Positions 1 to 64,000 of a stretch of 64,000 nucleotides of DNA are shown one piece after another. Position 1 is the first letter of the stretch; every line of letters starts with the position of its first letter. Source of the DNA: an uncultured Rikenella sp. (GTDB lineage Bacteria; Bacteroidota; Bacteroidia; Bacteroidales; VadinHA17); NCBI GenBank assembly GCA_964579645.1, contig CAZOHL010000003.1, positions 1,375 to 65,374 of the forward strand. The letters are read 5' to 3'. A model generated the notes under the pieces. The model was not told the origin of the DNA. It worked only from the letters and a program-made list of their open reading frames with translations, and did not search any database. A program made the position numbers and the translations under genes.

Positions 1-495
1 ACCAAGAATTCCCATCGCGGGTCTGTCAATATGAGCCGGGATAAAAAGACCACCACGGCTGTGCGCTGCTGATTCAACCTCATCGATTGAGGCATTCAGG
101 GCAGCAGGAAGGAAGAAGTCCACCTCACGTATTATGTTCTCATCCATATCAATCACAACCTGGTCACCGAAGATATCAGGGTTGTGGGGCATGTGAGCGC
201 AACGGCTGTCAATCCATTCCTGGAAAGAGAGGGTTGAAGCCTCGTCGGGGAGGATTACAAGTGAGTGGACATCCTCGGCGCTTGTTACCTCTGCAGCCCT
301 GAGAACTGTTATGCCGGCCTCGCGGCCGAGGGCCACTGCCAGTTCACAGTGGTAAGTACTGTTGTGGTCAGAGACTGCTATCATATCAAGCCCCCTTTTA
401 ATTGCACGTGCAATTATTTCACGGGGGCTCATTTCAAGTGAGCCGCACGGTGACAGGAGGGAATGAATATGCAGATCAGCCCTGAAAGGTCTCAT
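1..495 (-). CDS. PHP-domain metal-dependent phosphoesterase (C-terminal part lies outside the window)
   Basis: My own minus-strand translation from the ATG at 495..493 gives MRPFRADLHIHSLLSPCGSLEMSPREIIARAIKRGLDMIAVSDHNS...GGLFIPAHIDRP. The HxH, DH and AH metal-ligand motifs are typical of PHP domains. It is absent from the ORF track because there is no stop codon in the window. It starts 3 nt after the stop of the upstream gene. Confidence 0.7.
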   Translation of the reverse strand, partial: MRPFRADLHIHSLLSPCGSLEMSPREIIARAIKRGLDMIAVSDHNSTYHCELAVALGREAGITVLRAAEVTSAEDVHSLVILPDEASTLSFQEWIDSRCAHMPHNPDIFGDQVVIDMDENIIREVDFFLPAALNASIDEVESAAHSRGGLFIPAHIDRPAMGILG

Positions 496-497
496 TG

Positions 498-839
498 TCA
501 GTTTATCAGTGAATATAGTCTGCCTGCAACCGCGAAGGTGGAAAGTTCTGTTCCCAGTACCGGGATCCCCTCCTCGTTACTCTGGGCCATTGTATCGTCA
601 CCGGGTTTCTCACCGCAGGTGATTAATACAGCCGAAATATCTCTCAGTGATGCAATTGCCATGACGTTACGATGGGTCTGAATCGTGATCCAGACGGATC
701 CGGATTCGGCATGCCCCATCACATCACTGAGCAGGTCGGAGGCATAGCCGCTTGTGATCTCCCTTCCCAGGCCTTCATGTCCTGAGAATACTTTCAGCCC
801 GAGTTTTTCAACGATTTCAGTTACTTTCATTTTCAGCAC
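498..839 (-). CDS. DRTGG-domain small protein
   Basis: 113 aa. The pattern KVTEIVEKLGLKV...GYASDLLSDVM...WITIQTH.NV.AIA...GIPVL...FAVAGRLY matches my recollection of stand-alone DRTGG proteins. It is a paralog of 2654..3016 (ASDLLSDV versus ASDLMSDV). It overlaps the upstream gene, so the start may be 830. Confidence 0.6.
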   Translation of the reverse strand: MLKMKVTEIVEKLGLKVFSGHEGLGREITSGYASDLLSDVMGHAESGSVWITIQTHRNVMAIASLRDISAVLITCGEKPGDDTMAQSNEEGIPVLGTELSTFAVAGRLYSLIN

Positions 840-2226
840 CTTTTTTATTGCAGTTTTTAGTGAAATTATTTTCGCCCCAGATTCTTCTCATAATACCGGC
901 AGCCCTTTCAGGATCCATCAGTTCCTTTTCGAGGTTATTTTCCCGGATGAATACGCACTGGGAGATGTCTCCGCGATGGCGGACTATATCTTCAGCCAGG
1001 GCCTGGCATGAGGGAGCGCCGCATAATCCGCAGTCGGTCCCCGGAAGCCAGCACATAATGCGCCGTGACCTTTTCATCATGTTCATGGCCTCGTCACGGT
1101 CACCTGAGAGGCGGTACATTGACCGGGGCTTTATTTCTTCGGTGATTCTCACCTTATTCATGAGGTAATCACTGTATGATTCGATATCAGGAAATTCTTC
1201 GGTTTCAGGAGAGGCTGTGCCAGGCTTCAGATTACGGGCCTTATTGCGCAGCCGTTCGGCGACGAGGAAACGGTTTGACGAAAGCAGAACGCCGCCGGCA
1301 CAACCCTCGTCGCATGCTCTCAGTTCAAGATAATCGACACCGGTGATCTCGTCGTTCTCAAGCTGTTCGAGGAATTCGGTCACATTGTTCATTCCGTCGA
1401 TCGCAAGGGTGCGTCCGTTGACACAAGATGCCTCTCCGTTTGTAAGGCTCCATACGAGAGTGTCAGGGTCAACTGAATAGGCATGGTCGTCGCCATACTT
1501 AAGCTCGCCCTTGTTTCTCAGTGTGCGGTTTATCTTGTTGTAGATGAAGTCCATGTTGATTACGCCGGTGATTGGTGTTGATTCTTCTCCGACCGGTGAC
1601 TTGACGGCAGCGATTTTGGCTGCACATGGGGTTACGTAGAACACGCCGATCTCTGCGTTATGGGCGCCCCTGTCACGCAGAACGCGGCGGCAGTAGAAAG
1701 CGGCCATTTCAAGCGGTGCTTTTACTGTGGCAAGATTTCTGATCAGTGCGGGAAAACGTACCTGTATCAGGCGCACTATGGCCGGGCAATAGCTGGAGAT
1801 AAGAGGGCGGGGGAGGGTTCTGACGTTCATGAGGTCATCAATGGCAGGCTTAAGTATCTCCGCCCCGTGTTCAACCTCGTAGACCCATGTGAATCCCAGG
1901 CTTTTAAGTACTGCGCTTATCTCCGACATGGATACCTCGTGCCTGAACTGACCGTGAAGCACTGCGGGCACAAGGGCCACCCGGTGCTTGTAGTCGAAAA
2001 TACGGCTGAAGTCGTCCTGCTCGATAATAATTGCATGCACCGGGCAGCTTCTGAAGCACTCTCCGCAGTCGACGCACCGGTCTTCGATAAGCTTTGCCTT
2101 GCCGTCACGTATGCGTAATGCCTCGGTAGGACAAACCCTCATGCAGAGGGAACAACCGGTGCATATATCCTCACGGATTGTGAGAGCGTGGTGAAAGAAC
2201 CCTTTTTCCATTTTTTCAGACAGCAA
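817..2226 (-). CDS. [FeFe]-hydrogenase-like iron-sulfur protein (2x 4Fe-4S ferredoxin + Fe-hydrogenase large-subunit C domain + C-terminal FeS domain)
   Basis: The N-terminus has CTGCSLCMRVCP and CVDCGECFRSCP. H-cluster-like motifs are SSYCP, TPCAAK and ELRACDEGCAGG. The C-terminus has CWLPGTDCGLCGAPSC, an RnfB/CdhD-type putative Fe-S domain. Confidence 0.75.
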   Translation of the reverse strand: MLSEKMEKGFFHHALTIREDICTGCSLCMRVCPTEALRIRDGKAKLIEDRCVDCGECFRSCPVHAIIIEQDDFSRIFDYKHRVALVPAVLHGQFRHEVSMSEISAVLKSLGFTWVYEVEHGAEILKPAIDDLMNVRTLPRPLISSYCPAIVRLIQVRFPALIRNLATVKAPLEMAAFYCRRVLRDRGAHNAEIGVFYVTPCAAKIAAVKSPVGEESTPITGVINMDFIYNKINRTLRNKGELKYGDDHAYSVDPDTLVWSLTNGEASCVNGRTLAIDGMNNVTEFLEQLENDEITGVDYLELRACDEGCAGGVLLSSNRFLVAERLRNKARNLKPGTASPETEEFPDIESYSDYLMNKVRITEEIKPRSMYRLSGDRDEAMNMMKRSRRIMCWLPGTDCGLCGAPSCQALAEDIVRHRGDISQCVFIRENNLEKELMDPERAAGIMRRIWGENNFTKNCNKKGAENESN

Positions 2227-2647
2227 TGCTGTTAAGGTTAATCGTTATCTCAAGTGAAGTGCCTTTGCCCGGCTGGCTGGTTATGAGAAACCTGTCAGCA
2301 TTTGCACTTATATTGGGCAGTCCCATCCCTGCTCCGAATCCCATCTCCCTGACTTCGGGCGATGCGGTTGAATAGCCTTTCTGCATCGCCTGCTCAATGT
2401 CGGCAATGCCAGGCCCGTTGTCAGTGAGCTTCATGAAGATTGAGTCAGTGTCAAGCACGATGCTTATGATACCGTCCCAGGCATGAGCCACAATGTTTAC
2501 CTCGGCCTCGTAGAGGCAGACCACCACCCTCTTGATTACAGTATTGTCTACGCCGAGCTGCTTAAGCATCTTCTTGACCTGACTTGATGCATAGCCGGCA
2601 TGAGTGAAGTCACCTCCCTGTACCTTATATTCGAAGGTCATTGCCAC
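2216..2647 (-). CDS. GHKL/HATPase-type ATP-binding protein, anti-sigma-factor (RsbW/SpoIIAB)-like Ser kinase
   Basis: 143 aa. It has an N-box-like EAEVNIVAHA, a G1 box DNGPGI and a G2 box GFGAGMGL. Its size and motif order match single-domain HATPase_c_2 kinases. Confidence 0.6.
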   Translation of the reverse strand: MAMTFEYKVQGGDFTHAGYASSQVKKMLKQLGVDNTVIKRVVVCLYEAEVNIVAHAWDGIISIVLDTDSIFMKLTDNGPGIADIEQAMQKGYSTASPEVREMGFGAGMGLPNISANADRFLITSQPGKGTSLEITINLNSIAV

Positions 2648-2653
2648 GGCTGA

Positions 2654-3016
2654 TCAGAAAAGAGGTTTGATACCTGCCTTGTACAATTCACCCGAAGCCC
2701 TGAACATTGTAAGAGGGCATGTAATGAGAGTCATACCGAGCTCGTCGGCAAGATTTTTCATTTCCGGAGTAACAGACTTGTTACGCACAAACAGAATACA
2801 CTCAATATCCGACATCTCTGCCGTACGTATGGTCTGCATATTTGCCAGTCCGGTAATCAGAAGCAGGCTGTTACAGTTAACAGTCAGGACGTCACTCATC
2901 AGGTCAGAGGCAAAAGCGTGAGTTACCTCCCTGTATGCCTTGTCTTCTCCACAAACCATCGTTCCGTTCAATGCTGAACAAATTTCTTCAAGTTTCATTT
3001 TTCCGATGTTTCCCAT
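2654..3016 (-). CDS. DRTGG-domain small protein (first gene of the operon)
   Basis: The ORF-track start at 3022 is GTG. The ATG at 3016 gives MGNIGKMKLEEICSALNG...FASDLMSDVL...LLITGLANMQTIRTAEM. It is a paralog of 498..839. Confidence 0.6.
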   Translation of the reverse strand: MGNIGKMKLEEICSALNGTMVCGEDKAYREVTHAFASDLMSDVLTVNCNSLLLITGLANMQTIRTAEMSDIECILFVRNKSVTPEMKNLADELGMTLITCPLTMFRASGELYKAGIKPLF

Positions 3017-3041
3017 GTACACAATTTATAATAGGGCAGTG

Positions 3042-3049
3042 CAAAGATA
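3042..3049 (-). promoter_or_regulatory. Candidate Bacteroidota -7 promoter box (TATCTTTG on minus strand, TAnnTTTG consensus)
   Basis: The plus strand reads CAAAGATA at 3042..3049. This lies 26-33 nt upstream of the ATG at 3016 in an AT-rich intergenic region. Confidence 0.4.
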
Positions 3050-3058
3050 GAAAATATT

Positions 3059-3074
3059 TGTGAAAATATTCACA
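3059..3074. promoter_or_regulatory. Perfect TGTGA-N6-TCACA palindrome (CRP/FNR-family operator consensus)
   Basis: The sequence is TGTGAAAATATTCACA. It sits directly upstream of, and partly within, the putative promoter of the hydrogenase-like operon. Confidence 0.5.
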
Positions 3075-3146
3075 GTGTGAATAAAATAACAATAAAATTC
3101 ATTATCAGGTAATATTGAATTACTTATATTATTGTTAATGAATATT

Positions 3147-4775
3147 TTATCTTATGCCCGCAAATTCAGAGCCAGGCTTCCAATCAGGTCTGATATCGTC
3201 TGTCACGATCGTAAAGGCCACATCCAGGACAGCCCTGGCGTCTTCAGCTATACCGTCAAAGTTCATTTCGGGATAAAAGTTGTCGGCAGGTTTATGATAC
3301 CTTTTCGTGATGTAGTCTTTTTCCTGTGCGGCAGCCCATTCCCTGCCATGCTCTCTGCTGTCGCAGTTGCCGCGGGCGAAAAGGGCAGGCACGCCGGCAC
3401 GTGCAAACGGAAAATGGTCAGACCGGAAGTACATTCCGCTTTCAGGATTGGGATCAGGCAGTATGTACCTGTCCTGCTTCCGGGCTGCATCAGCCAGAAG
3501 ATCATCGAGTTCGGACTGGCCGTAGCCTGTCACCATAATATCTTTCATCCTTCCCAGTGGAAGGAGGAGGTCATTGTTGAAGCATGCAATCAGGTTTTCA
3601 GGCGCAACAGGCAGATTTGATACAAACCATGAAGATCCAAGCAAGCCCTGTTCCTCAGCCGTGGGGAAGAAAAGTATCACGGATCTTTCAGGTCTTTTCT
3701 TCATAGACGAAAAAGCTTCGCCAATCTCAAGTGCCCAAGCCATTGATGTGCCGTTGTCTACGGCACCGTTGTAAATTGAATCACCGTTTTCCGTCTCTCC
3801 GATGCCAAAGTGATCCCAATGGGCCGAGATTACTATTGCTTCTTCAGGGCGGCTTGTGCCCCTGAGTATTCCGGCCACGTTCATCGAGCTGTTCCTGACG
3901 TGGATGTTGGTGAGGCGCACGGAGATTGAAGAAGACATTTCAAAGCTTCTGAAGCTTCTGAGGCAGGCATCACTGCGCAGCCTGACAGGGTCATATCCCA
4001 GTGCCCCGAAAAGTTCTGCTGCAGCCCCGGCACTGAGCCAGCCGGTTACAGGACATGGTTCAGGTTCGCCGCTGACAGGCTCCCTGTAATGTCCCGGAGA
4101 TAATGCACTTTTGCGTGGTATTGAGAAATCATAGCCTGCACCGGCAGTCTCGTGGATGATCAGAATTGCCGTTGCCCCCTGCCTGGCAGCTTCCTCGTAC
4201 TTGTATGTCCACCTGCCGTAATATGTCATTGTCCTTCCCTTGAAGAGGGTAGAGTCACCGGTATAGAGTCCGGGGTCATTCACCAGTACGACAGCGCATT
4301 TTCCTCTTACATCAACTGCCGCGAAATCATTCCAGCCATATTCCGGGGCCACGATGCCGAAGCCGCAGAAGACCATCGGTATTTCAACGAGCTCAACATA
4401 TTCCTTCATTGACGGAGATTCCAATGCGATTTCGTCCGGAGCAGAAAACTCAAGTTTCCTGCCGGAGGCATTGATAACGGCCGGTCCTTGCACGCTTGTC
4501 GTTATCTCAACCATCGGAACTTCCTGGAACCAGCTGTCGCCGAAAGCGGGGGCGAATCCTATTCTATCGAGCTCTCCGGCGAGATAGTTTATTGTAATCG
4601 TCTCACCAGGGGTAAAGGGTTTGCGTCCCATCATGCTGTCAGCTCCCAGTATCCGGGTATATTCCCGCAGTTCCCGGGCTGTGATTGTGGCGGAGACTTT
4701 TTCAAGTGAGCGGTTTTCCGAACACGATGCTGCAGCCAGGGCTACAAGGGTAAGGGAGACGATGAGATTTCTCAT
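3147..4775 (-). CDS. M28-family aminopeptidase with PA domain, lipoprotein
   Basis: The signal is MRNLIVSLTLVALAAASC. Zinc-ligand region motifs are SAHWDHFG, GAVDNGTSMAWALE and EEQGLLGS. Confidence 0.8.
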   Translation of the reverse strand: MRNLIVSLTLVALAAASCSENRSLEKVSATITARELREYTRILGADSMMGRKPFTPGETITINYLAGELDRIGFAPAFGDSWFQEVPMVEITTSVQGPAVINASGRKLEFSAPDEIALESPSMKEYVELVEIPMVFCGFGIVAPEYGWNDFAAVDVRGKCAVVLVNDPGLYTGDSTLFKGRTMTYYGRWTYKYEEAARQGATAILIIHETAGAGYDFSIPRKSALSPGHYREPVSGEPEPCPVTGWLSAGAAAELFGALGYDPVRLRSDACLRSFRSFEMSSSISVRLTNIHVRNSSMNVAGILRGTSRPEEAIVISAHWDHFGIGETENGDSIYNGAVDNGTSMAWALEIGEAFSSMKKRPERSVILFFPTAEEQGLLGSSWFVSNLPVAPENLIACFNNDLLLPLGRMKDIMVTGYGQSELDDLLADAARKQDRYILPDPNPESGMYFRSDHFPFARAGVPALFARGNCDSREHGREWAAAQEKDYITKRYHKPADNFYPEMNFDGIAEDARAVLDVAFTIVTDDIRPDWKPGSEFAGIR

Positions 4776-6040
4776 TTGATAGATTCGTTTGCTGAAGTAA
4801 CCAGGTTTATTATCACTTCCACGGCTTTTTCCATTGACTGAAGCGGTATAAATTCAAACCGCCCGTGATAGTTATGTCCGCCTGTGAAGAGGTTGGGGCA
4901 GGGCAGACCCATGAATGACAGCCGGGCACCGTCGGTGCCGCCTCTGACTGGTTTGATAACTGGCTCTATTCCGGCCTTTCGGTAGGCTTCGACAGCAGCC
5001 TCGATAATATAATAATTGGCTTCGATAATCTCCTTCATATTGAAGTACTGGTCGCGCATGTTTATATTCACCTCAGCGCCGTGGTATCGTTTCAGTATGG
5101 TTTCCGCAGCTTCTTCCAGTATTTTTTTCCGACGGGCAAATATCACAGGATCATGATCCCTGACTATGTACTTCAAGACAGTTTCCTCTACAGATCCCCT
5201 GATGTCATACAGGTGGAAGAATCCCTCGTAACCGGCCGTATGTTCCGGTCTCTCATATTGTGGAAGGAGGCTGTCGAAGGCACCGGCCACCATAATTGAG
5301 TTGATCATTGTATCCTTCGCCGTTCCCGGGTGCACACTTCGTCCCCTGACTGTAACCGTGGCAGCGGCCGCGTTGAAATTTTCATACTCAAGCTCTCCTA
5401 TGCCTCCCCCGTCAAGGGTATAGGCATAATCGGCACCGAATCTTTTAATGTCGAAATTATCAGCACCTCTTCCGATCTCCTCGTCGGGTGTGAAAGCTAT
5501 CCTTACTTTTCCGTGTCTGAGTGACGGATTTGAAATCAGATACTCGCATGCAGTTATAATCTCAGCGATGCCTGCCTTGTCATCAGCGCCGAGCAGAGTG
5601 GTTCCGTCAGTGGTTATCAGTGTCTGTCCGGCGTATTTTTTCAGTTCCGGGAACTCGGCGGGCGAAAGGATTACTTTGCGTTCCGGGTTCAGCAGAAGAT
5701 CTTTACCGTCATAGCCGGGATGCACCTGGGGTTTAATTTCAGATGAAGGGGCTTCCGGACTGGTATCCATATGGGCGATGAATCCTATTACTGTACCCTG
5801 GGTGCCATTGTTTGCCGGCAGTGTTGCCATAAGGTACCCGTTACCATCGAGGGTTACCTCTGACAACCCTATCTTTTCCAGCTCATCAGCCAGGCGGCCG
5901 GCAAAAATCATCTGGTTTACGGATGAAGGTGAGGAGGTGTTTGAATCATCGGGTCTTGTCTCAAACCTGACATATCCCAGGAATCTTTCAAGAAGGCTCT
6001 GCATCTGCGGCAAATTGGTTAAACAGATAAATGTAGTCAT
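4772..6040 (-). CDS. pepT: Peptidase T (tripeptide aminopeptidase, M20B)
   Basis: Motifs are LLERFLGYVRFET, FIAHMDTSPE, GADDKAGIAEI, FTPDEEIG and GGTDGA. The true start is probably the internal Met at 6004 (MQSLLERF). Confidence 0.85.
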   Translation of the reverse strand: MTTFICLTNLPQMQSLLERFLGYVRFETRPDDSNTSSPSSVNQMIFAGRLADELEKIGLSEVTLDGNGYLMATLPANNGTQGTVIGFIAHMDTSPEAPSSEIKPQVHPGYDGKDLLLNPERKVILSPAEFPELKKYAGQTLITTDGTTLLGADDKAGIAEIITACEYLISNPSLRHGKVRIAFTPDEEIGRGADNFDIKRFGADYAYTLDGGGIGELEYENFNAAAATVTVRGRSVHPGTAKDTMINSIMVAGAFDSLLPQYERPEHTAGYEGFFHLYDIRGSVEETVLKYIVRDHDPVIFARRKKILEEAAETILKRYHGAEVNINMRDQYFNMKEIIEANYYIIEAAVEAYRKAGIEPVIKPVRGGTDGARLSFMGLPCPNLFTGGHNYHGRFEFIPLQSMEKAVEVIINLVTSANESIK

Positions 6041-6126
6041 TTAATCCGAAGGAACAGCATGCAGTGGCCGCGTTCAGCGAGGTTATCATGTGCCGTTTCT
6101 TCAGGGAACCAAAAACAAAAGATATT

Positions 6127-6810
6127 TCAAATATGGAACAGGCGGCCGAGGCTTCTGCCTCTTTTCATCCTGTAATGTATGAAGATAAAGAACATGGCGA
6201 TAATCACCAGTGAGGCTGCAGTTATTACTGACCATTGCGGTCTGTAGGCCGTGGAGACAATTCGGTCTGTGAGGTATTCGGTGATGAGTGCGAAGATTGC
6301 CAGGGCGACAAGCATTGTCGCAAGCAGGTTCAATCCCCTGTACCTGCTCAGTGAATTCAGGAAGAGGACAGCTGCTGTCAGCAGGGCGGCAGCGACGGTC
6401 AGAGGGCTTGCAATTGAACGGAACCAGCCTGTGTGGCCGGTGAGCAGGTCAAGGAGCCACAGGAAGACAAGGGTTGCCACAGTGGCCAGCGTGATGACGA
6501 GGTATGGTCTGCGCCTGAGCAGGTAGATTGCAGAAATGAACACGATGAGGTAGCCTATGCAGGTGGTTGTCATCAGAGACCAGTTTATACCTCTTTTAAG
6601 GACTGCGTCGATTGCCAGGGTAATAATCACTCCCGCGACAAGGAGCAGCATTGTTATCTCATACAGGTGCCGTGTGTTCTCAATCCTTGAGAGTCTGAAA
6701 AGGTCAGCAGCGGTGACGATCCTGTCCGACCGGCTGTCAGAGGGTTCGCAGAGAGGGCACTTCTCGTTGCCTTCACCCAGGTCAACCCCGCAGTTTTTGC
6801 ATATTGCCAT
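6127..6810 (-). CDS. Zinc-ribbon N-terminal, multi-pass membrane protein of unknown function
   Basis: The N-terminal ribbon is MAICKNCGVDLGEGNEKCPLCE (CxxC-x10-CxxC). About 5-6 hydrophobic helices follow. Confidence 0.5.
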   Translation of the reverse strand: MAICKNCGVDLGEGNEKCPLCEPSDSRSDRIVTAADLFRLSRIENTRHLYEITMLLLVAGVIITLAIDAVLKRGINWSLMTTTCIGYLIVFISAIYLLRRRPYLVITLATVATLVFLWLLDLLTGHTGWFRSIASPLTVAAALLTAAVLFLNSLSRYRGLNLLATMLVALAIFALITEYLTDRIVSTAYRPQWSVITAASLVIIAMFFIFIHYRMKRGRSLGRLFHI

Positions 6811-6817
6811 GGCTTTG

Positions 6818-8131
6818 TTACTGTTGGTTAGTCAGGATTCTTACCGGCAGCCCCTCTGAAGTGAGCCGCTGCACGAAATTTTTTTCAAGTTCAGTGTTTC
6901 CGGTGAGTGATCCGAATGTAATAATTGTCTCAACGCCCATTGATATAAGGCCGGCTGTAATTTTAATTTGCTTATGAGGGGGAGGAGGGGTGACTGACAT
7001 TGCCTTCATCAGTTGTGCAGCAGGGCCTGTCGGGGTTACCCTTCCCATATTTGTGACTATCGATGTGAACTGGCTTGGCCCGAAGCGGTTGTATGCAATC
7101 CGTAGCACCGGACTCTTGATGAAAAGTGGAATTATTCGAATAAGAGGATTCTTTTCCTTGGACACGTTTCTGCTGATGACCTGTTTGATTCTCTTTTCGT
7201 CAGTCATCATCTGCATTGTTATTTTCACTTCCCGCAGGATTTCGTCGAACGAGTAATGACCCATCCTTACATCAATTGCCGGCATGGCAAAGAGCGAAAA
7301 GTTGCGCAATGTCTCTGCTTCGTATCTCCTGCGGAGATCGAACGGTACCTGAACCCTGATGTGGGGCGAGCCACCGCCCAGCCTGGTTCTTATTTCCTGG
7401 AGCACGAAGAGCATTGTGGCAGCAAGGTATTCAGTTACGGAACTTCCCGCCTCCCTTGCAAGGAGCACCAGTTTCTCAGAAGGCACTCCCAGTTCAGTTA
7501 CCCTGAAGCGGGGTGTTTCCCGCAGACGGAAAGGCAGGTGCCATGCATGGGGAAGGACAGCGGGCTGTGGCATTCCTTTTCCATAATGCCTCGAGAAGAG
7601 ATCTTCGCTGCATCCGGGGCGCGGACCGTCCTTTACTTCGGGGAATGGCATCTCGGTAATGGCTTCTGCATACAGGAAATAATGGTTGAGCAATGTCTTG
7701 AGGAAGAAGATGCCGCCTCCGCCATCGGTCAGGATATGAAAAAACTCAACCGAGATGGTGTTGCCCCGGACAATGACACGGTATAGAAGCTCGCCGTTCA
7801 TGGTTCGCGGGAAAGGCTGGCAACGGGGACCGCTGTCAGGCATTACCCTTGGTGTTTTTCCGTTGTATTCGAGAAAATACCAGAAAAATCCCCTGCACAG
7901 CTCAACGCTGAAAAGCGGGAACAGCTTCGAAGCTTCTTCAGCCGCCTTTAGAAGCGCTGGCAATACAACCGGTGCGGTAAGGTGCACGCTGATCCTGAAC
8001 ACCCCGGTAAGTTCGGAACCTGTTATAGCCGGATATATCTTGGCTGCATTGTCAAGCTTCATCCATTCTCCCCGTCCGGAAATTTCTCCTTTTGAACCCA
8101 TTTTCCTCTTTTCCGCCGTAAAGATATACAT
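6818..8131 (-). CDS. HxxxDG acyltransferase-superfamily protein (condensation / alcohol acetyltransferase-like)
   Basis: It has FFHILTDGGGGIFF, the HxxxDG catalytic motif of CoA-dependent acyltransferases. The N-terminal WMKLDNAAKIYPA resembles proteins annotated as bacterial alcohol acetyltransferases. The start is ambiguous because there are several in-frame Met codons. Confidence 0.5.
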   Translation of the reverse strand: MYIFTAEKRKMGSKGEISGRGEWMKLDNAAKIYPAITGSELTGVFRISVHLTAPVVLPALLKAAEEASKLFPLFSVELCRGFFWYFLEYNGKTPRVMPDSGPRCQPFPRTMNGELLYRVIVRGNTISVEFFHILTDGGGGIFFLKTLLNHYFLYAEAITEMPFPEVKDGPRPGCSEDLFSRHYGKGMPQPAVLPHAWHLPFRLRETPRFRVTELGVPSEKLVLLAREAGSSVTEYLAATMLFVLQEIRTRLGGGSPHIRVQVPFDLRRRYEAETLRNFSLFAMPAIDVRMGHYSFDEILREVKITMQMMTDEKRIKQVISRNVSKEKNPLIRIIPLFIKSPVLRIAYNRFGPSQFTSIVTNMGRVTPTGPAAQLMKAMSVTPPPPHKQIKITAGLISMGVETIITFGSLTGNTELEKNFVQRLTSEGLPVRILTNQQ

Positions 8132-8241
8132 ATATGCACCCGATTGTCAATTGTGTTCTCCGGCATCTTCCGCTTCTGCGGCTTTTAAGTTTACTATATT
8201 TGTTAAATCAAGCGAATGACACAAACACAAATTCCGATACA

Positions 8242-10395
8242 ATGAAACAGTTTTGCATCATCTTACAGATTGCTGCATGCCTGATTATTTCAGTTGCAGT
8301 TTCAGGTCAGAGACCCGGTACGGGTGAATCGCAGCCGGCTCTTGTGAAATGGATTGATGATACTCACATGCTGCTCAGGACCCTTGGTGACGACAAAAAG
8401 CCGGTTTACTCACAATATGACTGCAAGACCGGCAAGTCAGCGCCTGTGACAGATTACACAAGTGATATGGAAAAGCTCAGGAGCTTACTCCCGGAGGGGG
8501 TACAGCCAGGCCCTGACATGGTTGCGTCATCAGATATGCAAGCTGTGATCATTGTGCGCGACAATGACCTGTGGTACTATTCTGCAGGTAACCGTGAGGG
8601 TAAGAAGCTTACTTCTGACCCTGACAGGGAGATGAATGCCAGGTTTGCCCCCGGTGACAAAAAACTGGCCTACACAAAGAACAAGGAGCTTTATGTATAT
8701 GATCTTGGCCTTGGAAGGGAGACAAGGCTCACCTTTGATGCAACGGATAAAATCTACAACGGGTGGGCATCATGGGTTTATATGGAGGAAATCCTCGGCA
8801 GAGGCACCAGGTATGCCGCATTCTGGTGGTCTCCTGATGCAGAAAGGATCGCATATCTTCATACAGACGATAATCCGGTACCCCTGTACTATCTCAATGC
8901 GCTTGAGAATACTGACGGAATACACGGAAGGCTGGAGATAACACCTTATCCCAAGCCGGGAGACCCTAATCCAAAGGTAAAAATGGGTGTGGTTGAACTT
9001 ACAACCGGTAAAACCACATGGGTTAAGACGGACGGGAACATTGACCAGTACATAGCATGGCCATCATGGACCCCTGACAGCAAAAAGCTTATGGTACAGG
9101 TCCTTAACCGTGATCAGAATGATATGAAGTTTATCCTGGCTGACGTGAACAGCGGGGATTTCACAGTAGTATACCGGGAGACCAGGCCTACATGGATAGA
9201 CTTTTTCGAGGATATTTATGTAATGAAGGACGGCAGCGGTTTCATTGTGAGGAGTTGCCGGAACGACTGGTACAATCTGTACTACTATGGATGGGACGGT
9301 AATCTTAAGTCACAGATAACGAACTTTGAATGGAAGGTGACTGACATAGCAAGGGTTGATGAATCGAAGAAGGAGATTTACTTCAACGGCACCGGACCTG
9401 ATCTGCTGGGCGGTCACCTGTTCCGTGCAAAGCTTGACGGATCGAAACTGCTGCAGATTACTTCAGGGGATGGCAGTCATACTGCGTCGGTATCTCCCGG
9501 AGGTTCATACTTCTTCGAAACCTGGAGCAGCATCAGTGATCCTGGCGGCATAAACCTTCTCGACAGAAAGGGGAAGGTCGTTCGCAGCATCCATCGTGAA
9601 AAGGTCCCTGCCTATGATGCATCGAAGCATCAGAAGGTTGAACTGGTGAAGATCAGAACGTCTGACGGTCTGTTCGACATGCCTGCCATTATAACCTATC
9701 CGCTGAACTTCGATCCGGCCGCAAAGTACCCGGTAGTGTTTACAATCTACGGAGGACCGGATGCCGGCAGCATCAGGAACAGGTGGCAGGGAGTCCAGCC
9801 ACGCTGGTATGCCGAAAACGGAATTGTAACAATCAGTGTCGATCACCGCGGCTCAGGCGTTTTCGGCAAGAAGGGACTGGATTACATGCACCGGTCACTT
9901 GGCAAATGGGAGATTTCAGACTATTCCGATGCGGTGAAATGGCTAAGGCAGCAACCGTGGGCTGACGCAACCAGGATGGGGATAACCGGCGGATCCTACG
10001 GCGGGTATGTCACCTGTATGGCCCTTACGGCAGGCGCAGACTACTGGACCCATGGCATTGCAGATTATTCTGTAACCGACTGGCGCCTTTATGACAATGT
10101 ATACACCGAACGGTTCATGGATACCCCGGAGGACAACCCGGAAGGGTATAAGCAGGGCTCAGCCATTACACACGCAGAATCATTGAAAGGAAAGCTTCTT
10201 ATCCGCCACGGCGATATGGATGACAATGTCCATATGCAGAACTCGATATGGCTGATCACAACTCTTCAGGATCTCAATAAGCCTTTCGAGATGATGATTT
10301 ATCCGGGCGAACGTCACGGCTGGGGAGGTCCCAAGAGAACCTTCCAGACAAATGAAACCAACAGTTTCTGGATGAGATCCTTTTTCGGAAAATAG
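8242..10395 (+). CDS. Dipeptidyl-peptidase IV (S9B prolyl oligopeptidase family)
   Basis: The start is moved to MKQFCIILQIAACLIISVAVSGQ, a signal peptide. It has a DPP-IV N-terminal beta-propeller region, the nucleophile motif ITGGSYGGY, and DMDDNVH and GERHG for the Asp and His of the triad. Confidence 0.85.
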   Translation: MKQFCIILQIAACLIISVAVSGQRPGTGESQPALVKWIDDTHMLLRTLGDDKKPVYSQYDCKTGKSAPVTDYTSDMEKLRSLLPEGVQPGPDMVASSDMQAVIIVRDNDLWYYSAGNREGKKLTSDPDREMNARFAPGDKKLAYTKNKELYVYDLGLGRETRLTFDATDKIYNGWASWVYMEEILGRGTRYAAFWWSPDAERIAYLHTDDNPVPLYYLNALENTDGIHGRLEITPYPKPGDPNPKVKMGVVELTTGKTTWVKTDGNIDQYIAWPSWTPDSKKLMVQVLNRDQNDMKFILADVNSGDFTVVYRETRPTWIDFFEDIYVMKDGSGFIVRSCRNDWYNLYYYGWDGNLKSQITNFEWKVTDIARVDESKKEIYFNGTGPDLLGGHLFRAKLDGSKLLQITSGDGSHTASVSPGGSYFFETWSSISDPGGINLLDRKGKVVRSIHREKVPAYDASKHQKVELVKIRTSDGLFDMPAIITYPLNFDPAAKYPVVFTIYGGPDAGSIRNRWQGVQPRWYAENGIVTISVDHRGSGVFGKKGLDYMHRSLGKWEISDYSDAVKWLRQQPWADATRMGITGGSYGGYVTCMALTAGADYWTHGIADYSVTDWRLYDNVYTERFMDTPEDNPEGYKQGSAITHAESLKGKLLIRHGDMDDNVHMQNSIWLITTLQDLNKPFEMMIYPGERHGWGGPKRTFQTNETNSFWMRSFFGK

Positions 10396-10415
10396 CAACA
10401 CTTACGATCTGCAAT

Positions 10416-12233
10416 ATGGCTGCCAGCTTATACGTGAAGAGACTCGCTGAAGTGCGGGCCCTGATGAGGAAAAGGAAACTTGACGCTCTTATAATTCCTT
10501 CCTCCGATCCGCACCTGGGAGAGTACGTGCCTGACCACTGGAGGGTCATCAGGTGGCTCACCGGTTTTACAGGCTCTGCGGGGAACGTTGTAATTACCAG
10601 GACATTTGCCGGTCTGTGGACTGACAGCCGGTATTTCATCCAGGCAGAAGAGCAACTGGCGGGTTCGGGATTTGAGCTCGTGAGGCTGAAGGTACCTCAT
10701 ACTCCGGAGCACATCGACTGGCTCAGGGAGAAGGTCCGCAAGGGATGGAAGGTTGGCGTTGACGGCCGGTTGATATCAGCAGTTATAATGAAGCTGCTTC
10801 TGTCAACAATGAAAGATTCCGGAGCCAGGCTTGACATGAGAGCCGACCTGATCACTCCAATCTGGAAAGACCGCCCTGCATTGCCTGCTGACAAGGCTTT
10901 TGAGCTTGATGTAAAATATGCCGGACTGGCCAGGATGCAGAAACTGAACAGGGTCAGGGAGGTGATGAGGGCGATAGGGGCAGATTATCAGTTGCTTACG
11001 GCGACAGATGATATAATGTGGCTGTTAAACCTGAGGGGCAACGATGTCAAATACTGCCCTCTGCTGATCTCGTTTGCTGTGTTGAGTCATGAACAGGTCT
11101 TTTTCTTTGCTGATGAGGAGAAAATACCGTTTGCCATGAAAGCCTCGCTTGACAGCGATGGTGTTGTCCTGCTGCCCTATGACGCTGTAAATTCAGTGTT
11201 ATCTCATCTGGATGACGGATCGGTTCTTCTGTTATCTCCCCATGCAACTCCGGCAGCCCTGTACAGAGCTGTTTCGCGAAGGGTGAAGATAGTTGAAGAT
11301 CTGAGTATTCCCACACGGATGAAGGCGGTAAAGAATGACACGGAGCTTAAGAATCTGAGAAAAGTGATGGTTGATGACGGGGTTGTGCTGACCCGGTTTT
11401 TCCACTGGCTTGAAAATGCAGTTGCCGGTGAGGAAATAACCGAACTGGGTGCTGCCGCCAGAATTGATGAGATGCGTTCAGCTCAGGCTGGCTGTACGGG
11501 TCCTTCGTTCAGCACCATCGCTGCATATAATGAACATGCCGCTCTTCCTCATTATGTTCCTGGCATTGATACCGACGTAAGGCTTCAGAAGAAGGGTATC
11601 TTTCTTCTTGACTCAGGCGGACAGTATTTAGGGGGAACCACTGACATTACAAGGACGGTTGCCCTTGGAAAAGCTGATGCTCAGATGAGGAGAGAATTCA
11701 CACTTGCCCTGCGGGGTACGATCGGCCTTGCCATGGCCAGGTTCCCAAATGGCACGAAGGGATACCAGCTTGATATTCTCGCTCGTAAGCCTTTGTGGGA
11801 TAATTACATGAACTACGGTCATGGCACGGGTCACGGTGTCGGCAGCTTCCTTAACGTGCATGAAGGGCCCCAGACGATAGGTTCCGGTGCCACCGGCGAT
11901 ATGAAAACAAGCATCGAACCCGGAATGGTGATATCAGATGAGCCCGCTTTTTACCGGCCGGGGCTCTATGGTTTCCGGACCGAAAACCTTCTGGTGTGCC
12001 GGGCAGATAAGGAGAGCGAATTTGGCAGTTTCCGGTCGTTCGAGACGGTGACGCTTTGCTACATTGATAATGAGCTTATTGATCCATCAGTACTTGATGA
12101 CAGTGAGCTCCGGTGGCTGAATGGTTACCATGAAAGGGTTTACGAGTTGCTTCACAGGCACCTTGAGCCTGAATTGCAGAGCTGGTTGAGAGTAAAGACA
12201 ATGCCGCTTAGCCGTGGTAAGAAGAAAAATTAG
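10416..12233 (+). CDS. Xaa-Pro aminopeptidase (M24B, aminopeptidase P family)
   Basis: It has a creatinase/prolidase N-terminal domain pattern. Metal-ligand motifs are DSGGQY, DITRT, HGTGHGVGSFLNVHEGP and SDEPAFY. Confidence 0.85.
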   Translation: MAASLYVKRLAEVRALMRKRKLDALIIPSSDPHLGEYVPDHWRVIRWLTGFTGSAGNVVITRTFAGLWTDSRYFIQAEEQLAGSGFELVRLKVPHTPEHIDWLREKVRKGWKVGVDGRLISAVIMKLLLSTMKDSGARLDMRADLITPIWKDRPALPADKAFELDVKYAGLARMQKLNRVREVMRAIGADYQLLTATDDIMWLLNLRGNDVKYCPLLISFAVLSHEQVFFFADEEKIPFAMKASLDSDGVVLLPYDAVNSVLSHLDDGSVLLLSPHATPAALYRAVSRRVKIVEDLSIPTRMKAVKNDTELKNLRKVMVDDGVVLTRFFHWLENAVAGEEITELGAAARIDEMRSAQAGCTGPSFSTIAAYNEHAALPHYVPGIDTDVRLQKKGIFLLDSGGQYLGGTTDITRTVALGKADAQMRREFTLALRGTIGLAMARFPNGTKGYQLDILARKPLWDNYMNYGHGTGHGVGSFLNVHEGPQTIGSGATGDMKTSIEPGMVISDEPAFYRPGLYGFRTENLLVCRADKESEFGSFRSFETVTLCYIDNELIDPSVLDDSELRWLNGYHERVYELLHRHLEPELQSWLRVKTMPLSRGKKKN

Positions 12234-12246
12234 AATAATAAATCAG

Positions 12247-13542
12247 ATGTTCAAAGCAAACCTTTTTGTATTAATTGTCGCAGCCATCCTCACCACCGGG
12301 TGCTCAGACAAGACAATGACCCTGGAGGAGTGCCTGGCAAGCCTTCCCGCAGATACACTTTTCAGGATAAATGCCGACTCGTCATTCAGTGAGGCCTGGG
12401 AGATACGCCTGAGACAGCCGGTTGACCATCGTAATCCTGACGGCCCCCAGTTCACCCAGCAGATATTTCTTTATTATGCCGGAGCAGACAGGCCCGTGGT
12501 GGTTGAGACCGAAGGATACGGAGCCAGGGGAGGCCGGAATGAACTTTCTTCAATCCTGCATGCCAACCTTATCAGGATTGAGCACAGGTATTTCGAGGAG
12601 TCGACGCCGGATTCCGTCGACTGGAAATATCTGACCACATGGCAGGCAGCCACTGATCATCACAGGATAATTGAGCTGTTCAAACCAGTATTCAGTGGCA
12701 GATGGTCAACAACCGGCATCAGCAAGGGAGGTCAGACAGTGATGTTCCACAGGTACTACTACCCTGATGATGTAGATGTCAGTGTACCATATGTGGCACC
12801 GCTGAATTTCGGACCTGAAGATCCAAGAATGGAGCCCTTCCTTGAGAATGTGGGAACAGCTGAATGCCGCGACAGAATCTTCAGGTTCCAGAAACTGGCT
12901 CTTGAAAAGTTCGACTTGCTGTACCCGATGTTCCTTGAAATGGCTGACAGGCGCGGATGGACATTCACGAGGGTGGGAGGGCCCGAAAGCGCATATGAGA
13001 TGACCGTGCTTGAATATGAGTTTGCATTCTGGCAATGGGGATCTGTGCCGTGTGATTCAATACCCCTGGAAGGTACCGATGAGAAGATTTTCAGGCACCT
13101 GGCTGCAGTGGGTGATCCCCGTTATTTTGCTGATCAGGGCCTGGCATATTTCGAACCATTCTTTTACCAGGCAATGACTGAGATAGGGTATTACGGCTAT
13201 GATTTTGACAAGTTCGGTGATCTTATTAGACATGCACGTAACGGTGAAAAGCCTGAATTTTTGTTTTCTGCACCCAGTGGACCTGAATATGTGTATGATT
13301 ATGAATTCGGGAAGAAGGTCAGTGAGTTCATTAAACATGATGCCGAAAACTTCATCTTCCTTTATGGCGAAAATGATCCATGGTCAGCCTCTGCGGCTGA
13401 TCCGGGCAATAATAAGAAATGCCTTAAGATCGTAAACAAGGGAGGAGCACACGGCACCCGAATCAGTATACTTCCTGAAGAACAGAAGGAATTGGTCATG
13501 ACTAAACTTCAGGAATGGATGGATGTTCCGGCAGACATCTGA
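12247..13542 (+). CDS. Alpha/beta-hydrolase serine peptidase, S28/S37 (PS-10)-like lipoprotein
   Basis: The start is moved to MFKANLFVLIVAAILTTGC, a lipobox. It has IEHRYFEES and the nucleophile elbow TGISKGGQ. Confidence 0.55.
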   Translation: MFKANLFVLIVAAILTTGCSDKTMTLEECLASLPADTLFRINADSSFSEAWEIRLRQPVDHRNPDGPQFTQQIFLYYAGADRPVVVETEGYGARGGRNELSSILHANLIRIEHRYFEESTPDSVDWKYLTTWQAATDHHRIIELFKPVFSGRWSTTGISKGGQTVMFHRYYYPDDVDVSVPYVAPLNFGPEDPRMEPFLENVGTAECRDRIFRFQKLALEKFDLLYPMFLEMADRRGWTFTRVGGPESAYEMTVLEYEFAFWQWGSVPCDSIPLEGTDEKIFRHLAAVGDPRYFADQGLAYFEPFFYQAMTEIGYYGYDFDKFGDLIRHARNGEKPEFLFSAPSGPEYVYDYEFGKKVSEFIKHDAENFIFLYGENDPWSASAADPGNNKKCLKIVNKGGAHGTRISILPEEQKELVMTKLQEWMDVPADI

Positions 13543-13622
13543 CCCGTTGTTTTAGCAGATTTTCCTTCAGCCTGTTAACTCCAAATTTTCAAATAAATTT
13601 GGAATTGTTAAAATTAATTAAA

Positions 13623-13630
13623 TACCTTTG
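13623..13630 (+). promoter_or_regulatory. Candidate -7 box TACCTTTG (TAnnTTTG)
   Basis: It lies in the AT-rich 184-bp intergenic region, about 97 nt upstream of the RRM gene ATG. This implies a long 5' leader. Confidence 0.35.
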
Positions 13631-13726
13631 TCTCAGCTGACTTGTTAGTGTGTGGAGATATTTTAGTGTCTCCTTCATTTACAGTTAGTTAATTTAAATT
13701 TTATTAACAGTTTAATTTATTTTCAA

Positions 13727-14032
13727 ATGAACATTTTTGTAGCCAAGCTGAGTTCTGTAACAAAAGCAGAAGACCTTCAGGAACTTTTCAGCAAATTTGG
13801 GGAGGTTATCTCCGCCAAAGTTATCATGGACCGTGAAACCGGCTTTTCAAAGCGTTACGGTTTCGTTGAGATGGCAGATGACCGTGCCGGTTATGAAGCT
13901 ATCGAAAAACTCAATAACTCAGAGCTCGATGGCAGTCAGATCATCGTAAAGAGATCTGAGCCAAAGGCAGAGAAAAAGCCTTTCAGGCCCCGTCGTGATT
14001 TCCGCGACAGGGACCGTGAACCGAAATACTAG
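13727..14032 (+). CDS. RRM (RNP-1/RNP-2) single-domain RNA-binding protein
   Basis: RNP-2 is NIFVAKL and RNP-1 is KRYGFVEM. The C-terminal tail is basic and R/D-rich. Confidence 0.85.
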   Translation: MNIFVAKLSSVTKAEDLQELFSKFGEVISAKVIMDRETGFSKRYGFVEMADDRAGYEAIEKLNNSELDGSQIIVKRSEPKAEKKPFRPRRDFRDRDREPKY

Positions 14033-14046
14033 GAAATGAAACACAG

Positions 14047-14074
14047 GAGGCTGCCGGGAAAGACAGCCTCTTTT
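14047..14074 (+). terminator. Rho-independent terminator
   Basis: The stem GAGGCTG (14047-14053) pairs with CAGCCTC (14064-14070). The loop is 10 nt and is followed by TTTT. Confidence 0.65.
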
Positions 14075-14084
14075 CATCCGGGAT

Positions 14085-14112
14085 AAAAAGGCAGGATAAC
14101 ACTGCCTTTTTT
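14085..14112. terminator. Second hairpin with flanking A-run and T-run (bidirectional terminator-like)
   Basis: The sequence is AAAAAGGCAG-gataaca-CTGCCTTTTTT. Confidence 0.55.
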
Positions 14113-14334
14113 ATTATATATAGCAGGTTTTTCAAAAAAAAGCTGGAAGACTCCGGATACCGGAAAGAAATATCTATAATTTCGCATTGGCTAATTCAAA
14201 AGAGCTGATAAACACTTGCCCGCAAATTTTTCAGGTTACGGAAACAGACTGAACCCGATCTCTCCCGATCGGGTGTTGTCATTTTCAGCCATAACCCGGC
14301 GATTTCTGTAAAACTACTTTATAACTGATCAACC

Positions 14335-15747
14335 ATGAAAAACCTTATTCTTACCCTGACCGGAAGCAACAGGAAGAGAGTCATGCTCATCTTTCTTATT
14401 CTGATGCTCCCGGTGACAATTTTCGCGTCAGATGGTTCGGTTCCCAAAATCGGACCTATACGCGTCGAGTTTATTATTTTCGGCCTTATCCTTCTTGGGG
14501 TAGCCCTTTTCCACAAGCAGACATTCTGGGTTGCCATTACAGGTCTCACAGTTCTGCTGATCTTCAAATTCGCATTTGATCCGGCCTTTAAGCTGGGTGA
14601 GCACATGTTCGGCACAACTCCTTTCCTGGAGCAGATCATGGACAAGGATCTCAGACAGGGGGAGTGGGGAATAATACTTAATCTTCTGGGTTTGCTACTT
14701 GGCTTTGCGGTACTTTCAAAAATATTTGAAGAATCTAGGGTGCCTGACATACTCCCAAGGTATCTGCCGGATGACTGGAAGGGTCCTTTCCTCCTGTTGA
14801 TCTTTGTCTTCATCCTTTCCTCATTCCTCGATAATATTGCTGCAGCCCTGATAGGAGGTACAATAGCTCTTGTCGTATTCAAAAACAAGGTCCACATCGG
14901 ATATATAGCAGCCCTTGTTGCGGCAAGCAATGCCGGCGGAAGCGGAAGTGTAGTGGGAGATACCACCACCACAATGATGTGGATTGACGGTGTCTCTGCC
15001 TTAAACGTTATACATGCTTACGTTGCTGCCTTTGTCGCCCTGCTGTTTTTTGCATGGTTTGCGTCTCATCAGCAGGACAGGCATCAGAGGATACAGAAGG
15101 ACGCAAATACCAATGTAAAAATTGACTGGCTTAAGATTGTAAGTGTCCTCCTCATACTGGCAGGTGCCATAATCTCAAACATTCTTTATGACATGCCTGC
15201 GCTGGGTGTCTGGATTGCAATCATTATCGGTGCAATACTGAGGCCGGTTCCATGGAAGGAGGTCCCGTCCTCACTCAAGGGAACAATATTTCTTTTATGC
15301 CTTGTAATGTGTGCCTCGATGATGCCGGTTGAAGAACTGCCTGATGCCTCATGGGTAACTGCATTTGCACTTGGCGCCCTGTCAGCCGTATTTGACAATA
15401 TTCCTCTTACCAAGCTATGTCTTGACCAGGGACACTATGACTGGGGGATGCTGGCTTACGCAGTAGGTTTCGGAGGATCAATGATATGGTTCGGATCATC
15501 AGCCGGTGTGGCAATAACAAACAAGTTTCACGAGGCACGGAATGTGGTACTTTGGGTAAGAAAGGGATGGCACGTGGCTGTAGCCTATGTCCTGGGATTC
15601 TTTGCCCTTTACCTGCTCCTCGGATGGGAGCCGGCAGACACAAAGGAACATAAGATCATCAACTGTCCCGTACCCGGATGCCCGATGGCAGGTCAGGGCG
15701 AGACTCCTGAGGGGGCGGTCAGTTACCTTGACCTGATCAACGAATAG
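14335..15747 (+). CDS. ArsB/NhaD-superfamily ion transporter (NhaD-like/citrate-transporter-like permease)
   Basis: 470 aa and polytopic. The motifs SSFLDNIAAALIGG and AVFDNIPLT match the duplicated DN(I/L) motifs seen in the neighbouring NhaD. Confidence 0.65.
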   Translation: MKNLILTLTGSNRKRVMLIFLILMLPVTIFASDGSVPKIGPIRVEFIIFGLILLGVALFHKQTFWVAITGLTVLLIFKFAFDPAFKLGEHMFGTTPFLEQIMDKDLRQGEWGIILNLLGLLLGFAVLSKIFEESRVPDILPRYLPDDWKGPFLLLIFVFILSSFLDNIAAALIGGTIALVVFKNKVHIGYIAALVAASNAGGSGSVVGDTTTTMMWIDGVSALNVIHAYVAAFVALLFFAWFASHQQDRHQRIQKDANTNVKIDWLKIVSVLLILAGAIISNILYDMPALGVWIAIIIGAILRPVPWKEVPSSLKGTIFLLCLVMCASMMPVEELPDASWVTAFALGALSAVFDNIPLTKLCLDQGHYDWGMLAYAVGFGGSMIWFGSSAGVAITNKFHEARNVVLWVRKGWHVAVAYVLGFFALYLLLGWEPADTKEHKIINCPVPGCPMAGQGETPEGAVSYLDLINE

Positions 15748-15775
15748 AAAGAAAAAATTCTTCTTTGAAATAATG

Positions 15776-15805
15776 AAAAAGGCACCCACGGAATGGTGCC
15801 TTTTT
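15776..15805. terminator. Bidirectional rho-independent terminator between convergent transporter genes
   Basis: The sequence is AAAAAGGCACC-cacggaat-GGTGCCTTTTT. Confidence 0.75.
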
Positions 15806-15855
15806 CATTTTAACTCTGCTTCGTTGCCGAGGCAGCATCCGGTTGTTCCATGTTC

Positions 15856-17322
15856 TCAAGCTATAAGTTGTGACTGAAGCCAGTATACTCCGGCGCCGGC
15901 AAGATAGCCTGCCAGGGCAAGCCAGGAGATCTTCTTCATGTACCAGATGAAGTCAATTCTCTCGAGGCCCATTGCAGCTACACCAGCAGCGGAGCCGATT
16001 ATCAGCATGCTTCCGCCTGTCCCCGCACAGTATGCGAGCATCTCCCAGAAGAGGCCGTCCTGCACAAAGAAACCTGCATATGCCGGATCTGCAGCCATTC
16101 GGAGCATGTCAGGCGTTACAATCTCATACATGCCCATTGCACCTGCCACCAGAGGAACGTTGTCAACAACAGCTGATATGACTCCGATAGCCAGGTTAAT
16201 CAGGAAGATATTACCCAGTTTCTCGTCGAGCCATCCTGCCATCAGGCTCAGGTGGCCGGCACTCTGAAGAGCAGCCACTGCAGCAAGGATTCCCAGGAAG
16301 AAAAAGATCGTAGGGGTATCAACCTTCTTGACAATGTTGTAAATGGTGAGTTTTTTCCTTATCTCATCCTCCTTGTCGCGGTGCATGATCTCGGATACGA
16401 CCCACAGCACTCCCAGGCCGAAGATCATTCCCACCCATGGCGGAAGGTGGGTTATGGTTTTGAACACCGGAACGAAAAGCAGCATGGAGACACCAAGGAT
16501 CAGAATGAAAGTCCTTTCAAACGGCGTCGTGATATCAACCGAGCCATGTGCAATTTCAGGTCTTTTCACGTCTCCCTTAACCATGAATGAGAGTATGGCG
16601 AGAGGCACTATCATGTTAACAAGGCTCGGAAGGAAAACCTTCAGGATAATGTTAACAGTTGTTATCTGTCCGCCGATCCAGAGCATGATTGTTGTGACGT
16701 CACCGATTGGCGACCATGCACCACCGGCATTGGCGGATATCACTATCATGCTTGCGAAAATCCATCTTGTTGGTTTGTCGGAGATAAGCTTCCTAAGCAG
16801 GGCAATCATCACTATTGTGGTTGTCAGGTTGTCAAGGACCGCTGACATGAAGAAGGTGATGAACCCGATGATCCAGATAAGCCTTACCTTACTCTTTGTA
16901 GCTATCCTGTCGGTGATGACTGTAAACCCCTGGTGCTGGTCAATCACCTCGACTATCGTCATTGCTCCGAACAGGAAGAAAAGTATTTCTGCAATGTCAA
17001 CAAGGTGATGGGCAAGTTCGTGCTTTACAAAGGCGCTGGTATGTCCTGCCAGCTCAACCGTCTCACGGAAAGGGGAAGTGGCAAACTGGTCGGGAGTCAT
17101 TGCCGGGGCAATGCTGTTCATAATCTGCTGTCCCATGAGCTTCAGTTCCTCCCAGGAGGGAGAAAAGCCCATTGCGAGGACCTGTTCACTGGAGAGGGCG
17201 TAGAGAGCCCACAGGACAGAACCAAGCAGGAGTGCGCTGGCAGCTTTCTCTACTTTAATGGGATGCTCAAGTGCTATCGCCAGGTATCCCAGCAGGAAAA
17301 GCACAATCATTAGAATAAACAT
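15856..17322 (-). CDS. nhaD: Na+/H+ antiporter NhaD
   Basis: 488 aa and polytopic. Motifs are FFMSAVLDNLTTT, ANAGGAWSPIGDVTT and SAVVDNVPLV. Confidence 0.8.
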   Translation of the reverse strand: MFILMIVLFLLGYLAIALEHPIKVEKAASALLLGSVLWALYALSSEQVLAMGFSPSWEELKLMGQQIMNSIAPAMTPDQFATSPFRETVELAGHTSAFVKHELAHHLVDIAEILFFLFGAMTIVEVIDQHQGFTVITDRIATKSKVRLIWIIGFITFFMSAVLDNLTTTIVMIALLRKLISDKPTRWIFASMIVISANAGGAWSPIGDVTTIMLWIGGQITTVNIILKVFLPSLVNMIVPLAILSFMVKGDVKRPEIAHGSVDITTPFERTFILILGVSMLLFVPVFKTITHLPPWVGMIFGLGVLWVVSEIMHRDKEDEIRKKLTIYNIVKKVDTPTIFFFLGILAAVAALQSAGHLSLMAGWLDEKLGNIFLINLAIGVISAVVDNVPLVAGAMGMYEIVTPDMLRMAADPAYAGFFVQDGLFWEMLAYCAGTGGSMLIIGSAAGVAAMGLERIDFIWYMKKISWLALAGYLAGAGVYWLQSQLIA

Positions 17323-17389
17323 ACTTCAGTTTTTATTTTTTTTGCAAAAATAGGATTCGCGAGGAACATTCAAATAAATATTGCAATTA

Positions 17390-18790
17390 TCAGATTGTGT
17401 ATGACATTCCCTGTGCCGGAATATCGATGTTATCAAAGCCCTTTGTCTCAAGGAATGACCTGTAGGTGACCTGTGTCTCATATTCTCCGTGCACCAGGAA
17501 TATCTTCTTAAGTTTATCCTTATCCTGGCAGGAGAGATATTCTGCCATCTCACGGTAGTCGCCATGTCCGGAATATGACTCTATCTTTTCAATATCGGCT
17601 CTTACAGGGTATTTGGTCCCGTGAATTGAGACTTCGGCTTCACCTCTGACAATTCGTGCTCCGAGGGTTGATGGTGCGCAATACCCTACAACGAGCACCG
17701 TATTGGCAGGATTGCTGATGCTGTTTGCAAGATGGTGCTTGACACGGCCTGCTTCCATCATTCCCGATGATGAGATGATTATTACCGGACCTTTTATCTC
17801 GTTCAGGCTTTTGGAGCCTTCCACCGATGTGTTGTAGAAGAGAGAGTTAAAACCGAACGGGTCCGGATCAGAAAGCATCAGCTCCCTTACATTTTCATTG
17901 AAGCAGTCGGGGTGCATCCGGAAGATGTTGGTTGCGTTGACCGATAAAGGGCTGTCAACATATATATCTACTTTCGGCAGGCGTCCTGCATTGTAAAGAT
18001 TATTGAGTGAGTAGACTATCTCCTGGGTCCTTCCCACGCTGAAGGCAGGAATTATTAGTTTGCCCCGTTTTTCAACGCAGGTGTGGTGAACTACCCTGAA
18101 AAGTTCCTCGTCTGACTCGACCAGTGATGGATGCAGCCTGTCACCGTAAGTTGATTCGGTGATAAGAAAGTCAGCCTGAGGGAATGGCTCCGGACTTTTA
18201 AGTATCCTGTTTACCGGCCTTCCGATATCACCTGTAAATGCGAGGCGTTTGATGCCCTCTTTCTCCTTCAGTTCCAGTGTGACCACGCCGCTTCCCAGCA
18301 TATGTCCTGTGTTGGTGAATTTCACGGTTGTGAATTCGTCTATCCTGAACTTGCGGTCATATGCCACGCTGATGAAGAGCTTCATAGCTGCCACGGCATC
18401 TGCCTGGGTGTATAGCGGTTCCACCGGAGGGAGCCCTTTTTTGGCCCTCTTCTTGTTGAAAGTAATTGTATCATGCTCCTGGATCTTGCCTGAGTCAGCA
18501 AGCATTATGGCACAAAGATCACGTGTAGCATTTGTGCATACAACCGAACCTGTAAACCCGTTTCGCGACAGAAACGGGATGAGTCCCGAATGGTCAATAT
18601 GGGCGTGGGAGAGTATGACATGGTCAACGGAGGCAGGAGCAAACGCCAGCGCCCGGTTCATCTCCTCCGTTTCAAGTCCTTTCCCCTGAAACTGGCCGCA
18701 ATCGAGCAAAAGATTTTTCCCGTGTTCCGTTTCAATAAGTATCTTGCTGCCTGTCACCTCGCGGGCAGCCCCGTAAAATGTTAGTTTCAT
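17390..18790 (-). CDS. MBL-fold beta-CASP hydrolase (RNA-metabolising metallo-beta-lactamase family)
   Basis: It begins MKLTFYGAAREVTGS and carries HAHIDHSG (HxHxDH). The beta-CASP region is ESTYG...PAFSVGRTQE, and the C-terminus has SGHGD and LVHGE. Confidence 0.8.
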   Translation of the reverse strand: MKLTFYGAAREVTGSKILIETEHGKNLLLDCGQFQGKGLETEEMNRALAFAPASVDHVILSHAHIDHSGLIPFLSRNGFTGSVVCTNATRDLCAIMLADSGKIQEHDTITFNKKRAKKGLPPVEPLYTQADAVAAMKLFISVAYDRKFRIDEFTTVKFTNTGHMLGSGVVTLELKEKEGIKRLAFTGDIGRPVNRILKSPEPFPQADFLITESTYGDRLHPSLVESDEELFRVVHHTCVEKRGKLIIPAFSVGRTQEIVYSLNNLYNAGRLPKVDIYVDSPLSVNATNIFRMHPDCFNENVRELMLSDPDPFGFNSLFYNTSVEGSKSLNEIKGPVIIISSSGMMEAGRVKHHLANSISNPANTVLVVGYCAPSTLGARIVRGEAEVSIHGTKYPVRADIEKIESYSGHGDYREMAEYLSCQDKDKLKKIFLVHGEYETQVTYRSFLETKGFDNIDIPAQGMSYTI

Positions 18791-18913
18791 GCTGAATGAT
18801 CAGTTTTTATGATTTGCTAATATAACTAAAGTTGCCAGAATCTCCCCTGAAATAATCTTTAACATTTAATGAACAATATGTCAAAACTCCTTTAAATAGT
18901 GAAGTCATTGATA

Positions 18914-18921
18914 TACTTTTG
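18914..18921 (+). promoter_or_regulatory. Candidate -7 box TACTTTTG
   Basis: It matches TAnnTTTG and lies 30 nt upstream of the ATG at 18951, in a divergent intergenic region. Confidence 0.4.
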
Positions 18922-18950
18922 GTGCTTCTAAATCTATCTTACACTTACTC

Positions 18951-19598
18951 ATGAAACTCGACAAGATCTTCTCGTACCTGGCCCCCAAGGAGGGCAAGTT
19001 CTATCCGCTGTTCAAGGATGCATCTGCCAACCTTATAATAGGGGCGGAGCTTCTGGTAGAGTTCATGAATGAGCCTGATCCCGGCAAGAGGGAGATCCTG
19101 GGTCACAAGATCAAGGAGGCCGAACTGGTTGGTGACCAGATTGCCAAAAACCTCTACAAGACACTCAGCAGTACATTCATTACGCCATTTGACCGTGAGG
19201 ATATCTTCGAACTGATTCATGCTACCGATTCAGTCCTGGATCTGATGTACGGTGCAGCGAAGCAAACTCATCTGTACAAGCTCAGGGAAATCCCGAACGA
19301 GTTCCGCGAGATGGCCGATACAATAAGGAAGGCTTCTATAGAAATCAATACCGCGTTCAACGGATTGCGGGATGTGCTGAATCTGTCAAAATACAAGGAC
19401 AACTGCCATAAGATCGGCGAGCTTGAGGAGCATGCGGATGACATTAATCACCGTTACCTTGCCATGCTATTTGAGGAAGAGAAGGATGCGATAGAACTGA
19501 TAAAGAAGAAGGATATCCTCGCAGCACTCGAAAAGGCTGTTGACCGCTGTGATGATGTGGCTGATATCCTCTCCTCGGTAATTATCAAAATCGCGTAA
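18951..19598 (+). CDS. DUF47/PhoU-like phosphate-transport regulator
   Basis: 215 aa and helical. It begins ...PKEGKFYPLF and has TPFDREDI, as in DUF47 proteins that are typically paired with Pit transporters. Confidence 0.7.
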   Translation: MKLDKIFSYLAPKEGKFYPLFKDASANLIIGAELLVEFMNEPDPGKREILGHKIKEAELVGDQIAKNLYKTLSSTFITPFDREDIFELIHATDSVLDLMYGAAKQTHLYKLREIPNEFREMADTIRKASIEINTAFNGLRDVLNLSKYKDNCHKIGELEEHADDINHRYLAMLFEEEKDAIELIKKKDILAALEKAVDRCDDVADILSSVIIKIA

Positions 19599-19608
19599 AG
19601 CATTCCCG

Positions 19609-20649
19609 ATGGACTTCACCATACTTATTATCATAATAATTCTCGCGTTCGGGTTTGACCTCATCAATGGGTTTCATGACGCAGCAAATTCAATCGCAAC
19701 TGTAGTCTCGACCAAGGTTCTCACACCTTTCCAGGCGGTATTGTGGGCTGCCTCTTTTAACTGGCTTGCTTACCTGGTTTTTGAGCTCAACATTGTCGAT
19801 ACAATCGCCAAAATTGTTGACACTTCAGCCATTACACTTATGGTCATACTGGCAGGGATACTTGCTGCCATAATATGGAACCTGCTTACATGGTATCTCG
19901 GCATTCCTTCAAGTTCATCGCATACACTTGTGGGAGGTTTTGCCGGTGCAGCCATTGCCTTCACGGGATGGGATGTAGTGCATACCGGAAAGATAGCTGT
20001 TATCGCAGCTTTCATCTTCCTTGCCCCGCTTCTCGGGATGTTCATGTCCTACCTTATCTCAATAGCCCTGCTTTGGATAAGCCGGAAAGGCAATCCTTTC
20101 AGGCTCGAAAAGAGATTCAAGGGTTTTCAGTTGCTTTCATCGGCTCTCTTCAGCCTTGGACACGGCGGCAATGATGCCCAGAAAGTGATGGGGATCATCT
20201 CCGCAGCTCTGATTGTTTATTTTAACGGTGCTCATGAGATACCCCACTGGGCGCAGATTGAAATGGTTAACGGCAAGGTGCATGACATTCCTCACTGGAT
20301 AGTGCTTGGCTGCTACTCTGCCATTGCTATGGGAACACTGATAGGCGGATGGAGGATTGTCAAGACGATGGGATCGAAAATAACCAAACTGACTCCCTTT
20401 GAGGGTGTTGCCGCAGAAGGTGCCGGCGCAATACTGCTTTTCGGAACTGAAGCCTTTGGCATACCGGTGAGTACAACTCATACGATCACCGGTGCCATTA
20501 TGGGAGTCGGGCTTACCAAGCGGGTTACAGCAGTAAGATGGGGCGTAACAATCAACCTGCTGTATGCATGGCTTCTTACAATCCCGGTCTCAATGCTGCT
20601 GGCTGCAGGTCTCTATCATCTGCTCTCAGCCATAACAGGCATCAGCTGA
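19609..20649 (+). CDS. pit: Inorganic phosphate transporter, PiT family
   Basis: Motifs are NGFHDAANSIATVVST, HGGNDAQK and STTHTITGAIMGVG (duplicated PiT signature). Confidence 0.85.
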   Translation: MDFTILIIIIILAFGFDLINGFHDAANSIATVVSTKVLTPFQAVLWAASFNWLAYLVFELNIVDTIAKIVDTSAITLMVILAGILAAIIWNLLTWYLGIPSSSSHTLVGGFAGAAIAFTGWDVVHTGKIAVIAAFIFLAPLLGMFMSYLISIALLWISRKGNPFRLEKRFKGFQLLSSALFSLGHGGNDAQKVMGIISAALIVYFNGAHEIPHWAQIEMVNGKVHDIPHWIVLGCYSAIAMGTLIGGWRIVKTMGSKITKLTPFEGVAAEGAGAILLFGTEAFGIPVSTTHTITGAIMGVGLTKRVTAVRWGVTINLLYAWLLTIPVSMLLAAGLYHLLSAITGIS

Positions 20650-20660
20650 TAACTGACACG

Positions 20661-22490
20661 TTACATCGATTCAAATCCCCTTACTGATCCCGGTGTCACT
20701 TTATGCAGGTCAAAAACGATGATCTCGTTCTCGCCCTTGCGCAGCCATGATGCCGGGCAGAAGAGTCTGGTCTGGGGTCCTATCTCCCAGTAGCGGCCGA
20801 GGTTATGTCCGTTGACCCAGACAAATCCCTTTACAAAATTTGTCATGTCAATGAAGGTGTCAGCTGTCTGATCAAGTTCCAGGGTGCCCCTGAAGAATAT
20901 ACCGGGTTTTGTCAGCTCACAATCTGTTGCTTCCAGCGATTCAATATAGCCGTCACTCATCGGAAAACCGCACACCTCCCAGTTTATCAGAGTCATCCCG
21001 TTCAGTATTACCCTGTCAGTTATTCCCTTACGGTCGATCATTGCATGTGCAAAGTTGATCCGTCCCATGCCCTCGGTGAATATTTCAAGGAGCGGGTAAT
21101 CTGAATCTGCCGGAGGCAGCTCAATTGAGTTGATTCCAAGCCGCCTGTCAAGTGTGCCGATATATTTTCCGTCGATAAAAACGGTGGCATAATCATGAAT
21201 GTCAATGACAGTTAACCTGCCTCGCTTGTGGCCCGTCAGCCTGGTGCTGTAAAGCATAAAGCCGTAATCCTGCCCGTATGATTCGAACGATTCGGGCTGG
21301 ATTGATTTCACCGGTTCCGGCAGGTTGTCCCAGATTGAGGTGAATGGTATAAGTTCGGTTTCAGGGAAAGTCATCGAAGGTATCGGATCCGGGATCGGAG
21401 GCAATTTTGCCTTTTTCGGAAGATATGAGCCGATCAGTTTTCTCAAGGCAAAGAATTTGGGTGTTGCCCTTCCCTGTTCGTCTATAGGCGCATCATAATC
21501 ATAACTGGTAAGGTCAGGCTCGTATCCCTTGCCACCTGAGTTGGCCCCGGCGGTGAATCCGAAGTTTGTTCCCCCGTGAATTACATAAAAATTGAATGAT
21601 TTCCGGTTATCCATCAGGAACTTAACCTCGCGCAGAAGATCTGCAGTGTCAGGTTTTGCCCAGTTTTCTCCCCAGTGCGTGAGCCATCCGGGGTAGGTCT
21701 CGCTGGAGAATACCGGAACGCCTGGATTCATTTTACGGGCCAGTTCGAAATCCTTTTCTGAGCTCCCTGAGTCAAGTCCCACGACACATCCCGGAAGTGT
21801 ACCCGCCTCAAGCATGTATGCGGTGGGTCCGTCTCCCGTGAAATAGGGAACGTCAATGCCGCTCCTTTCCCATATCCCCTTCAGGGCGAAGAGGTAGTTC
21901 CGGTCATTGCCGTAACTGCCATATTCATTTTCGATCTGAATCATAAGGATGGGGCCGCCGTTGGTGACAAGAAAGGGGCGGAGTACATCAGCAAGCCGTG
22001 AAATGTACCTCTCTGCTGCCTTCATGTAGACCGGATCCATACAGCGCACTTTTATGCCCGGGGTCCGAAGCAGGTAAGGGGGTATGCCGCCGAACTCCCA
22101 TTCGGCACAGACATAGGGTCCCGGTCTGATTATAACCCACATTCCTTCCTCTGCTGCCGTGGTGATAAATCGGGCAATATCCCGGTTCCCGGTACGGAAG
22201 TCATAGATTCCCTCATCAATCTCGTGGTGGTTCCAGAAGAGGTATGCTGAGATTGTGTTGCACCCCATGGCTTTCGCCATCTTTATCCGGTGATGCCAGT
22301 ATTCTGCCGGCACCCTTCCCGGATGGATCTCCCCGCTTATGATCTGCATTGGTTGCCCGTCAAGAAGGAACTGATCCTTTCCCAGGGTGAATGTGTGTCC
22401 GGTTTTGCTTATCTGACCTGAGATGCCTGAAGTTATGAGCACAAGAGTGAGTAACAGGGCTAAGCGACAAATCGTCTGTCTGTCCTTCAT
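20661..22490 (-). CDS. GH35 beta-galactosidase, secreted
   Basis: It has a signal peptide and ISGEIHPGRVP. QIENEYGSYG carries the acid/base Glu. FSSETYPGW lies in the nucleophile region. Confidence 0.85.
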   Translation of the reverse strand: MKDRQTICRLALLLTLVLITSGISGQISKTGHTFTLGKDQFLLDGQPMQIISGEIHPGRVPAEYWHHRIKMAKAMGCNTISAYLFWNHHEIDEGIYDFRTGNRDIARFITTAAEEGMWVIIRPGPYVCAEWEFGGIPPYLLRTPGIKVRCMDPVYMKAAERYISRLADVLRPFLVTNGGPILMIQIENEYGSYGNDRNYLFALKGIWERSGIDVPYFTGDGPTAYMLEAGTLPGCVVGLDSGSSEKDFELARKMNPGVPVFSSETYPGWLTHWGENWAKPDTADLLREVKFLMDNRKSFNFYVIHGGTNFGFTAGANSGGKGYEPDLTSYDYDAPIDEQGRATPKFFALRKLIGSYLPKKAKLPPIPDPIPSMTFPETELIPFTSIWDNLPEPVKSIQPESFESYGQDYGFMLYSTRLTGHKRGRLTVIDIHDYATVFIDGKYIGTLDRRLGINSIELPPADSDYPLLEIFTEGMGRINFAHAMIDRKGITDRVILNGMTLINWEVCGFPMSDGYIESLEATDCELTKPGIFFRGTLELDQTADTFIDMTNFVKGFVWVNGHNLGRYWEIGPQTRLFCPASWLRKGENEIIVFDLHKVTPGSVRGFESM

Positions 22491-22527
22491 GATATGTTAA
22501 TTAAATATTCTAAAGGCAGCGCCCGCT

Positions 22528-23991
22528 TCAGACAGTGCCTTTCCCCCATGTGGGAAGTATCTCCTTCTTAAAGGCTTCCTTTTCCCTGACAAGTGCATCC
22601 ATGTCAAGGCCTATGGATTTCTGTGCTCCTGATTTTGAGGATATATCCGGTATCATGACTTTGCTGACACCCTTGTCAGCGAGAACTTTTGCCAGCTCAA
22701 TCCTGGCTTCCAGTCCCTTCATTATTCCGTTGCTAAGTATTGATGCCATCTCGATAGGAGCATGGAAGGAACCGCCATGACTTGCTGCGCAGAAATCCCA
22801 TCTCCACTGTGACTGCCTGATAAGCGCAAGAACCGGCTTCATCACAGTTTCGTCTGCGCCTGCATCCCAGGCAGCTTTGGCCTCATAGTGGGCAGAGACA
22901 AGGATCTCCTCGAGGTAGTGTCTCAGGTTTGCTATCTTATCCTGTCTTTCATAAACGTTGTTCCGCAGTTCCTCCTCACTCTGTCTGTGACATACGGCAC
23001 AGGTTGACGAGATCATATTCAACGGGCTCTGCACATGATGGCTTGTATATTTCACACCGCCCTCGGCGACGAACGGCATGTGACAGTCTGCGCAGGCCAC
23101 CCCGCGCTGGCCGTGGATACCCATTTTAAACAGCTCATAATCAGGATGCTGAGCCTTCAGCATCGGAGCCTTGCTGATTGAGTGGGTCCAGTCGGCGAAC
23201 TGGTAGCTGTCATAGTAACTCTCGATCTCGTCAGCGGTCATCCCCTTGTCCCATGGGAATGTCAGGTATTTTCCCTCGCCTTTGAAGTAGTATTCTACAT
23301 GGCACTGGGCGCAGACAAGGCTGCGCATCTCCTGGTGCCCTGCCTCCTCAATCTTTTTACCCTGTCTCTCGAAGGCCTCTCTGAGAGCCGGGCGGGAAAT
23401 TGTCAGGGTCATGTTCTCCGGGTTATGGCAGTCTGCGCAACCTATTGAGTTGGTTATCTCGGGTCCCAATGAGGCCCATGTTGCCTTGTAAAAGCTTTCC
23501 GCGCCCATTTTTTCAATCATACGGGGTACGTCAGGGCTTTTGCATGCCCAGCATGTTCCGGGCTGGGGACCGGCATCAGGAGTCATGGGCGCTCCGGTCC
23601 GGAGGGTGTTGCGGATATCTTCAACCGCCCAGTAATGACCTCTTGCCTGGGAATAGTCCTTTGAGAATGCATACCCTGCCCAGAGCACCACAAGTTCCGG
23701 GTCAGTGGCAAGTACGTCCAGGGGCTTGCTTCCTGCATGTTTACTCCGGAAAGATGTGTCAGCTGTCATCAGCCATGATTTGTATTCCCTGGGATAAAAT
23801 TCACCCCATACACTGTTGTCTGACTCGAAAGGCTGCAGGTCAGTCGGCGGCCTGTATGCATATTTTGCTTCAGACCTTCGTTCAACAATGGAGGATGCGA
23901 GCATGCCCAGGAGGAATACAACAAGAGCGGTGGCAAGAAATAAAAGCCAGCCTGCCCATGGCTTTTTGGAGATGAATTCCGTGATTGACAT
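22528..23991 (-). CDS. nrfA: Cytochrome c nitrite reductase, pentahaem catalytic subunit
   Basis: There are five haem motifs: CWACK (the active-site CXXCK), CADCH, CAQCH, CADCH and CAVCH. An N-terminal membrane/signal helix is present. Confidence 0.9.
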   Translation of the reverse strand: MSITEFISKKPWAGWLLFLATALVVFLLGMLASSIVERRSEAKYAYRPPTDLQPFESDNSVWGEFYPREYKSWLMTADTSFRSKHAGSKPLDVLATDPELVVLWAGYAFSKDYSQARGHYWAVEDIRNTLRTGAPMTPDAGPQPGTCWACKSPDVPRMIEKMGAESFYKATWASLGPEITNSIGCADCHNPENMTLTISRPALREAFERQGKKIEEAGHQEMRSLVCAQCHVEYYFKGEGKYLTFPWDKGMTADEIESYYDSYQFADWTHSISKAPMLKAQHPDYELFKMGIHGQRGVACADCHMPFVAEGGVKYTSHHVQSPLNMISSTCAVCHRQSEEELRNNVYERQDKIANLRHYLEEILVSAHYEAKAAWDAGADETVMKPVLALIRQSQWRWDFCAASHGGSFHAPIEMASILSNGIMKGLEARIELAKVLADKGVSKVMIPDISSKSGAQKSIGLDMDALVREKEAFKKEILPTWGKGTV

Positions 23992-24011
23992 AGGTTGGGT
24001 GTTAAGTATTG

Positions 24012-24566
24012 TTACAGGTTGTCTTTAAGGGTAGGAGTTATGGCAAACTGGGTCGATGAGATGCTGTTGACCCTGTCATGCGGCGTGTTGCGGTGACAGT
24101 CGAGGCAGTGCCTGTCGCGTCTTCCCGCCATTGCTTCGAGAGGTCTTCCGGGGCCGTCACTGAAGAGTGACTCATGGCACCTGAGGCAGTTTTCCTGAAC
24201 TACGCGTTTCCCGGGTTCCCTGATATATATGGATTGCGGTTCGTTTCGAAGAGTAAAGATAGTTGCATGCCGGAGGCCGTCACTTGCCTTGAAGTAGTAT
24301 TTTCTGACGAAGCTGTCATGTGGAACATGGCAGGCATTGCAGTCAGTGATGCTCTTGTGCGCGCTGTGTGACCAGGTGGCATATTGCGGGGTCATGATGT
24401 GGCAGTTAATGCACACCCTGGGGTCATCAGAGAGATAGGAGGTGGCATTAGATATCTTCAGAAGATAAAATGCCAGGCCTGTGAATGCCCCGAGGAGAAT
24501 AATGACAGGCAGTCTCCACTCTGGCGGAGGCGTGAAGAATCTGATCAGTTTGTTTGGTCTGCTCAT
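24012..24566 (-). CDS. nrfH: Cytochrome c nitrite reductase small subunit, NapC/NirT-type tetrahaem quinol dehydrogenase
   Basis: It has an N-terminal TM helix and four CXXCH motifs (CINCH, CNACH, CLRCH, CLDCH). It lies directly upstream of nrfA. Confidence 0.9.
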   Translation of the reverse strand: MSRPNKLIRFFTPPPEWRLPVIILLGAFTGLAFYLLKISNATSYLSDDPRVCINCHIMTPQYATWSHSAHKSITDCNACHVPHDSFVRKYYFKASDGLRHATIFTLRNEPQSIYIREPGKRVVQENCLRCHESLFSDGPGRPLEAMAGRRDRHCLDCHRNTPHDRVNSISSTQFAITPTLKDNL

Positions 24567-24629
24567 GGCAGTTGCCTTTATATCCGGTCAATTAAAAATC
24601 GCGACCTCCTCCCCGGTATGCCGGAAGGG

Positions 24630-25151
24630 TCAGATGAAATTAACGAAGCAGAGTGCCACGAGGGCAGTACCGTATCTCTTGTCAATTGTCAGGGATTCCC
24701 TGAAGACGCTTGGTTCTCCCAGGTAATACTGTGAGAAAGTTCTGTCATGCAGGTCATGCAGAACTGTGTAGAGTCTCTCTTCGAGAGCCTCCATGTCAAA
24801 GTAACCGGCGAGTTCACAGACGAGACCTCCGACTTTTTCCTCGCATGTATCATCCTTGTACATCCATGCGTAGATGACGCCGGCTGATACGTGTTCGCCG
24901 TAGTAGCCGTTGGCTACTGCCATAATTGTGCAGAGTTCGGATCCGTAGGGGGGCATGTCAACCTCATCAAGGGTAACCAGCCTGGCTGTGGCGGGCATCA
25001 CCGAAGAATAATTCATAATGTTGTATTCGGATATGCCTGCATCATGCAGCGCCATGTGATATGACCCGGGATGTATTGCATATTCGCTGCATCCTGAACC
25101 CTGGGTTACAAAAAACTCGTTGGGAATTCTGTTTTGGGTGAGTTTAACCAT
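24630..25151 (-). CDS. Pyruvoyl-dependent arginine decarboxylase
   Basis: The start is moved to MVKLTQNRIPNEFFVTQGSG. The self-processing site motif NIMNYSSVMP matches the N-x-I-x-x-S-S-I/V-M-P serinolysis site of the PvlArgDC family. Confidence 0.75.
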   Translation of the reverse strand: MVKLTQNRIPNEFFVTQGSGCSEYAIHPGSYHMALHDAGISEYNIMNYSSVMPATARLVTLDEVDMPPYGSELCTIMAVANGYYGEHVSAGVIYAWMYKDDTCEEKVGGLVCELAGYFDMEALEERLYTVLHDLHDRTFSQYYLGEPSVFRESLTIDKRYGTALVALCFVNFI

Positions 25152-25248
25152 TTTGCCTTTCAATACTTTAGGTTTATGCCCGTCATGAGATCGGAACAGG
25201 CAAATATACCTAAAAATAAAAAAAACCTGCAATAGGGATATTTATATT

Positions 25249-26220
25249 TCATATCCGCGCCATTGCAAGGACGAGGGAATATATGATCACGGTTACGGTG
25301 ATGTACATTTTCCTTGCGGTATCCGGTTTCATTCCCGGGAAACGGTAATTTATCGAGCTATGCCTGCAAGCTGCAAGACAGTCGCCGCAAAGGGTGCATG
25401 TAAGGCCGGGTCTGAGTCTTGCGATGTCGTTCGAACTGAGTGCGTCATACCTGCAGACGGAGGAACATAGCATGCAGGATGTGCAGCTGGCTTCAATTCT
25501 CATCCTGAACGGATTGATGTGCTTCATGTAGCTGACAAGGGTGCCAACGGGGCACCAGACAGTGCAGTGGACCATCTTGCCTTTACGTCGTGAAATTAAA
25601 GCAATGATGGCCAGACCTGCCACCCCTGTAGCAACACCGGCTGCCAGTGCAAATCCGTTGCCGGCTCCGGTGATCCGCATCAGAAGTGCAACAGCAATTG
25701 CCAGTATCAGGAAGCTGTTTTTCAGAGCCAGCCGGTAGTCTGCCGGTCGGGAAAGTGCCTTTTTGCCTGCAAAGGCCGAATCAATTGCCCCGAAATAGCA
25801 GTACTGGCTGCACCATGCCGGACCTGAAAGCAGGACAGCGGAGAGAAATATAAGTGTCATGACAGAAAGCTCTCCCCTGTACAGAGGTCCTGAGATGATG
25901 AGAGCCGGCACAGGCAGGTGCAGTTCTCCGGTCATCAGGAACAGCTTGTCCGCAAAAAGGCCGAGTATCAGCTGGAGAAAGAAAACAGCCGAGAAGAGTG
26001 ACCAGCTGAACCGCCTCCACCAGCCTGATCTTGATTGTATAAGCATATTATACTCCATGACTGATGCAAAGATTGCTACTCCGGCAATCTGAAGGTAACC
26101 GCCACCCATGAACAATCTCTCCAGGAGAAGAAGGGGCCTTTCTCCCGTAAACTGCAAAGGGAGCAGGAGAATAATCACAATCAAACCGGTCAGCGCCGGC
26201 ATCAGGTACCTTTTCTGCAT
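25249..26220 (-). CDS. Polytopic membrane 4Fe-4S-binding protein (NapH/MauN/NosR-like)
   Basis: It has multiple TM helices and VHCTVWCPVG. The C-terminus has CTSCMLCSSVC and CTLCGDCLAAC ferredoxin motifs. Confidence 0.6.
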   Translation of the reverse strand: MQKRYLMPALTGLIVIILLLPLQFTGERPLLLLERLFMGGGYLQIAGVAIFASVMEYNMLIQSRSGWWRRFSWSLFSAVFFLQLILGLFADKLFLMTGELHLPVPALIISGPLYRGELSVMTLIFLSAVLLSGPAWCSQYCYFGAIDSAFAGKKALSRPADYRLALKNSFLILAIAVALLMRITGAGNGFALAAGVATGVAGLAIIALISRRKGKMVHCTVWCPVGTLVSYMKHINPFRMRIEASCTSCMLCSSVCRYDALSSNDIARLRPGLTCTLCGDCLAACRHSSINYRFPGMKPDTARKMYITVTVIIYSLVLAMARI

Positions 26221-26308
26221 AATTTTCTGGCTGCCGCAAAAATATTGAAAAAGACCAAAGCGGGAAGCTGCCGAAAAAAATATAAATTGGAGAACCTAAA
26301 ATCAGGGT

Positions 26309-29206
26309 ATGGTCAGGAGGTTGATTACAGCGCTATTATGTCTCTTTGCCTCATTGTATGACGCGACGGCTGAGGTTCAGGAGATCGGTACTCCGTTCAT
26401 CAGAAACTTCACCAAGGCTGATTACAGTGCCAGTACACAGAACTGGGCGGTGGCACAGGATGCCAGGGGATTCATGTATTTTGCCAATAATGACGGACTC
26501 CTGGGATATGACGGGGTTCAGTGGCACCTTTACCAGATGCCCAACCACTCGATGGTCAGGTCAATTCTGATGGGGGCAAAAGGTGAAATTTTCATTGGAG
26601 CTTACAATGACCTTGGGAAAATGGTACCTGATGCCCACGGCAATCTGTCATTCCATTCCTTCAGGGACCAGATCCCGGAAGAATACAGAAATTTTGACGA
26701 TGTATGGAACATATGCACCTACCGCGACAAAACAGTTTTTCAGTCATATTATGCAGCCTATTTCTATCGCTATGGCACTCCAATGACAGTGGTGGCTGCT
26801 CCAACACGCTTCCAGAATTCATACAGCGTAAAGGGTCGGTTGCTGTTTAATGATACCGGAAACGGGCTAATGGAGTTCGACGGAACCAGGCTGGTCAGAA
26901 TTCCCGGATGTGAGTCTCTTACCGGTCAGGATATATGGTCGATCCTCCCTTTCGGGAGCGGAAATGAGATACTGATCTGCACCCTGGGAAACGGATTGTT
27001 TATTCATGACGGCATCAAACTTCGGAAGTGGAACGAGGCACTTGGAAGGATACTGAGCCGTGACCAGGTATTCAGCGCTACAATGATATATGATGATTAT
27101 TACGTGATCGGGACAATTCTTAACGGCGTGATGATCATTGACAATGAAGGGAACATTGTGCAGCACATCAACAGAAAGAAGGGGTTGCAGAACAACACGG
27201 TACTTGACCTGTTCACCGACAGGAACGGCAACCTGTGGCTGGCTCTTGATAACGGCATTGATTACCTGACTGTCAATTCTCCCGTAACATTTATCCGCAG
27301 TTCTGAAGGCTTTGGCGCAGGCTATGCATCGGTTATCCATGACGGAAAGCTTTACCTCGGAACCAACCAGGGGCTGTATGTCAGGAACTGGTCTGAAAGC
27401 GAAACGGATGATGATTTCAGGATGATAGCAGGAACCTACGGTCAGGTCTGGTACCTGGGAGTTCATAACGGAGAACTACTGTGCGGACATAATAACGGTA
27501 CGTACCGGGTTTCAGGCGAGAAGGCTGACCTGATAAGCCGTGTCGCCGGCGGATGGAAATATATGGAGCTGAAAAACCATCCGGGATACCTGATTGGAGG
27601 TACATACAGCGGAATGATACTTTTCAGGTGGGAGCAGGGCAAGTGGAAGTTCGTCAGGCAGATACCCGGAATGACGGAGTCTTTCAGGGTTTTCGAGGAA
27701 GACAGCCAGGGAGAGATCTGGATGAGCCACGGATTCAAGGGAATATTCAGGGTGAAACTCTCGGCTGACCTGGATTCGGTGACCAGTGTCAGGTTTTATG
27801 ATTCATCAGATGGCCTGCCTTCTGATTTTTATCTTGGCATTTTCCGGATCATGGGGCAGCTGGTTGTTGTCTCAGAAACTGAAATCTATGAATATTCTCC
27901 GGAAGAAGACCGTTTCGTCAGGTCAACCTATTTCAACCAGCTTTTCAATCCCCTGGCAGCAATCTCATATCTCCATGAGGATAAAAATGGCAACATATGG
28001 TATGTTGCAAAGAAAAGGGCAGGAGTGTTCCGGCTTAAGGAGGACCATTCATATGAGCATGTGGCAGCGCCTTTTCTTCTCCTCTCGGGAAGGTTCATCC
28101 ACGGATTTGAGTCTTTCTACCCGTATTCCCCGGAGCATGTGATAATCGGCACTGAAGATGGTTTTGCCCACTATTCATCCCGAACCTCTGTACTCGGTTA
28201 TGAAGGATTCTCGGTATATATTACCCGTGGGGAGGCTTTGCATCAGGACTCGGTATTTTATTATGGCCGCACTCCATCGTCTGCAGTCCAGGAGGTAAGC
28301 TACAGGTTCAGATATGCACACAACAACATGCGGTTCATGTTTGCATCGCCGGTCTATGATAATGCAGGGAACACCGAATACAGTTACAGGCTGGGAGGGT
28401 ATGATGACAGATGGTCTGACTGGAGCCGTACATATTATAAGGAGTATTCAAACCTCCCTGACGGAAAATTCACTTTTTATGTTAGAGCGAGAAATCAACT
28501 CGGAATTGAGAGCAAACACGATTCACTGGAGTTTATTATTGAGCACCCCTGGTACAAGTCACCTGTGGCATTTCTGTCTTATATAATTGCCGGGATGATT
28601 CTTGTACTTCTTCTGGCACGTTTCATCAGGTGGAGAATCGAGTTGTCAGGAAGGAAAGAGAGCCTGAGGAACAGGCGTATTTACGAGGAGAAGGAACAGG
28701 AGTACAAAAGGCAGGCGCTGGAGTCTGAGAAGGAGATAATAAGAATCAGGAATGAAAAGCTCCAGGCGGAAATGATACTTCGTGACAAGGAGCTGGCTAA
28801 CCAGGCCATGAACCTTGTGCGCAAAAACGAATTTCTGAATAACATAAAGGACGAACTCCGGAGCCTGACCGATGGCAGCAATGACAGGGCAACCGGCAGC
28901 AGGGTTTCTGAGATTCTCAGACGTATTGACCGTGAGGTTGACAATAATAAGCAGAGAGAAATTTTTGAAAGTGCATTTGATGAGGTTCATGAAGATTTCC
29001 TTCACAGGGTAAAGATTAAATACCCCGAACTGACTCCTACGGAACTGAGACTGTGTGCCTACCTTAAAATGAATCTCCCGACCAAGGAGATTGCCCCTTT
29101 ACTGAATATTTCCGCCAGAGGTGTTGAAATCTGCAGGTACAGGATAAGGAAAAAGATGGGTATCACCCGGGATGTGAACATCACCACCCATCTTCTCAGT
29201 ATCTGA
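26309..29206 (+). CDS. Transmembrane one-component regulator: periplasmic two-component-regulator propeller + Y_Y_Y domain, TM helix, coiled coil, LuxR-type HTH
   Basis: It has a signal peptide and repeated propeller blades (DxxGxxWxGT-like). The Y_Y_Y region is YSYRLGGYDDRWSDW and the TM helix is VAFLSYIIAGMILVLLLA. The C-terminal HTH is TPTELRLCAYLKMNLPTKEIAPLLNISARGVEICRYRIRKKMG. Confidence 0.8.
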   Translation: MVRRLITALLCLFASLYDATAEVQEIGTPFIRNFTKADYSASTQNWAVAQDARGFMYFANNDGLLGYDGVQWHLYQMPNHSMVRSILMGAKGEIFIGAYNDLGKMVPDAHGNLSFHSFRDQIPEEYRNFDDVWNICTYRDKTVFQSYYAAYFYRYGTPMTVVAAPTRFQNSYSVKGRLLFNDTGNGLMEFDGTRLVRIPGCESLTGQDIWSILPFGSGNEILICTLGNGLFIHDGIKLRKWNEALGRILSRDQVFSATMIYDDYYVIGTILNGVMIIDNEGNIVQHINRKKGLQNNTVLDLFTDRNGNLWLALDNGIDYLTVNSPVTFIRSSEGFGAGYASVIHDGKLYLGTNQGLYVRNWSESETDDDFRMIAGTYGQVWYLGVHNGELLCGHNNGTYRVSGEKADLISRVAGGWKYMELKNHPGYLIGGTYSGMILFRWEQGKWKFVRQIPGMTESFRVFEEDSQGEIWMSHGFKGIFRVKLSADLDSVTSVRFYDSSDGLPSDFYLGIFRIMGQLVVVSETEIYEYSPEEDRFVRSTYFNQLFNPLAAISYLHEDKNGNIWYVAKKRAGVFRLKEDHSYEHVAAPFLLLSGRFIHGFESFYPYSPEHVIIGTEDGFAHYSSRTSVLGYEGFSVYITRGEALHQDSVFYYGRTPSSAVQEVSYRFRYAHNNMRFMFASPVYDNAGNTEYSYRLGGYDDRWSDWSRTYYKEYSNLPDGKFTFYVRARNQLGIESKHDSLEFIIEHPWYKSPVAFLSYIIAGMILVLLLARFIRWRIELSGRKESLRNRRIYEEKEQEYKRQALESEKEIIRIRNEKLQAEMILRDKELANQAMNLVRKNEFLNNIKDELRSLTDGSNDRATGSRVSEILRRIDREVDNNKQREIFESAFDEVHEDFLHRVKIKYPELTPTELRLCAYLKMNLPTKEIAPLLNISARGVEICRYRIRKKMGITRDVNITTHLLSI

Positions 29207-29471
29207 CAAAAAGCTGTTCTGTAGTATCACTCCAGATGATTGGTGTATTTTTTACACTCATTCCTGTTTTTTTATATGTTTGGAAATCAATGTAATAAAA
29301 TTTAGGTGATGAATTATTGATGTATTAAATTTATTCTCATGATGTATTTTTGAAGTAAGGCACAATGGGTACTAATCAATTTCACATTCCTAACTTGGTG
29401 CACTGCAACCGGATGGTTTTCGGACCAGTCCGGTAAACCTGATAAACCAAACTCTAAACTCAACAAAATTT

Positions 29472-32400
29472 ATGAAACAGACAATCCTGGCTCTTTTTTT
29501 CATTGCCTGTTCTCTGGCTTTAAATGCGCAGGGACTGCAGATTAAAGGAGTTGTAACGTCAGCAGACGACGGACAACCTGTTCCGGGGGTGAGTGTTTTC
29601 GTCAAGGGAACAACCACCGGAACCATGACTGACATGGACGGGTACTACAGTCTCGGCAATGTGCCCATGAACTCAACTATTGTCTTCTCCTTTGTGGGGA
29701 TGATTACACAGGAAATTGTGGTGACAGAGAGTGCCACAAAAGACATTGTGATGGCCTCAGATGTCGAATTGATTGACGAGGTTGTTGTTGTGGGTTATGG
29801 TACCCAGAAGAAGAGCCTTGTAACCGGAGCCATTGCAAAGGTAGAGGGTGATGATCTGCGCAAAGCCGCGGATATGCGTGTCACTCAGGCTCTCCAGGGC
29901 AAGACTGCCGGTGTGGTCATCACGGCCAACTCCGGTCAGCCGGGATCTCAGATCTCTGTCAGGATCAGGGGGGTCGGCACTAACGGTGACGCAGAACCTC
30001 TTTATATTATTGACGGTCTTCCTATGAGCGGTGCCGGGACTGACTTCCTGAATGCAGCGGACATTGAATCAATAGAGGTGCTCAAGGATGCTGCATCTGC
30101 TGCCATTTACGGAGCCCGTGGTGCAAACGGCGTTGTTCTTATAACGACAAAGACCGGGAGGACAGACACAAAGCTGACAGTGACCTATGACGGTTACTAC
30201 GGTTTTCAGAATCCCTGGAAAAAGATGCCTCTTCTGAATTCACAGGAATACATAATGCTTATTAATGAAGCTTCGGTCAATGCAGGTCTCGGGCCCCGTT
30301 TTACCCAGGCACAGATTGATGGTTTTACAGCAGATACTGACTGGCAGGATGAAATGTTTTACTACAATGCACCTAAGCAGAATCATTCCCTTTCCTTCTC
30401 TGGAGGAAGTGACAGGCTTGAGTATTCCTCCTCGCTGAATTACTTCAGTCAGGAAGGTATAGTTTCAAAGGGCAAGTCAAGTTTTGAAAGAGTAGGTTAC
30501 AGGCTGAATGCGGCAGGAACTTTTGGTTTCTTCAAACTGGGAGGAAATGTGAACCTGGCCGGTATTACAAGCAAGGGTATTGCCACAAACGACAGGTACG
30601 GCCTGGGCCTGAACCAGGCCCTGAACATGCCTCCGGTGGTCCCCGTCATGTTTTCTGACGGCACCTGGGGCACTTCCGAGGCATACGGATTCGGCCTGCA
30701 GGAGATTACCAACCCCGTGGCCCTGGCAAGTTACAATAACTCGAAGACAAGAACTTACAAGTTAATAGGCAACCTCTATGGCGAGTTTGATTTTGGAAAA
30801 ATATCTCCGGCGCTTAAGGGGCTAACATTCAGGTCTTCATTCGGCGGTGAATATGCCCTGGTTAATACTGATACCTATACACCTGAATACTACCTCGATG
30901 CAATGCACTTCAGCGTTATTGACAAGGCATACAAGGGACTTGACATGTGGTCAAGGTGGAACTTTGAAAACGTGCTTACTTATGCGAAGTCGTTTGATGT
31001 CCATAACCTGACCCTCATGGCAGGTACAACGGCTTTCAAGGATATGCATGAGAATCTCTGGGGTTCGAAGAATGATCTGATTTTTGATGATTTCGGTCAT
31101 TCATATCTTGACAACGCAACCGATCCCGAAAGCGCCAATGCAGGAGGAGGCTACAATGAGCATACTGTCTCCTCACTCTTCGCCCGACTCAACTATGATC
31201 TGAAGAACCGCTACATGCTTACAGCCACTATCAGGAGGGACGGATCTTCGAGGTTTGGAAGCGAAAACAAGTACGGCTACTTCCCGTCAGCATCAATCGG
31301 ATGGGTTATCTCGAGAGAAGATTTCATGAGCAACTTTTCCGACATTTTCAATGTTCTCAAGCTAAGGGCCAGTTGGGGTCAGAACGGAAGCGAGAATATA
31401 GGCGACTTTAATTATACATCGATTATAGGAAACGGTGCAATCTACTATTTTGGTGACGGCAAGACCCAGTACAACGGCACAGTACCCACCAAACTGGCCA
31501 ATCCTTCACTTAAATGGGAAGCATCAGAACAGACAAACATCGGTCTCGACATGACCACCCTTGGCAGCACGCTTACTGTAACACTTGATTATTATATCAA
31601 GAAGACCAAGGACTGGCAGGTTGCTGCTCCGATACCAACACTTGTAGGCAACGGAGCTCCCACCATCAATGGCGGGGAGGTTAAGAACTCAGGTATCGAG
31701 GCCCAGGTTTCTTACCGCAAACAGATAGGCAAACTCTACCTGGGTGCATCTGTGAACGGCGCCTTCAACAAGAGTGAGGTCCTTGACCTGCAGAATACTG
31801 AAAAGGTCCTTAAGGGCGGTGACGGTGGTTTCGGCCAGAGCGAACTCATTTATGTACAGGTAGGACTTCCGATGGGTGTATTCTTCGGTGTTCAGACTGA
31901 CGGAATCTTTCAGAACCAGCAGGAGGTCGACACATATGTCAACAGCACAGGCGGAAAGATTCAGCCCAATGCCAAGCCGGGAGACATCAGGTTCGTTGAT
32001 CATAACGGTGATGGTGGCATCAGTGACGGTGACAGGGTGCAGATCGGATCTCCTTTGCCAGATTTCACCGGAGGCCTTAACCTCAACGCCGAGATGTACG
32101 GGTTTGATTTCAACATGTTTCTCTATGCCGCACTCGGTCAGGAGATATACAGGGCAACCAGGCGATATGACATGAACTATGCGAACTATACTGCCGAATG
32201 GCTTGACAGGTGGACTGGTGAAGGTACTTCCGACAAATACCCGAGAGTTACTTTTGCTGACAACAACCTGAACGGAAAGACAGTAAGTGATTTCTATCTG
32301 CAGGACGGCAGCTTTGTGAGGCTCAGAAATATCACACTCGGTTATTCCCTGCCGCAGAATATCACGAAAGCGATTAAGATAAACAGGCTGCGTTTTTATG

Positions 32401-32543
32401 TTTCAGCCGAGAACCTCTACACCTTTACAAAATATACCGGCTATGATCCAGAGATCGGGGGCGGTGTGTTTGACAATGGTATTGACCGTGGGATCTATCC
32501 TCAGCCGAGGACAATCATGACCGGTATCAATGTTACTTTCTGA
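29472..32543 (+). CDS. susC: SusC/RagA-family TonB-dependent outer-membrane transporter
   Basis: It has a signal peptide, a CarboxypepD_reg domain (IKGVVTSADDGQPVPGVSV) and a plug (VVVGYGTQKK, DIESIEVLKDAASAAIYGARGANGVVLITTK). The C-terminus ends in NVTF. Confidence 0.9.
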   Translation: MKQTILALFFIACSLALNAQGLQIKGVVTSADDGQPVPGVSVFVKGTTTGTMTDMDGYYSLGNVPMNSTIVFSFVGMITQEIVVTESATKDIVMASDVELIDEVVVVGYGTQKKSLVTGAIAKVEGDDLRKAADMRVTQALQGKTAGVVITANSGQPGSQISVRIRGVGTNGDAEPLYIIDGLPMSGAGTDFLNAADIESIEVLKDAASAAIYGARGANGVVLITTKTGRTDTKLTVTYDGYYGFQNPWKKMPLLNSQEYIMLINEASVNAGLGPRFTQAQIDGFTADTDWQDEMFYYNAPKQNHSLSFSGGSDRLEYSSSLNYFSQEGIVSKGKSSFERVGYRLNAAGTFGFFKLGGNVNLAGITSKGIATNDRYGLGLNQALNMPPVVPVMFSDGTWGTSEAYGFGLQEITNPVALASYNNSKTRTYKLIGNLYGEFDFGKISPALKGLTFRSSFGGEYALVNTDTYTPEYYLDAMHFSVIDKAYKGLDMWSRWNFENVLTYAKSFDVHNLTLMAGTTAFKDMHENLWGSKNDLIFDDFGHSYLDNATDPESANAGGGYNEHTVSSLFARLNYDLKNRYMLTATIRRDGSSRFGSENKYGYFPSASIGWVISREDFMSNFSDIFNVLKLRASWGQNGSENIGDFNYTSIIGNGAIYYFGDGKTQYNGTVPTKLANPSLKWEASEQTNIGLDMTTLGSTLTVTLDYYIKKTKDWQVAAPIPTLVGNGAPTINGGEVKNSGIEAQVSYRKQIGKLYLGASVNGAFNKSEVLDLQNTEKVLKGGDGGFGQSELIYVQVGLPMGVFFGVQTDGIFQNQQEVDTYVNSTGGKIQPNAKPGDIRFVDHNGDGGISDGDRVQIGSPLPDFTGGLNLNAEMYGFDFNMFLYAALGQEIYRATRRYDMNYANYTAEWLDRWTGEGTSDKYPRVTFADNNLNGKTVSDFYLQDGSFVRLRNITLGYSLPQNITKAIKINRLRFYVSAENLYTFTKYTGYDPEIGGGVFDNGIDRGIYPQPRTIMTGINVTF

Positions 32544-32565
32544 CACCAAAATAAACAACAGAGTT

Positions 32566-34176
32566 ATGAAAAAGTCGATATTATATAGTCTTTTCTTCCT
32601 GGCTGTGATGGTTGCAGGCTCATCATGTTCCAAGGATTTTCTGGAGCTTGAGCCCAAAACCGGTCAGACAGAGGCCAACTACTACAAAACTGAGACAGAC
32701 GCCTTTCTGGCGATGACAGCTGTTTATGATGCCTATGCTCTTCAGAACTGGCAGTTTGCTCCTACAATGGCTGATATCTGGTCTGATGACGCATTCTGTG
32801 GCGGATCTGACGCCTCTGACATGAGCCAGTGGCAGGATATGGAAAAGTTTCAGATGGAGCCTGAGAATAACACCTCTGCTGATTTCTGGAGCCGTTGTTA
32901 TGCAGGCGTCTACAGAGCCAATCTCTACCTGCAGAAGCAGGAAGGAATTGACTGGAAGACAGAAGGACTGAAGGAGAGGTATGAAGCTGAAGTCAAGTTT
33001 CTCAGGGCCTATCTGTATTGGGATCTGGTCCGTCATTACGGTTGGGTGCCGGTTATGACGGAGGTCCTTCCGTCAGTTGAGGATTACAGGAATCTTACAC
33101 AAAGCACCCCGGCTGAAATTTTTACACTAATTGCCTCGGATCTGCTTGACGCGGTTGAGGTACTGCCTGTACAGGTACCGGCATCAGAAAAAGGTCGGGT
33201 TACAAAAGGCGCTGCAAAGGCTATGATGGCCCGGATATACCTCTATCACACCGGTATGAGCGCCATCAGCGGTATGGGACTTACTGCCGAGCAGTGGGGT
33301 GACGGCACTACAGTGATCAACAAGGCATACATACAGACAGCCCTTGATGAGGTAATCACCAGCGGAGTCTATTCCCTCATCCCTGACTACGCCGACCTGT
33401 TTGACTGGGATAACCAGAACAATGCTGAAGCAGTTCTTGAAATGCAGTATTCAGACAAAGCCAAGTCAGGAGACTGGGGCGGATGGAACATCAACGGGAA
33501 CTTTGCATCGGTTTGGTTAAGCATTCGTAATCCGCAGGGTGACGCAACTGTTTTCCCGGGATGGTCACTGGCAGTCCCCACATGGAGCCTTGCTGATGAG
33601 TATGAGGCCGGAGACCCCAGGAAATATGTCACCCTCTACGATGCTGAGGAAGAGCTTACTGACTATAACCGGGCATTCATGAATACCGGATACTTTAACA
33701 GGAAATACATGGCCAGGGCTGATTATCAGGGTTCGGGTGGTGACCCCAGTCATAACTTCCCTCGCAACTTCATGGATATAAGGTATGCTGACGTGCTGCT
33801 TATGGCAGCAGAGGTTTGGCTTGCCGATAATCCGGGCAAGGCAGCCGGTTATCTCAGCCAGGTTCGTACCAGGTCTCTCGGTGCAGCAGCAGCTAAAACC
33901 ACAATCACCCTGGATGACATCTATCATGAAAGACGTGTGGAGTTCGGTGGTGAAGGGCTCAGAAAATGGGATCTCCTTCGCAGGGGACTCGATTATGCAG
34001 GCTCAAAGGTCAATGCAAGCTTCAATATCCCGGCAGGAACGCCCAATGCATCTGACTTTACACCCCGTACCTTCAAGGCAGACACATGGGGAATGATCCC
34101 CATACCTGCCAGCGAGATCAGGAACATGAACAGCGGAGTACTGCAACAGATGGTTCCCGCCTACATTGGCTTATGA
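32566..34176 (+). CDS. susD: SusD/RagB-family glycan-binding lipoprotein
   Basis: The start is moved to MKKSILYSLFFLAVMVAGSSC, a lipobox. It has SusD-like TPR content and ERRVEFGGEGLRKWDLLR. It lies immediately downstream of SusC. Confidence 0.9.
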   Translation: MKKSILYSLFFLAVMVAGSSCSKDFLELEPKTGQTEANYYKTETDAFLAMTAVYDAYALQNWQFAPTMADIWSDDAFCGGSDASDMSQWQDMEKFQMEPENNTSADFWSRCYAGVYRANLYLQKQEGIDWKTEGLKERYEAEVKFLRAYLYWDLVRHYGWVPVMTEVLPSVEDYRNLTQSTPAEIFTLIASDLLDAVEVLPVQVPASEKGRVTKGAAKAMMARIYLYHTGMSAISGMGLTAEQWGDGTTVINKAYIQTALDEVITSGVYSLIPDYADLFDWDNQNNAEAVLEMQYSDKAKSGDWGGWNINGNFASVWLSIRNPQGDATVFPGWSLAVPTWSLADEYEAGDPRKYVTLYDAEEELTDYNRAFMNTGYFNRKYMARADYQGSGGDPSHNFPRNFMDIRYADVLLMAAEVWLADNPGKAAGYLSQVRTRSLGAAAAKTTITLDDIYHERRVEFGGEGLRKWDLLRRGLDYAGSKVNASFNIPAGTPNASDFTPRTFKADTWGMIPIPASEIRNMNSGVLQQMVPAYIGL

Positions 34177-34199
34177 ATTATCCAATAATACAGACTGAA

Positions 34200-35954
34200 A
34201 TGAAAAAAATCAGATATTTAAGCAGACTGGCGGGCATTCTGGCCGTTGTGCTGGCTGTCAATGCCTGCGAACCTCAGATGGCGGACAAGCCCGAAATCGG
34301 AGAAGCTCCTTCATCCGATCAGTTAAACTTCACAATAACACCCGGAAACGATGATTTCAACTTCGTGATTGAAAATACCTCGTCAGTTACAGGGATTGCC
34401 TCATGGGATTTCGGTAACGGTACAAAGGCTTCCGGCAACTCAAATGTGGCCAGGTATCCGATGCCCGGTGACTATACAGTCACTATGACTCTTGTCACCA
34501 GGGGAGGAATGGCTTCAATTACAAAAACACTGACTCAGACAGAAACAGACTTCTCCATTTTTACAGATCCGGTTTATGTAAATCTTACAGGTGGCATAAA
34601 TGACACGGACGGAAAAACATGGGTCCTCGATGTGGCATCCAAGGGTCACCTGGGCGTCGGCCCTCTTGATGACCCCACAGCAATGTCATGGTGGGCCGCC
34701 AATCCCTATGATAAGGATGGTACAGGCCTGATGGACGATGAGATCACATTTAAACTGGACGGATTTGTTGTAACATATGACAACAAGGGTGTCAGCTACA
34801 TGAAGGCATACAGGGCCAATGACCCGGCGCTCGCTTCCATCTATCTTAATCCCAGGGAAAACAAGGGAGACTATGATGTTGACTATGCAACCCCTGTTTC
34901 AGGTACATTCAATATCATAGAGGTGTCGGAAGGCAAGTATACAATAACCCTGAACGGTGCCAAGCCGATATTCCCATGCTTCGACGTAGGCGCAAAGGAT
35001 AATACCTACACAATCCGCAAAGTCGAGGAGAACCTCCTTGAGCTCACCTGCTTCGAGTCATACGAGGGGTGGAACAACTGGCACTACTACCTGATACCCA
35101 AGGGTTATGTCAGACCTACAATCACCTATACTGTTAATGCAACGGAGGGGACTGATAATGAGGTTTCATGCTCTGTTACGGGCTACAGCATTCCCGCAGG
35201 ACAGAGTGTCACAAACATAACCTGGAACTTTGGTGACGGCAGCGATGAAGTCACAGGAGGCAAGGACGAGGTAGTAAAGCATGTCTACATGCGTAAGGGC
35301 CCCTACACTGTCATTGCAAAGCTTAACACAAGCCTTGGAGTACTGACAGGGACAAAGCAGGTTGTCCTGGTAAATAACAACTCAGCCTATGTGCCGTTCC
35401 TCCTTGATATGATGATAGTGTACAATGACCTGAGCGAGGTGCAGGTATTCCCGCTTCTTGCAGAAAACTGCACTCTGAATACAGTCGATAATCCTGAAAA
35501 GGAATATCCCAACAGGTCTTCAAAGGTAGCCTATTACTCAAGGACTGACAACCAGTATGCCAACGCATACATCAGGCTTCCGGCAGGATTCAGGTTTGAC
35601 CTGAGGCTGCAGCAGGTGTTCAAGGTAATGGTTCATGGGAAAGCCGGGGATGTAATACTGCTCAAGCTCGAGAATTCTGATCCTGCAGAGCCCTGGAAGA
35701 CAGGCACGGAAATAACCTATACAATACAGAAGGATAATACATGGGAGGTAGCCGTGTTTGACTTCAACGGTGTCCCCGGTGGATTTTCCTGGACGGGTGA
35801 CATGTACGCCCCGAACGTGGTTACTGACGACAGGTTCAATCATGATTACTACAATACGTTGCGCCTGATGTGCAACCCCACTGTTGCAAACGGCACTCAC
35901 AGCTTTTACTTTGATGAGCTGTCAGGCCCGCATGTAGAGGGTATCCATAAATAG
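34200..35954 (+). CDS. PKD-domain surface lipoprotein (likely SGBP of the PUL)
   Basis: The start is moved to MKKIRYLSRLAGILAVVLAVNAC. There are two PKD-like motifs: WDFGNGTKASG...GDYTVTMTL and WNFGDGSDEV...GPYTVIAKL. Confidence 0.65.
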   Translation: MKKIRYLSRLAGILAVVLAVNACEPQMADKPEIGEAPSSDQLNFTITPGNDDFNFVIENTSSVTGIASWDFGNGTKASGNSNVARYPMPGDYTVTMTLVTRGGMASITKTLTQTETDFSIFTDPVYVNLTGGINDTDGKTWVLDVASKGHLGVGPLDDPTAMSWWAANPYDKDGTGLMDDEITFKLDGFVVTYDNKGVSYMKAYRANDPALASIYLNPRENKGDYDVDYATPVSGTFNIIEVSEGKYTITLNGAKPIFPCFDVGAKDNTYTIRKVEENLLELTCFESYEGWNNWHYYLIPKGYVRPTITYTVNATEGTDNEVSCSVTGYSIPAGQSVTNITWNFGDGSDEVTGGKDEVVKHVYMRKGPYTVIAKLNTSLGVLTGTKQVVLVNNNSAYVPFLLDMMIVYNDLSEVQVFPLLAENCTLNTVDNPEKEYPNRSSKVAYYSRTDNQYANAYIRLPAGFRFDLRLQQVFKVMVHGKAGDVILLKLENSDPAEPWKTGTEITYTIQKDNTWEVAVFDFNGVPGGFSWTGDMYAPNVVTDDRFNHDYYNTLRLMCNPTVANGTHSFYFDELSGPHVEGIHK

Positions 35955-35968
35955 TTACTTTTGCTTTT

Positions 35969-36000
35969 CATTGCCTGCCCCTTTGCGGGGGCAGGCAATG
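35969..36000 (+). terminator. Strong GC hairpin (intra-PUL terminator/attenuator-like)
   Basis: CATTGCCTGCCCC-tttgcg-GGGGCAGGCAATG forms a 13-bp stem. The T tract after it is only weak. Confidence 0.45.
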
Positions 36001-36035
36001 ATTTTCATGTTTTATTAATCTTCTAGAGAACAGAG

Positions 36036-38294
36036 ATGAAACTCACGAGACTATCGCTGGTTCTGGCGGCAGGACTTTTTGCGCTGATTACCAGCTCATG
36101 TGACAAGGGAAGGAGTGTTCCTGACAGTGCCGAAGCAAAGGCTGACAGGCTGGTTGCGCAGATGACCCTGGACGAAAAGATAGGGCAGATGTCACAGCTT
36201 GACCTTGGTTATTTCATGGATCCTGAACAGCTGAAGCAGGCAGTCAGGGAAGGACGGTGCGGTTCACTGCTGAACTTCCTCGGTACTGAACAGGTGAATG
36301 AGCTCCAACGGATAGCACTCGAGGAAAGCAGGCTCGGGATTCCTCTGATTATTGGAAGAGATGTTATTCACGGTTACCGAACAATATTCCCGATTCCGCT
36401 GGGTATGGCTGCGTCATGGAATCCGGAGGCGATACAGCAGGCTTTCCGGATCTCAGCCATAGAGGCATCGGCTCATGGTATCAGGTGGACCTTTGCACCA
36501 ATGATAGACATCTCATGGGATCCCCGATGGGGCAGGATTGCTGAAGGCTGTGGCGAAGATCCCTTCCTGGCGTCAACGCTGGCCGCTGCAATGGTCAGGG
36601 GAGCCCAGGGTGACAGCCTTAATGATCCGACAGCTCTGGCTGCATGCGCCAAGCATTATGTCGGTTATGGTTTTGCTGAAGCCGGTCGTGATTATAATAC
36701 AACCTATATCCCCGAACCACTGCTGCGCAATGTTGTGCTGAAACCTTTCCACGCAGCCAGGGAAGCAGGAGTGCAGACATTCATGTCAGCATTCAATGAT
36801 CTGAACGGTGTGCCAACAACAGGTAACCAGTTTACCCTCAAGAAAATACTCAGAGAGGAATGGGGTTTTGACGGATTTGTTGTAAGTGACTGGTCATCAG
36901 TGACTGAGATGATAAACCACGGATATGCGGAGGATGAGAAACACGCTGCGGCAATTGCGATTAATGCGGGTGTTGATATGGAAATGGCAACCACTTCATA
37001 TTATGACAACTTCAAAGCTCTGCTTGAAGAGAAGAAAATCACACAGGAGCAGATTGACAATGCAGTCCGCAATATCCTGAGGGTCAAATACAGGCTGGGT
37101 CTGTTTGATAACCCGTATACAAATCCTGAGGCCTCCGGGAAGATACTTGATCCTGCATTTCTTGATCATGCCCGCACCGTGGCCCGTCAGAGCGCGGTAC
37201 TTCTGAAGAATGAGAATAACACCCTGCCTATCTCAGCTGAAAGAGTCTCTTCAGTTGCTGTGATAGGTCCTCTTTCAGATGCGCCTCGTGATCAGCTGGG
37301 CACGTGGTGTTTTGATGGCAGGGCTGAAAACTCCGTTACCCCCCTCAGAGCCATCAGAGAACTGCTGGGCGACAGCAGGGTCAATTATGTTCAGGCACTT
37401 GCTTATAGCCGTGATAAGAACAAATCAGCCTTTGCCGAGGCTGTCTCTGCTGCCCGCAGATCAGATGTCGTTCTGTTCTTCGGAGGGGAGGAGTATATTC
37501 TTTCAGGAGAAGCCCGGTCAAGAGGTGAGATCAATATTCCGGGCGCTCAGACTGAGCTTCTGGAAGAACTTGCTGCAACCGGAAAACCCGTTATCCTGGT
37601 TATTATGGCAGGAAGACCCCTGGCAATTGGCAGGGAGCTTGAGCTCTCTGACGCTGTCCTTTATGCCTGGCATCCAGGTACTATGGCAGGACCGGCTATT
37701 GCAGACCTGCTTTTCGGTAAGGAATCACCATCAGGCAAACTGCCCGTCACATTTGTAAAGGGTGCAGGACAGATACCGTTCTACTATTACAGAAACAATA
37801 CAGGCAGACCACCATCAGCCAAGTCGTGGATTCCTTTTGACTCCATTCCAACAGTCAACCCGCAGATCTCACTTGGCGACAAGTCATTTCACCTTGACTA
37901 CGGTTTTACTCCTCTGTTTCCATTCGGTTACGGACTCAGCTACACTACCTTTGATTACAGTGATATAGTTCTGTCATCGAAGGTTATGAAGATGGATGGC
38001 TCACTCACCGTGAAGGCTAAAATAACCAATAGTGGCAATATGGATGCTGACGAGATTGTTCAGTTCTATGTCCATGACAGGGTTGGCAGCATCACACGCC
38101 CTATAAAAGAGCTTAAGGGATACAATCGCCTTCGTATCGGCAAGGGAGAAACTGCCGAGGTTGAGTTTACCCTGACGGCTGCTGACCTTGCCTTTTTCAA
38201 CGGAAAGGAGACGGTAACCGAACCAGGAAAGTTTGATGTATGGATCGGTCCCAGCTCGGAGGAAGGCCTCCATGCTGACTTTATACTGGAATAG
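36036..38294 (+). CDS. GH3 beta-glucosidase, lipoprotein
   Basis: The lipobox is ALITSSC. Motifs are LDEKIGQM, GRDVIHG, KHYVGYG and GFVVSDW (nucleophile Asp). A C-terminal Fn3-like domain is present. Confidence 0.9.
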   Translation: MKLTRLSLVLAAGLFALITSSCDKGRSVPDSAEAKADRLVAQMTLDEKIGQMSQLDLGYFMDPEQLKQAVREGRCGSLLNFLGTEQVNELQRIALEESRLGIPLIIGRDVIHGYRTIFPIPLGMAASWNPEAIQQAFRISAIEASAHGIRWTFAPMIDISWDPRWGRIAEGCGEDPFLASTLAAAMVRGAQGDSLNDPTALAACAKHYVGYGFAEAGRDYNTTYIPEPLLRNVVLKPFHAAREAGVQTFMSAFNDLNGVPTTGNQFTLKKILREEWGFDGFVVSDWSSVTEMINHGYAEDEKHAAAIAINAGVDMEMATTSYYDNFKALLEEKKITQEQIDNAVRNILRVKYRLGLFDNPYTNPEASGKILDPAFLDHARTVARQSAVLLKNENNTLPISAERVSSVAVIGPLSDAPRDQLGTWCFDGRAENSVTPLRAIRELLGDSRVNYVQALAYSRDKNKSAFAEAVSAARRSDVVLFFGGEEYILSGEARSRGEINIPGAQTELLEELAATGKPVILVIMAGRPLAIGRELELSDAVLYAWHPGTMAGPAIADLLFGKESPSGKLPVTFVKGAGQIPFYYYRNNTGRPPSAKSWIPFDSIPTVNPQISLGDKSFHLDYGFTPLFPFGYGLSYTTFDYSDIVLSSKVMKMDGSLTVKAKITNSGNMDADEIVQFYVHDRVGSITRPIKELKGYNRLRIGKGETAEVEFTLTAADLAFFNGKETVTEPGKFDVWIGPSSEEGLHADFILE

Positions 38295-38300
38295 AAGAAT

Positions 38301-39143
38301 ATGATGGTGAAGATGATACATATCGGTGCAATATTCCTGGCAATCGTACTTCTGGCACCCGGATGTGACCGCTCCGAAAAACCGGAAGAGTATCCTGATA
38401 ATCCGACTACCGGTGATAAGGTTCTGGTATGGAGCGATGAGTTTGACTACAGCGGACTGCCAGACCCTAAGAAATGGAGTTACGACACTGACGGTAATGC
38501 CTCAGGCTGGGGGAACAATGAATTGCAATACTATACTTCATCGCGCCTGAAGAATGCCGAGGTAAAGGACGGTTATCTTTCAATAACGGCACACCTTGAA
38601 GATTATGAGGGCTTTAAATATACCTCTGCCAGGCTTGTCACCAGGCAAAAGGGAGACTGGCTTTACGGCAGGGTGGAGGTAAAGGCAAAAATCCCCGACG
38701 GGAGAGGCATGTGGCCGGCAGTCTGGATGCTTCCAACCGACTGGTTCTACGGTGGCTGGCCGGCAAGCGGCGAAATTGACATTATGGAGAATGTAGGCTA
38801 TGATCCTTACAAGATCGTCGGCACGGTTCACACGGAAGCATATAATCACTCAATTGGCACACAGAAGGGAGCAACAACCAATGTTCAGACCTGCTACAGT
38901 GACTTTCATATCTATGCGATCGAATGGGAGTTGCGCGAGATCAGGTTCTATGTAGACGATCTGCTTTACTTCACATTCACGAATGAAGGCACCGGCTATA
39001 AGACCTGGCCCTTTGACAAGCGGTTCCATTTGTTGCTCAATGTGGCAGTGGGTGGCAACTGGGGAGGAGCACAGGGTGTTGATGACTCCGTATTCCCCCG
39101 TACCCTGGTTGTTGATTACGTCAGGGTTTACCAAAAGAAGTAG
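38301..39143 (+). CDS. GH16 endo-beta-1,3(4)-glucanase (laminarinase-type), lipoprotein
   Basis: The lipobox is LLAPGC. The GH16 catalytic motif is GEIDIMEN (ExDxxE). It also has WPAVWML. Confidence 0.9.
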   Translation: MMVKMIHIGAIFLAIVLLAPGCDRSEKPEEYPDNPTTGDKVLVWSDEFDYSGLPDPKKWSYDTDGNASGWGNNELQYYTSSRLKNAEVKDGYLSITAHLEDYEGFKYTSARLVTRQKGDWLYGRVEVKAKIPDGRGMWPAVWMLPTDWFYGGWPASGEIDIMENVGYDPYKIVGTVHTEAYNHSIGTQKGATTNVQTCYSDFHIYAIEWELREIRFYVDDLLYFTFTNEGTGYKTWPFDKRFHLLLNVAVGGNWGGAQGVDDSVFPRTLVVDYVRVYQKK

Positions 39144-39147
39144 TGAC

Positions 39148-40566
39148 ATGAAAAGGCTCATTTTACTGATTATGCCGATCCTGCTTGTCTGCTGCAACAG
39201 GCCGGCAGAAAACGGTCCGGGCCAGGAGGATGGAACCGGGATTATGGCTGAGGGGTGGATAACCTCGCCGCAGAAAGGCGTTCTGTTCACGAAACATGCC
39301 GGGGAACTTGAGTTCATGACCACGGGCAATACTGATCCAGCAATCGTTGTCGACACAACACAGCGCTTCCAGGAGATAGACGGTTTTGGCAACTGCCTTA
39401 CAGGAGGCAGCGCAATCCTTCTCAACAAGATGCGTCTGGCTGAGCGTACTGTTCTGTTGCGCGAACTTTTCAGCCCTGACGGAAACGGCATAGGAATCAG
39501 TTATCTCAGAATAACAATAGGTGCCTCGGATCTGAGTGACAGGGTCTTTACCTACTGTGATCTGCCTCAGGGCGAAACAGATCCGCAGATGGAACAGTTC
39601 AGCATAGAACCGGAGAAGGCGGATCTTATTCCTGTTCTGAAGGAAATTCTGGCCATCAATCCCTCGCTCAAAATACTGGGTTCTCCCTGGACAGCCCCAT
39701 TGTGGATGAAGACCAACAACGCATCTGTCGGAGGAAGTCTGAAACATGAATGGTTTGACGCATATGCCAGGTATTTCGTGAAGTACATTCAGGCGATGCA
39801 GGCTGAGGGGATAAACATAGATGCAATTACTGTCCAGAATGAGCCGCTGCACGGAGGTAACAATCCAAGTATGGTGATGACGGCCGCCGACCAGGCTCTT
39901 TTCATCAGGCAGAACCTTGGGCCGGCCTTTGCAGCGGCTGGGATAAAGACCAAAATAATCATTTATGACCACAATGCTGACCGTACAGACTATCCGCTTA
40001 CGGTTCTTAACGATGCCGGAGCCAGGCAGTATATTGACGGCTCTGCCTTTCATCTGTACGGTGGTTCAATTGATGCTCTCACTGCAGTTCATGAGGCTTA
40101 CCCGTCAAAGAACCTTTACTTCACGGAACAGTGGGTGGGCGGACCGGGTAATCTGTCAGAAGATCTGAAGTGGCATGTCGAAAACCTTATTATAGGAGCC
40201 ACCCGCAACTGGTGCCGCAATGTTATTGAATGGAACCTTGCTTCCGATCCCTTGTATGACCCCCATACTGAGGGTGGTTGTGACAGATGCCTCGGAACCG
40301 TGACCCTCAGCGGGAACAATGTAACGAGGAATCCGGCATACTATATTCTGGCCCATGCGGCGAAACATGTGAGGCCTGGCTCTGTGAGGGTATCGACAAA
40401 TACCCTCGGGAACATTCCAAACGTTGCTTTCCAGACGCCTGAGGGCAGGAAGGTGCTTATCGTTGTCAACACAACACCCGATAAAAGAAACTTCAACGTA
40501 AAGTTCAGGGGAAATACACTGCCTCTCAGCCTTGACGGCGGTGCCGTGGGCACCTGGATCTGGTAG
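39148..40566 (+). CDS. GH30 glycoside hydrolase (glucosylceramidase/beta-1,6-glucanase-like), lipoprotein
   Basis: The start is moved to MKRLILLIMPILLVCC, 5 nt after the GH16 stop. Motifs are QEIDGFG, SPWTAPLWMK, VQNEP (acid/base) and FTEQW. Confidence 0.85.
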   Translation: MKRLILLIMPILLVCCNRPAENGPGQEDGTGIMAEGWITSPQKGVLFTKHAGELEFMTTGNTDPAIVVDTTQRFQEIDGFGNCLTGGSAILLNKMRLAERTVLLRELFSPDGNGIGISYLRITIGASDLSDRVFTYCDLPQGETDPQMEQFSIEPEKADLIPVLKEILAINPSLKILGSPWTAPLWMKTNNASVGGSLKHEWFDAYARYFVKYIQAMQAEGINIDAITVQNEPLHGGNNPSMVMTAADQALFIRQNLGPAFAAAGIKTKIIIYDHNADRTDYPLTVLNDAGARQYIDGSAFHLYGGSIDALTAVHEAYPSKNLYFTEQWVGGPGNLSEDLKWHVENLIIGATRNWCRNVIEWNLASDPLYDPHTEGGCDRCLGTVTLSGNNVTRNPAYYILAHAAKHVRPGSVRVSTNTLGNIPNVAFQTPEGRKVLIVVNTTPDKRNFNVKFRGNTLPLSLDGGAVGTWIW

Positions 40567-40570
40567 GCTT

Positions 40571-42625
40571 CTATCGCTTTACAACCATCCGCGGGAAACT
40601 GCCCTCACGGGTGAAAATTCTTACTATATAAACCCCGGATAGAAGGGCGCTCATGTCCACTCTGGTCTCATGGCCGTTGATTTCCTGCGACAGCAGGATG
40701 GTTCCCCGAAGGTCATAAATGCAGATACTGGTTATTTCGGTTTCTGACGTGACCGTGAGCAGGTCATTTACCGGGTTGGGATAGACCGTGAAAGAAAGGT
40801 CTTCAGTTGGTTCGCCAACAGAGGTTATTACTTCAGATGAGGCATCCCAGCTTGTCGCCAGGTTATTGTCAAGGGCTGTATCCCTGAGGCGGAGATAGGC
40901 GCCGTTACCGTCAGCATCGGGCCATGGAGTCTCGTCTGAATATTCTACGATGTCTATCAGGTTACCGAAAGCGTCAGCCAGGATAAGAGCCTCACCGCTG
41001 TTTGAGAGATGCCTTGTGAACTGTCCGAAGGGTGAGAAACCGTATAATGCCTGGAAGACGGTGGCATTTGATGCCAGTATCACACAAAGCCCCGGTTCGA
41101 GGGTGGTATTTGCAGGGAACTGGTAGACCAGTCCCGTACCCATGAAGTAAATCCCGCTCAGATTCACAGTGGATGGCCCTGTGTTTCGTATCTCCAGGAA
41201 CTCCAGGTCATCGCCGTCAGGAAACTGGGTGGATGTCTGCGGATGATACATTATCTTCGTTATCGTAAGCTGTGGCAGTACGACGTTACTGCATGCGCTG
41301 AAGCTTCCGAGCCCGGCAGTTATCCATTCTTCACGTGCCGTCATGAAGGATTTGATGGCTGCAATTCTTTCCGCATGTCTTGCCTGCTTGTTCCACCGCT
41401 GGCAGTCGCGCGCAACGGCTTCTGTTATCATGGCCACGGTCTCGTCGAGAAAAGTCTCCCTGACGGACCTGTTCAACGGCATTCCCGGCCCGGTAAGTTC
41501 ATTCCACCTCCTGGACAGGTAACACCTGTACTGGCTGTTATAGAAAAGATCCCGCCAGAAGCGCGAACCATTGTTGTAGTAGTAGTCCTCAAAATACCAG
41601 AGATTGGTCCTGCTCCTGTCAAGATACCACTGGAATAGATCATTCCCGAAAGAAAGGTCGAGGTCCCAGACCGGACCCGCGCGAAGCTTCCCGTTCCGGT
41701 CCTTGTGAAAATAGGTGCTGTACTGGTAAGCGTCAGGATTTGAGGCAAATTCGTTCACAATCATGAAATCAATGAAGGAGGGGACGTCAATCAGGGTGGG
41801 GTATCCGTTCACCACAGATGCATCATTGTTGCGGGCTGCAGATGCAAGCTTGAAGAACTCATTGCTGATATATGCAGTCTGTTCAATGGTAGCCTCTTCA
41901 GGCTTTGGAAGCTCGTGAATGTAGTCAGTTGTGGCTCCCTGTGGATATGATTCCATGGTCCAGGATTTCCAATCTCCGCCTGTTGTCTTGTCAGCCTTCG
42001 ATATGTATCCGCCTGACAATGCAGGAAGTGCATTGTCAGTCTTGCTGATCTTTGTCACGTCGATCCTGTGGTCGTCGGCCTTGAGCTTTTCCTGGAGCAT
42101 GTAGAGACCCCTGTAGTTGTTATTGATTATCACCTCGCAATATACCGCCCTGGAGGCATAATTGCCCAATTTCCCGAACAGGTTTTGGCAGAAGTAATCA
42201 CGGATGAAGGCGGTGTCAAACACCATTCCGCCGAGTATCCAGTCATTTTCCTCGGGCATGCCCAGCAGGCTGATATTATTGTTTGTGACATCATCGGCCA
42301 TGCGGGTGGTGAAACCGTAACTCTTCTTGGGTGATTCCTGCGAAGATGAGCCCCTTAGCTCAATTCCTATCCTGCCGTTGTAGTTAAGATAGAGAGGATT
42401 ATCCTGATCGGCAACGTAATTGCGCTGTCCCGGTCCGCGGTCAATTATCTTCATTGTTGCCTTGACCTTGGGCTCGTCGGGGATTGTCACTCCGCCGTCA
42501 GTGCTGATTATGACTATGGGCAGGTTGCTGTCGGTAAGAGTTTGTCCCGCGACAGGCGCAGCCATGAGAAAAAGCAATATGAAATGCAACCCATGTCTCA
42601 TCTTCAATTCTACATAACCTTTCAA
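40571..42625 (-). CDS. CotH-kinase-family protein with lamin-tail domain and T9SS C-terminal sorting domain
   Basis: It has a signal peptide and a long CotH-like region. The LTD region is ITKIMYHPQ...LEFLEIRNTG...VNLSG. The C-terminus is FTVYPNPVNDLLTV...SGVYIVRI, as in T9SS type-A CTDs. Confidence 0.7.
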   Translation of the reverse strand: MKGYVELKMRHGLHFILLFLMAAPVAGQTLTDSNLPIVIISTDGGVTIPDEPKVKATMKIIDRGPGQRNYVADQDNPLYLNYNGRIGIELRGSSSQESPKKSYGFTTRMADDVTNNNISLLGMPEENDWILGGMVFDTAFIRDYFCQNLFGKLGNYASRAVYCEVIINNNYRGLYMLQEKLKADDHRIDVTKISKTDNALPALSGGYISKADKTTGGDWKSWTMESYPQGATTDYIHELPKPEEATIEQTAYISNEFFKLASAARNNDASVVNGYPTLIDVPSFIDFMIVNEFASNPDAYQYSTYFHKDRNGKLRAGPVWDLDLSFGNDLFQWYLDRSRTNLWYFEDYYYNNGSRFWRDLFYNSQYRCYLSRRWNELTGPGMPLNRSVRETFLDETVAMITEAVARDCQRWNKQARHAERIAAIKSFMTAREEWITAGLGSFSACSNVVLPQLTITKIMYHPQTSTQFPDGDDLEFLEIRNTGPSTVNLSGIYFMGTGLVYQFPANTTLEPGLCVILASNATVFQALYGFSPFGQFTRHLSNSGEALILADAFGNLIDIVEYSDETPWPDADGNGAYLRLRDTALDNNLATSWDASSEVITSVGEPTEDLSFTVYPNPVNDLLTVTSETEITSICIYDLRGTILLSQEINGHETRVDMSALLSGVYIVRIFTREGSFPRMVVKR

Positions 42626-42699
42626 AAATAGGATTATTGTGATGAATTTAACATGTGCCGGGTATATTTGCAGTTATACTTTCACAATTTGCGATAGTC

Positions 42700-43629
42700 A
42701 TGATGGAGAAGAGGATCAGGGTAAAAGCACCGGCGACTGTATCAAATCTGAGCTGCGGGTTTGATGTCATAGGACTCGCCCTCGGCGAACCGTTTGATAT
42801 TGTTGAGCTTGAACTGACTGACAGCGGGAGTGTAGTCATTGAGGATATCAGTGGTTGCGGTACGCTGAGCAGGGAGCCTGGAAAAAACGTTGTTGGTGCT
42901 GTTCTTGAGGCAGCAGTTGTCATGGCCGGAGGAAGTACCGGATTCAGGGTCAGTATTGAAAAGGGTATCAGGCCGGGCAGCGGAATCGGATCAAGCGGCG
43001 CCAGTGCTGCGGCAGCCGCTTTCGGCGCAAACCTTCTTCTGGGAAATAAATTCACACAATCAGAAATTGTCAGCCTTGCAATGGAGGGAGAGAGGCTTGC
43101 TTCAGGCTCGGCACATGCCGACAATGTGGCTCCTGCATTGTTTGGAGGAATTACACTTGTTCGCAGTTATGAGCCACTTGATATTATTGAGCTACACGTT
43201 CCAGCAGAGCTTTATTGCGTTGTAATACACCCGTTCAGTGAGGTCAAAACTTCTGTGGCAAGAGGAATTCTCGACAAAGAGATTCCGCTCGTCACAGCAG
43301 TGAGGCAGTGGGGCAACCTTGCCGGACTTGTGGCAGGGCTGTACAGTGAGGATTACAGTCTGATTGGACGATCACTTAAAGATTATGTGGCAGAGCCCAG
43401 ACGGTCCGTATTGATCAAGGGATTCGACAAGCTGAAGAAGTCGGCCATGGAATCAGGAGCCCTGGGTGCCGGTATCTCGGGCTCGGGACCATCTGTTTTT
43501 GCATTGTGCAGGGGCCGCGAATCAGCGGCATCTGTGATGAGGAGCATGTCTGATACAATGAAGGCTCAGGGGATCGGATTTGATTCATACATGTCACCGG
43601 TAAGCAGGAGAGGAGCACAGCTGTGTTAA
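42700..43629 (+). CDS. thrB: Homoserine kinase (GHMP family)
   Basis: It has KAPATVSNLSCGFD and the GHMP motif PGSGIGSSGASAAAAA. It is adjacent to thrC. Confidence 0.85.
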   Translation: MMEKRIRVKAPATVSNLSCGFDVIGLALGEPFDIVELELTDSGSVVIEDISGCGTLSREPGKNVVGAVLEAAVVMAGGSTGFRVSIEKGIRPGSGIGSSGASAAAAAFGANLLLGNKFTQSEIVSLAMEGERLASGSAHADNVAPALFGGITLVRSYEPLDIIELHVPAELYCVVIHPFSEVKTSVARGILDKEIPLVTAVRQWGNLAGLVAGLYSEDYSLIGRSLKDYVAEPRRSVLIKGFDKLKKSAMESGALGAGISGSGPSVFALCRGRESAASVMRSMSDTMKAQGIGFDSYMSPVSRRGAQLC

Positions 43630-43648
43630 GTCTGAAGTTCAGGAAGCC

Positions 43649-44950
43649 ATGAAGTATTATAATCTTAAAAATCCGCGGTTAACGACAGGCTTCAGGGGTG
43701 CTGTCGAGAGAGGTATCTCAGCGGACATGGGTCTGTTCATGCCGGAACGGATTCCGGTGATGAATGCAGCTTTCTTTAAAAAGCTGCCCGGAATGACTTT
43801 AGCTGAGATAGCGGTGGAGGTCGGACAACATTACATCGGTGATGAGATACCGTCACCTGTAGTGAGACAGATTTGTGAGGAGGCATTCAGCTTCCCTGTT
43901 GTCATCAGACAACTGGATGAGAACAGGCATGTCCTGGAACTGTTTCATGGTCCTACGGCCGCTTTCAAGGATTTCGGAGCAAGATTCATGGCCGGATGTT
44001 TTCGTTACTTCTCTTCATGTGATGACCGACGTACGGTTGTACTTGTGGCAACCTCGGGTGACACTGGCGGTGCAATAGCCTCAAGCTTTCTCGGTGTGGA
44101 CGGGGTAGACGTGATTATTCTGTATCCTTCTGGAAAAGTGAGCCCGATCCAGGAGAGACAGCTTACCACCCTTGGCAGGAACATCACGGCAACAGAGGTG
44201 GATGGCTCCTTCGATGACTGCCAGGCAATGGTGAAAAGCGCCCTTGCCGGGTCTTCCTCACTTGCAAAAGTGAAACTCACGTCTGCAAATTCAATCAACA
44301 TAGCCCGTCTGTTACCGCAGAGTTTCTATTACTATTATGCAATGGGCCGTGCAGGAATTGGCCGGGTGGTATCAGTCCCAAGCGGGAATTTTGGCAACAT
44401 TACGGCAGCCGCCATGGCCGGAAAGTCAGGACTCGGCATAGACCACCTGGTTGCTGCAACCAACATTAACAGGGTGGTGCCAGAGTATCTTGAGACGGGT
44501 TATTACGCCCCTGCCATTTCTGTAACTACAATAGCAAATGCAATGGATGTAGGCAATCCCGGCAATTTCGACAGGTTCAGGAGAGTATTTGATGACGACT
44601 ATGGGAAAATCTCCGCATTTGTATCCGGTTACTGGTTCGATGATGACCGGATCAGAGAACACATAGTTCAGGAGTACCGTAAGACGGGCTACCTGCTTGA
44701 TCCTCACGGAGCAGTTGCAAGCCTTGGCCTTAATGCTTACCTGGAGCATCATCCCGGGTCAGCCGGTATTTTCGTGGCTACGGCACACCCGGCCAAATTC
44801 AGGGAAATCGTGGAGCCGCTAATCGGGCATTCCGTAGAGCTCCCCGAAAGTCTCAGTAACATTCCTGACGGGCAGAAACAATCGGTAAAGATGAGTGCCG
44901 GTGCGCAATTCCTTCGGGAATACCTTCTTGACAGATATCAGAACGGATAA
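43649..44950 (+). CDS. thrC: Threonine synthase
   Basis: The PLP-lysine motif is FHGPTAAFKDFGARF. It also has SGDTGGA and SANSINIARL. Confidence 0.9.
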   Translation: MKYYNLKNPRLTTGFRGAVERGISADMGLFMPERIPVMNAAFFKKLPGMTLAEIAVEVGQHYIGDEIPSPVVRQICEEAFSFPVVIRQLDENRHVLELFHGPTAAFKDFGARFMAGCFRYFSSCDDRRTVVLVATSGDTGGAIASSFLGVDGVDVIILYPSGKVSPIQERQLTTLGRNITATEVDGSFDDCQAMVKSALAGSSSLAKVKLTSANSINIARLLPQSFYYYYAMGRAGIGRVVSVPSGNFGNITAAAMAGKSGLGIDHLVAATNINRVVPEYLETGYYAPAISVTTIANAMDVGNPGNFDRFRRVFDDDYGKISAFVSGYWFDDDRIREHIVQEYRKTGYLLDPHGAVASLGLNAYLEHHPGSAGIFVATAHPAKFREIVEPLIGHSVELPESLSNIPDGQKQSVKMSAGAQFLREYLLDRYQNG

Positions 44951-44973
44951 CGAAATAATTGAAGATTCCTGTC

Positions 44974-46110
44974 ATGAGTGATAATAGCCGCGAGTTCCAG
45001 GTTTTTGTCAAACCGGTAGGTGCAAGGTGCAACCTCAGGTGCAGCTACTGCTATTACAGGAATAAAGTGCCTCATGGTGTCCCACTCCGGGGATCCGTAA
45101 TGAATGATGCAGTTCTCACTGAATATATCCGACAGCATCTTGCCGCTTCGGATGGCAGCGAGGTCTTTTTCTCATGGCATGGAGGAGAACCGTTACTGGC
45201 AGGGATTGAATTTTACAGGGGTGCCGTCGGTATTCAAAAGAGGCTTGCCCCGGCCGGATGCAGGATTACCAATGGCATCCAGACCAATGCGACACTGTTG
45301 GATGAGGAGTGGGGGAGGTTCCTCAGCGAGGCCGGTTTCTATGTGGGAGTAAGCCTTGACGGACCGGAGCGGTTCCATAACGGCAACAGGCATGGAGATG
45401 ACGGAAGCGGTACATTTGCCGGAGTGATCAGAGGGCTGGAAATCCTGCTGAAACATAACGTGCCGCATGAGGTCCTTTGTGTTGTCAACAGTTGCAATGT
45501 GAAGGCTCCGCTGGAGGTCTACAGGTTTTTCCGCGATCAGGAGATAAAGTTTGTTACTTTTCTTCCGATGGTTGAGCGAAAGAACCGGTACTCGCCGGAA
45601 GTGACTGAAAGAAGTGTCGGTGCGGCTGACTTCGGGAGATTTCTTTCTGAGATTTTCGATGAATGGGTCCTGCAGGATATCGGCCGGATCAGGATTCAGA
45701 TCTTTGAGGAGGTGCTGCGCACCGCCTTCGGTCAGGGTCATACTTTGTGCATTTTCAAGCCTGTATGCGGAACAGTTCCGGTGGTGGAGATGAATGGTGA
45801 TTTCTATTCCTGTGATCATTTCGTTGATGAGGAGTTCCGGATTGGCAATATCATGAACCGGCCGCTTGCATCACTCCTTGATGATCCGTTGCAGAAGTCA
45901 TTCGGCGAAGCCAAGAAAACAACCCTGCCCCGCTATTGTATTGATTGCGAAGTTCTTGATATGTGCAATGGTGAGTGTCCGCGCAACAGGTTCATCAGAA
46001 CCCCTGACGGCCTGCCCGGGTTGAACTACCTGTGCGAAGGCTACAGGGAATTTTTTAACCACAGCCAACCGTTCGTGAAAGAGGTAGCCCGGGTCTGGAA
46101 AAACGGTTAG
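44974..46110 (+). CDS. Anaerobic sulfatase-maturating enzyme (radical SAM/SPASM)
   Basis: It has KPVGARCNLRCSYCYY (CxxxCxxC). The C-terminal SPASM cysteines are CIDCEVLDMCNGECP. The ORF-track start at 44959 is TTG, so the ATG at 44974 is preferred. Confidence 0.8.
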   Translation: MSDNSREFQVFVKPVGARCNLRCSYCYYRNKVPHGVPLRGSVMNDAVLTEYIRQHLAASDGSEVFFSWHGGEPLLAGIEFYRGAVGIQKRLAPAGCRITNGIQTNATLLDEEWGRFLSEAGFYVGVSLDGPERFHNGNRHGDDGSGTFAGVIRGLEILLKHNVPHEVLCVVNSCNVKAPLEVYRFFRDQEIKFVTFLPMVERKNRYSPEVTERSVGAADFGRFLSEIFDEWVLQDIGRIRIQIFEEVLRTAFGQGHTLCIFKPVCGTVPVVEMNGDFYSCDHFVDEEFRIGNIMNRPLASLLDDPLQKSFGEAKKTTLPRYCIDCEVLDMCNGECPRNRFIRTPDGLPGLNYLCEGYREFFNHSQPFVKEVARVWKNG

Positions 46111-46958
46111 CTGCGCAGTGTTTCCCTGAAGAAATCCGTTGTCCGTTTCCAGGCAAGGTCAGCAGCCTCCTTATTGTACCGTTCGCTTGTATCATTGTTG
46201 AATGCATGCTGTGCACCCTCATATATGAATATCTGGTACTCTATGCCTGCATTTTTGAGAGCTTCTTCGAATGCGGGTATGCCCGAGTTGATTCGCTCGT
46301 CATCACCGGCATAGTGGGCCATCACCTTAGCCTTGATCTTCGGTACGTCCTCAGGTGCCGGAACTGATCCGTAGTAAGGGACAGCTGCGTCGAGGTCAGG
46401 TGAGTTGACTGCAACCTGGTTGGTCATGGCTCCGCCCCAGCAGAAGCCCGTACAACCAACCTTGCCTGATGTTCGGGGATGGGTCTCGAGGTATTTAACA
46501 GCTGCAACGAGGTTTTTAATCGTTTCCCCACGGTCGAGCTGGCCGATCATCTCGCGGCCCTTGTCCTGGTCTTCAGGCGTTCCGCCCAATGGCGAAAGGG
46601 CGTCGGGTGCCAGTGCCACGAATCCTTCCATGGCCATCCTGTTGCTGACGTCACGGATATGCGGGACGAGACCCCTGTTCTCATGGATGACGATCACCCC
46701 TGGATACTTTTCGTTCCCTTCCGGGATCGATATCCAGGCGCGCATGTCGCCGGAGGTTCCCGGATAGGTGATGAATTCGCCCGCCACATTGAGGGCGCTT
46801 TTTCCGGCTGCCCTGGCCGTGGCTCCGGTGCAGCCTGGCAGTATCACCACGGCTGCAGCGGTTCCCCCGGTCACCAGCGCCAGCTTTTTCATGAATTCCC
46901 GCCGGCTTACATTACCGTTGCGGTACTCATCATACAGTTCGACTACTTTCCTCTTCAT
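46107..46958 (-). CDS. Dienelactone hydrolase family protein with Tat-like signal
   Basis: The N-terminus is SRREFMKKLALVTGGTAAAVV. The nucleophile elbow is GFCWGG, and a His region is present near the C-terminus (GAQHAF). Confidence 0.8.
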   Translation of the reverse strand: MKRKVVELYDEYRNGNVSRREFMKKLALVTGGTAAAVVILPGCTGATARAAGKSALNVAGEFITYPGTSGDMRAWISIPEGNEKYPGVIVIHENRGLVPHIRDVSNRMAMEGFVALAPDALSPLGGTPEDQDKGREMIGQLDRGETIKNLVAAVKYLETHPRTSGKVGCTGFCWGGAMTNQVAVNSPDLDAAVPYYGSVPAPEDVPKIKAKVMAHYAGDDERINSGIPAFEEALKNAGIEYQIFIYEGAQHAFNNDTSERYNKEAADLAWKRTTDFFRETLRS

Positions 46959-46997
46959 TGGTTTGGTGCTTTATCTGGGATTGAATCTGAATGTTTC

Positions 46998-48632
46998 CTA
47001 GGACTTGCGCGTCTCTTCCTTGATTCGCTGAATGTGGCCTCGCCCCAGGCCCTTCACCTCGCACCCCAGCTGGAAGTAACGGCGTATCTTGTCATCTGTA
47101 AGTATTCCGAAGCAGTCTATTATTGCTGCAGGCTGGCCTATTGTCTTCACAACTTTGTCGGGGTCAAGACTGAGGTATGCGGAATGGGGCACGGCGAGTA
47201 TGACCGCCTCGGCTCCCTTCAGAGCTTTGTTTAGATTCTGCTCAATGCGTATTTCCTTGAGTTTCTCCTGGTTGCGGAAGAACTGGGCCTTGCTCTGGCC
47301 TTCAGCCGGATATGAGTCCTGCTGCTCGAACTCCCACCAGTGTTCAACGTACGGGTCATGAACGCGTATCTCGGCACCCATCTCGGCCAGTTTGCGGATT
47401 ACTATCTCCGAACCGCTGTAGCGTGTGTCACCCACATCTTCGCGGTAAGCGGCTCCGAGCACCAGAATGTCGGCCGCAGCAATGGGCTTTCCCATGTTGC
47501 GGAGAGCGTCGCGTGTCAGCTGGCCCACATGGAGTCCGCGGGTGTCGTTTATATCTATCGCCATCGGGGTTATCCTGAAGATGTCATCCTCGAAGCCGAG
47601 TATGTGCTTGTAAGCCCATACGCCGAGGCCGCCGTCCTTGGGCAGGCAGTAACCGCCTATCCCGGGTCCCGGGAAGATCATGTTGCTGTGCGTTGGTCTC
47701 ATTTTAATGGCTTTGATCACCTTGACAAGGTCTACACCGTTCCGTTCAGCGAAGAGGCTCCACTCATCGAGGAATGCCAGGATAGTGGCGCGGTAGCTGT
47801 TCTCTACAATCTTCGCTGTCTCAGATTCTATGGGCCTGTCCATCACCGTGAGCGGGAATTTCTCGGTGTTGAGCACTTCGGTAAGGAATTTGACTACCCG
47901 CTTTTTGGCCTCTTCGTTGATGCCGCTGCATACCCTCCAGAAATCGCGGATGCTGGCTACGTAATTACGTCCCGGCATGACCCTTTCATAGCTGTGAGCC
48001 AGGAGCGGATCTGTTTTGATGCCGCGCTTGCTGAAGGCTTTCTTCATTATGGGGTATGCCACCTGCTCGGTGGTGCCCGGTGCCACTGTAGTCTCGATGA
48101 GCACCAGGGCCTCAGCCGGAATGTGTTCTGCAATGACTCCCAGGGAAGCTTCCAGTGCTGCCATGTCTGTTTGACCGGCCCTGACATTGCCGAGCTCCTC
48201 CTTAATATAGTCACACTGTACGTCAACTACCACAACGTCAGCCAGTTTGAGGACATCATAAGTATATGTGGCCATGAGCGTCTTTTTCTCCTTGACGCAC
48301 CTGGCGATCATCGGATCGACTTCGGGGTCTTCGGCCTTGACAGGAGATACGCCGCGGTTGAGCATTGGTATCTTCCAGAAGCTCCGGGCGCTGGGCCTCT
48401 GCATGCCGATCACGAACTTGGAAGGTTTTCCTTTCTTATCGGTTGTGTCAGCAACTATCGCAGCCATCACGGCACCGACAAATCCCACACCCATGACAAC
48501 AACTATTTCGCGGCCCCTGGCGCGTTCCTGCTTTACACGTTTCTTAATGTTTTCAAACTCGGTTTTGTAGTCTTCCGGCTTCGGAAGCGGAAACTTTTCG
48601 CCGTTGGGGCTGATAGAGTACTTTTCGCTCAT
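46998..48632 (-). CDS. UDP-glucose/GDP-mannose dehydrogenase-family nucleotide-sugar dehydrogenase (long form)
   Basis: The Rossmann motif is VMGVGFVGAVMA and the catalytic Cys motif is GIGGYCLPKD. At 544 aa it is longer than typical members as I recall them. Confidence 0.75.
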   Translation of the reverse strand: MSEKYSISPNGEKFPLPKPEDYKTEFENIKKRVKQERARGREIVVVMGVGFVGAVMAAIVADTTDKKGKPSKFVIGMQRPSARSFWKIPMLNRGVSPVKAEDPEVDPMIARCVKEKKTLMATYTYDVLKLADVVVVDVQCDYIKEELGNVRAGQTDMAALEASLGVIAEHIPAEALVLIETTVAPGTTEQVAYPIMKKAFSKRGIKTDPLLAHSYERVMPGRNYVASIRDFWRVCSGINEEAKKRVVKFLTEVLNTEKFPLTVMDRPIESETAKIVENSYRATILAFLDEWSLFAERNGVDLVKVIKAIKMRPTHSNMIFPGPGIGGYCLPKDGGLGVWAYKHILGFEDDIFRITPMAIDINDTRGLHVGQLTRDALRNMGKPIAAADILVLGAAYREDVGDTRYSGSEIVIRKLAEMGAEIRVHDPYVEHWWEFEQQDSYPAEGQSKAQFFRNQEKLKEIRIEQNLNKALKGAEAVILAVPHSAYLSLDPDKVVKTIGQPAAIIDCFGILTDDKIRRYFQLGCEVKGLGRGHIQRIKEETRKS

Positions 48633-48898
48633 ATGATTTTATTTAAGGTGTTTAAATCGGATCATTAAAATTACTAAAAAGAAACCTGATGAAAATTCAT
48701 TCAGTGTTAATGAAACGAAAAAACTCTCATCAGATTATAGAAGAATAACGGGGTTATTGTTTCGGGTCTGCTTTATGGATGTTGCTGACACAATTCATAT
48801 GTCATGTTTTTAATCTGACTTTCATATCTTTGTGGTTGACCGTCAGGATTGAACTGATATTCCGGGCGGTTGTTATAATCAAGTGGAATTTATAGGAA

Positions 48899-49303
48899 TT
48901 GCCAATGAAAAAAGTCATACTGATTCTGTTCCCTGCCGTTATCATAATGGCAGCCTCATGCGGAAAGGACAAACAGTCTGAAAGATTTGAGCTGCTGACC
49001 GCGCATGTGTGGACAAGTGACAGCCTCCTTGCAGGCGGAGTTGATGCAAGCGGTTCAGGGCAGATGCTTGAAAAGTTCAAGGGAGATGTGACGTTCAATG
49101 ACGACGGGACAGGTTCTTTCGGCCAGTATTCAGGTACCTGGATGTTTGCCGACAATGAGACAAGCCTTTCAATCGCTTCCCCGGACCTGCCCTTCCCGTT
49201 GACGACTCACATCGTGGAGCTGAAGACCACTTCGCTGAAAGTCACATTTACTTATCCCGGTGTAACACCGGTTAATGTCAGGATGACATTCAGGCCCAAA
49301 TGA
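48899..49303 (+). CDS. Small lipocalin-like lipoprotein
   Basis: The lipobox is IIMAASC. 134 aa. Its stop overlaps the start of the next gene (ATGA). Confidence 0.45.
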   Translation: MPMKKVILILFPAVIIMAASCGKDKQSERFELLTAHVWTSDSLLAGGVDASGSGQMLEKFKGDVTFNDDGTGSFGQYSGTWMFADNETSLSIASPDLPFPLTTHIVELKTTSLKVTFTYPGVTPVNVRMTFRPK

Positions 49304-51552
49304 CAATTTCCCGCAATTGGCTGGTTCTGGGACTGTTCCTGGTAATAACCCCTGCTGCAGAAGGCCAGGTTATTGTCAGCGGCAGGGTGACTGACAGTCA
49401 GAAAGGTGAGCCTCTTGCAGGAGTATATGTCATCTGGGGAAAAAGTGCCGGAACAAGCACTGACGCTGACGGATCATACTCCTTCGAAGCTCCGCCTGGT
49501 ACACGCGCGGTCGATTTCAGGTACATCGGATACAGATCGCGGACTGAGATCCTGGATGTAAGCGCGGGAGAGAGAATCGTTCTGAACGTGGAGATGGAAC
49601 CGGAGGCTCAGTCGCTTGACCAGGTGGTTGTGAGTGCGGACAGGATGGAGCAGAAGCGGTCTGACCTCACAGTATCAATGGATGTGATTAGATCAGAACG
49701 CCTGTTCAGAAGCCATATAACCGATGCGCAGGAACTTATCACCAAAACACCTGGCATTGAGGTGCTTGATGGTCAGGCATCTATAAGGGGTGGCAGCGGT
49801 TTCAGCTATGGAGTAGGAAGCAGGGTTCTGGCGCTTATTGACGGACTTCCGATGATGTCAGCCGATGCAGGCAATATAAAGTGGCATTTCCTGCCCCTGG
49901 AAAACCTGTCACAGGTTGAAATTATCAAGGGGGCCTCCTCAGTGTTGTACGGCTCGTCAGCACTCAACGGAGTAATAAACTTCAGAACCGCAGATGCCTC
50001 CAATGTCCCTGTTACACAGTTTTATACTGAAGCAGGACTCTTCGGCGCCCCGGCCAGGGAAGAGTGGAAGTGGTGGGATACGCCAAGGTTGTTCGGCAGT
50101 ACCTCATTTTCGCACCTCCGCAAGATCGGCAACACTGACCTTGGCATAGGTTTAAACCTGTCATCCGACAGGGGTTACAGAAAATACAATGATGAGACTC
50201 TTGGCAGGATCAGCATCAGGCTGAAGCATTACAGCAGCAGGGTGGAGGGATTGAGATATGGCATTAACCTTAGCGGAGGGAAGAGTTACAAGACCGACTT
50301 CGTACTTTGGGAGGACGCCCTGGACGGCGGGCTGAAACAGGATACGTCAACTGTATCGAGGCTGCATGGGTACTACTTTGCTGCTGATCCGTTCGTTTCA
50401 CTGGGAAAGCGTGGAAAAGTCAGGCATGATATAAGGCTGAGGTTTCAGGGGTCACAGAACCGGTTTCCCGAAAGAACCAGTAACAACGCCGGTTCTGTTT
50501 CATTATACGGAGAGTACCAGTTCTGGTATAAATTTTCCGATATTATAAGTCTTACCGCCGGTTTCTCCGAAACATGGAGCACTATAAGGTCTGAATTCTT
50601 CGGTGATCACAACGGACTGAACCTGGCTGGCTTCGCACAGGCTGAGGTACATCCGGTCAGCCGCCTGAAGATAACGGGAGGTGTCCGTGTAGAACAGAAT
50701 TTTCTTGATGGTGATCCTGACAGGCTGGTGCCTGTCTTCAGGACAGGGCTGAACTTCCAGGCTGCGAAATATACGTTCCTGCGAGCCTCGTTCGGCCAGG
50801 GATACCGCTACCCTTCAATTGCGGAGAAGCATGCATCAACCACCCTCGGTTCTGTCAGGATTTTCCCCAGTCCTTTCGTCAGGGCTGAATCGGGATGGAG
50901 CTCAGAGGCGGGTGTGATGCAGGGTTTCATGATGGGCAGGATCAGCGGCGAAGGAGATCTTTCGGTGTTCCTCTCCCAGAGCAGCGATATGATTGAATAT
51001 ATCTTCGGCGTGCATCAGGATCCTGGAACCGGAACTTCCGGGCGTGGCTTCAAGGCAATAAACATGGAAAATTCGAGGATATACGGCACTGAGCTGGCAA
51101 TGCTGCTCAGCCGGCCTTTAGGAAAACTGACTGCCACCGTTTCCGGTGGATATACGTTCATTCACCCTGTGGGTCTGAATGCCAATACCGGGCAGAGCAC
51201 CGAAGTCTGGCTCAAGTATCGCAGAAAGCACACTGCAAAGATAGGCATTCTGGCTGCAGCAGAACGTTTTGAGGCAGGTTTGGATTTCTACGCAAGGTCA
51301 AAGACCCTTAACATCGATGATGTCTTTCTCAACCCTTATACCAGGGAGGATATCCTGCCTGGATTTTTCGATTACTGGCAGGAGCACAATCGCGGATATT
51401 TCCTGGTTGATGGCAGCGTGGGCTACAGACTCAGTGAGATGCTTAAGCTTTCGGTGGCTGTAAAGAACATAACAAATACTGAATACATGGGGCGTCCTGG
51501 TGACATACAGCCGATACGCAACTTCAGTCTCAGGCTGGGCGGAAAGTTCTGA
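49300..51552 (+). CDS. TonB-dependent receptor with CarboxypepD_reg domain
   Basis: The N-terminus is VSGRVTDSQKGEPLAGVYV. Plug motifs are IEVLDGQASIRGGSG and SSVLYGSSALNGVINF. The C-terminal beta-barrel ends in ...RLGGKF. Confidence 0.8.
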   Translation: MTISRNWLVLGLFLVITPAAEGQVIVSGRVTDSQKGEPLAGVYVIWGKSAGTSTDADGSYSFEAPPGTRAVDFRYIGYRSRTEILDVSAGERIVLNVEMEPEAQSLDQVVVSADRMEQKRSDLTVSMDVIRSERLFRSHITDAQELITKTPGIEVLDGQASIRGGSGFSYGVGSRVLALIDGLPMMSADAGNIKWHFLPLENLSQVEIIKGASSVLYGSSALNGVINFRTADASNVPVTQFYTEAGLFGAPAREEWKWWDTPRLFGSTSFSHLRKIGNTDLGIGLNLSSDRGYRKYNDETLGRISIRLKHYSSRVEGLRYGINLSGGKSYKTDFVLWEDALDGGLKQDTSTVSRLHGYYFAADPFVSLGKRGKVRHDIRLRFQGSQNRFPERTSNNAGSVSLYGEYQFWYKFSDIISLTAGFSETWSTIRSEFFGDHNGLNLAGFAQAEVHPVSRLKITGGVRVEQNFLDGDPDRLVPVFRTGLNFQAAKYTFLRASFGQGYRYPSIAEKHASTTLGSVRIFPSPFVRAESGWSSEAGVMQGFMMGRISGEGDLSVFLSQSSDMIEYIFGVHQDPGTGTSGRGFKAINMENSRIYGTELAMLLSRPLGKLTATVSGGYTFIHPVGLNANTGQSTEVWLKYRRKHTAKIGILAAAERFEAGLDFYARSKTLNIDDVFLNPYTREDILPGFFDYWQEHNRGYFLVDGSVGYRLSEMLKLSVAVKNITNTEYMGRPGDIQPIRNFSLRLGGKF

Positions 51553-51575
51553 CACTTTTTCGCTAAATTTACCTC

Positions 51576-52352
51576 GTGCACTCTTTACGCTTCATAGCTG
51601 CTGCCGTTGTTCTTTCGGTGATATCGCCGATGATGACATCATTATTCAGCCAAGGGAGCCTTTTACCGGGGTTAGATGGTTATGAGAGCATTCCGTCACT
51701 GACAACCTCGTCTCGGGAACAGGAGACAGACGGCCAACAGGCGGAGGTCATCTGGTCATGGAGCGCTGGAACTGATTTTGTCACCAGTTACATCTGGCGG
51801 GGTACAAGGCAGGGCAGGGGCCCTCATCTTCAGCCGTTCGCCGAATGTTCAGCCGGACCTCTCACCGGAGGGGTATGGAGTACTTTTGACTTTAACGGTT
51901 ACAGGGAAGTTGATCTGTACATCGCAGTTGAGATACCAGGCGGATTCCTGGTCGGCCTGCAGGATTACTGGATGGCTGATCAGCCAATTTCGGACATAAC
52001 TGCTGAGAGCGGCAGTCATGCATTGGAAGCAACAGTTGGTTATGAGTCTGAACATGTAAGCCTTAATGCAAATTACGTGTTGAATGAAGCCGGAGGGGCC
52101 GGATCATATGGCTGTGATTTCTATATCGAGAGCCGTTTTTCATTCGATTACTTCTCGGTCTTCCTGGGAGCCGGAAATGGCTGGCATAGTAACGACGGCA
52201 GTTTCAAGGCCTGTAATGTGGGTATTGAAACAGGATGGGAAATTGACGTGAATGACTCGTTTAGCATTCCTGTCACTGCACAGATGTGCTACAACCCTGA
52301 TACCGGCAGTATGTTCTTTACTGCCGGATTTTCGATTTCAGCCGGCAGATGA
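51576..52352 (+). CDS. Putative outer-membrane beta-barrel protein (TorF/Gcw_chp-like?)
   Basis: It has a GTG start and a signal-like N-terminus. It shows an alternating beta-strand pattern and FVTSYIWRG, reminiscent of the Gcw_chp family. The family assignment is uncertain. Confidence 0.35.
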   Translation: MHSLRFIAAAVVLSVISPMMTSLFSQGSLLPGLDGYESIPSLTTSSREQETDGQQAEVIWSWSAGTDFVTSYIWRGTRQGRGPHLQPFAECSAGPLTGGVWSTFDFNGYREVDLYIAVEIPGGFLVGLQDYWMADQPISDITAESGSHALEATVGYESEHVSLNANYVLNEAGGAGSYGCDFYIESRFSFDYFSVFLGAGNGWHSNDGSFKACNVGIETGWEIDVNDSFSIPVTAQMCYNPDTGSMFFTAGFSISAGR

Positions 52353-52553
52353 CAGTTGCCACGGTTTGACCGGAAACTGTCAGTCTTCTTCATTACTTCT
52401 GAAAAACCGTGATTTTTTCAGAGAACAACTTTGTGGAAGTTAATTTCTATCTTTGGTATAATGATCTGTTTCAGGAATTCCATTACTATGCACTATTAAC
52501 CTCTAAAAAGCTTTCCGGATAAACAAAAACTGTTTCGCAAGAGAATAGTTATA

Positions 52554-53360
52554 ATGTTTGAATTTTCCGAAATACAAAACAACTACTACCTGCTGCCCCT
52601 GATAGGTTTTGTAATCGGAATTTTTGGAACCATACTGGGTGGAGGAGGTGGATTCTTCTTCATTCCAATTCTTACACTGTGGTTCGCAGTGCCGGCTCAG
52701 ACTGCCGTGATGACTTCACTTGTAGCCACATTGCCGATAACACTTGTTGGTTCTGTCAGCCATTACCGCATGAAAAACATTGATGTCAGGGTAGCTGCTG
52801 TATTCATTGCAGGCGGACTGATCGGGGCTGTTGCAGGTGCCAGGATTACAGGCTGGGTAACAGAAGCACAGTTAAAGGTCGCCTTTGGCATCTATTCCAT
52901 CCTGATGGGATTCGGGATTGCGCTGAGATCACGGAAGAAGAAAGAGACCGGCAACCTGGCTGAGGCCCTGAATAAGCATGAAAGCAACCGCATGATTGCA
53001 AAGGGGTCATTTTTCGGGCTGGTTGCGGGGACCATCACGGGTGCATTCGGTACAAGTGGCACAATGCCTGTGATCGCCGGTCTCTATTCAATGAAGATAC
53101 CACTTAAGGTTATTATCGGGACCTCTTTGCTCGTGGTCCTTTTCAACAGCATCTTCGCAATAAGCGCCCACCTGTTTATAGGCAGGGTAGATGTCACACT
53201 TGTCTCTTTCCTTACCGCCGGTTCGGTAATCGGCGCTTTGGGGGGGCCGGGGATTCTTTCCAGGATGAAGATCGGTAATAAGGCAGAATCGACTGCTGCA
53301 TTCTGGTATGCCGCAACGATGATAATTATAGGAATTCTTATGATACTGGGAAGAAACTGA
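52554..53360 (+). CDS. TauE/SafE-family anion (sulfite/sulfonate) exporter
   Basis: 268 aa with about 7-8 TM helices and an internally duplicated G-rich pattern (ILGGGGGFFFIP, GAFGTSGT). Confidence 0.65.
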   Translation: MFEFSEIQNNYYLLPLIGFVIGIFGTILGGGGGFFFIPILTLWFAVPAQTAVMTSLVATLPITLVGSVSHYRMKNIDVRVAAVFIAGGLIGAVAGARITGWVTEAQLKVAFGIYSILMGFGIALRSRKKKETGNLAEALNKHESNRMIAKGSFFGLVAGTITGAFGTSGTMPVIAGLYSMKIPLKVIIGTSLLVVLFNSIFAISAHLFIGRVDVTLVSFLTAGSVIGALGGPGILSRMKIGNKAESTAAFWYAATMIIIGILMILGRN

Positions 53361-53374
53361 GACTGTCAGGAACC

Positions 53375-54097
53375 ATGATCAGGACAATCTACATAATAAT
53401 CTTGATTTACTTTACCTTAGGAGGGGTGGGTTTCTATCTCATCAACAGGAAAAAGACTCCTGAAGCGGCAAGGGAAAGCTATGTCAAATTCGGAACATAT
53501 TTCCTGATCATCAATTTGTTGTTCTTCAGCATTGTAATCGACACTGTCATATTCAGGTTCATTACTGTTCTGATCATTATTGCAGGATTAACCGAACTGT
53601 CAACACTTTTTGCGAGAGCGGCACGGAGTCATGCTTTCTTTTTCATCCGGTCAATATTGATTTACAGCGTTTTCTCCATCCTTTTCTTCATTTTCGGATC
53701 GGGGGCACGGGACGAAATCTTATTCACCTTCCTGGTGCTTTCCATTTTTGACAGTTTCAGCCAGATCACCGGCCAGCTCTGGGGCCATCACAAGCTTATT
53801 CCTGGGATAAGTCCGGGGAAGACATGGGAAGGGCTGCTGGGTGGCTTATTTATATCACTTTTCAGCGCATGGCTGTTAAGAGACCTTGTAAGGGAGACTG
53901 TGCCTGAACTGATTATCTTCACTCTTGGCATCACAGGATTTGCTTTTCTTGGCGATCTGCTGTCATCGTATTACAAACGAAGGTACAAAGTCAAGGATTT
54001 CAATAATTTAATCCCGGGTCATGGAGGTTTCCTCGACAGGTTTGACAGTCTGATTGCAGGAGGTGCGTGGGTTGCTGTTTACTCATTGATAGTATGA
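53375..54097 (+). CDS. Phosphatidate cytidylyltransferase-family protein (CdsA-like, short)
   Basis: The C-terminal signature is SYYKRRYKVKDFNNLIPGHGGFLDRFDS. It also has ISPGKTWEG. Confidence 0.75.
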   Translation: MIRTIYIIILIYFTLGGVGFYLINRKKTPEAARESYVKFGTYFLIINLLFFSIVIDTVIFRFITVLIIIAGLTELSTLFARAARSHAFFFIRSILIYSVFSILFFIFGSGARDEILFTFLVLSIFDSFSQITGQLWGHHKLIPGISPGKTWEGLLGGLFISLFSAWLLRDLVRETVPELIIFTLGITGFAFLGDLLSSYYKRRYKVKDFNNLIPGHGGFLDRFDSLIAGGAWVAVYSLIV

Positions 54098-54115
54098 CAC
54101 TTAGAACAAATTGAT

Positions 54116-54793
54116 ATGGGAAACACAATTATCTTATCGTTTGTTTATCTGGCCGGGATAAGTATGTTATTGATCTTTAACGAATTAGTTTACAGAAAAT
54201 TCAGTCCTGAAGGTGAGGTAACGCGCAAGTTTGCACATTTCTCGTCTGTGCTTGCAACCTTGCCGTTTCCGTACTTTTTCCCTTCGCACTGGTATATCCT
54301 GGTACTTGCGGCATTATTTGCCTCGGTGCTGTTCATTACCAGGAGAGGGAAACTGCTCAGGTCTATTCACGGGATTGAAAGAAAATCGATTGGCAGCTAT
54401 CTTTTGCCCATTGCAATATATGTCACCTTCCTCATTGCCGAGCTGTCAGAAAATAAATTTCTCTTCATTCTTCCCATCCTGATTCTGGCTGTCTGTGATC
54501 CGCTGGCAGCGATTCTGGGCATGAGCAACACCCATTTTAACAGGAGGATCAGCATTGCCGGGATGACCCTGAACAAAACCTGGCTGGGAACCGGCGCGTT
54601 CCTGGTATCCAGTTTCGTGATCAGCATCCTGGCGCTCTATTTTTTCAGGGAGGTATTTGATTTCAAGACATTCTGGCTTGCTGCGCTTGTTGCCGTTGTG
54701 ACTATGTTTGGCGAACTGATAAGCTGGCGGGGCTCGGATAATCTGAGTATCCCGCTGAGTGCCGTGCTTGTACTGGTTTTATTCCTTGAGTGA
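54116..54793 (+). CDS. CTP-dependent polyprenol/phytol/dolichol kinase-like membrane protein (CTP_transf_1 superfamily)
   Basis: It has RKFAHF and CDPLAAILG...NKTWLGTGAF, which follows the D..A...G......KT..G pattern of the family. It is polytopic. Confidence 0.5.
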   Translation: MGNTIILSFVYLAGISMLLIFNELVYRKFSPEGEVTRKFAHFSSVLATLPFPYFFPSHWYILVLAALFASVLFITRRGKLLRSIHGIERKSIGSYLLPIAIYVTFLIAELSENKFLFILPILILAVCDPLAAILGMSNTHFNRRISIAGMTLNKTWLGTGAFLVSSFVISILALYFFREVFDFKTFWLAALVAVVTMFGELISWRGSDNLSIPLSAVLVLVLFLE

Positions 54794-54898
54794 TTGCTGA
54801 CAATACGTACTGAATATCTTAATGTGATTGTCGGCCCGCTAATCTTAAGTCACTGTATTAATGGTCATTGAAAATATCTCGGAAAAAAAAGTAACAAT

Positions 54899-55498
54899 AT
54901 GAAACAGATAATCTACAAGGGAGAGAATATTCTGAACGTGCCGAATCTGATCAGCCTTTACCGGTTCCTGGTATTTCCAGTTATACTTTTTATGGCACTG
55001 ACGGGCCGTGAAAACTGGTTTGTCATCCTGATCTGCATCAGTCTAGTAAGTGATATTTTTGACGGAAATATAGCCCGGATTTTCAAGCTGCAGACAAACT
55101 TCGGTGCAGCGCTCGATAATCTGGCTGACCTATGCACTTATGCCATGGCCCTGTTGGGCATGTTTCTTTTCAGGTGGTCAGAGATAAGACCTCACGCATG
55201 GATTCTGTATATTTTCCTCGGGATTTTCATCCTGAGCTATCTGGTTGCCTTTATCCGTTTCGGCAAGATTCCCGGCCTGCATCTTTATTCGGCTGTGTCA
55301 TGCGGTTATGCACAGGGGATTTTCTTCTTTATTCTGTTTGTTTTCGGCTTTTATCCCTGGCTGTATTACCTGGTGGTTACATGGGGGATTGTGGCATATA
55401 CTGAAAAGATACTGGTGCTCCTGAAGCTGGATGATATTAAAAGAGGGGTAAAGGGATTATACTGGCTTTTAAAAAAGGAAAGGATGACGCCCGACTGA
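54899..55498 (+). CDS. CDP-alcohol phosphatidyltransferase
   Basis: The complete signature is DIFDGNIARIFKLQTNFGAALDNLADL, matching D-G-x2-A-R-x8-G-x3-D-x3-D. Confidence 0.85.
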   Translation: MKQIIYKGENILNVPNLISLYRFLVFPVILFMALTGRENWFVILICISLVSDIFDGNIARIFKLQTNFGAALDNLADLCTYAMALLGMFLFRWSEIRPHAWILYIFLGIFILSYLVAFIRFGKIPGLHLYSAVSCGYAQGIFFFILFVFGFYPWLYYLVVTWGIVAYTEKILVLLKLDDIKRGVKGLYWLLKKERMTPD

Positions 55499-55635
55499 GC
55501 CTTTTCACGGTTCGATGAAGCCGGTTTTTCACCTGTATGCTTCTGGCTCTTCACAGGCGCAGGGGATCGTAAAATCATGTTAAAAAACATTAAAAAAATA
55601 AAATCTTCCCTCTCGGCGTTACTACATGAAACAAG

Positions 55636-55643
55636 TATTTTTG
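55636..55643 (+). promoter_or_regulatory. Candidate -7 box TATTTTTG upstream of the FHA/kinase operon
   Basis: It matches TAnnTTTG and lies 46 nt upstream of the ATG at 55689, in a 190-bp AT-rich gap. Confidence 0.4.
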
Positions 55644-55688
55644 TAATACTTTGCTTTCGGCTCCATTTTACAAGCGATATATTTTTTT

Positions 55689-56339
55689 ATGAGATGTGAC
55701 AATTGTGGCTGGGATAATTCTGCCAACAGGGTAAGATGCGAAAAATGCAATACCAATCTCAGCGGTACGGAAAAGTCAGCTCCTGTTTCAGGGCAGGAAG
55801 CCGAAAACCTAAAAAAAACAATTAACGGAAGACAGCCTTCAGGCAATGACTACCTCGATTCACCAGGGGAGAGAGGAGAGAAGGTAACAACCAGGTGCAA
55901 AACCTGTGGTTATCCGGTGATAACAGGTGTTTCCCGGTGCCCTGAATGTGGAAATGTACTCCATTCAGATCGCGGGTCGGATGTGGAACCTGGTCCGGTA
56001 ATCTGGGGAGCCGGGCAAAAAACAATCGATCCGTTCAGAAGACCGGTACAGCCGAAGTTCTGCCTGCAGCCGCAATCCGGGGAAGATGAAATGGACCTTA
56101 AAGAGAAAAGCTATTCCGGTCACGAGGTGATACTTAACAGGGATAACCTTGAAGAAGGCAATATTACAATAACTGGAGGCCGCCAGGCTGTTATCACAAA
56201 CCGGGGCGGAAACTGGTTCATAGAAGACACAAGTCCCCGACAAACAACTTTCATTCAGGTTAATGGTTCAGTAAGACTGCAACCGGGTGATGTGATCCTG
56301 ATGGGTAACCGGAGATTTATCTTCAAACCCTGCGAATGA
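55689..56339 (+). CDS. Double zinc-ribbon protein with C-terminal degenerate FHA-like domain
   Basis: The ribbons are CDNCGWDNSANRVRCEKC and CKTCGYPVITGVSRCPEC. The C-terminus is VILNRDN...GGRQAVITNRGGNWFIEDTS..QTTFIQVNG...LQPGDVILMGNRRFIF, which has an FHA-like layout with non-canonical G-R and S-x-x-H positions. Confidence 0.6.
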   Translation: MRCDNCGWDNSANRVRCEKCNTNLSGTEKSAPVSGQEAENLKKTINGRQPSGNDYLDSPGERGEKVTTRCKTCGYPVITGVSRCPECGNVLHSDRGSDVEPGPVIWGAGQKTIDPFRRPVQPKFCLQPQSGEDEMDLKEKSYSGHEVILNRDNLEEGNITITGGRQAVITNRGGNWFIEDTSPRQTTFIQVNGSVRLQPGDVILMGNRRFIFKPCE

Positions 56340-57661
56340 AGGACGATTCTCCGGACAGTCTGGCCTCATACCAGATCCCTCAGCGATTCCTCCCCCAGGC
56401 AGGTGAGGTTATTGACAATTACAGGATCATAAAGATCCTTGGAGAAGGCACATTCGGCATTGTCTATAAGGTTGAAGAAGTGACCTCGGGTGATGTCTTT
56501 GCCCTCAAGCTGCTCAAACTATGGTCTATAGCTTATGAGGAAGAGCGGCGGCTTGTGCTTCAGCGCTTCGATCTTGAATATAAGACAGGTCTGATAGAAA
56601 GCGACTACCTGGTGTGTTCCAGGGGCTGTGGCCGGGCAAAGGGAAATCCTTATATCCTCATGGAATTTTGTCCGGGTGGCGACCTGAGAAAAGCCGGCGA
56701 TTCAGGGCTTTCCGCCGAAAGACTGTACCGTGCAGGCATAGAAATTCTTTTAGGCCTCAGGGACTTGCACGATAACGGCAAGATACACCGTGACCTCAAG
56801 CCGGATAATGTGCTTCTTGATGAGAAAGGGAGAGCGAAACTGACTGACTTTGGCATCTCCGGGCATAAAAATGTCCGTATGACAAAACGCAACCTTTTCG
56901 GTCAGCCTCAGGAAGTATTCGGAACCTACGCATACATGCCTCCCGAACAGCTAAAACCAAGGGATGCAACCAAGCTGCCTGCAACTGACATTTATTCTTT
57001 CGGAGTGCTTATTTTCGAATTGTTAACAGGAAAACTTCCATTCGGCCCCCTGAAAACAGAGTCAGACCTTGGTGAATACGTAAGCCGGGTAAATACCTCA
57101 CGATGGGACGACATCCGGACCCTGCGCCCGGACATAGATCATTCATGGGCTCGTGTGATAGAAAAATGTCTTCAGCCGGATTACCGGAAAAGATATGCCT
57201 CAGTCCTTGAAATACTTAACGATCTGGGTGTTGAGCCCGGGGCAGACCTTCCGGAACCGGAACCCGGGAAAACTGATTTTGCGTTGCAGGTGAAACAGGG
57301 GGAAGATTCCGGCAGGATATATAATCTGGAAGAATTGAAGAGATCGAAGGGTACTGCTAGGTTTCTGGTAGGGCGGAATGATGAAGAGGAGGCTATTTTC
57401 AACGACGTCGATATCAGGGAAACACCCCCTGACGGAAAAAACTATTATATCTCGAGGAAGCAGGCGACAATAGAACATGACCCTTCAACCGGCAGATGGT
57501 ACCTCAGAGACGGACAGTGGGCAAGAGAGGAAAGAACCTGGAAAAATTCACTTAACGGGTCTTTTGTGAACTCCTACAGGGCAGGAGAGGAGGGGTATCC
57601 TCTGAATCCGGGCGATATAATTACGCTGGGTGAAACCACACTCAAGGTAACTTTTGTATGA
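56336..57661 (+). CDS. Soluble Hanks-type Ser/Thr protein kinase with C-terminal FHA domain
   Basis: Kinase motifs are GEGTFGIVYKV, VFALKLLK, HRDLKPDNVLL, DFGIS and YMPPEQ. The FHA domain is FLVGRNDEE...ISRKQATIEHD...WYLRDG...SLNGSFVN...PGDIITLGETTLKV. No TM helix is present. The start overlaps the upstream stop (ATGA). Confidence 0.85.
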   Translation: MKDDSPDSLASYQIPQRFLPQAGEVIDNYRIIKILGEGTFGIVYKVEEVTSGDVFALKLLKLWSIAYEEERRLVLQRFDLEYKTGLIESDYLVCSRGCGRAKGNPYILMEFCPGGDLRKAGDSGLSAERLYRAGIEILLGLRDLHDNGKIHRDLKPDNVLLDEKGRAKLTDFGISGHKNVRMTKRNLFGQPQEVFGTYAYMPPEQLKPRDATKLPATDIYSFGVLIFELLTGKLPFGPLKTESDLGEYVSRVNTSRWDDIRTLRPDIDHSWARVIEKCLQPDYRKRYASVLEILNDLGVEPGADLPEPEPGKTDFALQVKQGEDSGRIYNLEELKRSKGTARFLVGRNDEEEAIFNDVDIRETPPDGKNYYISRKQATIEHDPSTGRWYLRDGQWAREERTWKNSLNGSFVNSYRAGEEGYPLNPGDIITLGETTLKVTFV

Positions 57662-57723
57662 CTTTTCCGACAATGCGATCATAATACAGAGAAGAAAATT
57701 CACGATCTGCTAACACAATAACC

Positions 57724-59190
57724 ATGACAAAAGAAACCACAATCAACGAGCCTAATCGTTTCTCCAAATCGGTTGGAGCCGGAATGAAATCAGTTTTCGG
57801 ATCCAAAGGCAGGAGCTATTTCGTACTTGAGCACCTCGACTCATCAAAAAAACACAAAAAGGGTGAAAGCCAGGAAATAATTATTGACCACATTGAGATA
57901 GGGCGCGATCCGAAATGCCAGGTCGTTTTCGCCGAAGATTTTCCGACAGTTAGCAGGCGCCATGCATCAATCACCCGTGAAGGTGACAAATGGGTTCTCA
58001 AGCAACTTTCAGAAAAAAATCCGACCCTGGTAAACGGAAAACCTATAGCCAAATCATGGTTTCTGCAGTCAGGTGATGAAATTAAGTTTTCCTATGAAGG
58101 ACCTTCGGTCAGGTTCTTTGTCCCAGGCAACAACACCGTGGGCACGCTTGGGTTTACAAAGCGGCTGAACCTCTTCAGAAAGCAGGCTTTGCGTCCATAT
58201 AAAGCAGCGATGTCCATCCTTGCAGCCGTATTTGTCCTGGCATTTCTCGGATTGGGATATTTTATCCGGCAGCAGTCAAAAGTAATCGAGACTCAGAACA
58301 CAATGCTTTCCGATCTGAAAACTGTAACTGAGCAACAGGCTGCAGAGCTTATAGAACAGAACCGGAAAAACGAGGAACTTGTAAGTTCACTGAAAGAGAA
58401 GATCAGGACCATTGAGAGTGTTCAGGTCGAACAGTCTTCCCGTCTGGCCTCCACCCAGGCCGATGTAAGTGTTGAAGCAATTTATCCGAGCGTATTTTAT
58501 CTTTATTGCCAGGGTATTTCGATAAGGATGCCTGATGGAACAGAATACAGTGCAGATGATTTTGGCTGGTCGGGTACCGGATTCCTCCTCGATGACGGAA
58601 GATTGGTGACTGCCCGCCATGTGGTAGAACCATGGTACTATCCAAGTTCTTCAGAAGATCCCTCACTGGGCATCAACGCGATGATACAGATGGGTGCTGT
58701 CCTTGATTACACCCTGGTTGCCGTTTCGCCCGGAGGAGCAGCATACAATTTAAGAGGTGATTCTTTCCGGATCAATAAATCAAAGGACCAGACCGTCACC
58801 CTGTCAGACGGCAATGTTGTAAAACTTGCTCCGTTGCCTGATGATTCAGACTGGGCCTATGCAACAACCAACCTCAGGGGCACCCTTCAGATTGATAATC
58901 AGCTTGCGGGTTCCCTTCAAACGCAAAGCGAACTCCACATACTGGGGTATCCTCTTAGCCTTGGTGCAACCAACCCTGATGATATTTCTCCGCTTTACAG
59001 CACAACACGGGTTGCCAGGACAGGCTTGCATGACGGTCTCATCTACACAACCGACAGGAACTTTGACCATGGGAACTCGGGTGGACCTGTAATGTACTAT
59101 CAGAACGGAAGCTACAAGGTAGTGGGAATTGTCTCAGCCGGTACCGGCGACGCTGTTGGATTTATTGTGCCAGTCTCAGCTCTCTATTAA
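57724..59190 (+). CDS. FHA domain - TM helix - coiled coil - trypsin-like (S1/Trypsin_2) serine protease
   Basis: The FHA domain is IEIGRDPKCQVVF...VSRRHASITREGDKWVLKQLS.KNPTLVNG...LQSGDEIKF. The TM helix is AAMSILAAVFVLAFLGLGYFI. The protease triad context is TARHVV (His), SDWAY (Asp) and HGNSGGPV (Ser). Confidence 0.8.
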   Translation: MTKETTINEPNRFSKSVGAGMKSVFGSKGRSYFVLEHLDSSKKHKKGESQEIIIDHIEIGRDPKCQVVFAEDFPTVSRRHASITREGDKWVLKQLSEKNPTLVNGKPIAKSWFLQSGDEIKFSYEGPSVRFFVPGNNTVGTLGFTKRLNLFRKQALRPYKAAMSILAAVFVLAFLGLGYFIRQQSKVIETQNTMLSDLKTVTEQQAAELIEQNRKNEELVSSLKEKIRTIESVQVEQSSRLASTQADVSVEAIYPSVFYLYCQGISIRMPDGTEYSADDFGWSGTGFLLDDGRLVTARHVVEPWYYPSSSEDPSLGINAMIQMGAVLDYTLVAVSPGGAAYNLRGDSFRINKSKDQTVTLSDGNVVKLAPLPDDSDWAYATTNLRGTLQIDNQLAGSLQTQSELHILGYPLSLGATNPDDISPLYSTTRVARTGLHDGLIYTTDRNFDHGNSGGPVMYYQNGSYKVVGIVSAGTGDAVGFIVPVSALY

Positions 59191-59272
59191 CCTTCAGAAA
59201 CAATACAGTAAATTCTTGTTTTAGACACGATCTCCCCGGATCAGAACGCCGGGCCGTAAAAAAATCAAATCT

Positions 59273-62203
59273 ATGAACCTTAAGGAAAATGCACTATTTG
59301 CCGGACGTTACCTGCTGCTGAAACTGATTGGTGTGGGAGGATTCTCTGAAGTATGGCTGGCCACCGACCAGATGACAGAGGATACAAGGGTCGCCATTAA
59401 AGTTTTCGTTCCGGACAAAGGCCTGGACGAAGACGGGATTCACCAGTTCCGGAAGGAGTATGCCCTCACCCAGCCCCTGAACCATTCAAACCTGCTTAAA
59501 GCAAACTATTTCGATATATTCGAGTCTTCGCCTTACCTGGTGATGCCTTTCATGGAAAACGGGTCGCTCAGCAAACTGATGTACAAGAAAGGGACTTTCA
59601 GTGAAGAGGAGATCGTCGAGATCATAAGGCAGATCGGCTCGGGGATGGCCTATCTTCACAGGAACAACATCGTTCACCAGGACATCAAGCCGGACAATAT
59701 TCTTGTTGACCGGGAGGACAATTACCTTCTGACGGACTTCGGGATAAGCAGTAAAATGAGGAATACCCTGACACGTCATTCCACCAGTAAAACTGCGATG
59801 ACAGTATCGTACGCGCCACCTGAGCGTTTTGGCAAGTACCCGCAGACAACACCTGCAGGTGATATTTTCTCCTTTGGTGTGATGATGTATGAACTCACCA
59901 CAGGCGAGGTTCCCTGGATGGGTGCCGGCGGAGTGGTCCTCAGAAGTGACGATCAGGTGCCCTTGATCCCTGAAACCTACTCACCCGCGCTTTCTTCGAT
60001 CATTGAGAAATGCATGTCGGTTGACCCGGCAAACCGACCCACCGCTCGCGATCTTGCTGACTTTGCAAACGATTATTTCTACAAAAAAAGCCAGCCTCCT
60101 GCACCAGTCAAGGGAGGGAAGAAGACTGTTCTTCTCAATCATGATGCTGTACAGTATGATCAGCCACCTTCCGGAGAAAAGCGATCCGGTACCCGCAAGG
60201 GGAGTGAAACCGTGATAGACAACAGACAGGGGCAGAAGGGAAAGATTAAAGCAACTGTAGCGGGGGCTTCATCAAAGGAACAGGCATACCAGGCTGATTC
60301 GCAGGAGACTGTAAAATCACGTAAAAACCGCAGACCCGGACTGAAAGTAATCATTCCTGCTGCCTGCCTGGTTGTTGCTGCCGGAGCCTTCGTATTCTGG
60401 AATTTCAGCCGGACAAAGGTCGTTTATTACAAAAACTATGTTGAAGAATGGGGCGTTCCGCAGGGCATCCATGAGCTGACCGCCGAGGAGGTCAGCAGCC
60501 GTAATGCAAGCTACAAATTTGTCTTCTCAAAGGGTAAATTGAGGGAGATGAGCCGGGTCAACAGTAATGGATCCATCTCACCGCACAACGACTCTGAGCA
60601 GTTGGAACGGCCGGATCTCGCAACTTTTGTCTATAACAGGAACGGTGACCTTGATTATACGGAGGTTAAAGACAGAAATGGAATCGTTTACCTGGCAGAT
60701 TACGACCTGAAGGGAAAATCGGTAAGCTTTACCTACAACGATGTCTTAAGAACTCCGTATTACCTTACCGGCCGAACCTCGGCCTTTAAAGAAAATCCAT
60801 TTGCCACAAAGGGAAAGGTTAAAGGCAGCATTTCACGCTTTAACCTCACTTTTGACGACAAAGGCAGAGTTGTACAGGTTCTGTTTGCAAACCCGGACAA
60901 CATCAGCACCGGTGACCAGGATGCCGTTTACGGAAGGAAATACCTTTACGATGAAAGAGGCAACCTTACTCAGAAAACACTGATTGGAAGGGATGGCGGT
61001 AACGAAAACAACAACTCATTGATAAGCATTTCCAGGTATAAGTTTGATCAGGAAGACAACTGGATCTCTTCGGAATGGATTGACAGGGACAATAAGCCGG
61101 CACTCTGCAATAATGGCTTTTTCAGGGAGGAAAATACATTTGATACTTTTGGGAACATTGTTAAGGTTCTTCATTTTGACAGGAAGAACAATCTTTGTTT
61201 AACGTCTGATCTAGGCATTGCCGGCAATGTGCTGCAATACAACTCCAGTGGTCAGTGTATCAGGCAGGAATTTACTGACATTGCCGGGAAACTGACCCTG
61301 TCGAAATACGGAATGGCAATTGTAAAGTACACATATGACGAGTCTGGGAATATATCCAGGTATGAATACTTCGATGTAAATGACCAGCCGTGCCTGAGCA
61401 GGAACGGAGTGTTCGCAATTGCCTATAATTATGACAGCAGGGGTAACCAGACGGAATACTGGAACTACAACCTGGAAAACAAGTATTGCATCAACACCGA
61501 GAACGGCATTGCCGGTGAGACATTGACATATGATGCAGGCGGGAATGTTGTCAAGGCCCGCAATTTTAACGCAAACAGGGAACCACTGAATTCGGAATAC
61601 TATTACGCCGGGGTGGATCTTCAATATGACCTGCATAATAACATTCTGGAGCGTAAGCTGATAGTCCCTGAAAGATTACGGGCAGCCAATCCTGAATATA
61701 GGGATGTATCTGCACTGATTATCAGGTATAAGTACGACCTGCGCAATAATATCATTGAGGAGTCTTATCATGATCAGAATGGCGCTCCTTTCCTGTACAG
61801 CAAGGATTATCACGGCTCTTTGTCGGAATATGATGAGCGGGGAAATGTAACAAAGGTTAGCTATTTTGGATTAAACAGGGAACCTGCACGCGTGACGGTC
61901 CAGGCCATTTATGTAAAAAGACAATACGACCGGAAAAGCAATCTGATAGAAGAATCGTATTACGATAAAAACGATCAGCCCACCTATAACTACCCGGGTG
62001 GTTTTGCCGGATTTACAGCTACATATAACGACAGAAATCTTCAGACAAGCTGGAAACATTTTGATGTAAACCGTCAGCTTGCCGGTCTTAATGCTTCCGT
62101 CGTCGGAGCCGTCAGTACTTACGATGAAAATGGTACACTTATCGAAACCTATTACATCAACAAGAATCAGGAAAAGGTTGACTGGCGTGGCAACAGGATT
62201 TAA
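59273..62203 (+). CDS. Membrane Ser/Thr protein kinase (non-RD, HQD) with ~600-aa extracytoplasmic YD/RHS-like repeat domain
   Basis: Kinase motifs are GVGGFSEVWLA, VAIKVF, HQDIKPDNILV, DFGIS and YAPPER. A low-complexity K/Q/S linker is followed by the TM helix LKVIIPAACLVVAAGAFVFW. At least 9 repeats of the form x-Y-D-x-x-G-N-h-h-x-x-x-h-h-D-x-x-x-x-P follow (YTYDESGNISRYEYFDVNDQP, YNYDSRGNQTEYWNYN, LTYDAGGNVVKARNFNANREP, YKYDLRNNIIEESYHDQNGAP, SEYDERGNVTKVSYFGLNREP, RQYDRKSNLIEESYYDKNDQP, STYDENGTLIETYYINKNQE). Confidence 0.8.
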   Translation: MNLKENALFAGRYLLLKLIGVGGFSEVWLATDQMTEDTRVAIKVFVPDKGLDEDGIHQFRKEYALTQPLNHSNLLKANYFDIFESSPYLVMPFMENGSLSKLMYKKGTFSEEEIVEIIRQIGSGMAYLHRNNIVHQDIKPDNILVDREDNYLLTDFGISSKMRNTLTRHSTSKTAMTVSYAPPERFGKYPQTTPAGDIFSFGVMMYELTTGEVPWMGAGGVVLRSDDQVPLIPETYSPALSSIIEKCMSVDPANRPTARDLADFANDYFYKKSQPPAPVKGGKKTVLLNHDAVQYDQPPSGEKRSGTRKGSETVIDNRQGQKGKIKATVAGASSKEQAYQADSQETVKSRKNRRPGLKVIIPAACLVVAAGAFVFWNFSRTKVVYYKNYVEEWGVPQGIHELTAEEVSSRNASYKFVFSKGKLREMSRVNSNGSISPHNDSEQLERPDLATFVYNRNGDLDYTEVKDRNGIVYLADYDLKGKSVSFTYNDVLRTPYYLTGRTSAFKENPFATKGKVKGSISRFNLTFDDKGRVVQVLFANPDNISTGDQDAVYGRKYLYDERGNLTQKTLIGRDGGNENNNSLISISRYKFDQEDNWISSEWIDRDNKPALCNNGFFREENTFDTFGNIVKVLHFDRKNNLCLTSDLGIAGNVLQYNSSGQCIRQEFTDIAGKLTLSKYGMAIVKYTYDESGNISRYEYFDVNDQPCLSRNGVFAIAYNYDSRGNQTEYWNYNLENKYCINTENGIAGETLTYDAGGNVVKARNFNANREPLNSEYYYAGVDLQYDLHNNILERKLIVPERLRAANPEYRDVSALIIRYKYDLRNNIIEESYHDQNGAPFLYSKDYHGSLSEYDERGNVTKVSYFGLNREPARVTVQAIYVKRQYDRKSNLIEESYYDKNDQPTYNYPGGFAGFTATYNDRNLQTSWKHFDVNRQLAGLNASVVGAVSTYDENGTLIETYYINKNQEKVDWRGNRI

Positions 62204-62306
62204 TTACCGGACAACTGTGACCTGCATTTTCATCAGAAAGTATATTTACAGATTAAAATTTTCACAACCGGAGCGTAACCGAATCGCTCCCTAACCTGAT
62301 AGAATT

Positions 62307-63512
62307 ATGGCAAGCAACACCACCCTCATGATCGCCGCACGAACCGATGTCGGCAGGGTCCGTGACCACAACGAGGACAATTTCATAGTTTGCCCGGACC
62401 TTGAACAGCAGAAATGGCATTTCGAAAACAACAGGATCGTCAGCCCTGGCGAAGCGGGGACTCTCCTGGTGGTGGCTGACGGGATGGGGGGGATGAATGC
62501 CGGCGAGGTTGCATCCAGGATTGCGGTTGATGCAATTAAATCCGTTTTCGGCGAGAAAATAAAACCCGGCTTTGTTCCTGACGACAACCTCATTGATAGC
62601 ACCCTGAAGGCTTCGGTAAAGCTTGCCAACAAGGAAATACTCAGAGAACAGCAACGTGATCCGGAGACCGAAGGTATGGGCACCACCATTGTTATTGCAT
62701 GGATCATAGGTGGTCGCCTTTATTGTGCCTGGTGCGGTGACAGCCGTTGTTATATTTACAATCCCGGTCTTGCCTCAGACAGTGAGCGGGCGGGCCGGTT
62801 TGCGGAAAGCCGGCACCATGTTTCGGGGAACCTTGCCCAGGTCACCAAAGACCACAGTGAGGTTCAGGAGCTGGTCGACAGGGGTATACTTACGGTCGAG
62901 CAGGCATTTTATCATCCGAACAGCAATATAATTACACGCAGCCTAGGTAGTGACGAGGGAGGAGCAACGCCGGAGCTGTTCACATGCGACATCAAACCTG
63001 GCGACCGGATACTTCTTTGCAGTGACGGACTGTGCGGACTGCTGACTGACGAGCAGATATGTGAGGGGGTGAAGGCTGAGCCAGACCCCGGCGAATGTGT
63101 GCGGAGCCTGGTAGATGCCGCCAACGATGCCGGCGGAAATGATAATATTACGGTCGTAATGACCGACGTGAAGGAGGTTGGGTCAGTGGCAACTGTTACA
63201 GTCAGTGAGAAACGCCGGAAAAGGTACTTTCCGGGAATCCTGCTGGCTGCTGTTGCAATGTTGCTTACAGGCTACTTAATTTTCAGGGAAAAGGATAACG
63301 GATTCCTTGTCCTGGTTTCTCCGTCAGCCTTTGTCGATGCGAGCGGCGATACTATAACGGTCCCGGCTTCAGATTCCCTAAGCCTCTCGCCGGGACGGCA
63401 GTTCACCCTAGAAATGATTGCCTGTGACAGCACTGAGGTCAGGGATGGGGGTGATTCCCTGGCAATACTTGACAAAGGGGCAACTGTTTACATAAGGCCA
63501 CAGGAGAAATAA
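62307..63512 (+). CDS. Membrane-anchored PP2C-family Ser/Thr phosphatase with ~75-aa extracytoplasmic tail
   Basis: Motifs are RTDVGRVRDHNEDNF, VADGMGG, CGDSRCY, LCSDGL and GGNDNITVV. The TM helix is YFPGILLAAVAMLLTGYLIF, followed by a 75-aa C-terminal domain. Confidence 0.85.
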   Translation: MASNTTLMIAARTDVGRVRDHNEDNFIVCPDLEQQKWHFENNRIVSPGEAGTLLVVADGMGGMNAGEVASRIAVDAIKSVFGEKIKPGFVPDDNLIDSTLKASVKLANKEILREQQRDPETEGMGTTIVIAWIIGGRLYCAWCGDSRCYIYNPGLASDSERAGRFAESRHHVSGNLAQVTKDHSEVQELVDRGILTVEQAFYHPNSNIITRSLGSDEGGATPELFTCDIKPGDRILLCSDGLCGLLTDEQICEGVKAEPDPGECVRSLVDAANDAGGNDNITVVMTDVKEVGSVATVTVSEKRRKRYFPGILLAAVAMLLTGYLIFREKDNGFLVLVSPSAFVDASGDTITVPASDSLSLSPGRQFTLEMIACDSTEVRDGGDSLAILDKGATVYIRPQEK

Positions 63513-63569
63513 GGGATAAATAGCACCAGAACCAGGTCATGCAGGGTCATAGGTTCTGGCATAAATCAG

Positions 63570-63606
63570 AAAGAGGCTGCCCCTTTTGAGACAGCCTCTT
63601 TTCTTT
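63570..63606 (+). terminator. Rho-independent terminator closing the FHA/kinase operon
   Basis: AAAGAGGCTG-ccccttttgaga-CAGCCTCTTTTCTTTC forms a stem followed by a T-rich tail, 58 nt after the PP2C stop. Confidence 0.75.
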
Positions 63607-63712
63607 CATTTTGGCACACAGAGAACAATCTTTGGGACAAATAGAACACTAAGTTTCTAGAGTATGGTCGAGATTTGTACAAAGACTTGGCATTAACTAA
63701 AACAGTTCAGTT

Positions 63713-64000
63713 ATGAAAACAATGACATTGATTATGGGATGCCTGTTGTTAATTTTGTTCTCTTGTGAATATCATCAAGATAATGGAATAACTAGCATTG
63801 ATGACGTAATTGCCTCTGACTATCTGCTTACTGATGATTTGGATGAATACATAAGTCCGTATCAGATAGTAAGATTTACTGGCAAACCAGGAATTACAAC
63901 AATCGAAATTGGTGGTACTGATCTTTCGAAGTACCAACCTTGTTTTGTCCTGTATGTAGCAACAGGAACCACGCCTGAAACGACCGCTACAAGTGCAATA
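63713..64000 (+). CDS. Lipoprotein of unknown function (N-terminal part; continues beyond window)
   Basis: My own translation gives MKTMTLIMGCLLLILFSCEYHQDNGITSIDDVIASDYLLTDDLDEYISPYQIVRF... It has a lipobox (LFSC) and is open to the window end in frame. It is absent from the ORF track because no stop codon is present. The region is visibly more AT-rich than the rest of the window. Confidence 0.55.
   Translation, partial: MKTMTLIMGCLLLILFSCEYHQDNGITSIDDVIASDYLLTDDLDEYISPYQIVRFTGKPGITTIEIGGTDLSKYQPCFVLYVATGTTPETTATSAI

Follow-up and report, generated by a model that had tools for sequence, protein, structure and literature searches.

FHA domains bind phosphothreonine, and PknB-type kinases recruit FHA proteins via phosphothreonines in their juxtamembrane region; RD kinases require phosphorylation of the activation loop. 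The closest analogue of the locus described here is the mycobacterial FipA/PstP/PknA/PknB set, in which FipA is a substrate of both PknA and PknB, and the genes for PknB and PstP share a transcript (PMC6213207). Furthermore, KKP (PfpC-PfkA-PfkB) is a prophage kinase-kinase-phosphatase module whose PfkA-like kinase is fused to a cold-shock domain (PMC11341870), and for the archaeal protein ST0829 a promoter binding modulated by a Hanks kinase was reported, as cited in PMC7472852.

Here, a stretch of 64,000 nucleotides from an uncultured Rikenella sp., referred to as the window, was analyzed. It contains five ORFs (g1 to g5; 55689-63512), all co-directional on the plus strand. According to the ORF and spacing analysis, g1 and g2 overlap by 4 bp (ATGA), the gaps after g2, g3 and g4 measure 62, 82 and 103 bp, respectively, and a gap of 190 bp precedes g1. 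The 3' boundary of the operon is an intrinsic-terminator-like hairpin (63570..63601, plus strand) with a 14-bp stem and 7 GC pairs, followed by the T-run TTTTCTTTC. All layout features given in the initial annotation, i.e. the common orientation, the ATGA overlap, the short gaps, the upstream gap and the hairpin terminator, were confirmed. The palindrome at 63570-63601 is listed on the minus strand by the terminator scan. A weak terminator-like hairpin (55508..55523, plus strand) located 3' of the upstream CDP-alcohol phosphatidyltransferase gene is likely the 5' boundary of the five-gene unit, and in the neighbourhood comparison the genes upstream of the operon are not kept beside the cluster in other species. 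The TAnnTTTG box claimed for the upstream gap is indeed present as TAttTTTG, a Bacteroidota -7-type consensus (55636..55643, plus strand, 46 bp before the g1 ATG). However, with 35 occurrences in the window as compared to 31 +/- 6 expected, the motif is found at chance frequency, and the box is thus no evidence by itself and a positional hint only. The operon region has an ordinary GC content and housekeeping genes as neighbours.

The proteins g3, g4 and g5 each contain a single hydrophobic segment with 4-5 K/R residues on its N-side and 1-3 on its C-side, which fits N-in single-pass membrane proteins. With this predicted topology the FHA, kinase and PP2C domains would be cytoplasmic, and the protease domain, the repeat domain and a tail of 73 aa would lie in the periplasm, largely as had been proposed (there with a 75-aa domain). 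The catalytic motifs are intact in both kinases, the PP2C phosphatase and the S1 protease, and an alignment check of the kinase residues, the PP2C motifs and the protease triad bore out the corresponding claim.

Both g2 and g4 combine a Pkinase domain with an HxD...N catalytic loop and a DFG motif, as expected for Hanks-type Ser/Thr kinases. The soluble g2 (56336..57661, plus strand; 441 aa) consists of a kinase domain (aa 29-292; Pkinase 146 bits in Pfam) and a C-terminal FHA domain (aa 344-432; 40 bits). Its VAIK Lys (K58) is conserved, its catalytic loop reads HRDLKPDN (HRD151-153) and is followed by DFG, and T183 and T197 of the activation loop are conserved. In the FHA domain G346, R347, S373..Q376, N407 and G408 are found, with Q376 at a position where the consensus is H. 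The membrane kinase g4 (59273..62203, plus strand; 976 aa) is composed of a kinase domain (15-261; Pkinase 171 bits), a linker (265-354), a TM segment (355-379) and an ectodomain (395-976), in which Pfam detects an RHS repeat. Its loop HQDIKPDN (HQD135-137), again followed by DFG, makes it a non-RD kinase. The assignment of g2 as a soluble RD kinase-FHA protein and of g4 as a membrane non-RD kinase therefore stands. HRD is present in 66/68 soluble kinase-FHA orthologues and HQD in 68 of the 83 membrane kinases; the split between an RD soluble and a mostly non-RD membrane kinase is conserved.

The g4 ectodomain is formed by 580 aa of YD/Rhs-type beta-hairpin repeats (Foldseek E 1e-22 to 1e-15), and its nearest relatives bear TIR heads. 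Clustering of the membrane-kinase ectodomains yields at least 22 groups unrelated to one another, whereas the cytoplasmic core is constant. The juxtamembrane linker of g4 is Thr-rich and contains four TV motifs. Across 71 juxtamembrane linkers, T[VI] was counted 85 times as compared to 54 +/- 7 in shuffled sequences, none of which reached 85, and TQ is 2.3-fold enriched; the enrichment of these motifs is modest.

The protease g3 (57724..59190, plus strand; 488 aa) carries an FHA domain (58-122), a TM segment (160-183), a helical stalk up to aa 234 and an S1 protease domain (250-488); in Pfam it matches FHA with 64 bits as well as Trypsin_2/Trypsin. A conserved N-terminal helix (aa 12-24) reads FSKSxGAGxKSxFG. 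Both the triad H299/D376/S452 and the residues G60, R61, S77, H80 and N99 of the canonical FHA domain are invariant in 119 g3 homologues. The best NCBIfam match of this FHA domain is FhaB/FipA (43.5 bits), and its top sequence matches in the PDB are mycobacterial GarA and TB39.8. In the structure model (pLDDT 91) the FHA and protease domains are joined by one continuous helix (157-234), and the protease domain resembles those of HtrA1, DegP and Deg1 (Foldseek E about 1e-10, target-normalised TM-score about 0.6). No PDZ domain is present in g3 according to Pfam and the model, and the protein stops at the end of the protease domain. By analogy, g3 may represent a DegS-like design in which a cytoplasmic FHA phospho-sensor replaces the periplasmic PDZ sensor. 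The periplasmic protease is the sole conserved enzyme of the cluster that neither adds nor removes phosphate, in agreement with its earlier designation as the only obvious effector.

The soluble g1 (55689..56339, plus strand; 216 aa) contains two Zn ribbons (C3, C6, C17, C20 and C70, C73, C84, C87) and an FHA domain (about aa 140-212) that scores weakly in Pfam (22.4 bits). This domain belongs to an atypical subfamily with the pattern LNRxN...ITSxxQA...TTF; R151 is present, QA/TT stands in place of HA/NG, and the phosphothreonine-binding motifs are only partly represented. The phosphothreonine-contacting Ser is found in 51/60 orthologues and is replaced by Gly (G163) in g1 of the window. Thus, of the three FHA readers counted initially, those of g2 and g3 are canonical and that of g1 is divergent. 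Two Thr residues in the g1 linkers are near-invariant (T44 in 59/60, T112 in 60/60 orthologues). The phosphatase g5 (62307..63512, plus strand; 401 aa) is probably of the Stp1/PstP type, with a PP2C domain (aa 17-286), a TM segment (307-328) and the 73-aa tail, which is not conserved; a public gene call places its start 7 codons later. Its score with NF033484 (Stp1/IreP) is 224.1 bits, just under the cut-off of 230, and its motifs for metal binding (DGMGG, SDG and DN) are retained across 68 orthologues.

Relatives of g3 were detected by a genome scan in at least 273 species genomes. Among 40 informative loci, i.e. loci from other species with enough flanking DNA, 38 contain all five components adjacent and on one strand with differing flanking genes, supporting the view that the genes form a functional unit. 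Overall, the operon in the window represents the minimal core of a Hanks-kinase/FHA/PP2C cluster that is located on chromosomes and conserved across much of the Bacteroidota. It occurs in Bacteroidales, Saprospiraceae/Lewinellaceae, Runella and Chitinophagales, and the core gene order is fixed across orders. The protease is present in 81/81 loci by construction of the set; the g1 family is found in 64/81. Relatives of the operon encode extras, namely either a pair of ExbB/ExbD-like proteins or one more FHA protein, the fourth, as well as BACON/TPR/Sel1 partners. A secreted protein of about 290 aa (X3) adjoins the protease gene in 45 of the 81 loci and is absent from the window; X3 is the most obvious candidate for a partner or substrate. 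SIR2-like and putAbiC genes adjoin a few related loci. A search of 72,556 plasmids, 50,697 phage records and 2.9 M viral contigs yielded no relatives of g3. In agreement with the proposal of a candidate undescribed system, no named system matched and no description of the cluster was found in the full-text literature; as far as this literature goes, the chromosomal kinase/FHA/PP2C/protease cluster is previously undescribed.

We give about an even chance to the explanation that the operon is the minimal core of a conserved signalling cluster whose dedicated effector is the membrane-anchored periplasmic HtrA-like protease. The best reading of these sequences would be an envelope-sensing Hanks-kinase hub with FHA-coupled periplasmic proteolysis; co-occurrence, the catalytic residues, the phosphothreonine-binding residues of g2 and g3, the RD/non-RD split and the protease/sensor topology were computed, and the mechanism is inferred. 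The YD-repeat ectodomain of g4 would sense a periplasmic or envelope ligand, a task that in other species would fall to interchangeable ectodomains or to BACON/TPR/Sel1 partners. g4 would then phosphorylate Thr sites of its own juxtamembrane linker, and these sites would recruit the FHA proteins. Docked g2 would be turned on by activation-loop phosphorylation and amplify the signal, g1 could become a scaffold after phosphorylation at Thr44 and Thr112, and docking of the g3 FHA domain might alter where the protease sits or how it oligomerises via the TM helix and the stalk of about 50 residues, licensing cleavage of periplasmic substrates. Signalling may run either outside-in or inside-out, and the membrane phosphatase g5 would reset the system. 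Counted against this explanation are the lack of the phosphothreonine-contacting Ser in g1 of the window, the Q that the FHA domain of g2 has where the consensus is H, the lack of X3 in the window, and the modest size of the linker-motif enrichment. The real outputs could also be cytoplasmic proteins encoded elsewhere and phosphorylated by g2, in which case the protease would be an accessory. It is possible, if on balance doubtful, that many Bacteroidota use a trans-envelope device in which an FHA domain reads cytoplasmic phosphothreonine and acts through a single TM helix and a stalk on a periplasmic HtrA-like protease. Sensor kinases that can be swapped would feed it, and some lineages would couple it to an ExbB/ExbD-like proton-driven stator. 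If so, the FHA-TM-protease device would gate periplasmic proteolysis in a manner not recognised before, and it might be what this phylum has in place of a DegS-type envelope-stress switch.

A regulator of cell-envelope growth or division, i.e. a Bacteroidota counterpart of FipA/PstP/PknA/PknB, would mainly act by phosphorylating unlinked cytoplasmic or membrane proteins, for example of the divisome or envelope-synthesis type, with the protease as only one client. This explanation, which we regard as unlikely, overlaps with the effector-protease reading and mainly differs in what the output is. The parts do match (two kinases, a PP2C held by a TM and bearing an extracytoplasmic tail, and FHA proteins including a single-pass one), the g3 FHA domain is nearest to FhaB/FipA in NCBIfam (43.5 bits) and to GarA/TB39.8 in the PDB, the distribution is housekeeping-like, and the mycobacterial kinases phosphorylate FipA and PknB shares a transcript with PstP (PMC6213207). 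However, neither the operon nor the recurrent cluster genes of 80 related loci include rodA/pbpA, PASTA or other cell-wall genes, the scores are far under the cut-offs (PknB_PASTA 190 vs 450, FipA 43.5 vs 125), and the protease is conserved as strictly as the kinases (81/81 by construction; the full set in 38/40).

A transcriptional output, with g1 as a phosphorylation-controlled, nucleic-acid-binding regulator similar to ArnA/ST0829, appears quite improbable. The initial annotation had excluded such an output. Its observation that DNA-binding, sigma and receiver domains are missing holds, with no match at E<=0.01 for the five proteins in Pfam and NCBIfam, but the conclusion was overstated, as g1 has the architecture of ArnA/ST0829, promoter binding under Hanks-kinase control being attributed to ST0829 in PMC7472852. 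The g1 linkers also offer invariant Thr sites. On the other hand, the PDB match to ArnA (5a8i) covers the first Zn ribbon with E=0.64 and is not significant, Pfam finds no DNA-binding domain in g1, a manual count gives a net charge near zero for its N-terminal 140 aa, and Zn ribbons are generic interaction modules. Still less probable is the kinase-gated anti-phage or conflict module considered previously, which might for example resemble KKP or MADS/PD-T4-6 and use the protease as abortive effector. The kinase domains match the PADLOC models mad6 and PD-T4-6, g2 shares its kinase-FHA architecture with PfkB of KKP (PMC11341870), and TIR heads on relatives of the g4 ectodomain as well as the SIR2-like and putAbiC neighbours would suit defence. 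Yet the PADLOC and NCBIfam matches do not extend past a generic domain, kinase or protease, and the models with a curated cut-off score far under it (MAD6 158.5 and 129.4 bits vs 460; PglW 45 vs 990), the defining kinase-CSD of KKP is missing, and a core kept in fixed order across orders, widespread on chromosomes with ordinary GC content and housekeeping neighbours and absent from the plasmid, phage and viral-contig sets, argues against this proposal. STK, PP2C and FHA genes are common, and nothing else favours a chance juxtaposition; its probability is negligible, and it was rejected since 38/40 informative loci of other species hold all five genes on one strand despite unrelated flanks.

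When compared to known systems, the g4 ectodomain consists of the same beta-hairpin YD repeats as Rhs/YD proteins (RhsA, Tc toxin BC, teneurins), but with 580 aa it forms no closed cocoon (TM-scores 0.15-0.39) and serves as the periplasmic part of a receptor kinase. A Rhs/YD toxin was rejected, as the likeness is one of repeat-level fold only and Pfam finds RHS_repeat only and no plug, aspartyl-protease or toxin domain. g1 resembles ArnA of the archaellum regulatory network in its order of Zn ribbon(s), linker and FHA and in being encoded beside Hanks kinases. The similarity is, however, not significant (E=0.64), a vWA partner (ArnB) is missing, and the g1 FHA is of a distinct atypical subfamily. 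Cyanobacterial FraH, with a double Zn ribbon and an FHA domain, has a g1-like architecture. KKP likewise contains a PP2C and a pair of Hanks kinases, one FHA-fused (g2 has the PfkB-type architecture), whereas here the second kinase is a membrane receptor, two further FHA proteins and a protease are added, and the cluster is not on prophages; Pfam detects a CSD in neither kinase, and KKP membership was rejected. The same holds for MADS/BREX/PD-T4-6, with scores under the cut-offs, PADLOC alignments that span no more than the kinase domain, and neither methyltransferase nor BREX partners present.

The statement that the locus does not fit known modules was correct with respect to tss and rodA/pbpA but went too far, as its part list parallels FipA/PstP/PknA/PknB. 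It shares with the T6SS threonine-phosphorylation pathway (PpkA-PppA-Fha1/TagH) the scheme of a membrane-bound Hanks kinase sensing in the periplasm, a phosphatase of the PP2C type and a client carrying FHA that would jointly gate an envelope machine, the client here being a protease. Membership in this pathway was rejected, as the TagH/Fha equivalog TIGR03354 reaches 32.8 bits vs 120.25, and tss genes are missing from the annotated part of the window (about 19.5-64 kb) and from the recurrent genes of related loci. Like the actinobacterial fhaA-fhaB(fipA)-pstP-rodA-pbpA-pknA-pknB operon, in which phosphatase and kinases are co-transcribed and FHA proteins are phosphorylated by the kinases (PMC6213207), the cluster encodes several FHA proteins, including one that crosses the membrane once (FipA there), a PP2C with one TM and an extracytoplasmic tail (PstP there) and two Hanks kinases, one a membrane sensor. 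Unlike that operon, it has no RodA, PbpA or PASTA, and instead a soluble FHA-fused kinase, an HtrA-like protease on a single-pass FHA protein and a YD-repeat sensor. The PknB equivalog (NF033483: 190.6 bits for g4 and 149.5 for g2 vs 450; no PASTA by Pfam), the FipA/FhaB equivalog (NF049868: 43.5 bits vs 125, matching the g3 FHA domain only) and membership in the actinobacterial cluster (no FtsW/RodA or transpeptidase domain among the five genes or the recurrent genes of 80 loci) were rejected.

MarP (Rv3671c), a membrane serine protease, has four N-terminal TM helices as compared to one TM in g3, and was rejected (NF033740: 22.4 bits vs 250). Despite its HtrA-like fold, g3 was also not assigned to the HtrA/DegP/DegS family, since it is devoid of PDZ and scores 16-18 bits with HtrA models having cut-offs of 416-470. 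No RseA/RseP or sigma factor is linked to it, in contrast to the DegS pathway. Nevertheless, g3 shares with DegS/HtrA of the sigma-E envelope stress response the design of a membrane-anchored periplasmic HtrA-fold S1 protease, N-in with a single TM, and by analogy to DegS a sensor domain would presumably turn its activity on and off; in place of the PDZ, g3 has a cytoplasmic FHA domain, a long helical stalk and a kinase/phosphatase operon.

Analysis of the open reading frames of the region recovered the five co-directional genes exactly as the initial annotation had described them: g1 (positions 55689-56339, 216 aa), g2 (56336-57661, 441 aa), g3 (57724-59190, 488 aa), g4 (59273-62203, 976 aa) and g5 (62307-63512, 401 aa). 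The first two genes overlap by the tetranucleotide ATGA, and the remaining intergenic gaps measure 62, 82 and 103 bp. Upstream of g1 lies a gap of 190 bp with a weak terminator-like hairpin closing the preceding gene (55508-55523) and a TAttTTTG box that fits the Bacteroidota -7 consensus (55636-55643). As the TAnnTTTG motif occurs in the window at chance frequency (35 found versus 31 +/- 6 expected), this box is a positional hint only and was rejected as promoter evidence. At its 3' side the unit is closed by a hairpin with a 14-bp stem and a T-run (63570-63601).

Every domain call made earlier was upheld by profile searches, which identified two Zn ribbons and a weak FHA domain in g1, Pkinase and FHA domains in g2, FHA and Trypsin_2 domains in g3, a Pkinase domain and RHS repeats in g4, and a PP2C phosphatase of the Stp1/PstP type in g5 (224.1 bits compared to a cut-off of 230). 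No DNA-binding, sigma or receiver domains were detected by these searches in the five proteins. g3, g4 and g5 each have a single hydrophobic segment with an excess of K/R on its N-terminal side, consistent with a cytoplasmic location of the FHA, kinase and PP2C domains and a periplasmic location of the protease, the repeats and a 73-aa tail.

The FHA residues G60, R61, S77, H80 and N99 of g3 as well as its catalytic residues H299, D376 and S452 are invariant across 119 sequences, and g2 has a canonical FHA domain and the conserved activation-loop residues Thr183 and Thr197. Judged from sequence, the enzymes of the cluster look active, and the FHA domains of both g2 and g3 appear able to bind phosphothreonine (pThr). 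The FHA domain of g1 belongs to an atypical subfamily. At classical positions of the pThr pocket, two FHA domains of this genome differ from the consensus of their own families: G163 of g1 (window 56175-56177) is a serine in 51 of 60 orthologues, and Q376 of g2 (57461-57463) takes the place of a consensus histidine. Two conserved threonines of g1 each follow a Zn ribbon, namely Thr44 in the motif L-N/K-K/G-T-V/I-x-E (59 of 60 sequences) and Thr112 in G-T-V/I-N/D-P-W/F (60 of 60). Ahead of the FHA domain of g3, residues 12-24 (57757-57795) form a strongly conserved N-terminal helix, FSKSxGAGxKSxFG, in which G18 is invariant and S16 and S23 are nearly so.

A structural model of g3 was built on the 119-sequence alignment (pLDDT 91). 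From the N- to the C-terminus it comprises the short conserved helix, an FHA sandwich, a continuous helix of residues 157-234 that combines the transmembrane segment with a stalk some 50 residues long, and then a disordered hinge and a domain of chymotrypsin fold. The best structural matches of the latter are the protease domains of HtrA1, DegP, Deg1 and HtrA2 (Foldseek E ~1e-10), with target-normalised TM-scores of about 0.6; a PDZ domain is absent. The model of the g4 ectodomain (pLDDT 87, pTM 0.83) shows two-stranded YD repeats in regular succession; it matches the Rhs, Tc and teneurin shells at the level of the repeat only (global TM-scores 0.15-0.39).

Full-length relatives of g3, about 500 aa in length, number more than 2,000 in a protein collection clustered at 90% identity, with 308 representatives at 50% identity (E<=1e-30), and a scan using one genome per species confirmed relatives in at least 273 genomes. 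Their public annotation reads just 'FHA domain-containing protein' or 'S1-C subfamily serine protease'. The best 80 of the loci from these at least 273 genomes were analyzed by domain-level tblastn and family clustering of all ORFs. Those from Bacteroidales are labelled Rikenellaceae, Alistipes, Prevotellaceae, Bacteroidaceae, Tannerellaceae, Muribaculaceae, Paludibacteraceae and Odoribacter; the rest come from Lewinellaceae/Saprospiraceae (including the isolate Phaeodactylibacter xiamenensis), Runella, Chitinophagales and Lentimicrobiaceae. The recurrent gene order is Zn-ribbon/FHA, soluble kinase-FHA, an optional slot, FHA-TM-protease, a further optional slot, PP2C and between one and four membrane kinases, after which genes for secreted partner proteins are often found. 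When only the 40 informative loci of other species were considered, i.e. those with at least 4.5 kb on either side of the protease gene, all five core components were found on one strand in 38; the other two have no detectable Zn-ribbon/FHA gene and retain the rest. The genes flanking the cluster vary by lineage. A chance juxtaposition, which would have undone the initial proposal, is contradicted by this comparison, since 38 of the 40 loci keep all five genes despite differing flanks. The computation thus supports that the genes form a unit, and they very probably constitute a co-functional phospho-signalling module.

The cluster of the window is the minimal core of this arrangement. The first optional slot is occupied in 12-14 related loci by X1cc, an ExbD/TolR-like single-pass protein with the N-terminus KEINIFxxSFLDLLSGAL..., an invariant Asp, a coiled coil and a beta-rich C-domain, together with an ExbB-like partner of the MotA/ExbB/TolQ family (46-54 bits on PF01618). 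This pair lies between the kinase-FHA and FHA-protease genes in the related loci L026 (8393-9985) and L030 (8345-9962), and is also present in L011, L012, L017, L021, L031, L037, L038, L050, L054 and L080; it hints at coupling to a proton-driven stator. In 29 loci the slot holds a fourth FHA protein with a C-terminal multi-TM membrane domain instead, the two occupants being mutually exclusive. The usual occupant of the second slot, immediately behind the protease gene and present there in 45 of 81 loci (e.g. L026 11488-12486; L030 11479-12375), is X3, a secreted protein of about 290 aa with a charged C-terminal tail and no match in a Pfam search. X3 is a candidate substrate, inhibitor or partner of the protease, and in most relatives, where it is encoded beside the protease gene, it is the obvious candidate for a partner or substrate; it is not encoded near g3 here. 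By tblastn, X1cc, the ExbB-like protein and X3 were all absent from the whole 64-kb window. Secreted BACON-domain (25 loci), TPR (14) and Sel1 (9) proteins, which may be co-sensors, are typically encoded 3' of the membrane kinases in relatives; the window carries none of these genes, nor that of the fourth FHA protein. The kinase genes of related loci are also interspersed with a SIR2-like gene, in 5 loci, and with a putAbiC-like gene. Examples of such kinase-adjacent BACON/TPR/Sel1, SIR2-like or putAbiC-like genes are found at L018 15261-16877 and 18068-19708, L048 7287-10140, L029 9920-10783 and L030 15860-16657.

The gene order in the window is unusual in that the membrane kinase gene g4 precedes the PP2C gene g5. 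Its g3 also forms a long branch, with at most 47% identity to the orthologue of any other species and 41-44% to those of other MAGs labelled Rikenellaceae (L014, L019 and L083 were compared), a nearest-neighbour identity comparison, made with vertical inheritance in view, that rests on unreliable MAG taxon labels; orthologues from Alistipes, Odoribacter, Bacteroidaceae and Paraprevotella share 60-68% mutual identity. The long branch and the odd order may stem from fast evolution, from a paralogous lineage or from an old intra-phylum transfer. A g3 protein of 97% identity is encoded in a Rikenellaceae MAG labelled 'uncultured Rikenella sp.', and several public metagenome contigs, from wastewater and elsewhere, carry the identical protein and neighbourhood.

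The GC content of the region is unremarkable and the neighbouring genes are ordinary. Phospholipid-synthesis genes and a TonB-dependent receptor lie upstream of the operon; C1 peptidase, XdhC and molybdoenzyme genes lie downstream. Farther upstream, at about 19500-42500 (L087), the window carries content ordinary for Bacteroidales: a SusC/SusD polysaccharide-utilisation locus, which encodes GH3, GH16 and GH30 enzymes together with a Y_Y_Y/GerE hybrid regulator, as well as genes for NrfAH nitrite reductase, PhoU/PHO4 (phosphate transport) and a CotH protein that bears a T9SS sorting tail. The gene starting after the terminator (63715-64000), whose product has the lipoprotein-like signal MKTMTLIMGCLLLILFSC, encodes on public contigs a 507-aa MopE-like Cu-binding and C1 peptidase protein, and its adjacency to the cluster is not conserved elsewhere.

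The contrast between an RD and a non-RD kinase, already noted in this genome, recurs among the orthologues: HRD is present in 66 of 68 soluble kinase-FHA proteins, whereas 68 of 83 membrane kinases have HQD. It is therefore a property of the system and not peculiar to this genome. Sequence clustering divides the ectodomains of 73 membrane kinases into at least 22 unrelated groups, among them short coiled coils, multi-TM domains, Sel1 repeats and YD repeats, and the cytoplasmic core is constant. A hub fed by interchangeable inputs would be expected to show such a pattern. Threonine makes up 9.4% of the juxtamembrane linkers examined in 71 membrane kinases; these linkers contain T[VI] 85 times compared to 54 +/- 7 in shuffles, none of which attained 85, and TQ is enriched 2.3-fold. 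Four TV motifs lie in the linker of g4.

The closest relatives of the transmembrane segment, the post-TM motif YY..WG[LV]P.G and the YD-repeat ectodomain of g4 (window 60335-62200; relatives include the proteins P0269 and P0272) are about 50 protein clusters with a cytoplasmic TIR head in place of the kinase; a few have a PDZ or PF20703 domain there. One receptor ectodomain seems to have been swapped between kinase and TIR heads.

FHA domains bind pThr, RD kinases require activation-loop phosphorylation, PknB-type kinases recruit FHA proteins, and HtrA proteases are active as trimers. From such established family behaviour we infer a six-step mechanism in which a kinase relay acts on an FHA-gated periplasmic protease; as a whole we give it an even chance of being correct. 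A periplasmic cue would lead the non-RD membrane kinase g4 to phosphorylate its own Thr-rich linker, and the resulting pThr sites would be docking points for FHA proteins. The RD kinase-FHA g2 would be switched on via its activation loop and amplify the signal, with g1 as a scaffold phosphorylated at Thr44 and Thr112. Through its FHA domain, g3 would relay the phosphorylation state along the transmembrane helix and stalk to its HtrA-like domain, altering where this domain is placed or how it oligomerises, and the membrane PP2C g5 would reset the system.

Our search of the full-text literature (about 8 million papers and preprints; subscription-only works lay outside its scope) returned no description of the cluster and almost nothing published on Ser/Thr-phosphorylation signalling in Bacteroidota, the phylum that dominates the human gut. 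Each component is familiar by itself; the novelty lies in the constant way in which they are combined throughout a phylum and in the FHA-TM-HtrA-like architecture of the protease. With its conserved cytoplasmic core and many interchangeable sensors, the cluster looks like a main Hanks-kinase hub of Bacteroidota and offers a concrete gene set for testing phospho-signalling in this phylum. An FHA-coupled periplasmic protease, if true, would connect phospho-signalling with regulated envelope proteolysis in a new way and could bear on envelope stress, surface remodelling or host and nutrient sensing of gut commensals. We see here a conserved, unstudied hub of a major gut phylum, built from known parts, with a testable and unusual effector coupling.

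The initial interpretation as a phospho-signalling unit with a proteolytic effector is retained, but its alternative of a conflict system is not. A defence or conflict module is poorly supported: PADLOC and NCBIfam return just generic kinase- and protease-domain matches, the MAD6 and PglW models score far under their own cut-offs, and the kinase-CSD protein that defines the KKP module (PMC11341870) is missing. Searches of plasmid, phage and viral-contig collections contained no relatives of g3, and the distribution of the cluster is housekeeping-like. A transcriptional output via g1 appears improbable. The combination of Zn ribbon and FHA domain is that of archaeal ArnA/ST0829, and ST0829 is reported to bind promoters (PMC7472852), but the sequence evidence for the relationship is nil (E=0.64). 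The rival closest to a gated protease is an envelope growth or division regulator whose true outputs are unlinked substrates, as with mycobacterial PknA/PknB, FipA and PstP, FipA being phosphorylated by both PknA and PknB (PMC6213207); the protease would then be one client among them. The part list is strikingly parallel to the mycobacterial set. However, rodA, pbpA and PASTA, the defining features of the actinobacterial division cluster, are absent, and the equivalog scores are far under their cut-offs, that of the PP2C only slightly so, so that we do not assign the operon to that cluster.

Among further known systems, the T6SS pathway, MarP and KKP each have a defining feature that is lacking in the operon, g3 does not qualify as an HtrA/DegS protein, having no PDZ domain, and g4, with its resemblance confined to the repeats, does not qualify as a Rhs toxin. 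In its design, g3 would be a DegS-like protease in which the periplasmic PDZ sensor of DegS is replaced by a phospho-sensor on the other side of the membrane, the cytoplasmic FHA domain.

What the first reader, a model, noticed from the sequence alone, without database searches (positions are those of the whole stretch)
57724..59190. FHA-TM-coiled-coil-trypsin protease: a protease with a cytoplasmic phospho-Thr reader
A canonical FHA domain (GR...SRRHA...NG) lies N-terminal to one TM helix (nt about 58204-58266). A ~55-aa heptad-like Q/E/K-rich segment follows, then a Trypsin_2-like domain (nt about 58471-59187) with TARHVV, SDWAY and GNSGGP. This places reader and protease on opposite faces of the inner membrane. 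The architecture implies that kinase activity in the cytoplasm recruits or oligomerises a periplasmic protease. I do not know of a characterised example of this coupling.
Basis: partly seen in the sequence, partly recalled or inferred. Interest (0 to 1): 0.65.

Follow-up and report, generated by a model that had tools for sequence, protein, structure and literature searches.

The report
Membrane protease with cytoplasmic phosphothreonine reader
This gene encodes a membrane-anchored serine protease that should sit in the periplasm while carrying a phospho-threonine-binding (FHA) domain in the cytoplasm; it belongs to a kinase/phosphatase operon conserved across Bacteroidota (including human-gut contigs) for which I found no functional study.

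Summary
Window 57724-59190 (+) is a 488-aa ORF. It has a canonical FHA domain, one TM helix (residues 161-181, positive charge on the N-side), a polar helical stalk and an HtrA-like S1 protease domain. The triad H299/D376/S452 aligns with the HtrA His/Asp/Ser and is invariant in 30 aligned homologues. The heptad periodicity of the stalk is not statistically supported.

The protein is not rare. More than 2000 same-architecture homologues were found, forming 308 clusters at 50% identity, in Bacteroidia, Saprospiria and Flavobacteriia. Its operon context is nearly invariant:
- kinase-FHA upstream in 55/56 loci
- PP2C downstream in 59/59
- a second, membrane kinase downstream in 49/51
- a zinc-ribbon-FHA protein upstream in 40/46

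Some lineages add an ExbB/ExbD-like pair and a secreted ~300-aa protein; the window has the minimal five-gene form.

A 2008 survey listed the architecture once (B. thetaiotaomicron NP_811686.1). I found no functional study.

Most likely mechanism (inferred): Thr phosphorylation by the operon kinases docks or clusters the protease through its FHA domain, and PP2C resets it. A Thr-bearing N-terminal tail, present in 120/120 homologues, suggests a GarA-like self-binding switch.

Verdict: a new variant of known kinds, of moderate interest.

The parts
57724..59190 (+). FHA-TM-stalk-S1 protease gene (488 aa)
   Evidence: ORF list and translation. Pfam FHA plus Trypsin_2/Trypsin. More than 2000 homologues with the same architecture.
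57724..57756 (+). Disordered N-terminal tail (residues 1-11, MTKETTINEPN) with Thr5/Thr6; candidate phospho-acceptor
   Evidence: pLDDT is below 50 for residues 1-8. The tail before the conserved FSKSxGAG motif contains at least one Thr in 120/120 homologues; in two of them the motif search failed and the first 15 residues were used. The phospho-acceptor role is an inference by analogy with GarA/OdhI.
57757..57807 (+). Conserved N-terminal helix (residues 12-28, FSKSVGAGMKSVFG motif)
   Evidence: AF2 helix at 12-24. S16 and G18 are invariant, and mean column identity is 0.63.
57808..58125 (+). FHA domain (residues 29-134; Pfam core 58-122), cytoplasmic
   Evidence: PF00498 E 1.4e-17. It aligns to GarA and Rv0020c-type FHA structures. 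G60, R61, S77, H80, N99, T101 and N104 are invariant in 30 homologues. AF2 gives a beta-sandwich with pLDDT above 90.
58126..58203 (+). Cytoplasmic juxtamembrane segment (residues 135-160, ...RLNLFRKQALRPYK), the most conserved region
   Evidence: Mean column identity is 0.76. F151, P158 and Y159 are invariant. AF2 helix at 144-154. It carries 6 K/R in the 16 residues before the TM helix.
58204..58266 (+). Single transmembrane helix (residues 161-181)
   Evidence: Kyte-Doolittle maximum 2.39, with a positive-inside charge bias. Exactly one strongly hydrophobic segment is found in 187 of 212 homologues.
58267..58470 (+). Polar helical periplasmic stalk (residues 182-249), poorly conserved and variable in length
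   Evidence: AF2 predicts a helix to residue 234 with low pLDDT. Column identity is 0.30. The family median linker is about 80 aa, and the heptad test is not significant.
58471..59187 (+). HtrA-like S1 (chymotrypsin-fold) serine protease domain, predicted periplasmic, no PDZ
   Evidence: Pfam Trypsin_2/Trypsin. Foldseek top hits are HtrA1, the IgA1-protease trypsin-like domain, DegP and DegS (E about 1e-9). A family profile matches M. tuberculosis HtrA1 at E 1.2e-6.
58618..58620 (+). Catalytic His299 codon (TARHVV)
   Evidence: Aligned to the HtrA catalytic His. Invariant.
58849..58851 (+). Catalytic Asp376 codon (SDWAY)
   Evidence: Aligned to the HtrA catalytic Asp in KTDLAVL. Invariant.
59077..59079 (+). 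Catalytic Ser452 codon (GNSGGP)
   Evidence: Aligned to the HtrA HGNSGGP motif. Invariant.
55689..56339 (+). Operon gene 1: double zinc-ribbon protein with a C-terminal, degenerate FHA domain (216 aa)
   Evidence: Pfam Zn_Ribbon_1/DZR plus FHA at 22 bits. Present upstream in 40/46 related loci. Its stop overlaps the next gene's start by 4 nt.
56336..57661 (+). Operon gene 2: soluble Hanks-type Ser/Thr kinase with C-terminal FHA (441 aa)
   Evidence: Pkinase E 1.8e-42 plus FHA E 4.7e-10. HRD and DFG motifs are present. No hydrophobic segment. Found upstream, same strand, within 3.5 kb in 55/56 related loci; directly adjacent in most.
59273..62203 (+). Operon gene 4: membrane Ser/Thr kinase (976 aa) with one TM helix (about 355-379) and a ~600-aa YD/RHS-repeat ectodomain
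   Evidence: Pkinase E 3.1e-50 and an RHS_repeat hit. TM helix. HQD (non-RD) and DFG motifs. YD-type repeats are visible in the sequence. A second kinase lies downstream in 49/51 loci.
62307..63512 (+). Operon gene 5: PP2C Ser/Thr phosphatase with a C-terminal TM helix (about 307-328) and a ~70-aa periplasmic tail
   Evidence: PP2C_2 E 1e-13. NCBIfam Stp1_PP2C_phos scores 224 bits, just under its 230 cut-off. TM helix. PP2C lies downstream in 59/59 loci.
55636..55643 (+). Candidate Bacteroides-type -7 promoter motif TATTTTTG (TAnnTTTG), 46 nt before the first operon gene, inside a 190-nt intergenic gap
   Evidence: Read directly in the sequence. The consensus is recalled from the literature and was not tested; a short motif like this often occurs by chance.
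63570..63601 (.). 14-bp GC-rich hairpin 58 nt after the PP2C stop; likely the operon terminator (bidirectional)
   Evidence: Terminator scan. The next ORF in the near-identical genome L001 is on the opposite strand.

Best explanation
The gene encodes a bitopic inner-membrane protein. It has an N-terminal cytoplasmic FHA (phospho-threonine-binding) domain, one TM helix, a flexible polar helical stalk and a catalytically competent HtrA-like serine protease domain in the periplasm. This anatomy is shown, or follows directly, from the sequence.

The protein is the proteolytic component of a five-gene Hanks-kinase/PP2C signalling operon conserved across Bacteroidota: ZnR-FHA, kinase-FHA, FHA-TM-protease, membrane kinase with ectodomain, and membrane PP2C.

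Inferred mechanism:
1. The membrane kinase senses an envelope cue with its ectodomain.
2. Thr phosphorylation follows, on the kinases' own linkers and/or on the protease's conserved N-terminal Thr tail.
3. This creates docking sites for the FHA domain.
4. Docking tethers or clusters the protease next to the kinase/phosphatase complex. This controls where, and in what oligomeric state, the periplasmic protease acts; HtrA-type proteases are active as oligomers.
5. The PP2C phosphatase reverses the state.

The N-terminal Thr tail may act like the GarA/OdhI tail. When phosphorylated, it would bind an FHA domain in cis (off-switch) or in trans (head-to-tail clustering).

The TM helix and stalk are the least conserved parts. 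I therefore favour recruitment or clustering over a conformational signal passed through the membrane.

The substrates are unknown. Candidates are the periplasmic parts of the operon's own kinase and phosphatase, or, in other lineages, the co-encoded secreted ~300-aa protein.
For: Architecture and topology.

FHA competence: G60, R61, S77, H80 and N99 are invariant in 30 homologues at about 40-47% identity. The domain aligns to the GarA FHA.

Protease competence: H299, D376 and S452 are invariant. They align with the His/Asp/Ser of M. tuberculosis HtrA1. The fold matches HtrA1, DegP and DegS.

Functional linkage to phospho-signalling, among related loci with enough flank:
- kinase-FHA upstream in 55/56
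- PP2C downstream in 59/59
- a second kinase downstream in 49/51
- ZnR-FHA upstream in 40/46

The window's genes are co-directional, with a 4-nt overlap and gaps of 62-103 nt. Both kinases keep their catalytic motifs. Three of the five proteins are bitopic with cytoplasmic signalling domains, which is consistent with a membrane complex.

The N-terminal tail contains at least one Thr in 120/120 homologues and is disordered.

Conservation profile: FHA 0.72 and juxtamembrane 0.76, above protease 0.58, TM 0.45 and stalk 0.30.

Precedents:
- M. xanthus GltG is a bitopic FHA(cytoplasm)-TM-periplasmic-domain protein in an envelope machine (PMC3169522).
- From memory: Rv1747 FHA-mediated clustering, T6SS Fha1/PpkA/PppA, and the GarA self-binding switch.
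Against: No experiment or computation here shows the following:
- binding of the FHA domain to any phospho-site
- phosphorylation of the N-terminal Thr
- oligomerisation
- any substrate

The heptad pattern expected for a coiled-coil oligomerisation stalk is not significant in the window protein. The stalk is modelled with low confidence.

The direction of information flow cannot be deduced from sequence; it could run from kinase to protease or from protease to kinase.

Topology is inferred from hydropathy and charge bias only. No dedicated predictor or reporter fusion was used.

Conserved synteny shows functional linkage, not mechanism.
Confidence: 0.45

Rival explanations
1. Outside-in or feedback model. 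The periplasmic protease acts upstream of, or on, the signalling proteins. For example, it could trim the ectodomain of the membrane kinase or the periplasmic tail of the PP2C, or the secreted ~300-aa partner in other lineages, and so switch kinase signalling on or off. In this model the FHA domain only keeps the protease attached to the active (phosphorylated) kinase, so that cleavage is targeted to it. This would work like DegS-type site-1 cleavage, but addressed by a cytoplasmic tether.
For: DegS and HtrA are the closest folds and sequence relatives. The kinase and the phosphatase both expose periplasmic segments. In most lineages a signal-peptide protein is encoded directly after the protease. 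Kinase ectodomains are highly variable between lineages (YD repeats here; Ank or WG repeats elsewhere), as expected for sensors that might be processed.
Against: No cleavage site or substrate is identified. The window lacks the secreted partner, so that protein cannot be the universal substrate. This model is not exclusive of the best explanation, because both need FHA-pThr docking.
Confidence: 0.25
2. Scaffold model. The protease is a constitutively active, housekeeping periplasmic quality-control enzyme. Its FHA domain serves mainly as a membrane-anchored scaffold that nucleates the cytoplasmic kinase/FHA complex. Phosphorylation does not regulate proteolysis.
For: The FHA and juxtamembrane regions are more conserved than the protease. 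The operon contains three FHA proteins, and some lineages have four. This suggests a multivalent pThr/FHA scaffold. YscD-type and GltG-type FHA-TM proteins are structural components.
Against: This model offers no reason for the strict, phylum-wide fusion of an invariant catalytic triad to the FHA domain. If the two functions were independent, the genes would be expected to occur separately.
Confidence: 0.15
3. Conflict or anti-phage system. The kinase/phosphatase/FHA module is a phage-sensing switch (like KKP, Stk2 or PD-T4-6 kinase defences), and the protease is its effector.
For: The PADLOC models mad6, PD-T4-6 and Stk2 match the kinases. The protease domain matches the protease of RT-Protease_XI (E 1e-11). 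KKP modules combine two kinases, one of them with an FHA domain, and a PP2C (PMC11341870). The Phaeodactylibacter locus has a caspase-FGE-sulfatase gene nearby.
Against: The kinase matches are generic Pkinase similarity. No PADLOC model matched the PP2C or the ZnR-FHA protein. The defining cold-shock-domain kinase of KKP is absent. The operon has the same order in essentially every related locus sampled, across three classes of Bacteroidota. This is the pattern of a core system rather than a patchy defence island. The GC content of the region is like the rest of the window. A periplasmic effector protease is unusual for abortive infection.
Confidence: 0.07
4. Pseudo-enzyme or mis-topology. Either the C-terminal domain is a non-catalytic binding module, or the hydrophobic segment is not membrane-spanning and the whole protein is cytoplasmic.
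For: Pfam protease scores are modest (31 and 27 bits). Topology was not tested with a dedicated predictor.
Against: His, Asp, Ser and the GNSGGP oxyanion-hole motif are invariant and align to the HtrA catalytic residues. The hydrophobic segment has a Kyte-Doolittle value of 2.39 over 19 residues with a strong charge asymmetry. It is present as the single such segment in 187/212 homologues.
Confidence: 0.03

Closest known systems
DegS / HtrA-family membrane-anchored periplasmic serine proteases (E. coli DegS; M. tuberculosis HtrA1)
   Same: Both have an N-terminal single TM anchor, a periplasmic chymotrypsin-fold protease with a His/Asp/Ser triad and an HGNSGGP motif. HtrA proteins are the best sequence and fold matches.
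   Different: There is no PDZ domain, and the regulatory domain is a cytoplasmic FHA domain instead. NCBIfam HtrA/DegP models score 16-18 bits against cut-offs of 416-470. DegS is activated by periplasmic peptides (from memory); here the likely input is cytoplasmic phosphorylation.
M. xanthus GltG (PglI) of the Agl-Glt gliding machinery
   Same: Both are bitopic proteins with a cytosolic FHA domain, one TM helix and a periplasmic functional domain. GltG works with a TolQR/ExbBD-type motor (PMC3169522). In several Bacteroidota the FHA-TM-protease gene directly follows an ExbB/ExbD-like pair.
   Different: The periplasmic domain of GltG is TonB-C-like, not a protease. The window's operon has no motor genes, and no gliding genes are linked.
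T3SS inner-ring protein YscD/EscD/PrgH family
   Same: The order is FHA-like cytoplasmic domain, single TM helix, periplasmic domain. Pfam Yop-YscD_cpl matches residues 46-121 at 43 bits against a cut-off of 33.
   Different: The FHA model scores higher (64 bits). The canonical pThr-binding residues are kept here, whereas YscD-type domains lack them (from memory). The periplasmic part is a protease, not ring-building motifs, and there are no T3SS genes.
GarA / OdhI FHA regulators of Actinobacteria
   Same: These are the closest solved FHA structures by sequence. They have a disordered N-terminal tail carrying Thr residues (window: K-E-T-T; GarA's ETTS motif is recalled from memory) that could bind the FHA domain after phosphorylation.
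   Different: GarA and OdhI are small soluble metabolic regulators. The NCBIfam OdhI model scores 30 bits against a cut-off of 200. Tail phosphorylation is untested here.
Actinobacterial fhaA-fhaB-pstP-...-pknA-pknB cell-envelope signalling cluster (FhaB/FipA)
   Same: It is an operon combining two FHA proteins, a membrane PP2C and two Hanks kinases. The best NCBIfam match of this FHA domain is FhaB/FipA. This comparison is from memory of that cluster.
   Different: That cluster has no protease and different accessory genes (rodA, pbpA). The score is 43 bits against a cut-off of 125, so this protein is not an orthologue.
MarP (Rv3671c) membrane serine protease
   Same: It is a membrane-anchored periplasmic S1 protease involved in envelope stress. 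There is a weak NCBIfam match.
   Different: MarP has four TM helices and no FHA domain (from memory). The score is 22 bits against a cut-off of 250.

Membership tests
FHA domain (Pfam PF00498) | Profile match above the gathering score | tested here: met
   64.3 bits against 20.7, E 1.4e-17, residues 58-122.
FHA domain (Pfam PF00498) | Conserved pThr-binding residues (Gly-Arg, Ser-x-x-His, Asn) | tested here: met
   G60, R61, S77, H80 and N99 are present and invariant in 30 homologues. They align to the GarA FHA domain.
FHA domain (Pfam PF00498) | Binds phospho-threonine peptides | not testable with these tools
   This needs ITC or pull-down experiments with pThr peptides.
S1 (chymotrypsin-fold) serine peptidases | Profile match, two-barrel fold and an aligned His/Asp/Ser triad | tested here: met
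   Trypsin_2 scores 31.4 against 27.6 and Trypsin 26.9 against 20.6. Foldseek gives E about 1e-9 to HtrA1, chymotrypsin and DegP. H299, D376 and S452 align to the HtrA1 triad and are invariant.
S1 (chymotrypsin-fold) serine peptidases | Proteolytic activity | not testable with these tools
   This needs the purified ectodomain, with and without the S452A change.
HtrA/DegP/DegS (S1C) family | Protease domain followed by at least one PDZ domain | tested here: not met
   There is no PDZ hit and the protein ends 3 residues after the Pfam Trypsin match. This definition of the family is from established knowledge.
HtrA/DegP/DegS (S1C) family | NCBIfam equivalog or subfamily score | tested here: not met
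   SerProtHtrA scores 17.9 against 470, degP_htrA_DO 16 against 416, and HhoA_HhoB_HtrA 16.7 against 450.
MarP family serine protease | NCBIfam NF033740 score; four N-terminal TM helices | tested here: not met
   22.4 bits against 250. There is only one TM helix.
T3SS YscD/EscD/PrgH | Cytoplasmic FHA-like domain, TM helix and periplasmic ring-building domains, within a T3SS locus | tested here: not met
   The Yop-YscD_cpl profile matches (43 bits) but overlaps the stronger FHA match. The periplasmic part is a protease. The neighbours are kinases and a phosphatase.
T6SS TagH/Fha | TIGR03354 score; T6SS gene context | tested here: not met
   32.8 bits against 120. There are no T6SS genes in the operon.
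GarA/OdhI | NCBIfam OdhI score; small soluble protein | tested here: not met
   30.1 bits against 200. The protein is a 488-aa membrane protein. Only the idea of an N-terminal Thr tail is shared.
KKP (kinase-kinase-phosphatase) prophage module | PP2C plus a kinase-FHA plus a kinase fused to a cold-shock domain | tested here: not met
   The second kinase carries a TM helix and a YD-repeat ectodomain, with no CSD. The definition is from PMC11341870.
Bacteroidota FHA-TM-S1 protease family (unnamed; annotated 'FHA domain-containing protein') | Full-length homology with the same domain order and the kinase-FHA / PP2C operon context | tested here: met
   Homologues are 39-47% identical over 94-100% of the length. 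There are 308 representative clusters at E<=1e-30. Synteny counts are 55/56, 59/59 and 49/51.

The most novel reading that the evidence does not exclude
This would be an 'inside-out' signalling device: cytoplasmic Ser/Thr phosphorylation, read by an FHA domain, directly controls proteolysis in the periplasm. It would do so through a single polypeptide that spans the inner membrane, as the output arm of a phylum-wide Bacteroidota envelope-signalling operon. In the fuller, possibly ancestral, form of the operon the same protein would be the TonB-like partner of a dedicated ExbB/ExbD-type proton motor. Proteolysis in the periplasm would then be gated both by phosphorylation and by proton-motive force.
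Probability: 0.25. Interest if true: 0.75.

Novelty: new variant of a known kind. Interest (0 to 1): 0.55.

Why it matters
Hanks-type kinase signalling in Bacteroidota appears essentially unexplored (my own knowledge; my literature searches found nothing), although the phylum is abundant in the human gut. This operon was found in nearly every related locus sampled, including human-gut contigs, so it is probably a core system.

It contains an unusual output. A protease that should act in the periplasm is physically fused to a cytoplasmic phospho-threonine reader. If phosphorylation controls that protease, it would be a direct route from cytoplasmic kinase activity to remodelling of the cell envelope. 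I know of no characterised bacterial example of this.

The hypothesis is readily testable in B. thetaiotaomicron, which has a homologue (NP_811686.1). The system could bear on envelope stress tolerance, colonisation and antibiotic or bile resistance in gut Bacteroidales.

Tried and rejected
1. Literature searches (nine of the ten allowed). They combined FHA with trypsin, serine protease, Bacteroidetes, Bacteroides, P. gingivalis, Flavobacterium and guessed BT277x locus tags.
   - No functional study was found.
   - The only mention was a 2008 catalogue line.
   - The BT277x tags were my own extrapolation from the accession number and hit only unrelated crystallography papers.

2. Aravind-lab conflict-system papers. 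They mention FHA and trypsin domains separately, not this fusion.

3. Anti-phage reading. PADLOC gave only generic kinase hits plus a protease-domain similarity to RT-Protease_XI. I rejected it as the main explanation because the operon is conserved and syntenic across the phylum.

4. Link to the phospholipid genes just upstream (TauE, two CdsA-like genes, a CDP-alcohol phosphatidyltransferase). Rejected: they are neighbours only in the window and its near-identical genome L001.

5. The secreted ~300-aa partner of other lineages as a degenerate protease paralogue. hhalign gave only a 30-column match (E 0.0077, probability 5%), which is not significant.

6. Coiled-coil heptad test of the stalk: not significant.

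7. Genome-collection scan with a single-sequence query. It found only the near-identical Rikenella MAG and one unrelated FHA hit, so taxonomy had to come from source names.

8. The afdb50 fold library was unavailable.

A sequence alignment to HtrA was used instead.
Full report
**1. What is there**

Window 57724..59190 (+) is a 488-codon ORF with an ATG start. Its N-terminus aligns from Met1 with homologues, so the start is right.

Pfam finds three domain models:
- FHA at residues 58-122 (E 1.4e-17, 64 bits)
- Trypsin_2 at residues 284-469 (31.4 bits, cut-off 27.6)
- Trypsin at residues 285-485 (26.9 bits, cut-off 20.6)

One segment, residues ~158-183, is strongly hydrophobic (Kyte-Doolittle 2.39). 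It corresponds exactly to nt 58204-58266. The only other window above threshold is a single marginal 19-mer (466-484, KD 1.71) inside the protease domain. The sixteen residues before the TM segment carry six K/R and no acidic residue; the fifteen after it carry two K/R. There is no N-terminal signal peptide. With one TM helix and this charge asymmetry, the expected topology is FHA in the cytoplasm and protease in the periplasm.

AlphaFold2, run with a 30-sequence alignment (mean pLDDT 83.8), gives the following:
- a disordered tail (residues 1-8)
- a short helix (12-24)
- a high-confidence beta-sandwich (33-132)
- a short juxtamembrane helix (144-154)
- one long helix (157-234) whose confidence falls along the stalk
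- a confident two-barrel protease (257-483)

The stalk is Q/E/K-rich. A simple a/d heptad test is no better than shuffled sequence (8 of 16 positions; 29% of shuffles reach it). 'Coiled coil' therefore remains a guess.

**2. Are both domains functional?**

In an alignment of 30 homologues at 40-47% identity, these residues are invariant:
- the FHA phospho-threonine-binding residues G60, R61, S77, H80 and N99
- the protease residues H299, D376 and S452, with the whole G450-P455 (GNSGGP) motif

A profile of the protease domain matches M. tuberculosis HtrA1 (E 1.2e-6). It places H299, D376 and S452 on that enzyme's His (TNNHVI), Asp (KTDLAVL) and Ser (HGNSGGP). Foldseek against the PDB returns HtrA1, an IgA1-protease trypsin-like domain, chymotrypsin, DegP and DegS at E about 1e-9.

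So neither domain looks degenerate. There is no PDZ domain, and the curated HtrA, DegP and MarP models fall far below their cut-offs. The enzyme is HtrA-like in fold but is not a member of those families.

**3. How common is it, and in whom?**

The window comes from a Rikenella-like Bacteroidales genome. A MAG contig labelled uncultured Rikenella sp. carries the same operon at 97% protein identity.

The word-index search found 2082 proteins with E<=0.001 among the 8000 candidates scored. All but two of the 120 best listed carry both FHA and trypsin-family Pfam hits (P0037 has no trypsin hit on record), with coverage of 94-100%. The exhaustive search of 1.84 billion cluster representatives found 308 representatives at E<=1e-30.

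Source names place members in three classes:
- Bacteroidales
- Phaeodactylibacter, Saprospiria
- Lutibacter, Flavobacteriia

Several related loci come from contigs labelled human-gut metagenome. Databases call the protein only 'FHA domain-containing protein' or 'S1-C subfamily serine protease'.

**4. Context**

In the window the gene is the third of five co-directional genes:
1. A double zinc-ribbon protein with a degenerate C-terminal FHA domain (55689-56339).
2. A soluble Hanks kinase with a C-terminal FHA domain (56336-57661). Its start overlaps the previous stop by 4 nt.
3. The FHA-TM-protease.
4. A membrane Hanks kinase with a ~600-aa YD-repeat ectodomain and a non-RD HQD catalytic loop (59273-62203).
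5. A PP2C phosphatase with a C-terminal TM helix and a short periplasmic tail (62307-63512).

A 190-nt gap containing a TAnnTTTG-like motif precedes the first gene. A strong hairpin follows the last.

I fetched 80 related metagenomic loci plus genomic ones and located homologues of each operon protein by tblastn. Among loci with enough flanking DNA:
- the kinase-FHA gene lies upstream on the same strand in 55/56
- a PP2C lies downstream in 59/59
- a further kinase lies downstream in 49/51
- the zinc-ribbon-FHA gene lies upstream in 40/46

This is very tight linkage for proteins only ~40% identical. It argues for one functional unit.

The phospholipid genes upstream in the window are not conserved neighbours.

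Other lineages add components:
- In 8/56 loci, an ExbB/MotA-family protein sits directly before the protease gene. It comes with a partner that has an ExbD/TolR-like Asp-containing TM helix (NIFSVSFLDLLSG...) and a coiled coil.
- In other loci, a small protein with an N-terminal FHA domain sits at that position.
- In most loci, a ~280-315-aa signal-peptide protein sits between the protease and the PP2C.

The window has none of these. It carries the minimal five-gene core.

**5. Extra anatomy**

- In all 120 listed homologues, the stretch before the conserved 'FSKSxGAGxKS' motif contains at least one Thr, usually at position 4-7 (in two sequences the motif search failed and the first 15 residues were used). 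In the window this tail reads M-T-K-E-T-T, and it is disordered in the model.
- The cytoplasmic juxtamembrane segment (…RLxLFRQQALRPYK) is the most conserved part of the protein, with mean column identity 0.76. The FHA domain follows at 0.72.
- The TM helix (0.45) and stalk (0.30) are the least conserved. Stalk length varies, with a median of about 80 aa.

**6. Mechanism**

Shown: a catalytically competent-looking S1 protease and a canonical FHA domain are joined through one TM helix. The gene is inseparable from two kinases and a PP2C.

Inferred: the FHA domain docks on pThr sites made by the operon kinases, and PP2C removes them. Docking tethers or clusters the protease at the kinase/phosphatase complex, and so sets where and in what oligomeric state it cuts.

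The conserved Thr tail could work like the GarA/OdhI tail (from memory). After phosphorylation it would bind an FHA domain in cis (off) or in trans (clustering).

A conformational signal sent through the membrane would be expected to need a conserved TM helix and stalk. Their poor conservation therefore favours recruitment or clustering. I give this specific mechanism 0.45.

The main rival (0.25) reverses the logic. The protease processes the periplasmic parts of the kinase or phosphatase, or of the secreted partner, and the FHA domain merely addresses it to the active kinase.

The other rivals score lower:
- a pure scaffold role (0.15)
- an anti-phage reading (0.07); PADLOC similarities are generic and the KKP hallmark is absent
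- a pseudo-enzyme or mis-topology reading (0.03)

**7. Comparison with known systems**

Membrane-anchored periplasmic S1 proteases are known (DegS, MarP). Bitopic proteins with a cytoplasmic FHA domain, a TM helix and a periplasmic domain are also known. Examples are the YscD-type T3SS ring proteins, whose Pfam model matches here at 43 bits under the stronger FHA hit, and M. xanthus GltG. GltG combines a cytosolic FHA domain with a periplasmic TonB-like domain and works with a TolQR-type motor (PMC3169522).

The GltG parallel is notable because some Bacteroidota place this protease gene right after an ExbB/ExbD-like pair.

Operons of FHA proteins, a PP2C and two Hanks kinases recall the actinobacterial fhaA-fhaB-pstP-pknA-pknB cluster (from memory). 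The best NCBIfam hit of this FHA domain is FhaB/FipA, but it is far below the cut-off.

What is not described, as far as I could find, is an FHA domain fused to a protease across the membrane. A 2008 survey lists 'FHA-FHA-Tryp' once, for B. thetaiotaomicron NP_811686.1, with the generic label 'metabolism and signalling' (PMC2605481). The other eight literature searches found no functional work. The library searched lacks most subscription-journal papers, so absence there is not proof.

**8. Verdict**

The topological reading is well supported. The 'kinase recruits/oligomerises protease' idea is plausible and untested.

The thing itself is a common, already-annotated but apparently uncharacterised Bacteroidota protein family. 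It is a new variant built from known parts, not a new kind of system.

Its interest lies in three points:
- the phylum-wide five-gene operon
- the cross-membrane pairing of a phospho-reader with a protease
- a tractable homologue in B. thetaiotaomicron

Interest score: 0.55.

Noticed in passing
window 55689-56339 (+): This is a double zinc-ribbon protein with a long low-complexity linker and a C-terminal FHA-like domain. The usual GR / SxxH / N positions are replaced (LNRDN..., ITGGRQAVI, SPRQTT). The substitutions are conserved in the Phaeodactylibacter and Bacteroidales orthologues (ITGKVQAVI, ITGKTQASI). It may therefore not bind pThr in the canonical way. The architecture resembles cyanobacterial FraH (from memory).
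   Followed up: partly
window 59273-62203 (+): The membrane kinase has HQD instead of HRD in the catalytic loop, making it a non-RD kinase. Its ~600-aa ectodomain is built from YD/RHS-type repeats (YxYDxxGN...). Orthologous positions in other lineages carry quite different extra domains (Ank repeats; WG repeats on the PP2C).
   Followed up: partly
L003 8361-9995; L005 8405-9997; also L021, L022, L024, L032, L042, L063: In some Bacteroidota the protease gene is directly preceded by an ExbB/MotA-family gene. With it comes a partner that has an ExbD/TolR-like Asp-containing TM helix followed by a coiled coil and a small C-terminal domain (split into two ORFs in L003). The window lacks both genes.
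   Followed up: partly
e.g. L005 11563-12498, L003 11678-12541, L065 9947-10846: A ~280-315-aa signal-peptide protein with no Pfam hit and an N-terminal 'NQQLIEDAV'-like motif is encoded between the protease and the PP2C in most related loci. It is absent from the window. It shows a weak, non-significant profile similarity to the first barrel of the protease (E 0.0077, probability 5%). It could be a substrate, an inhibitor or a pseudo-protease partner.
   Followed up: partly
L011-L019, L023, L026 (between the kinase-FHA and the protease gene): A further small protein (~200-260 aa) with an N-terminal canonical FHA domain (MNQITIGRN...TVSGxHATI...HSTNGTYVNG) occupies the position that the ExbB/ExbD pair has elsewhere.
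   Followed up: no
window 52554-55498 (+): A cluster of four genes lies just upstream: a TauE/SafE-family exporter, two CdsA-like cytidylyltransferases and a CDP-alcohol phosphatidyltransferase. They are not conserved neighbours of the operon in other loci.
   Followed up: yes
window 63570-63601: A near-perfect 14-bp GC-rich hairpin (AAAGAGGCTG...CAGCCTCTTT) follows the PP2C gene. It is probably a bidirectional terminator shared with the convergent gene seen in L001.
   Followed up: no
L005 2716-5818: In Phaeodactylibacter, a caspase (Peptidase_C14)-FGE-sulfatase fusion and a 401-aa FHA protein lie just upstream of the operon. Such caspase-FGS fusions are discussed as conflict-system effectors (PMC7159879). 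The association was not seen in other loci.
   Followed up: no
window 57724-59187, PADLOC scan: The protease domain scores better against the protease part of the defence-associated 'RT-Protease_XI' models (42 bits, E 1e-11) than against Pfam Trypsin_2 (31 bits). This hints that these two protease subfamilies are related.
   Followed up: no
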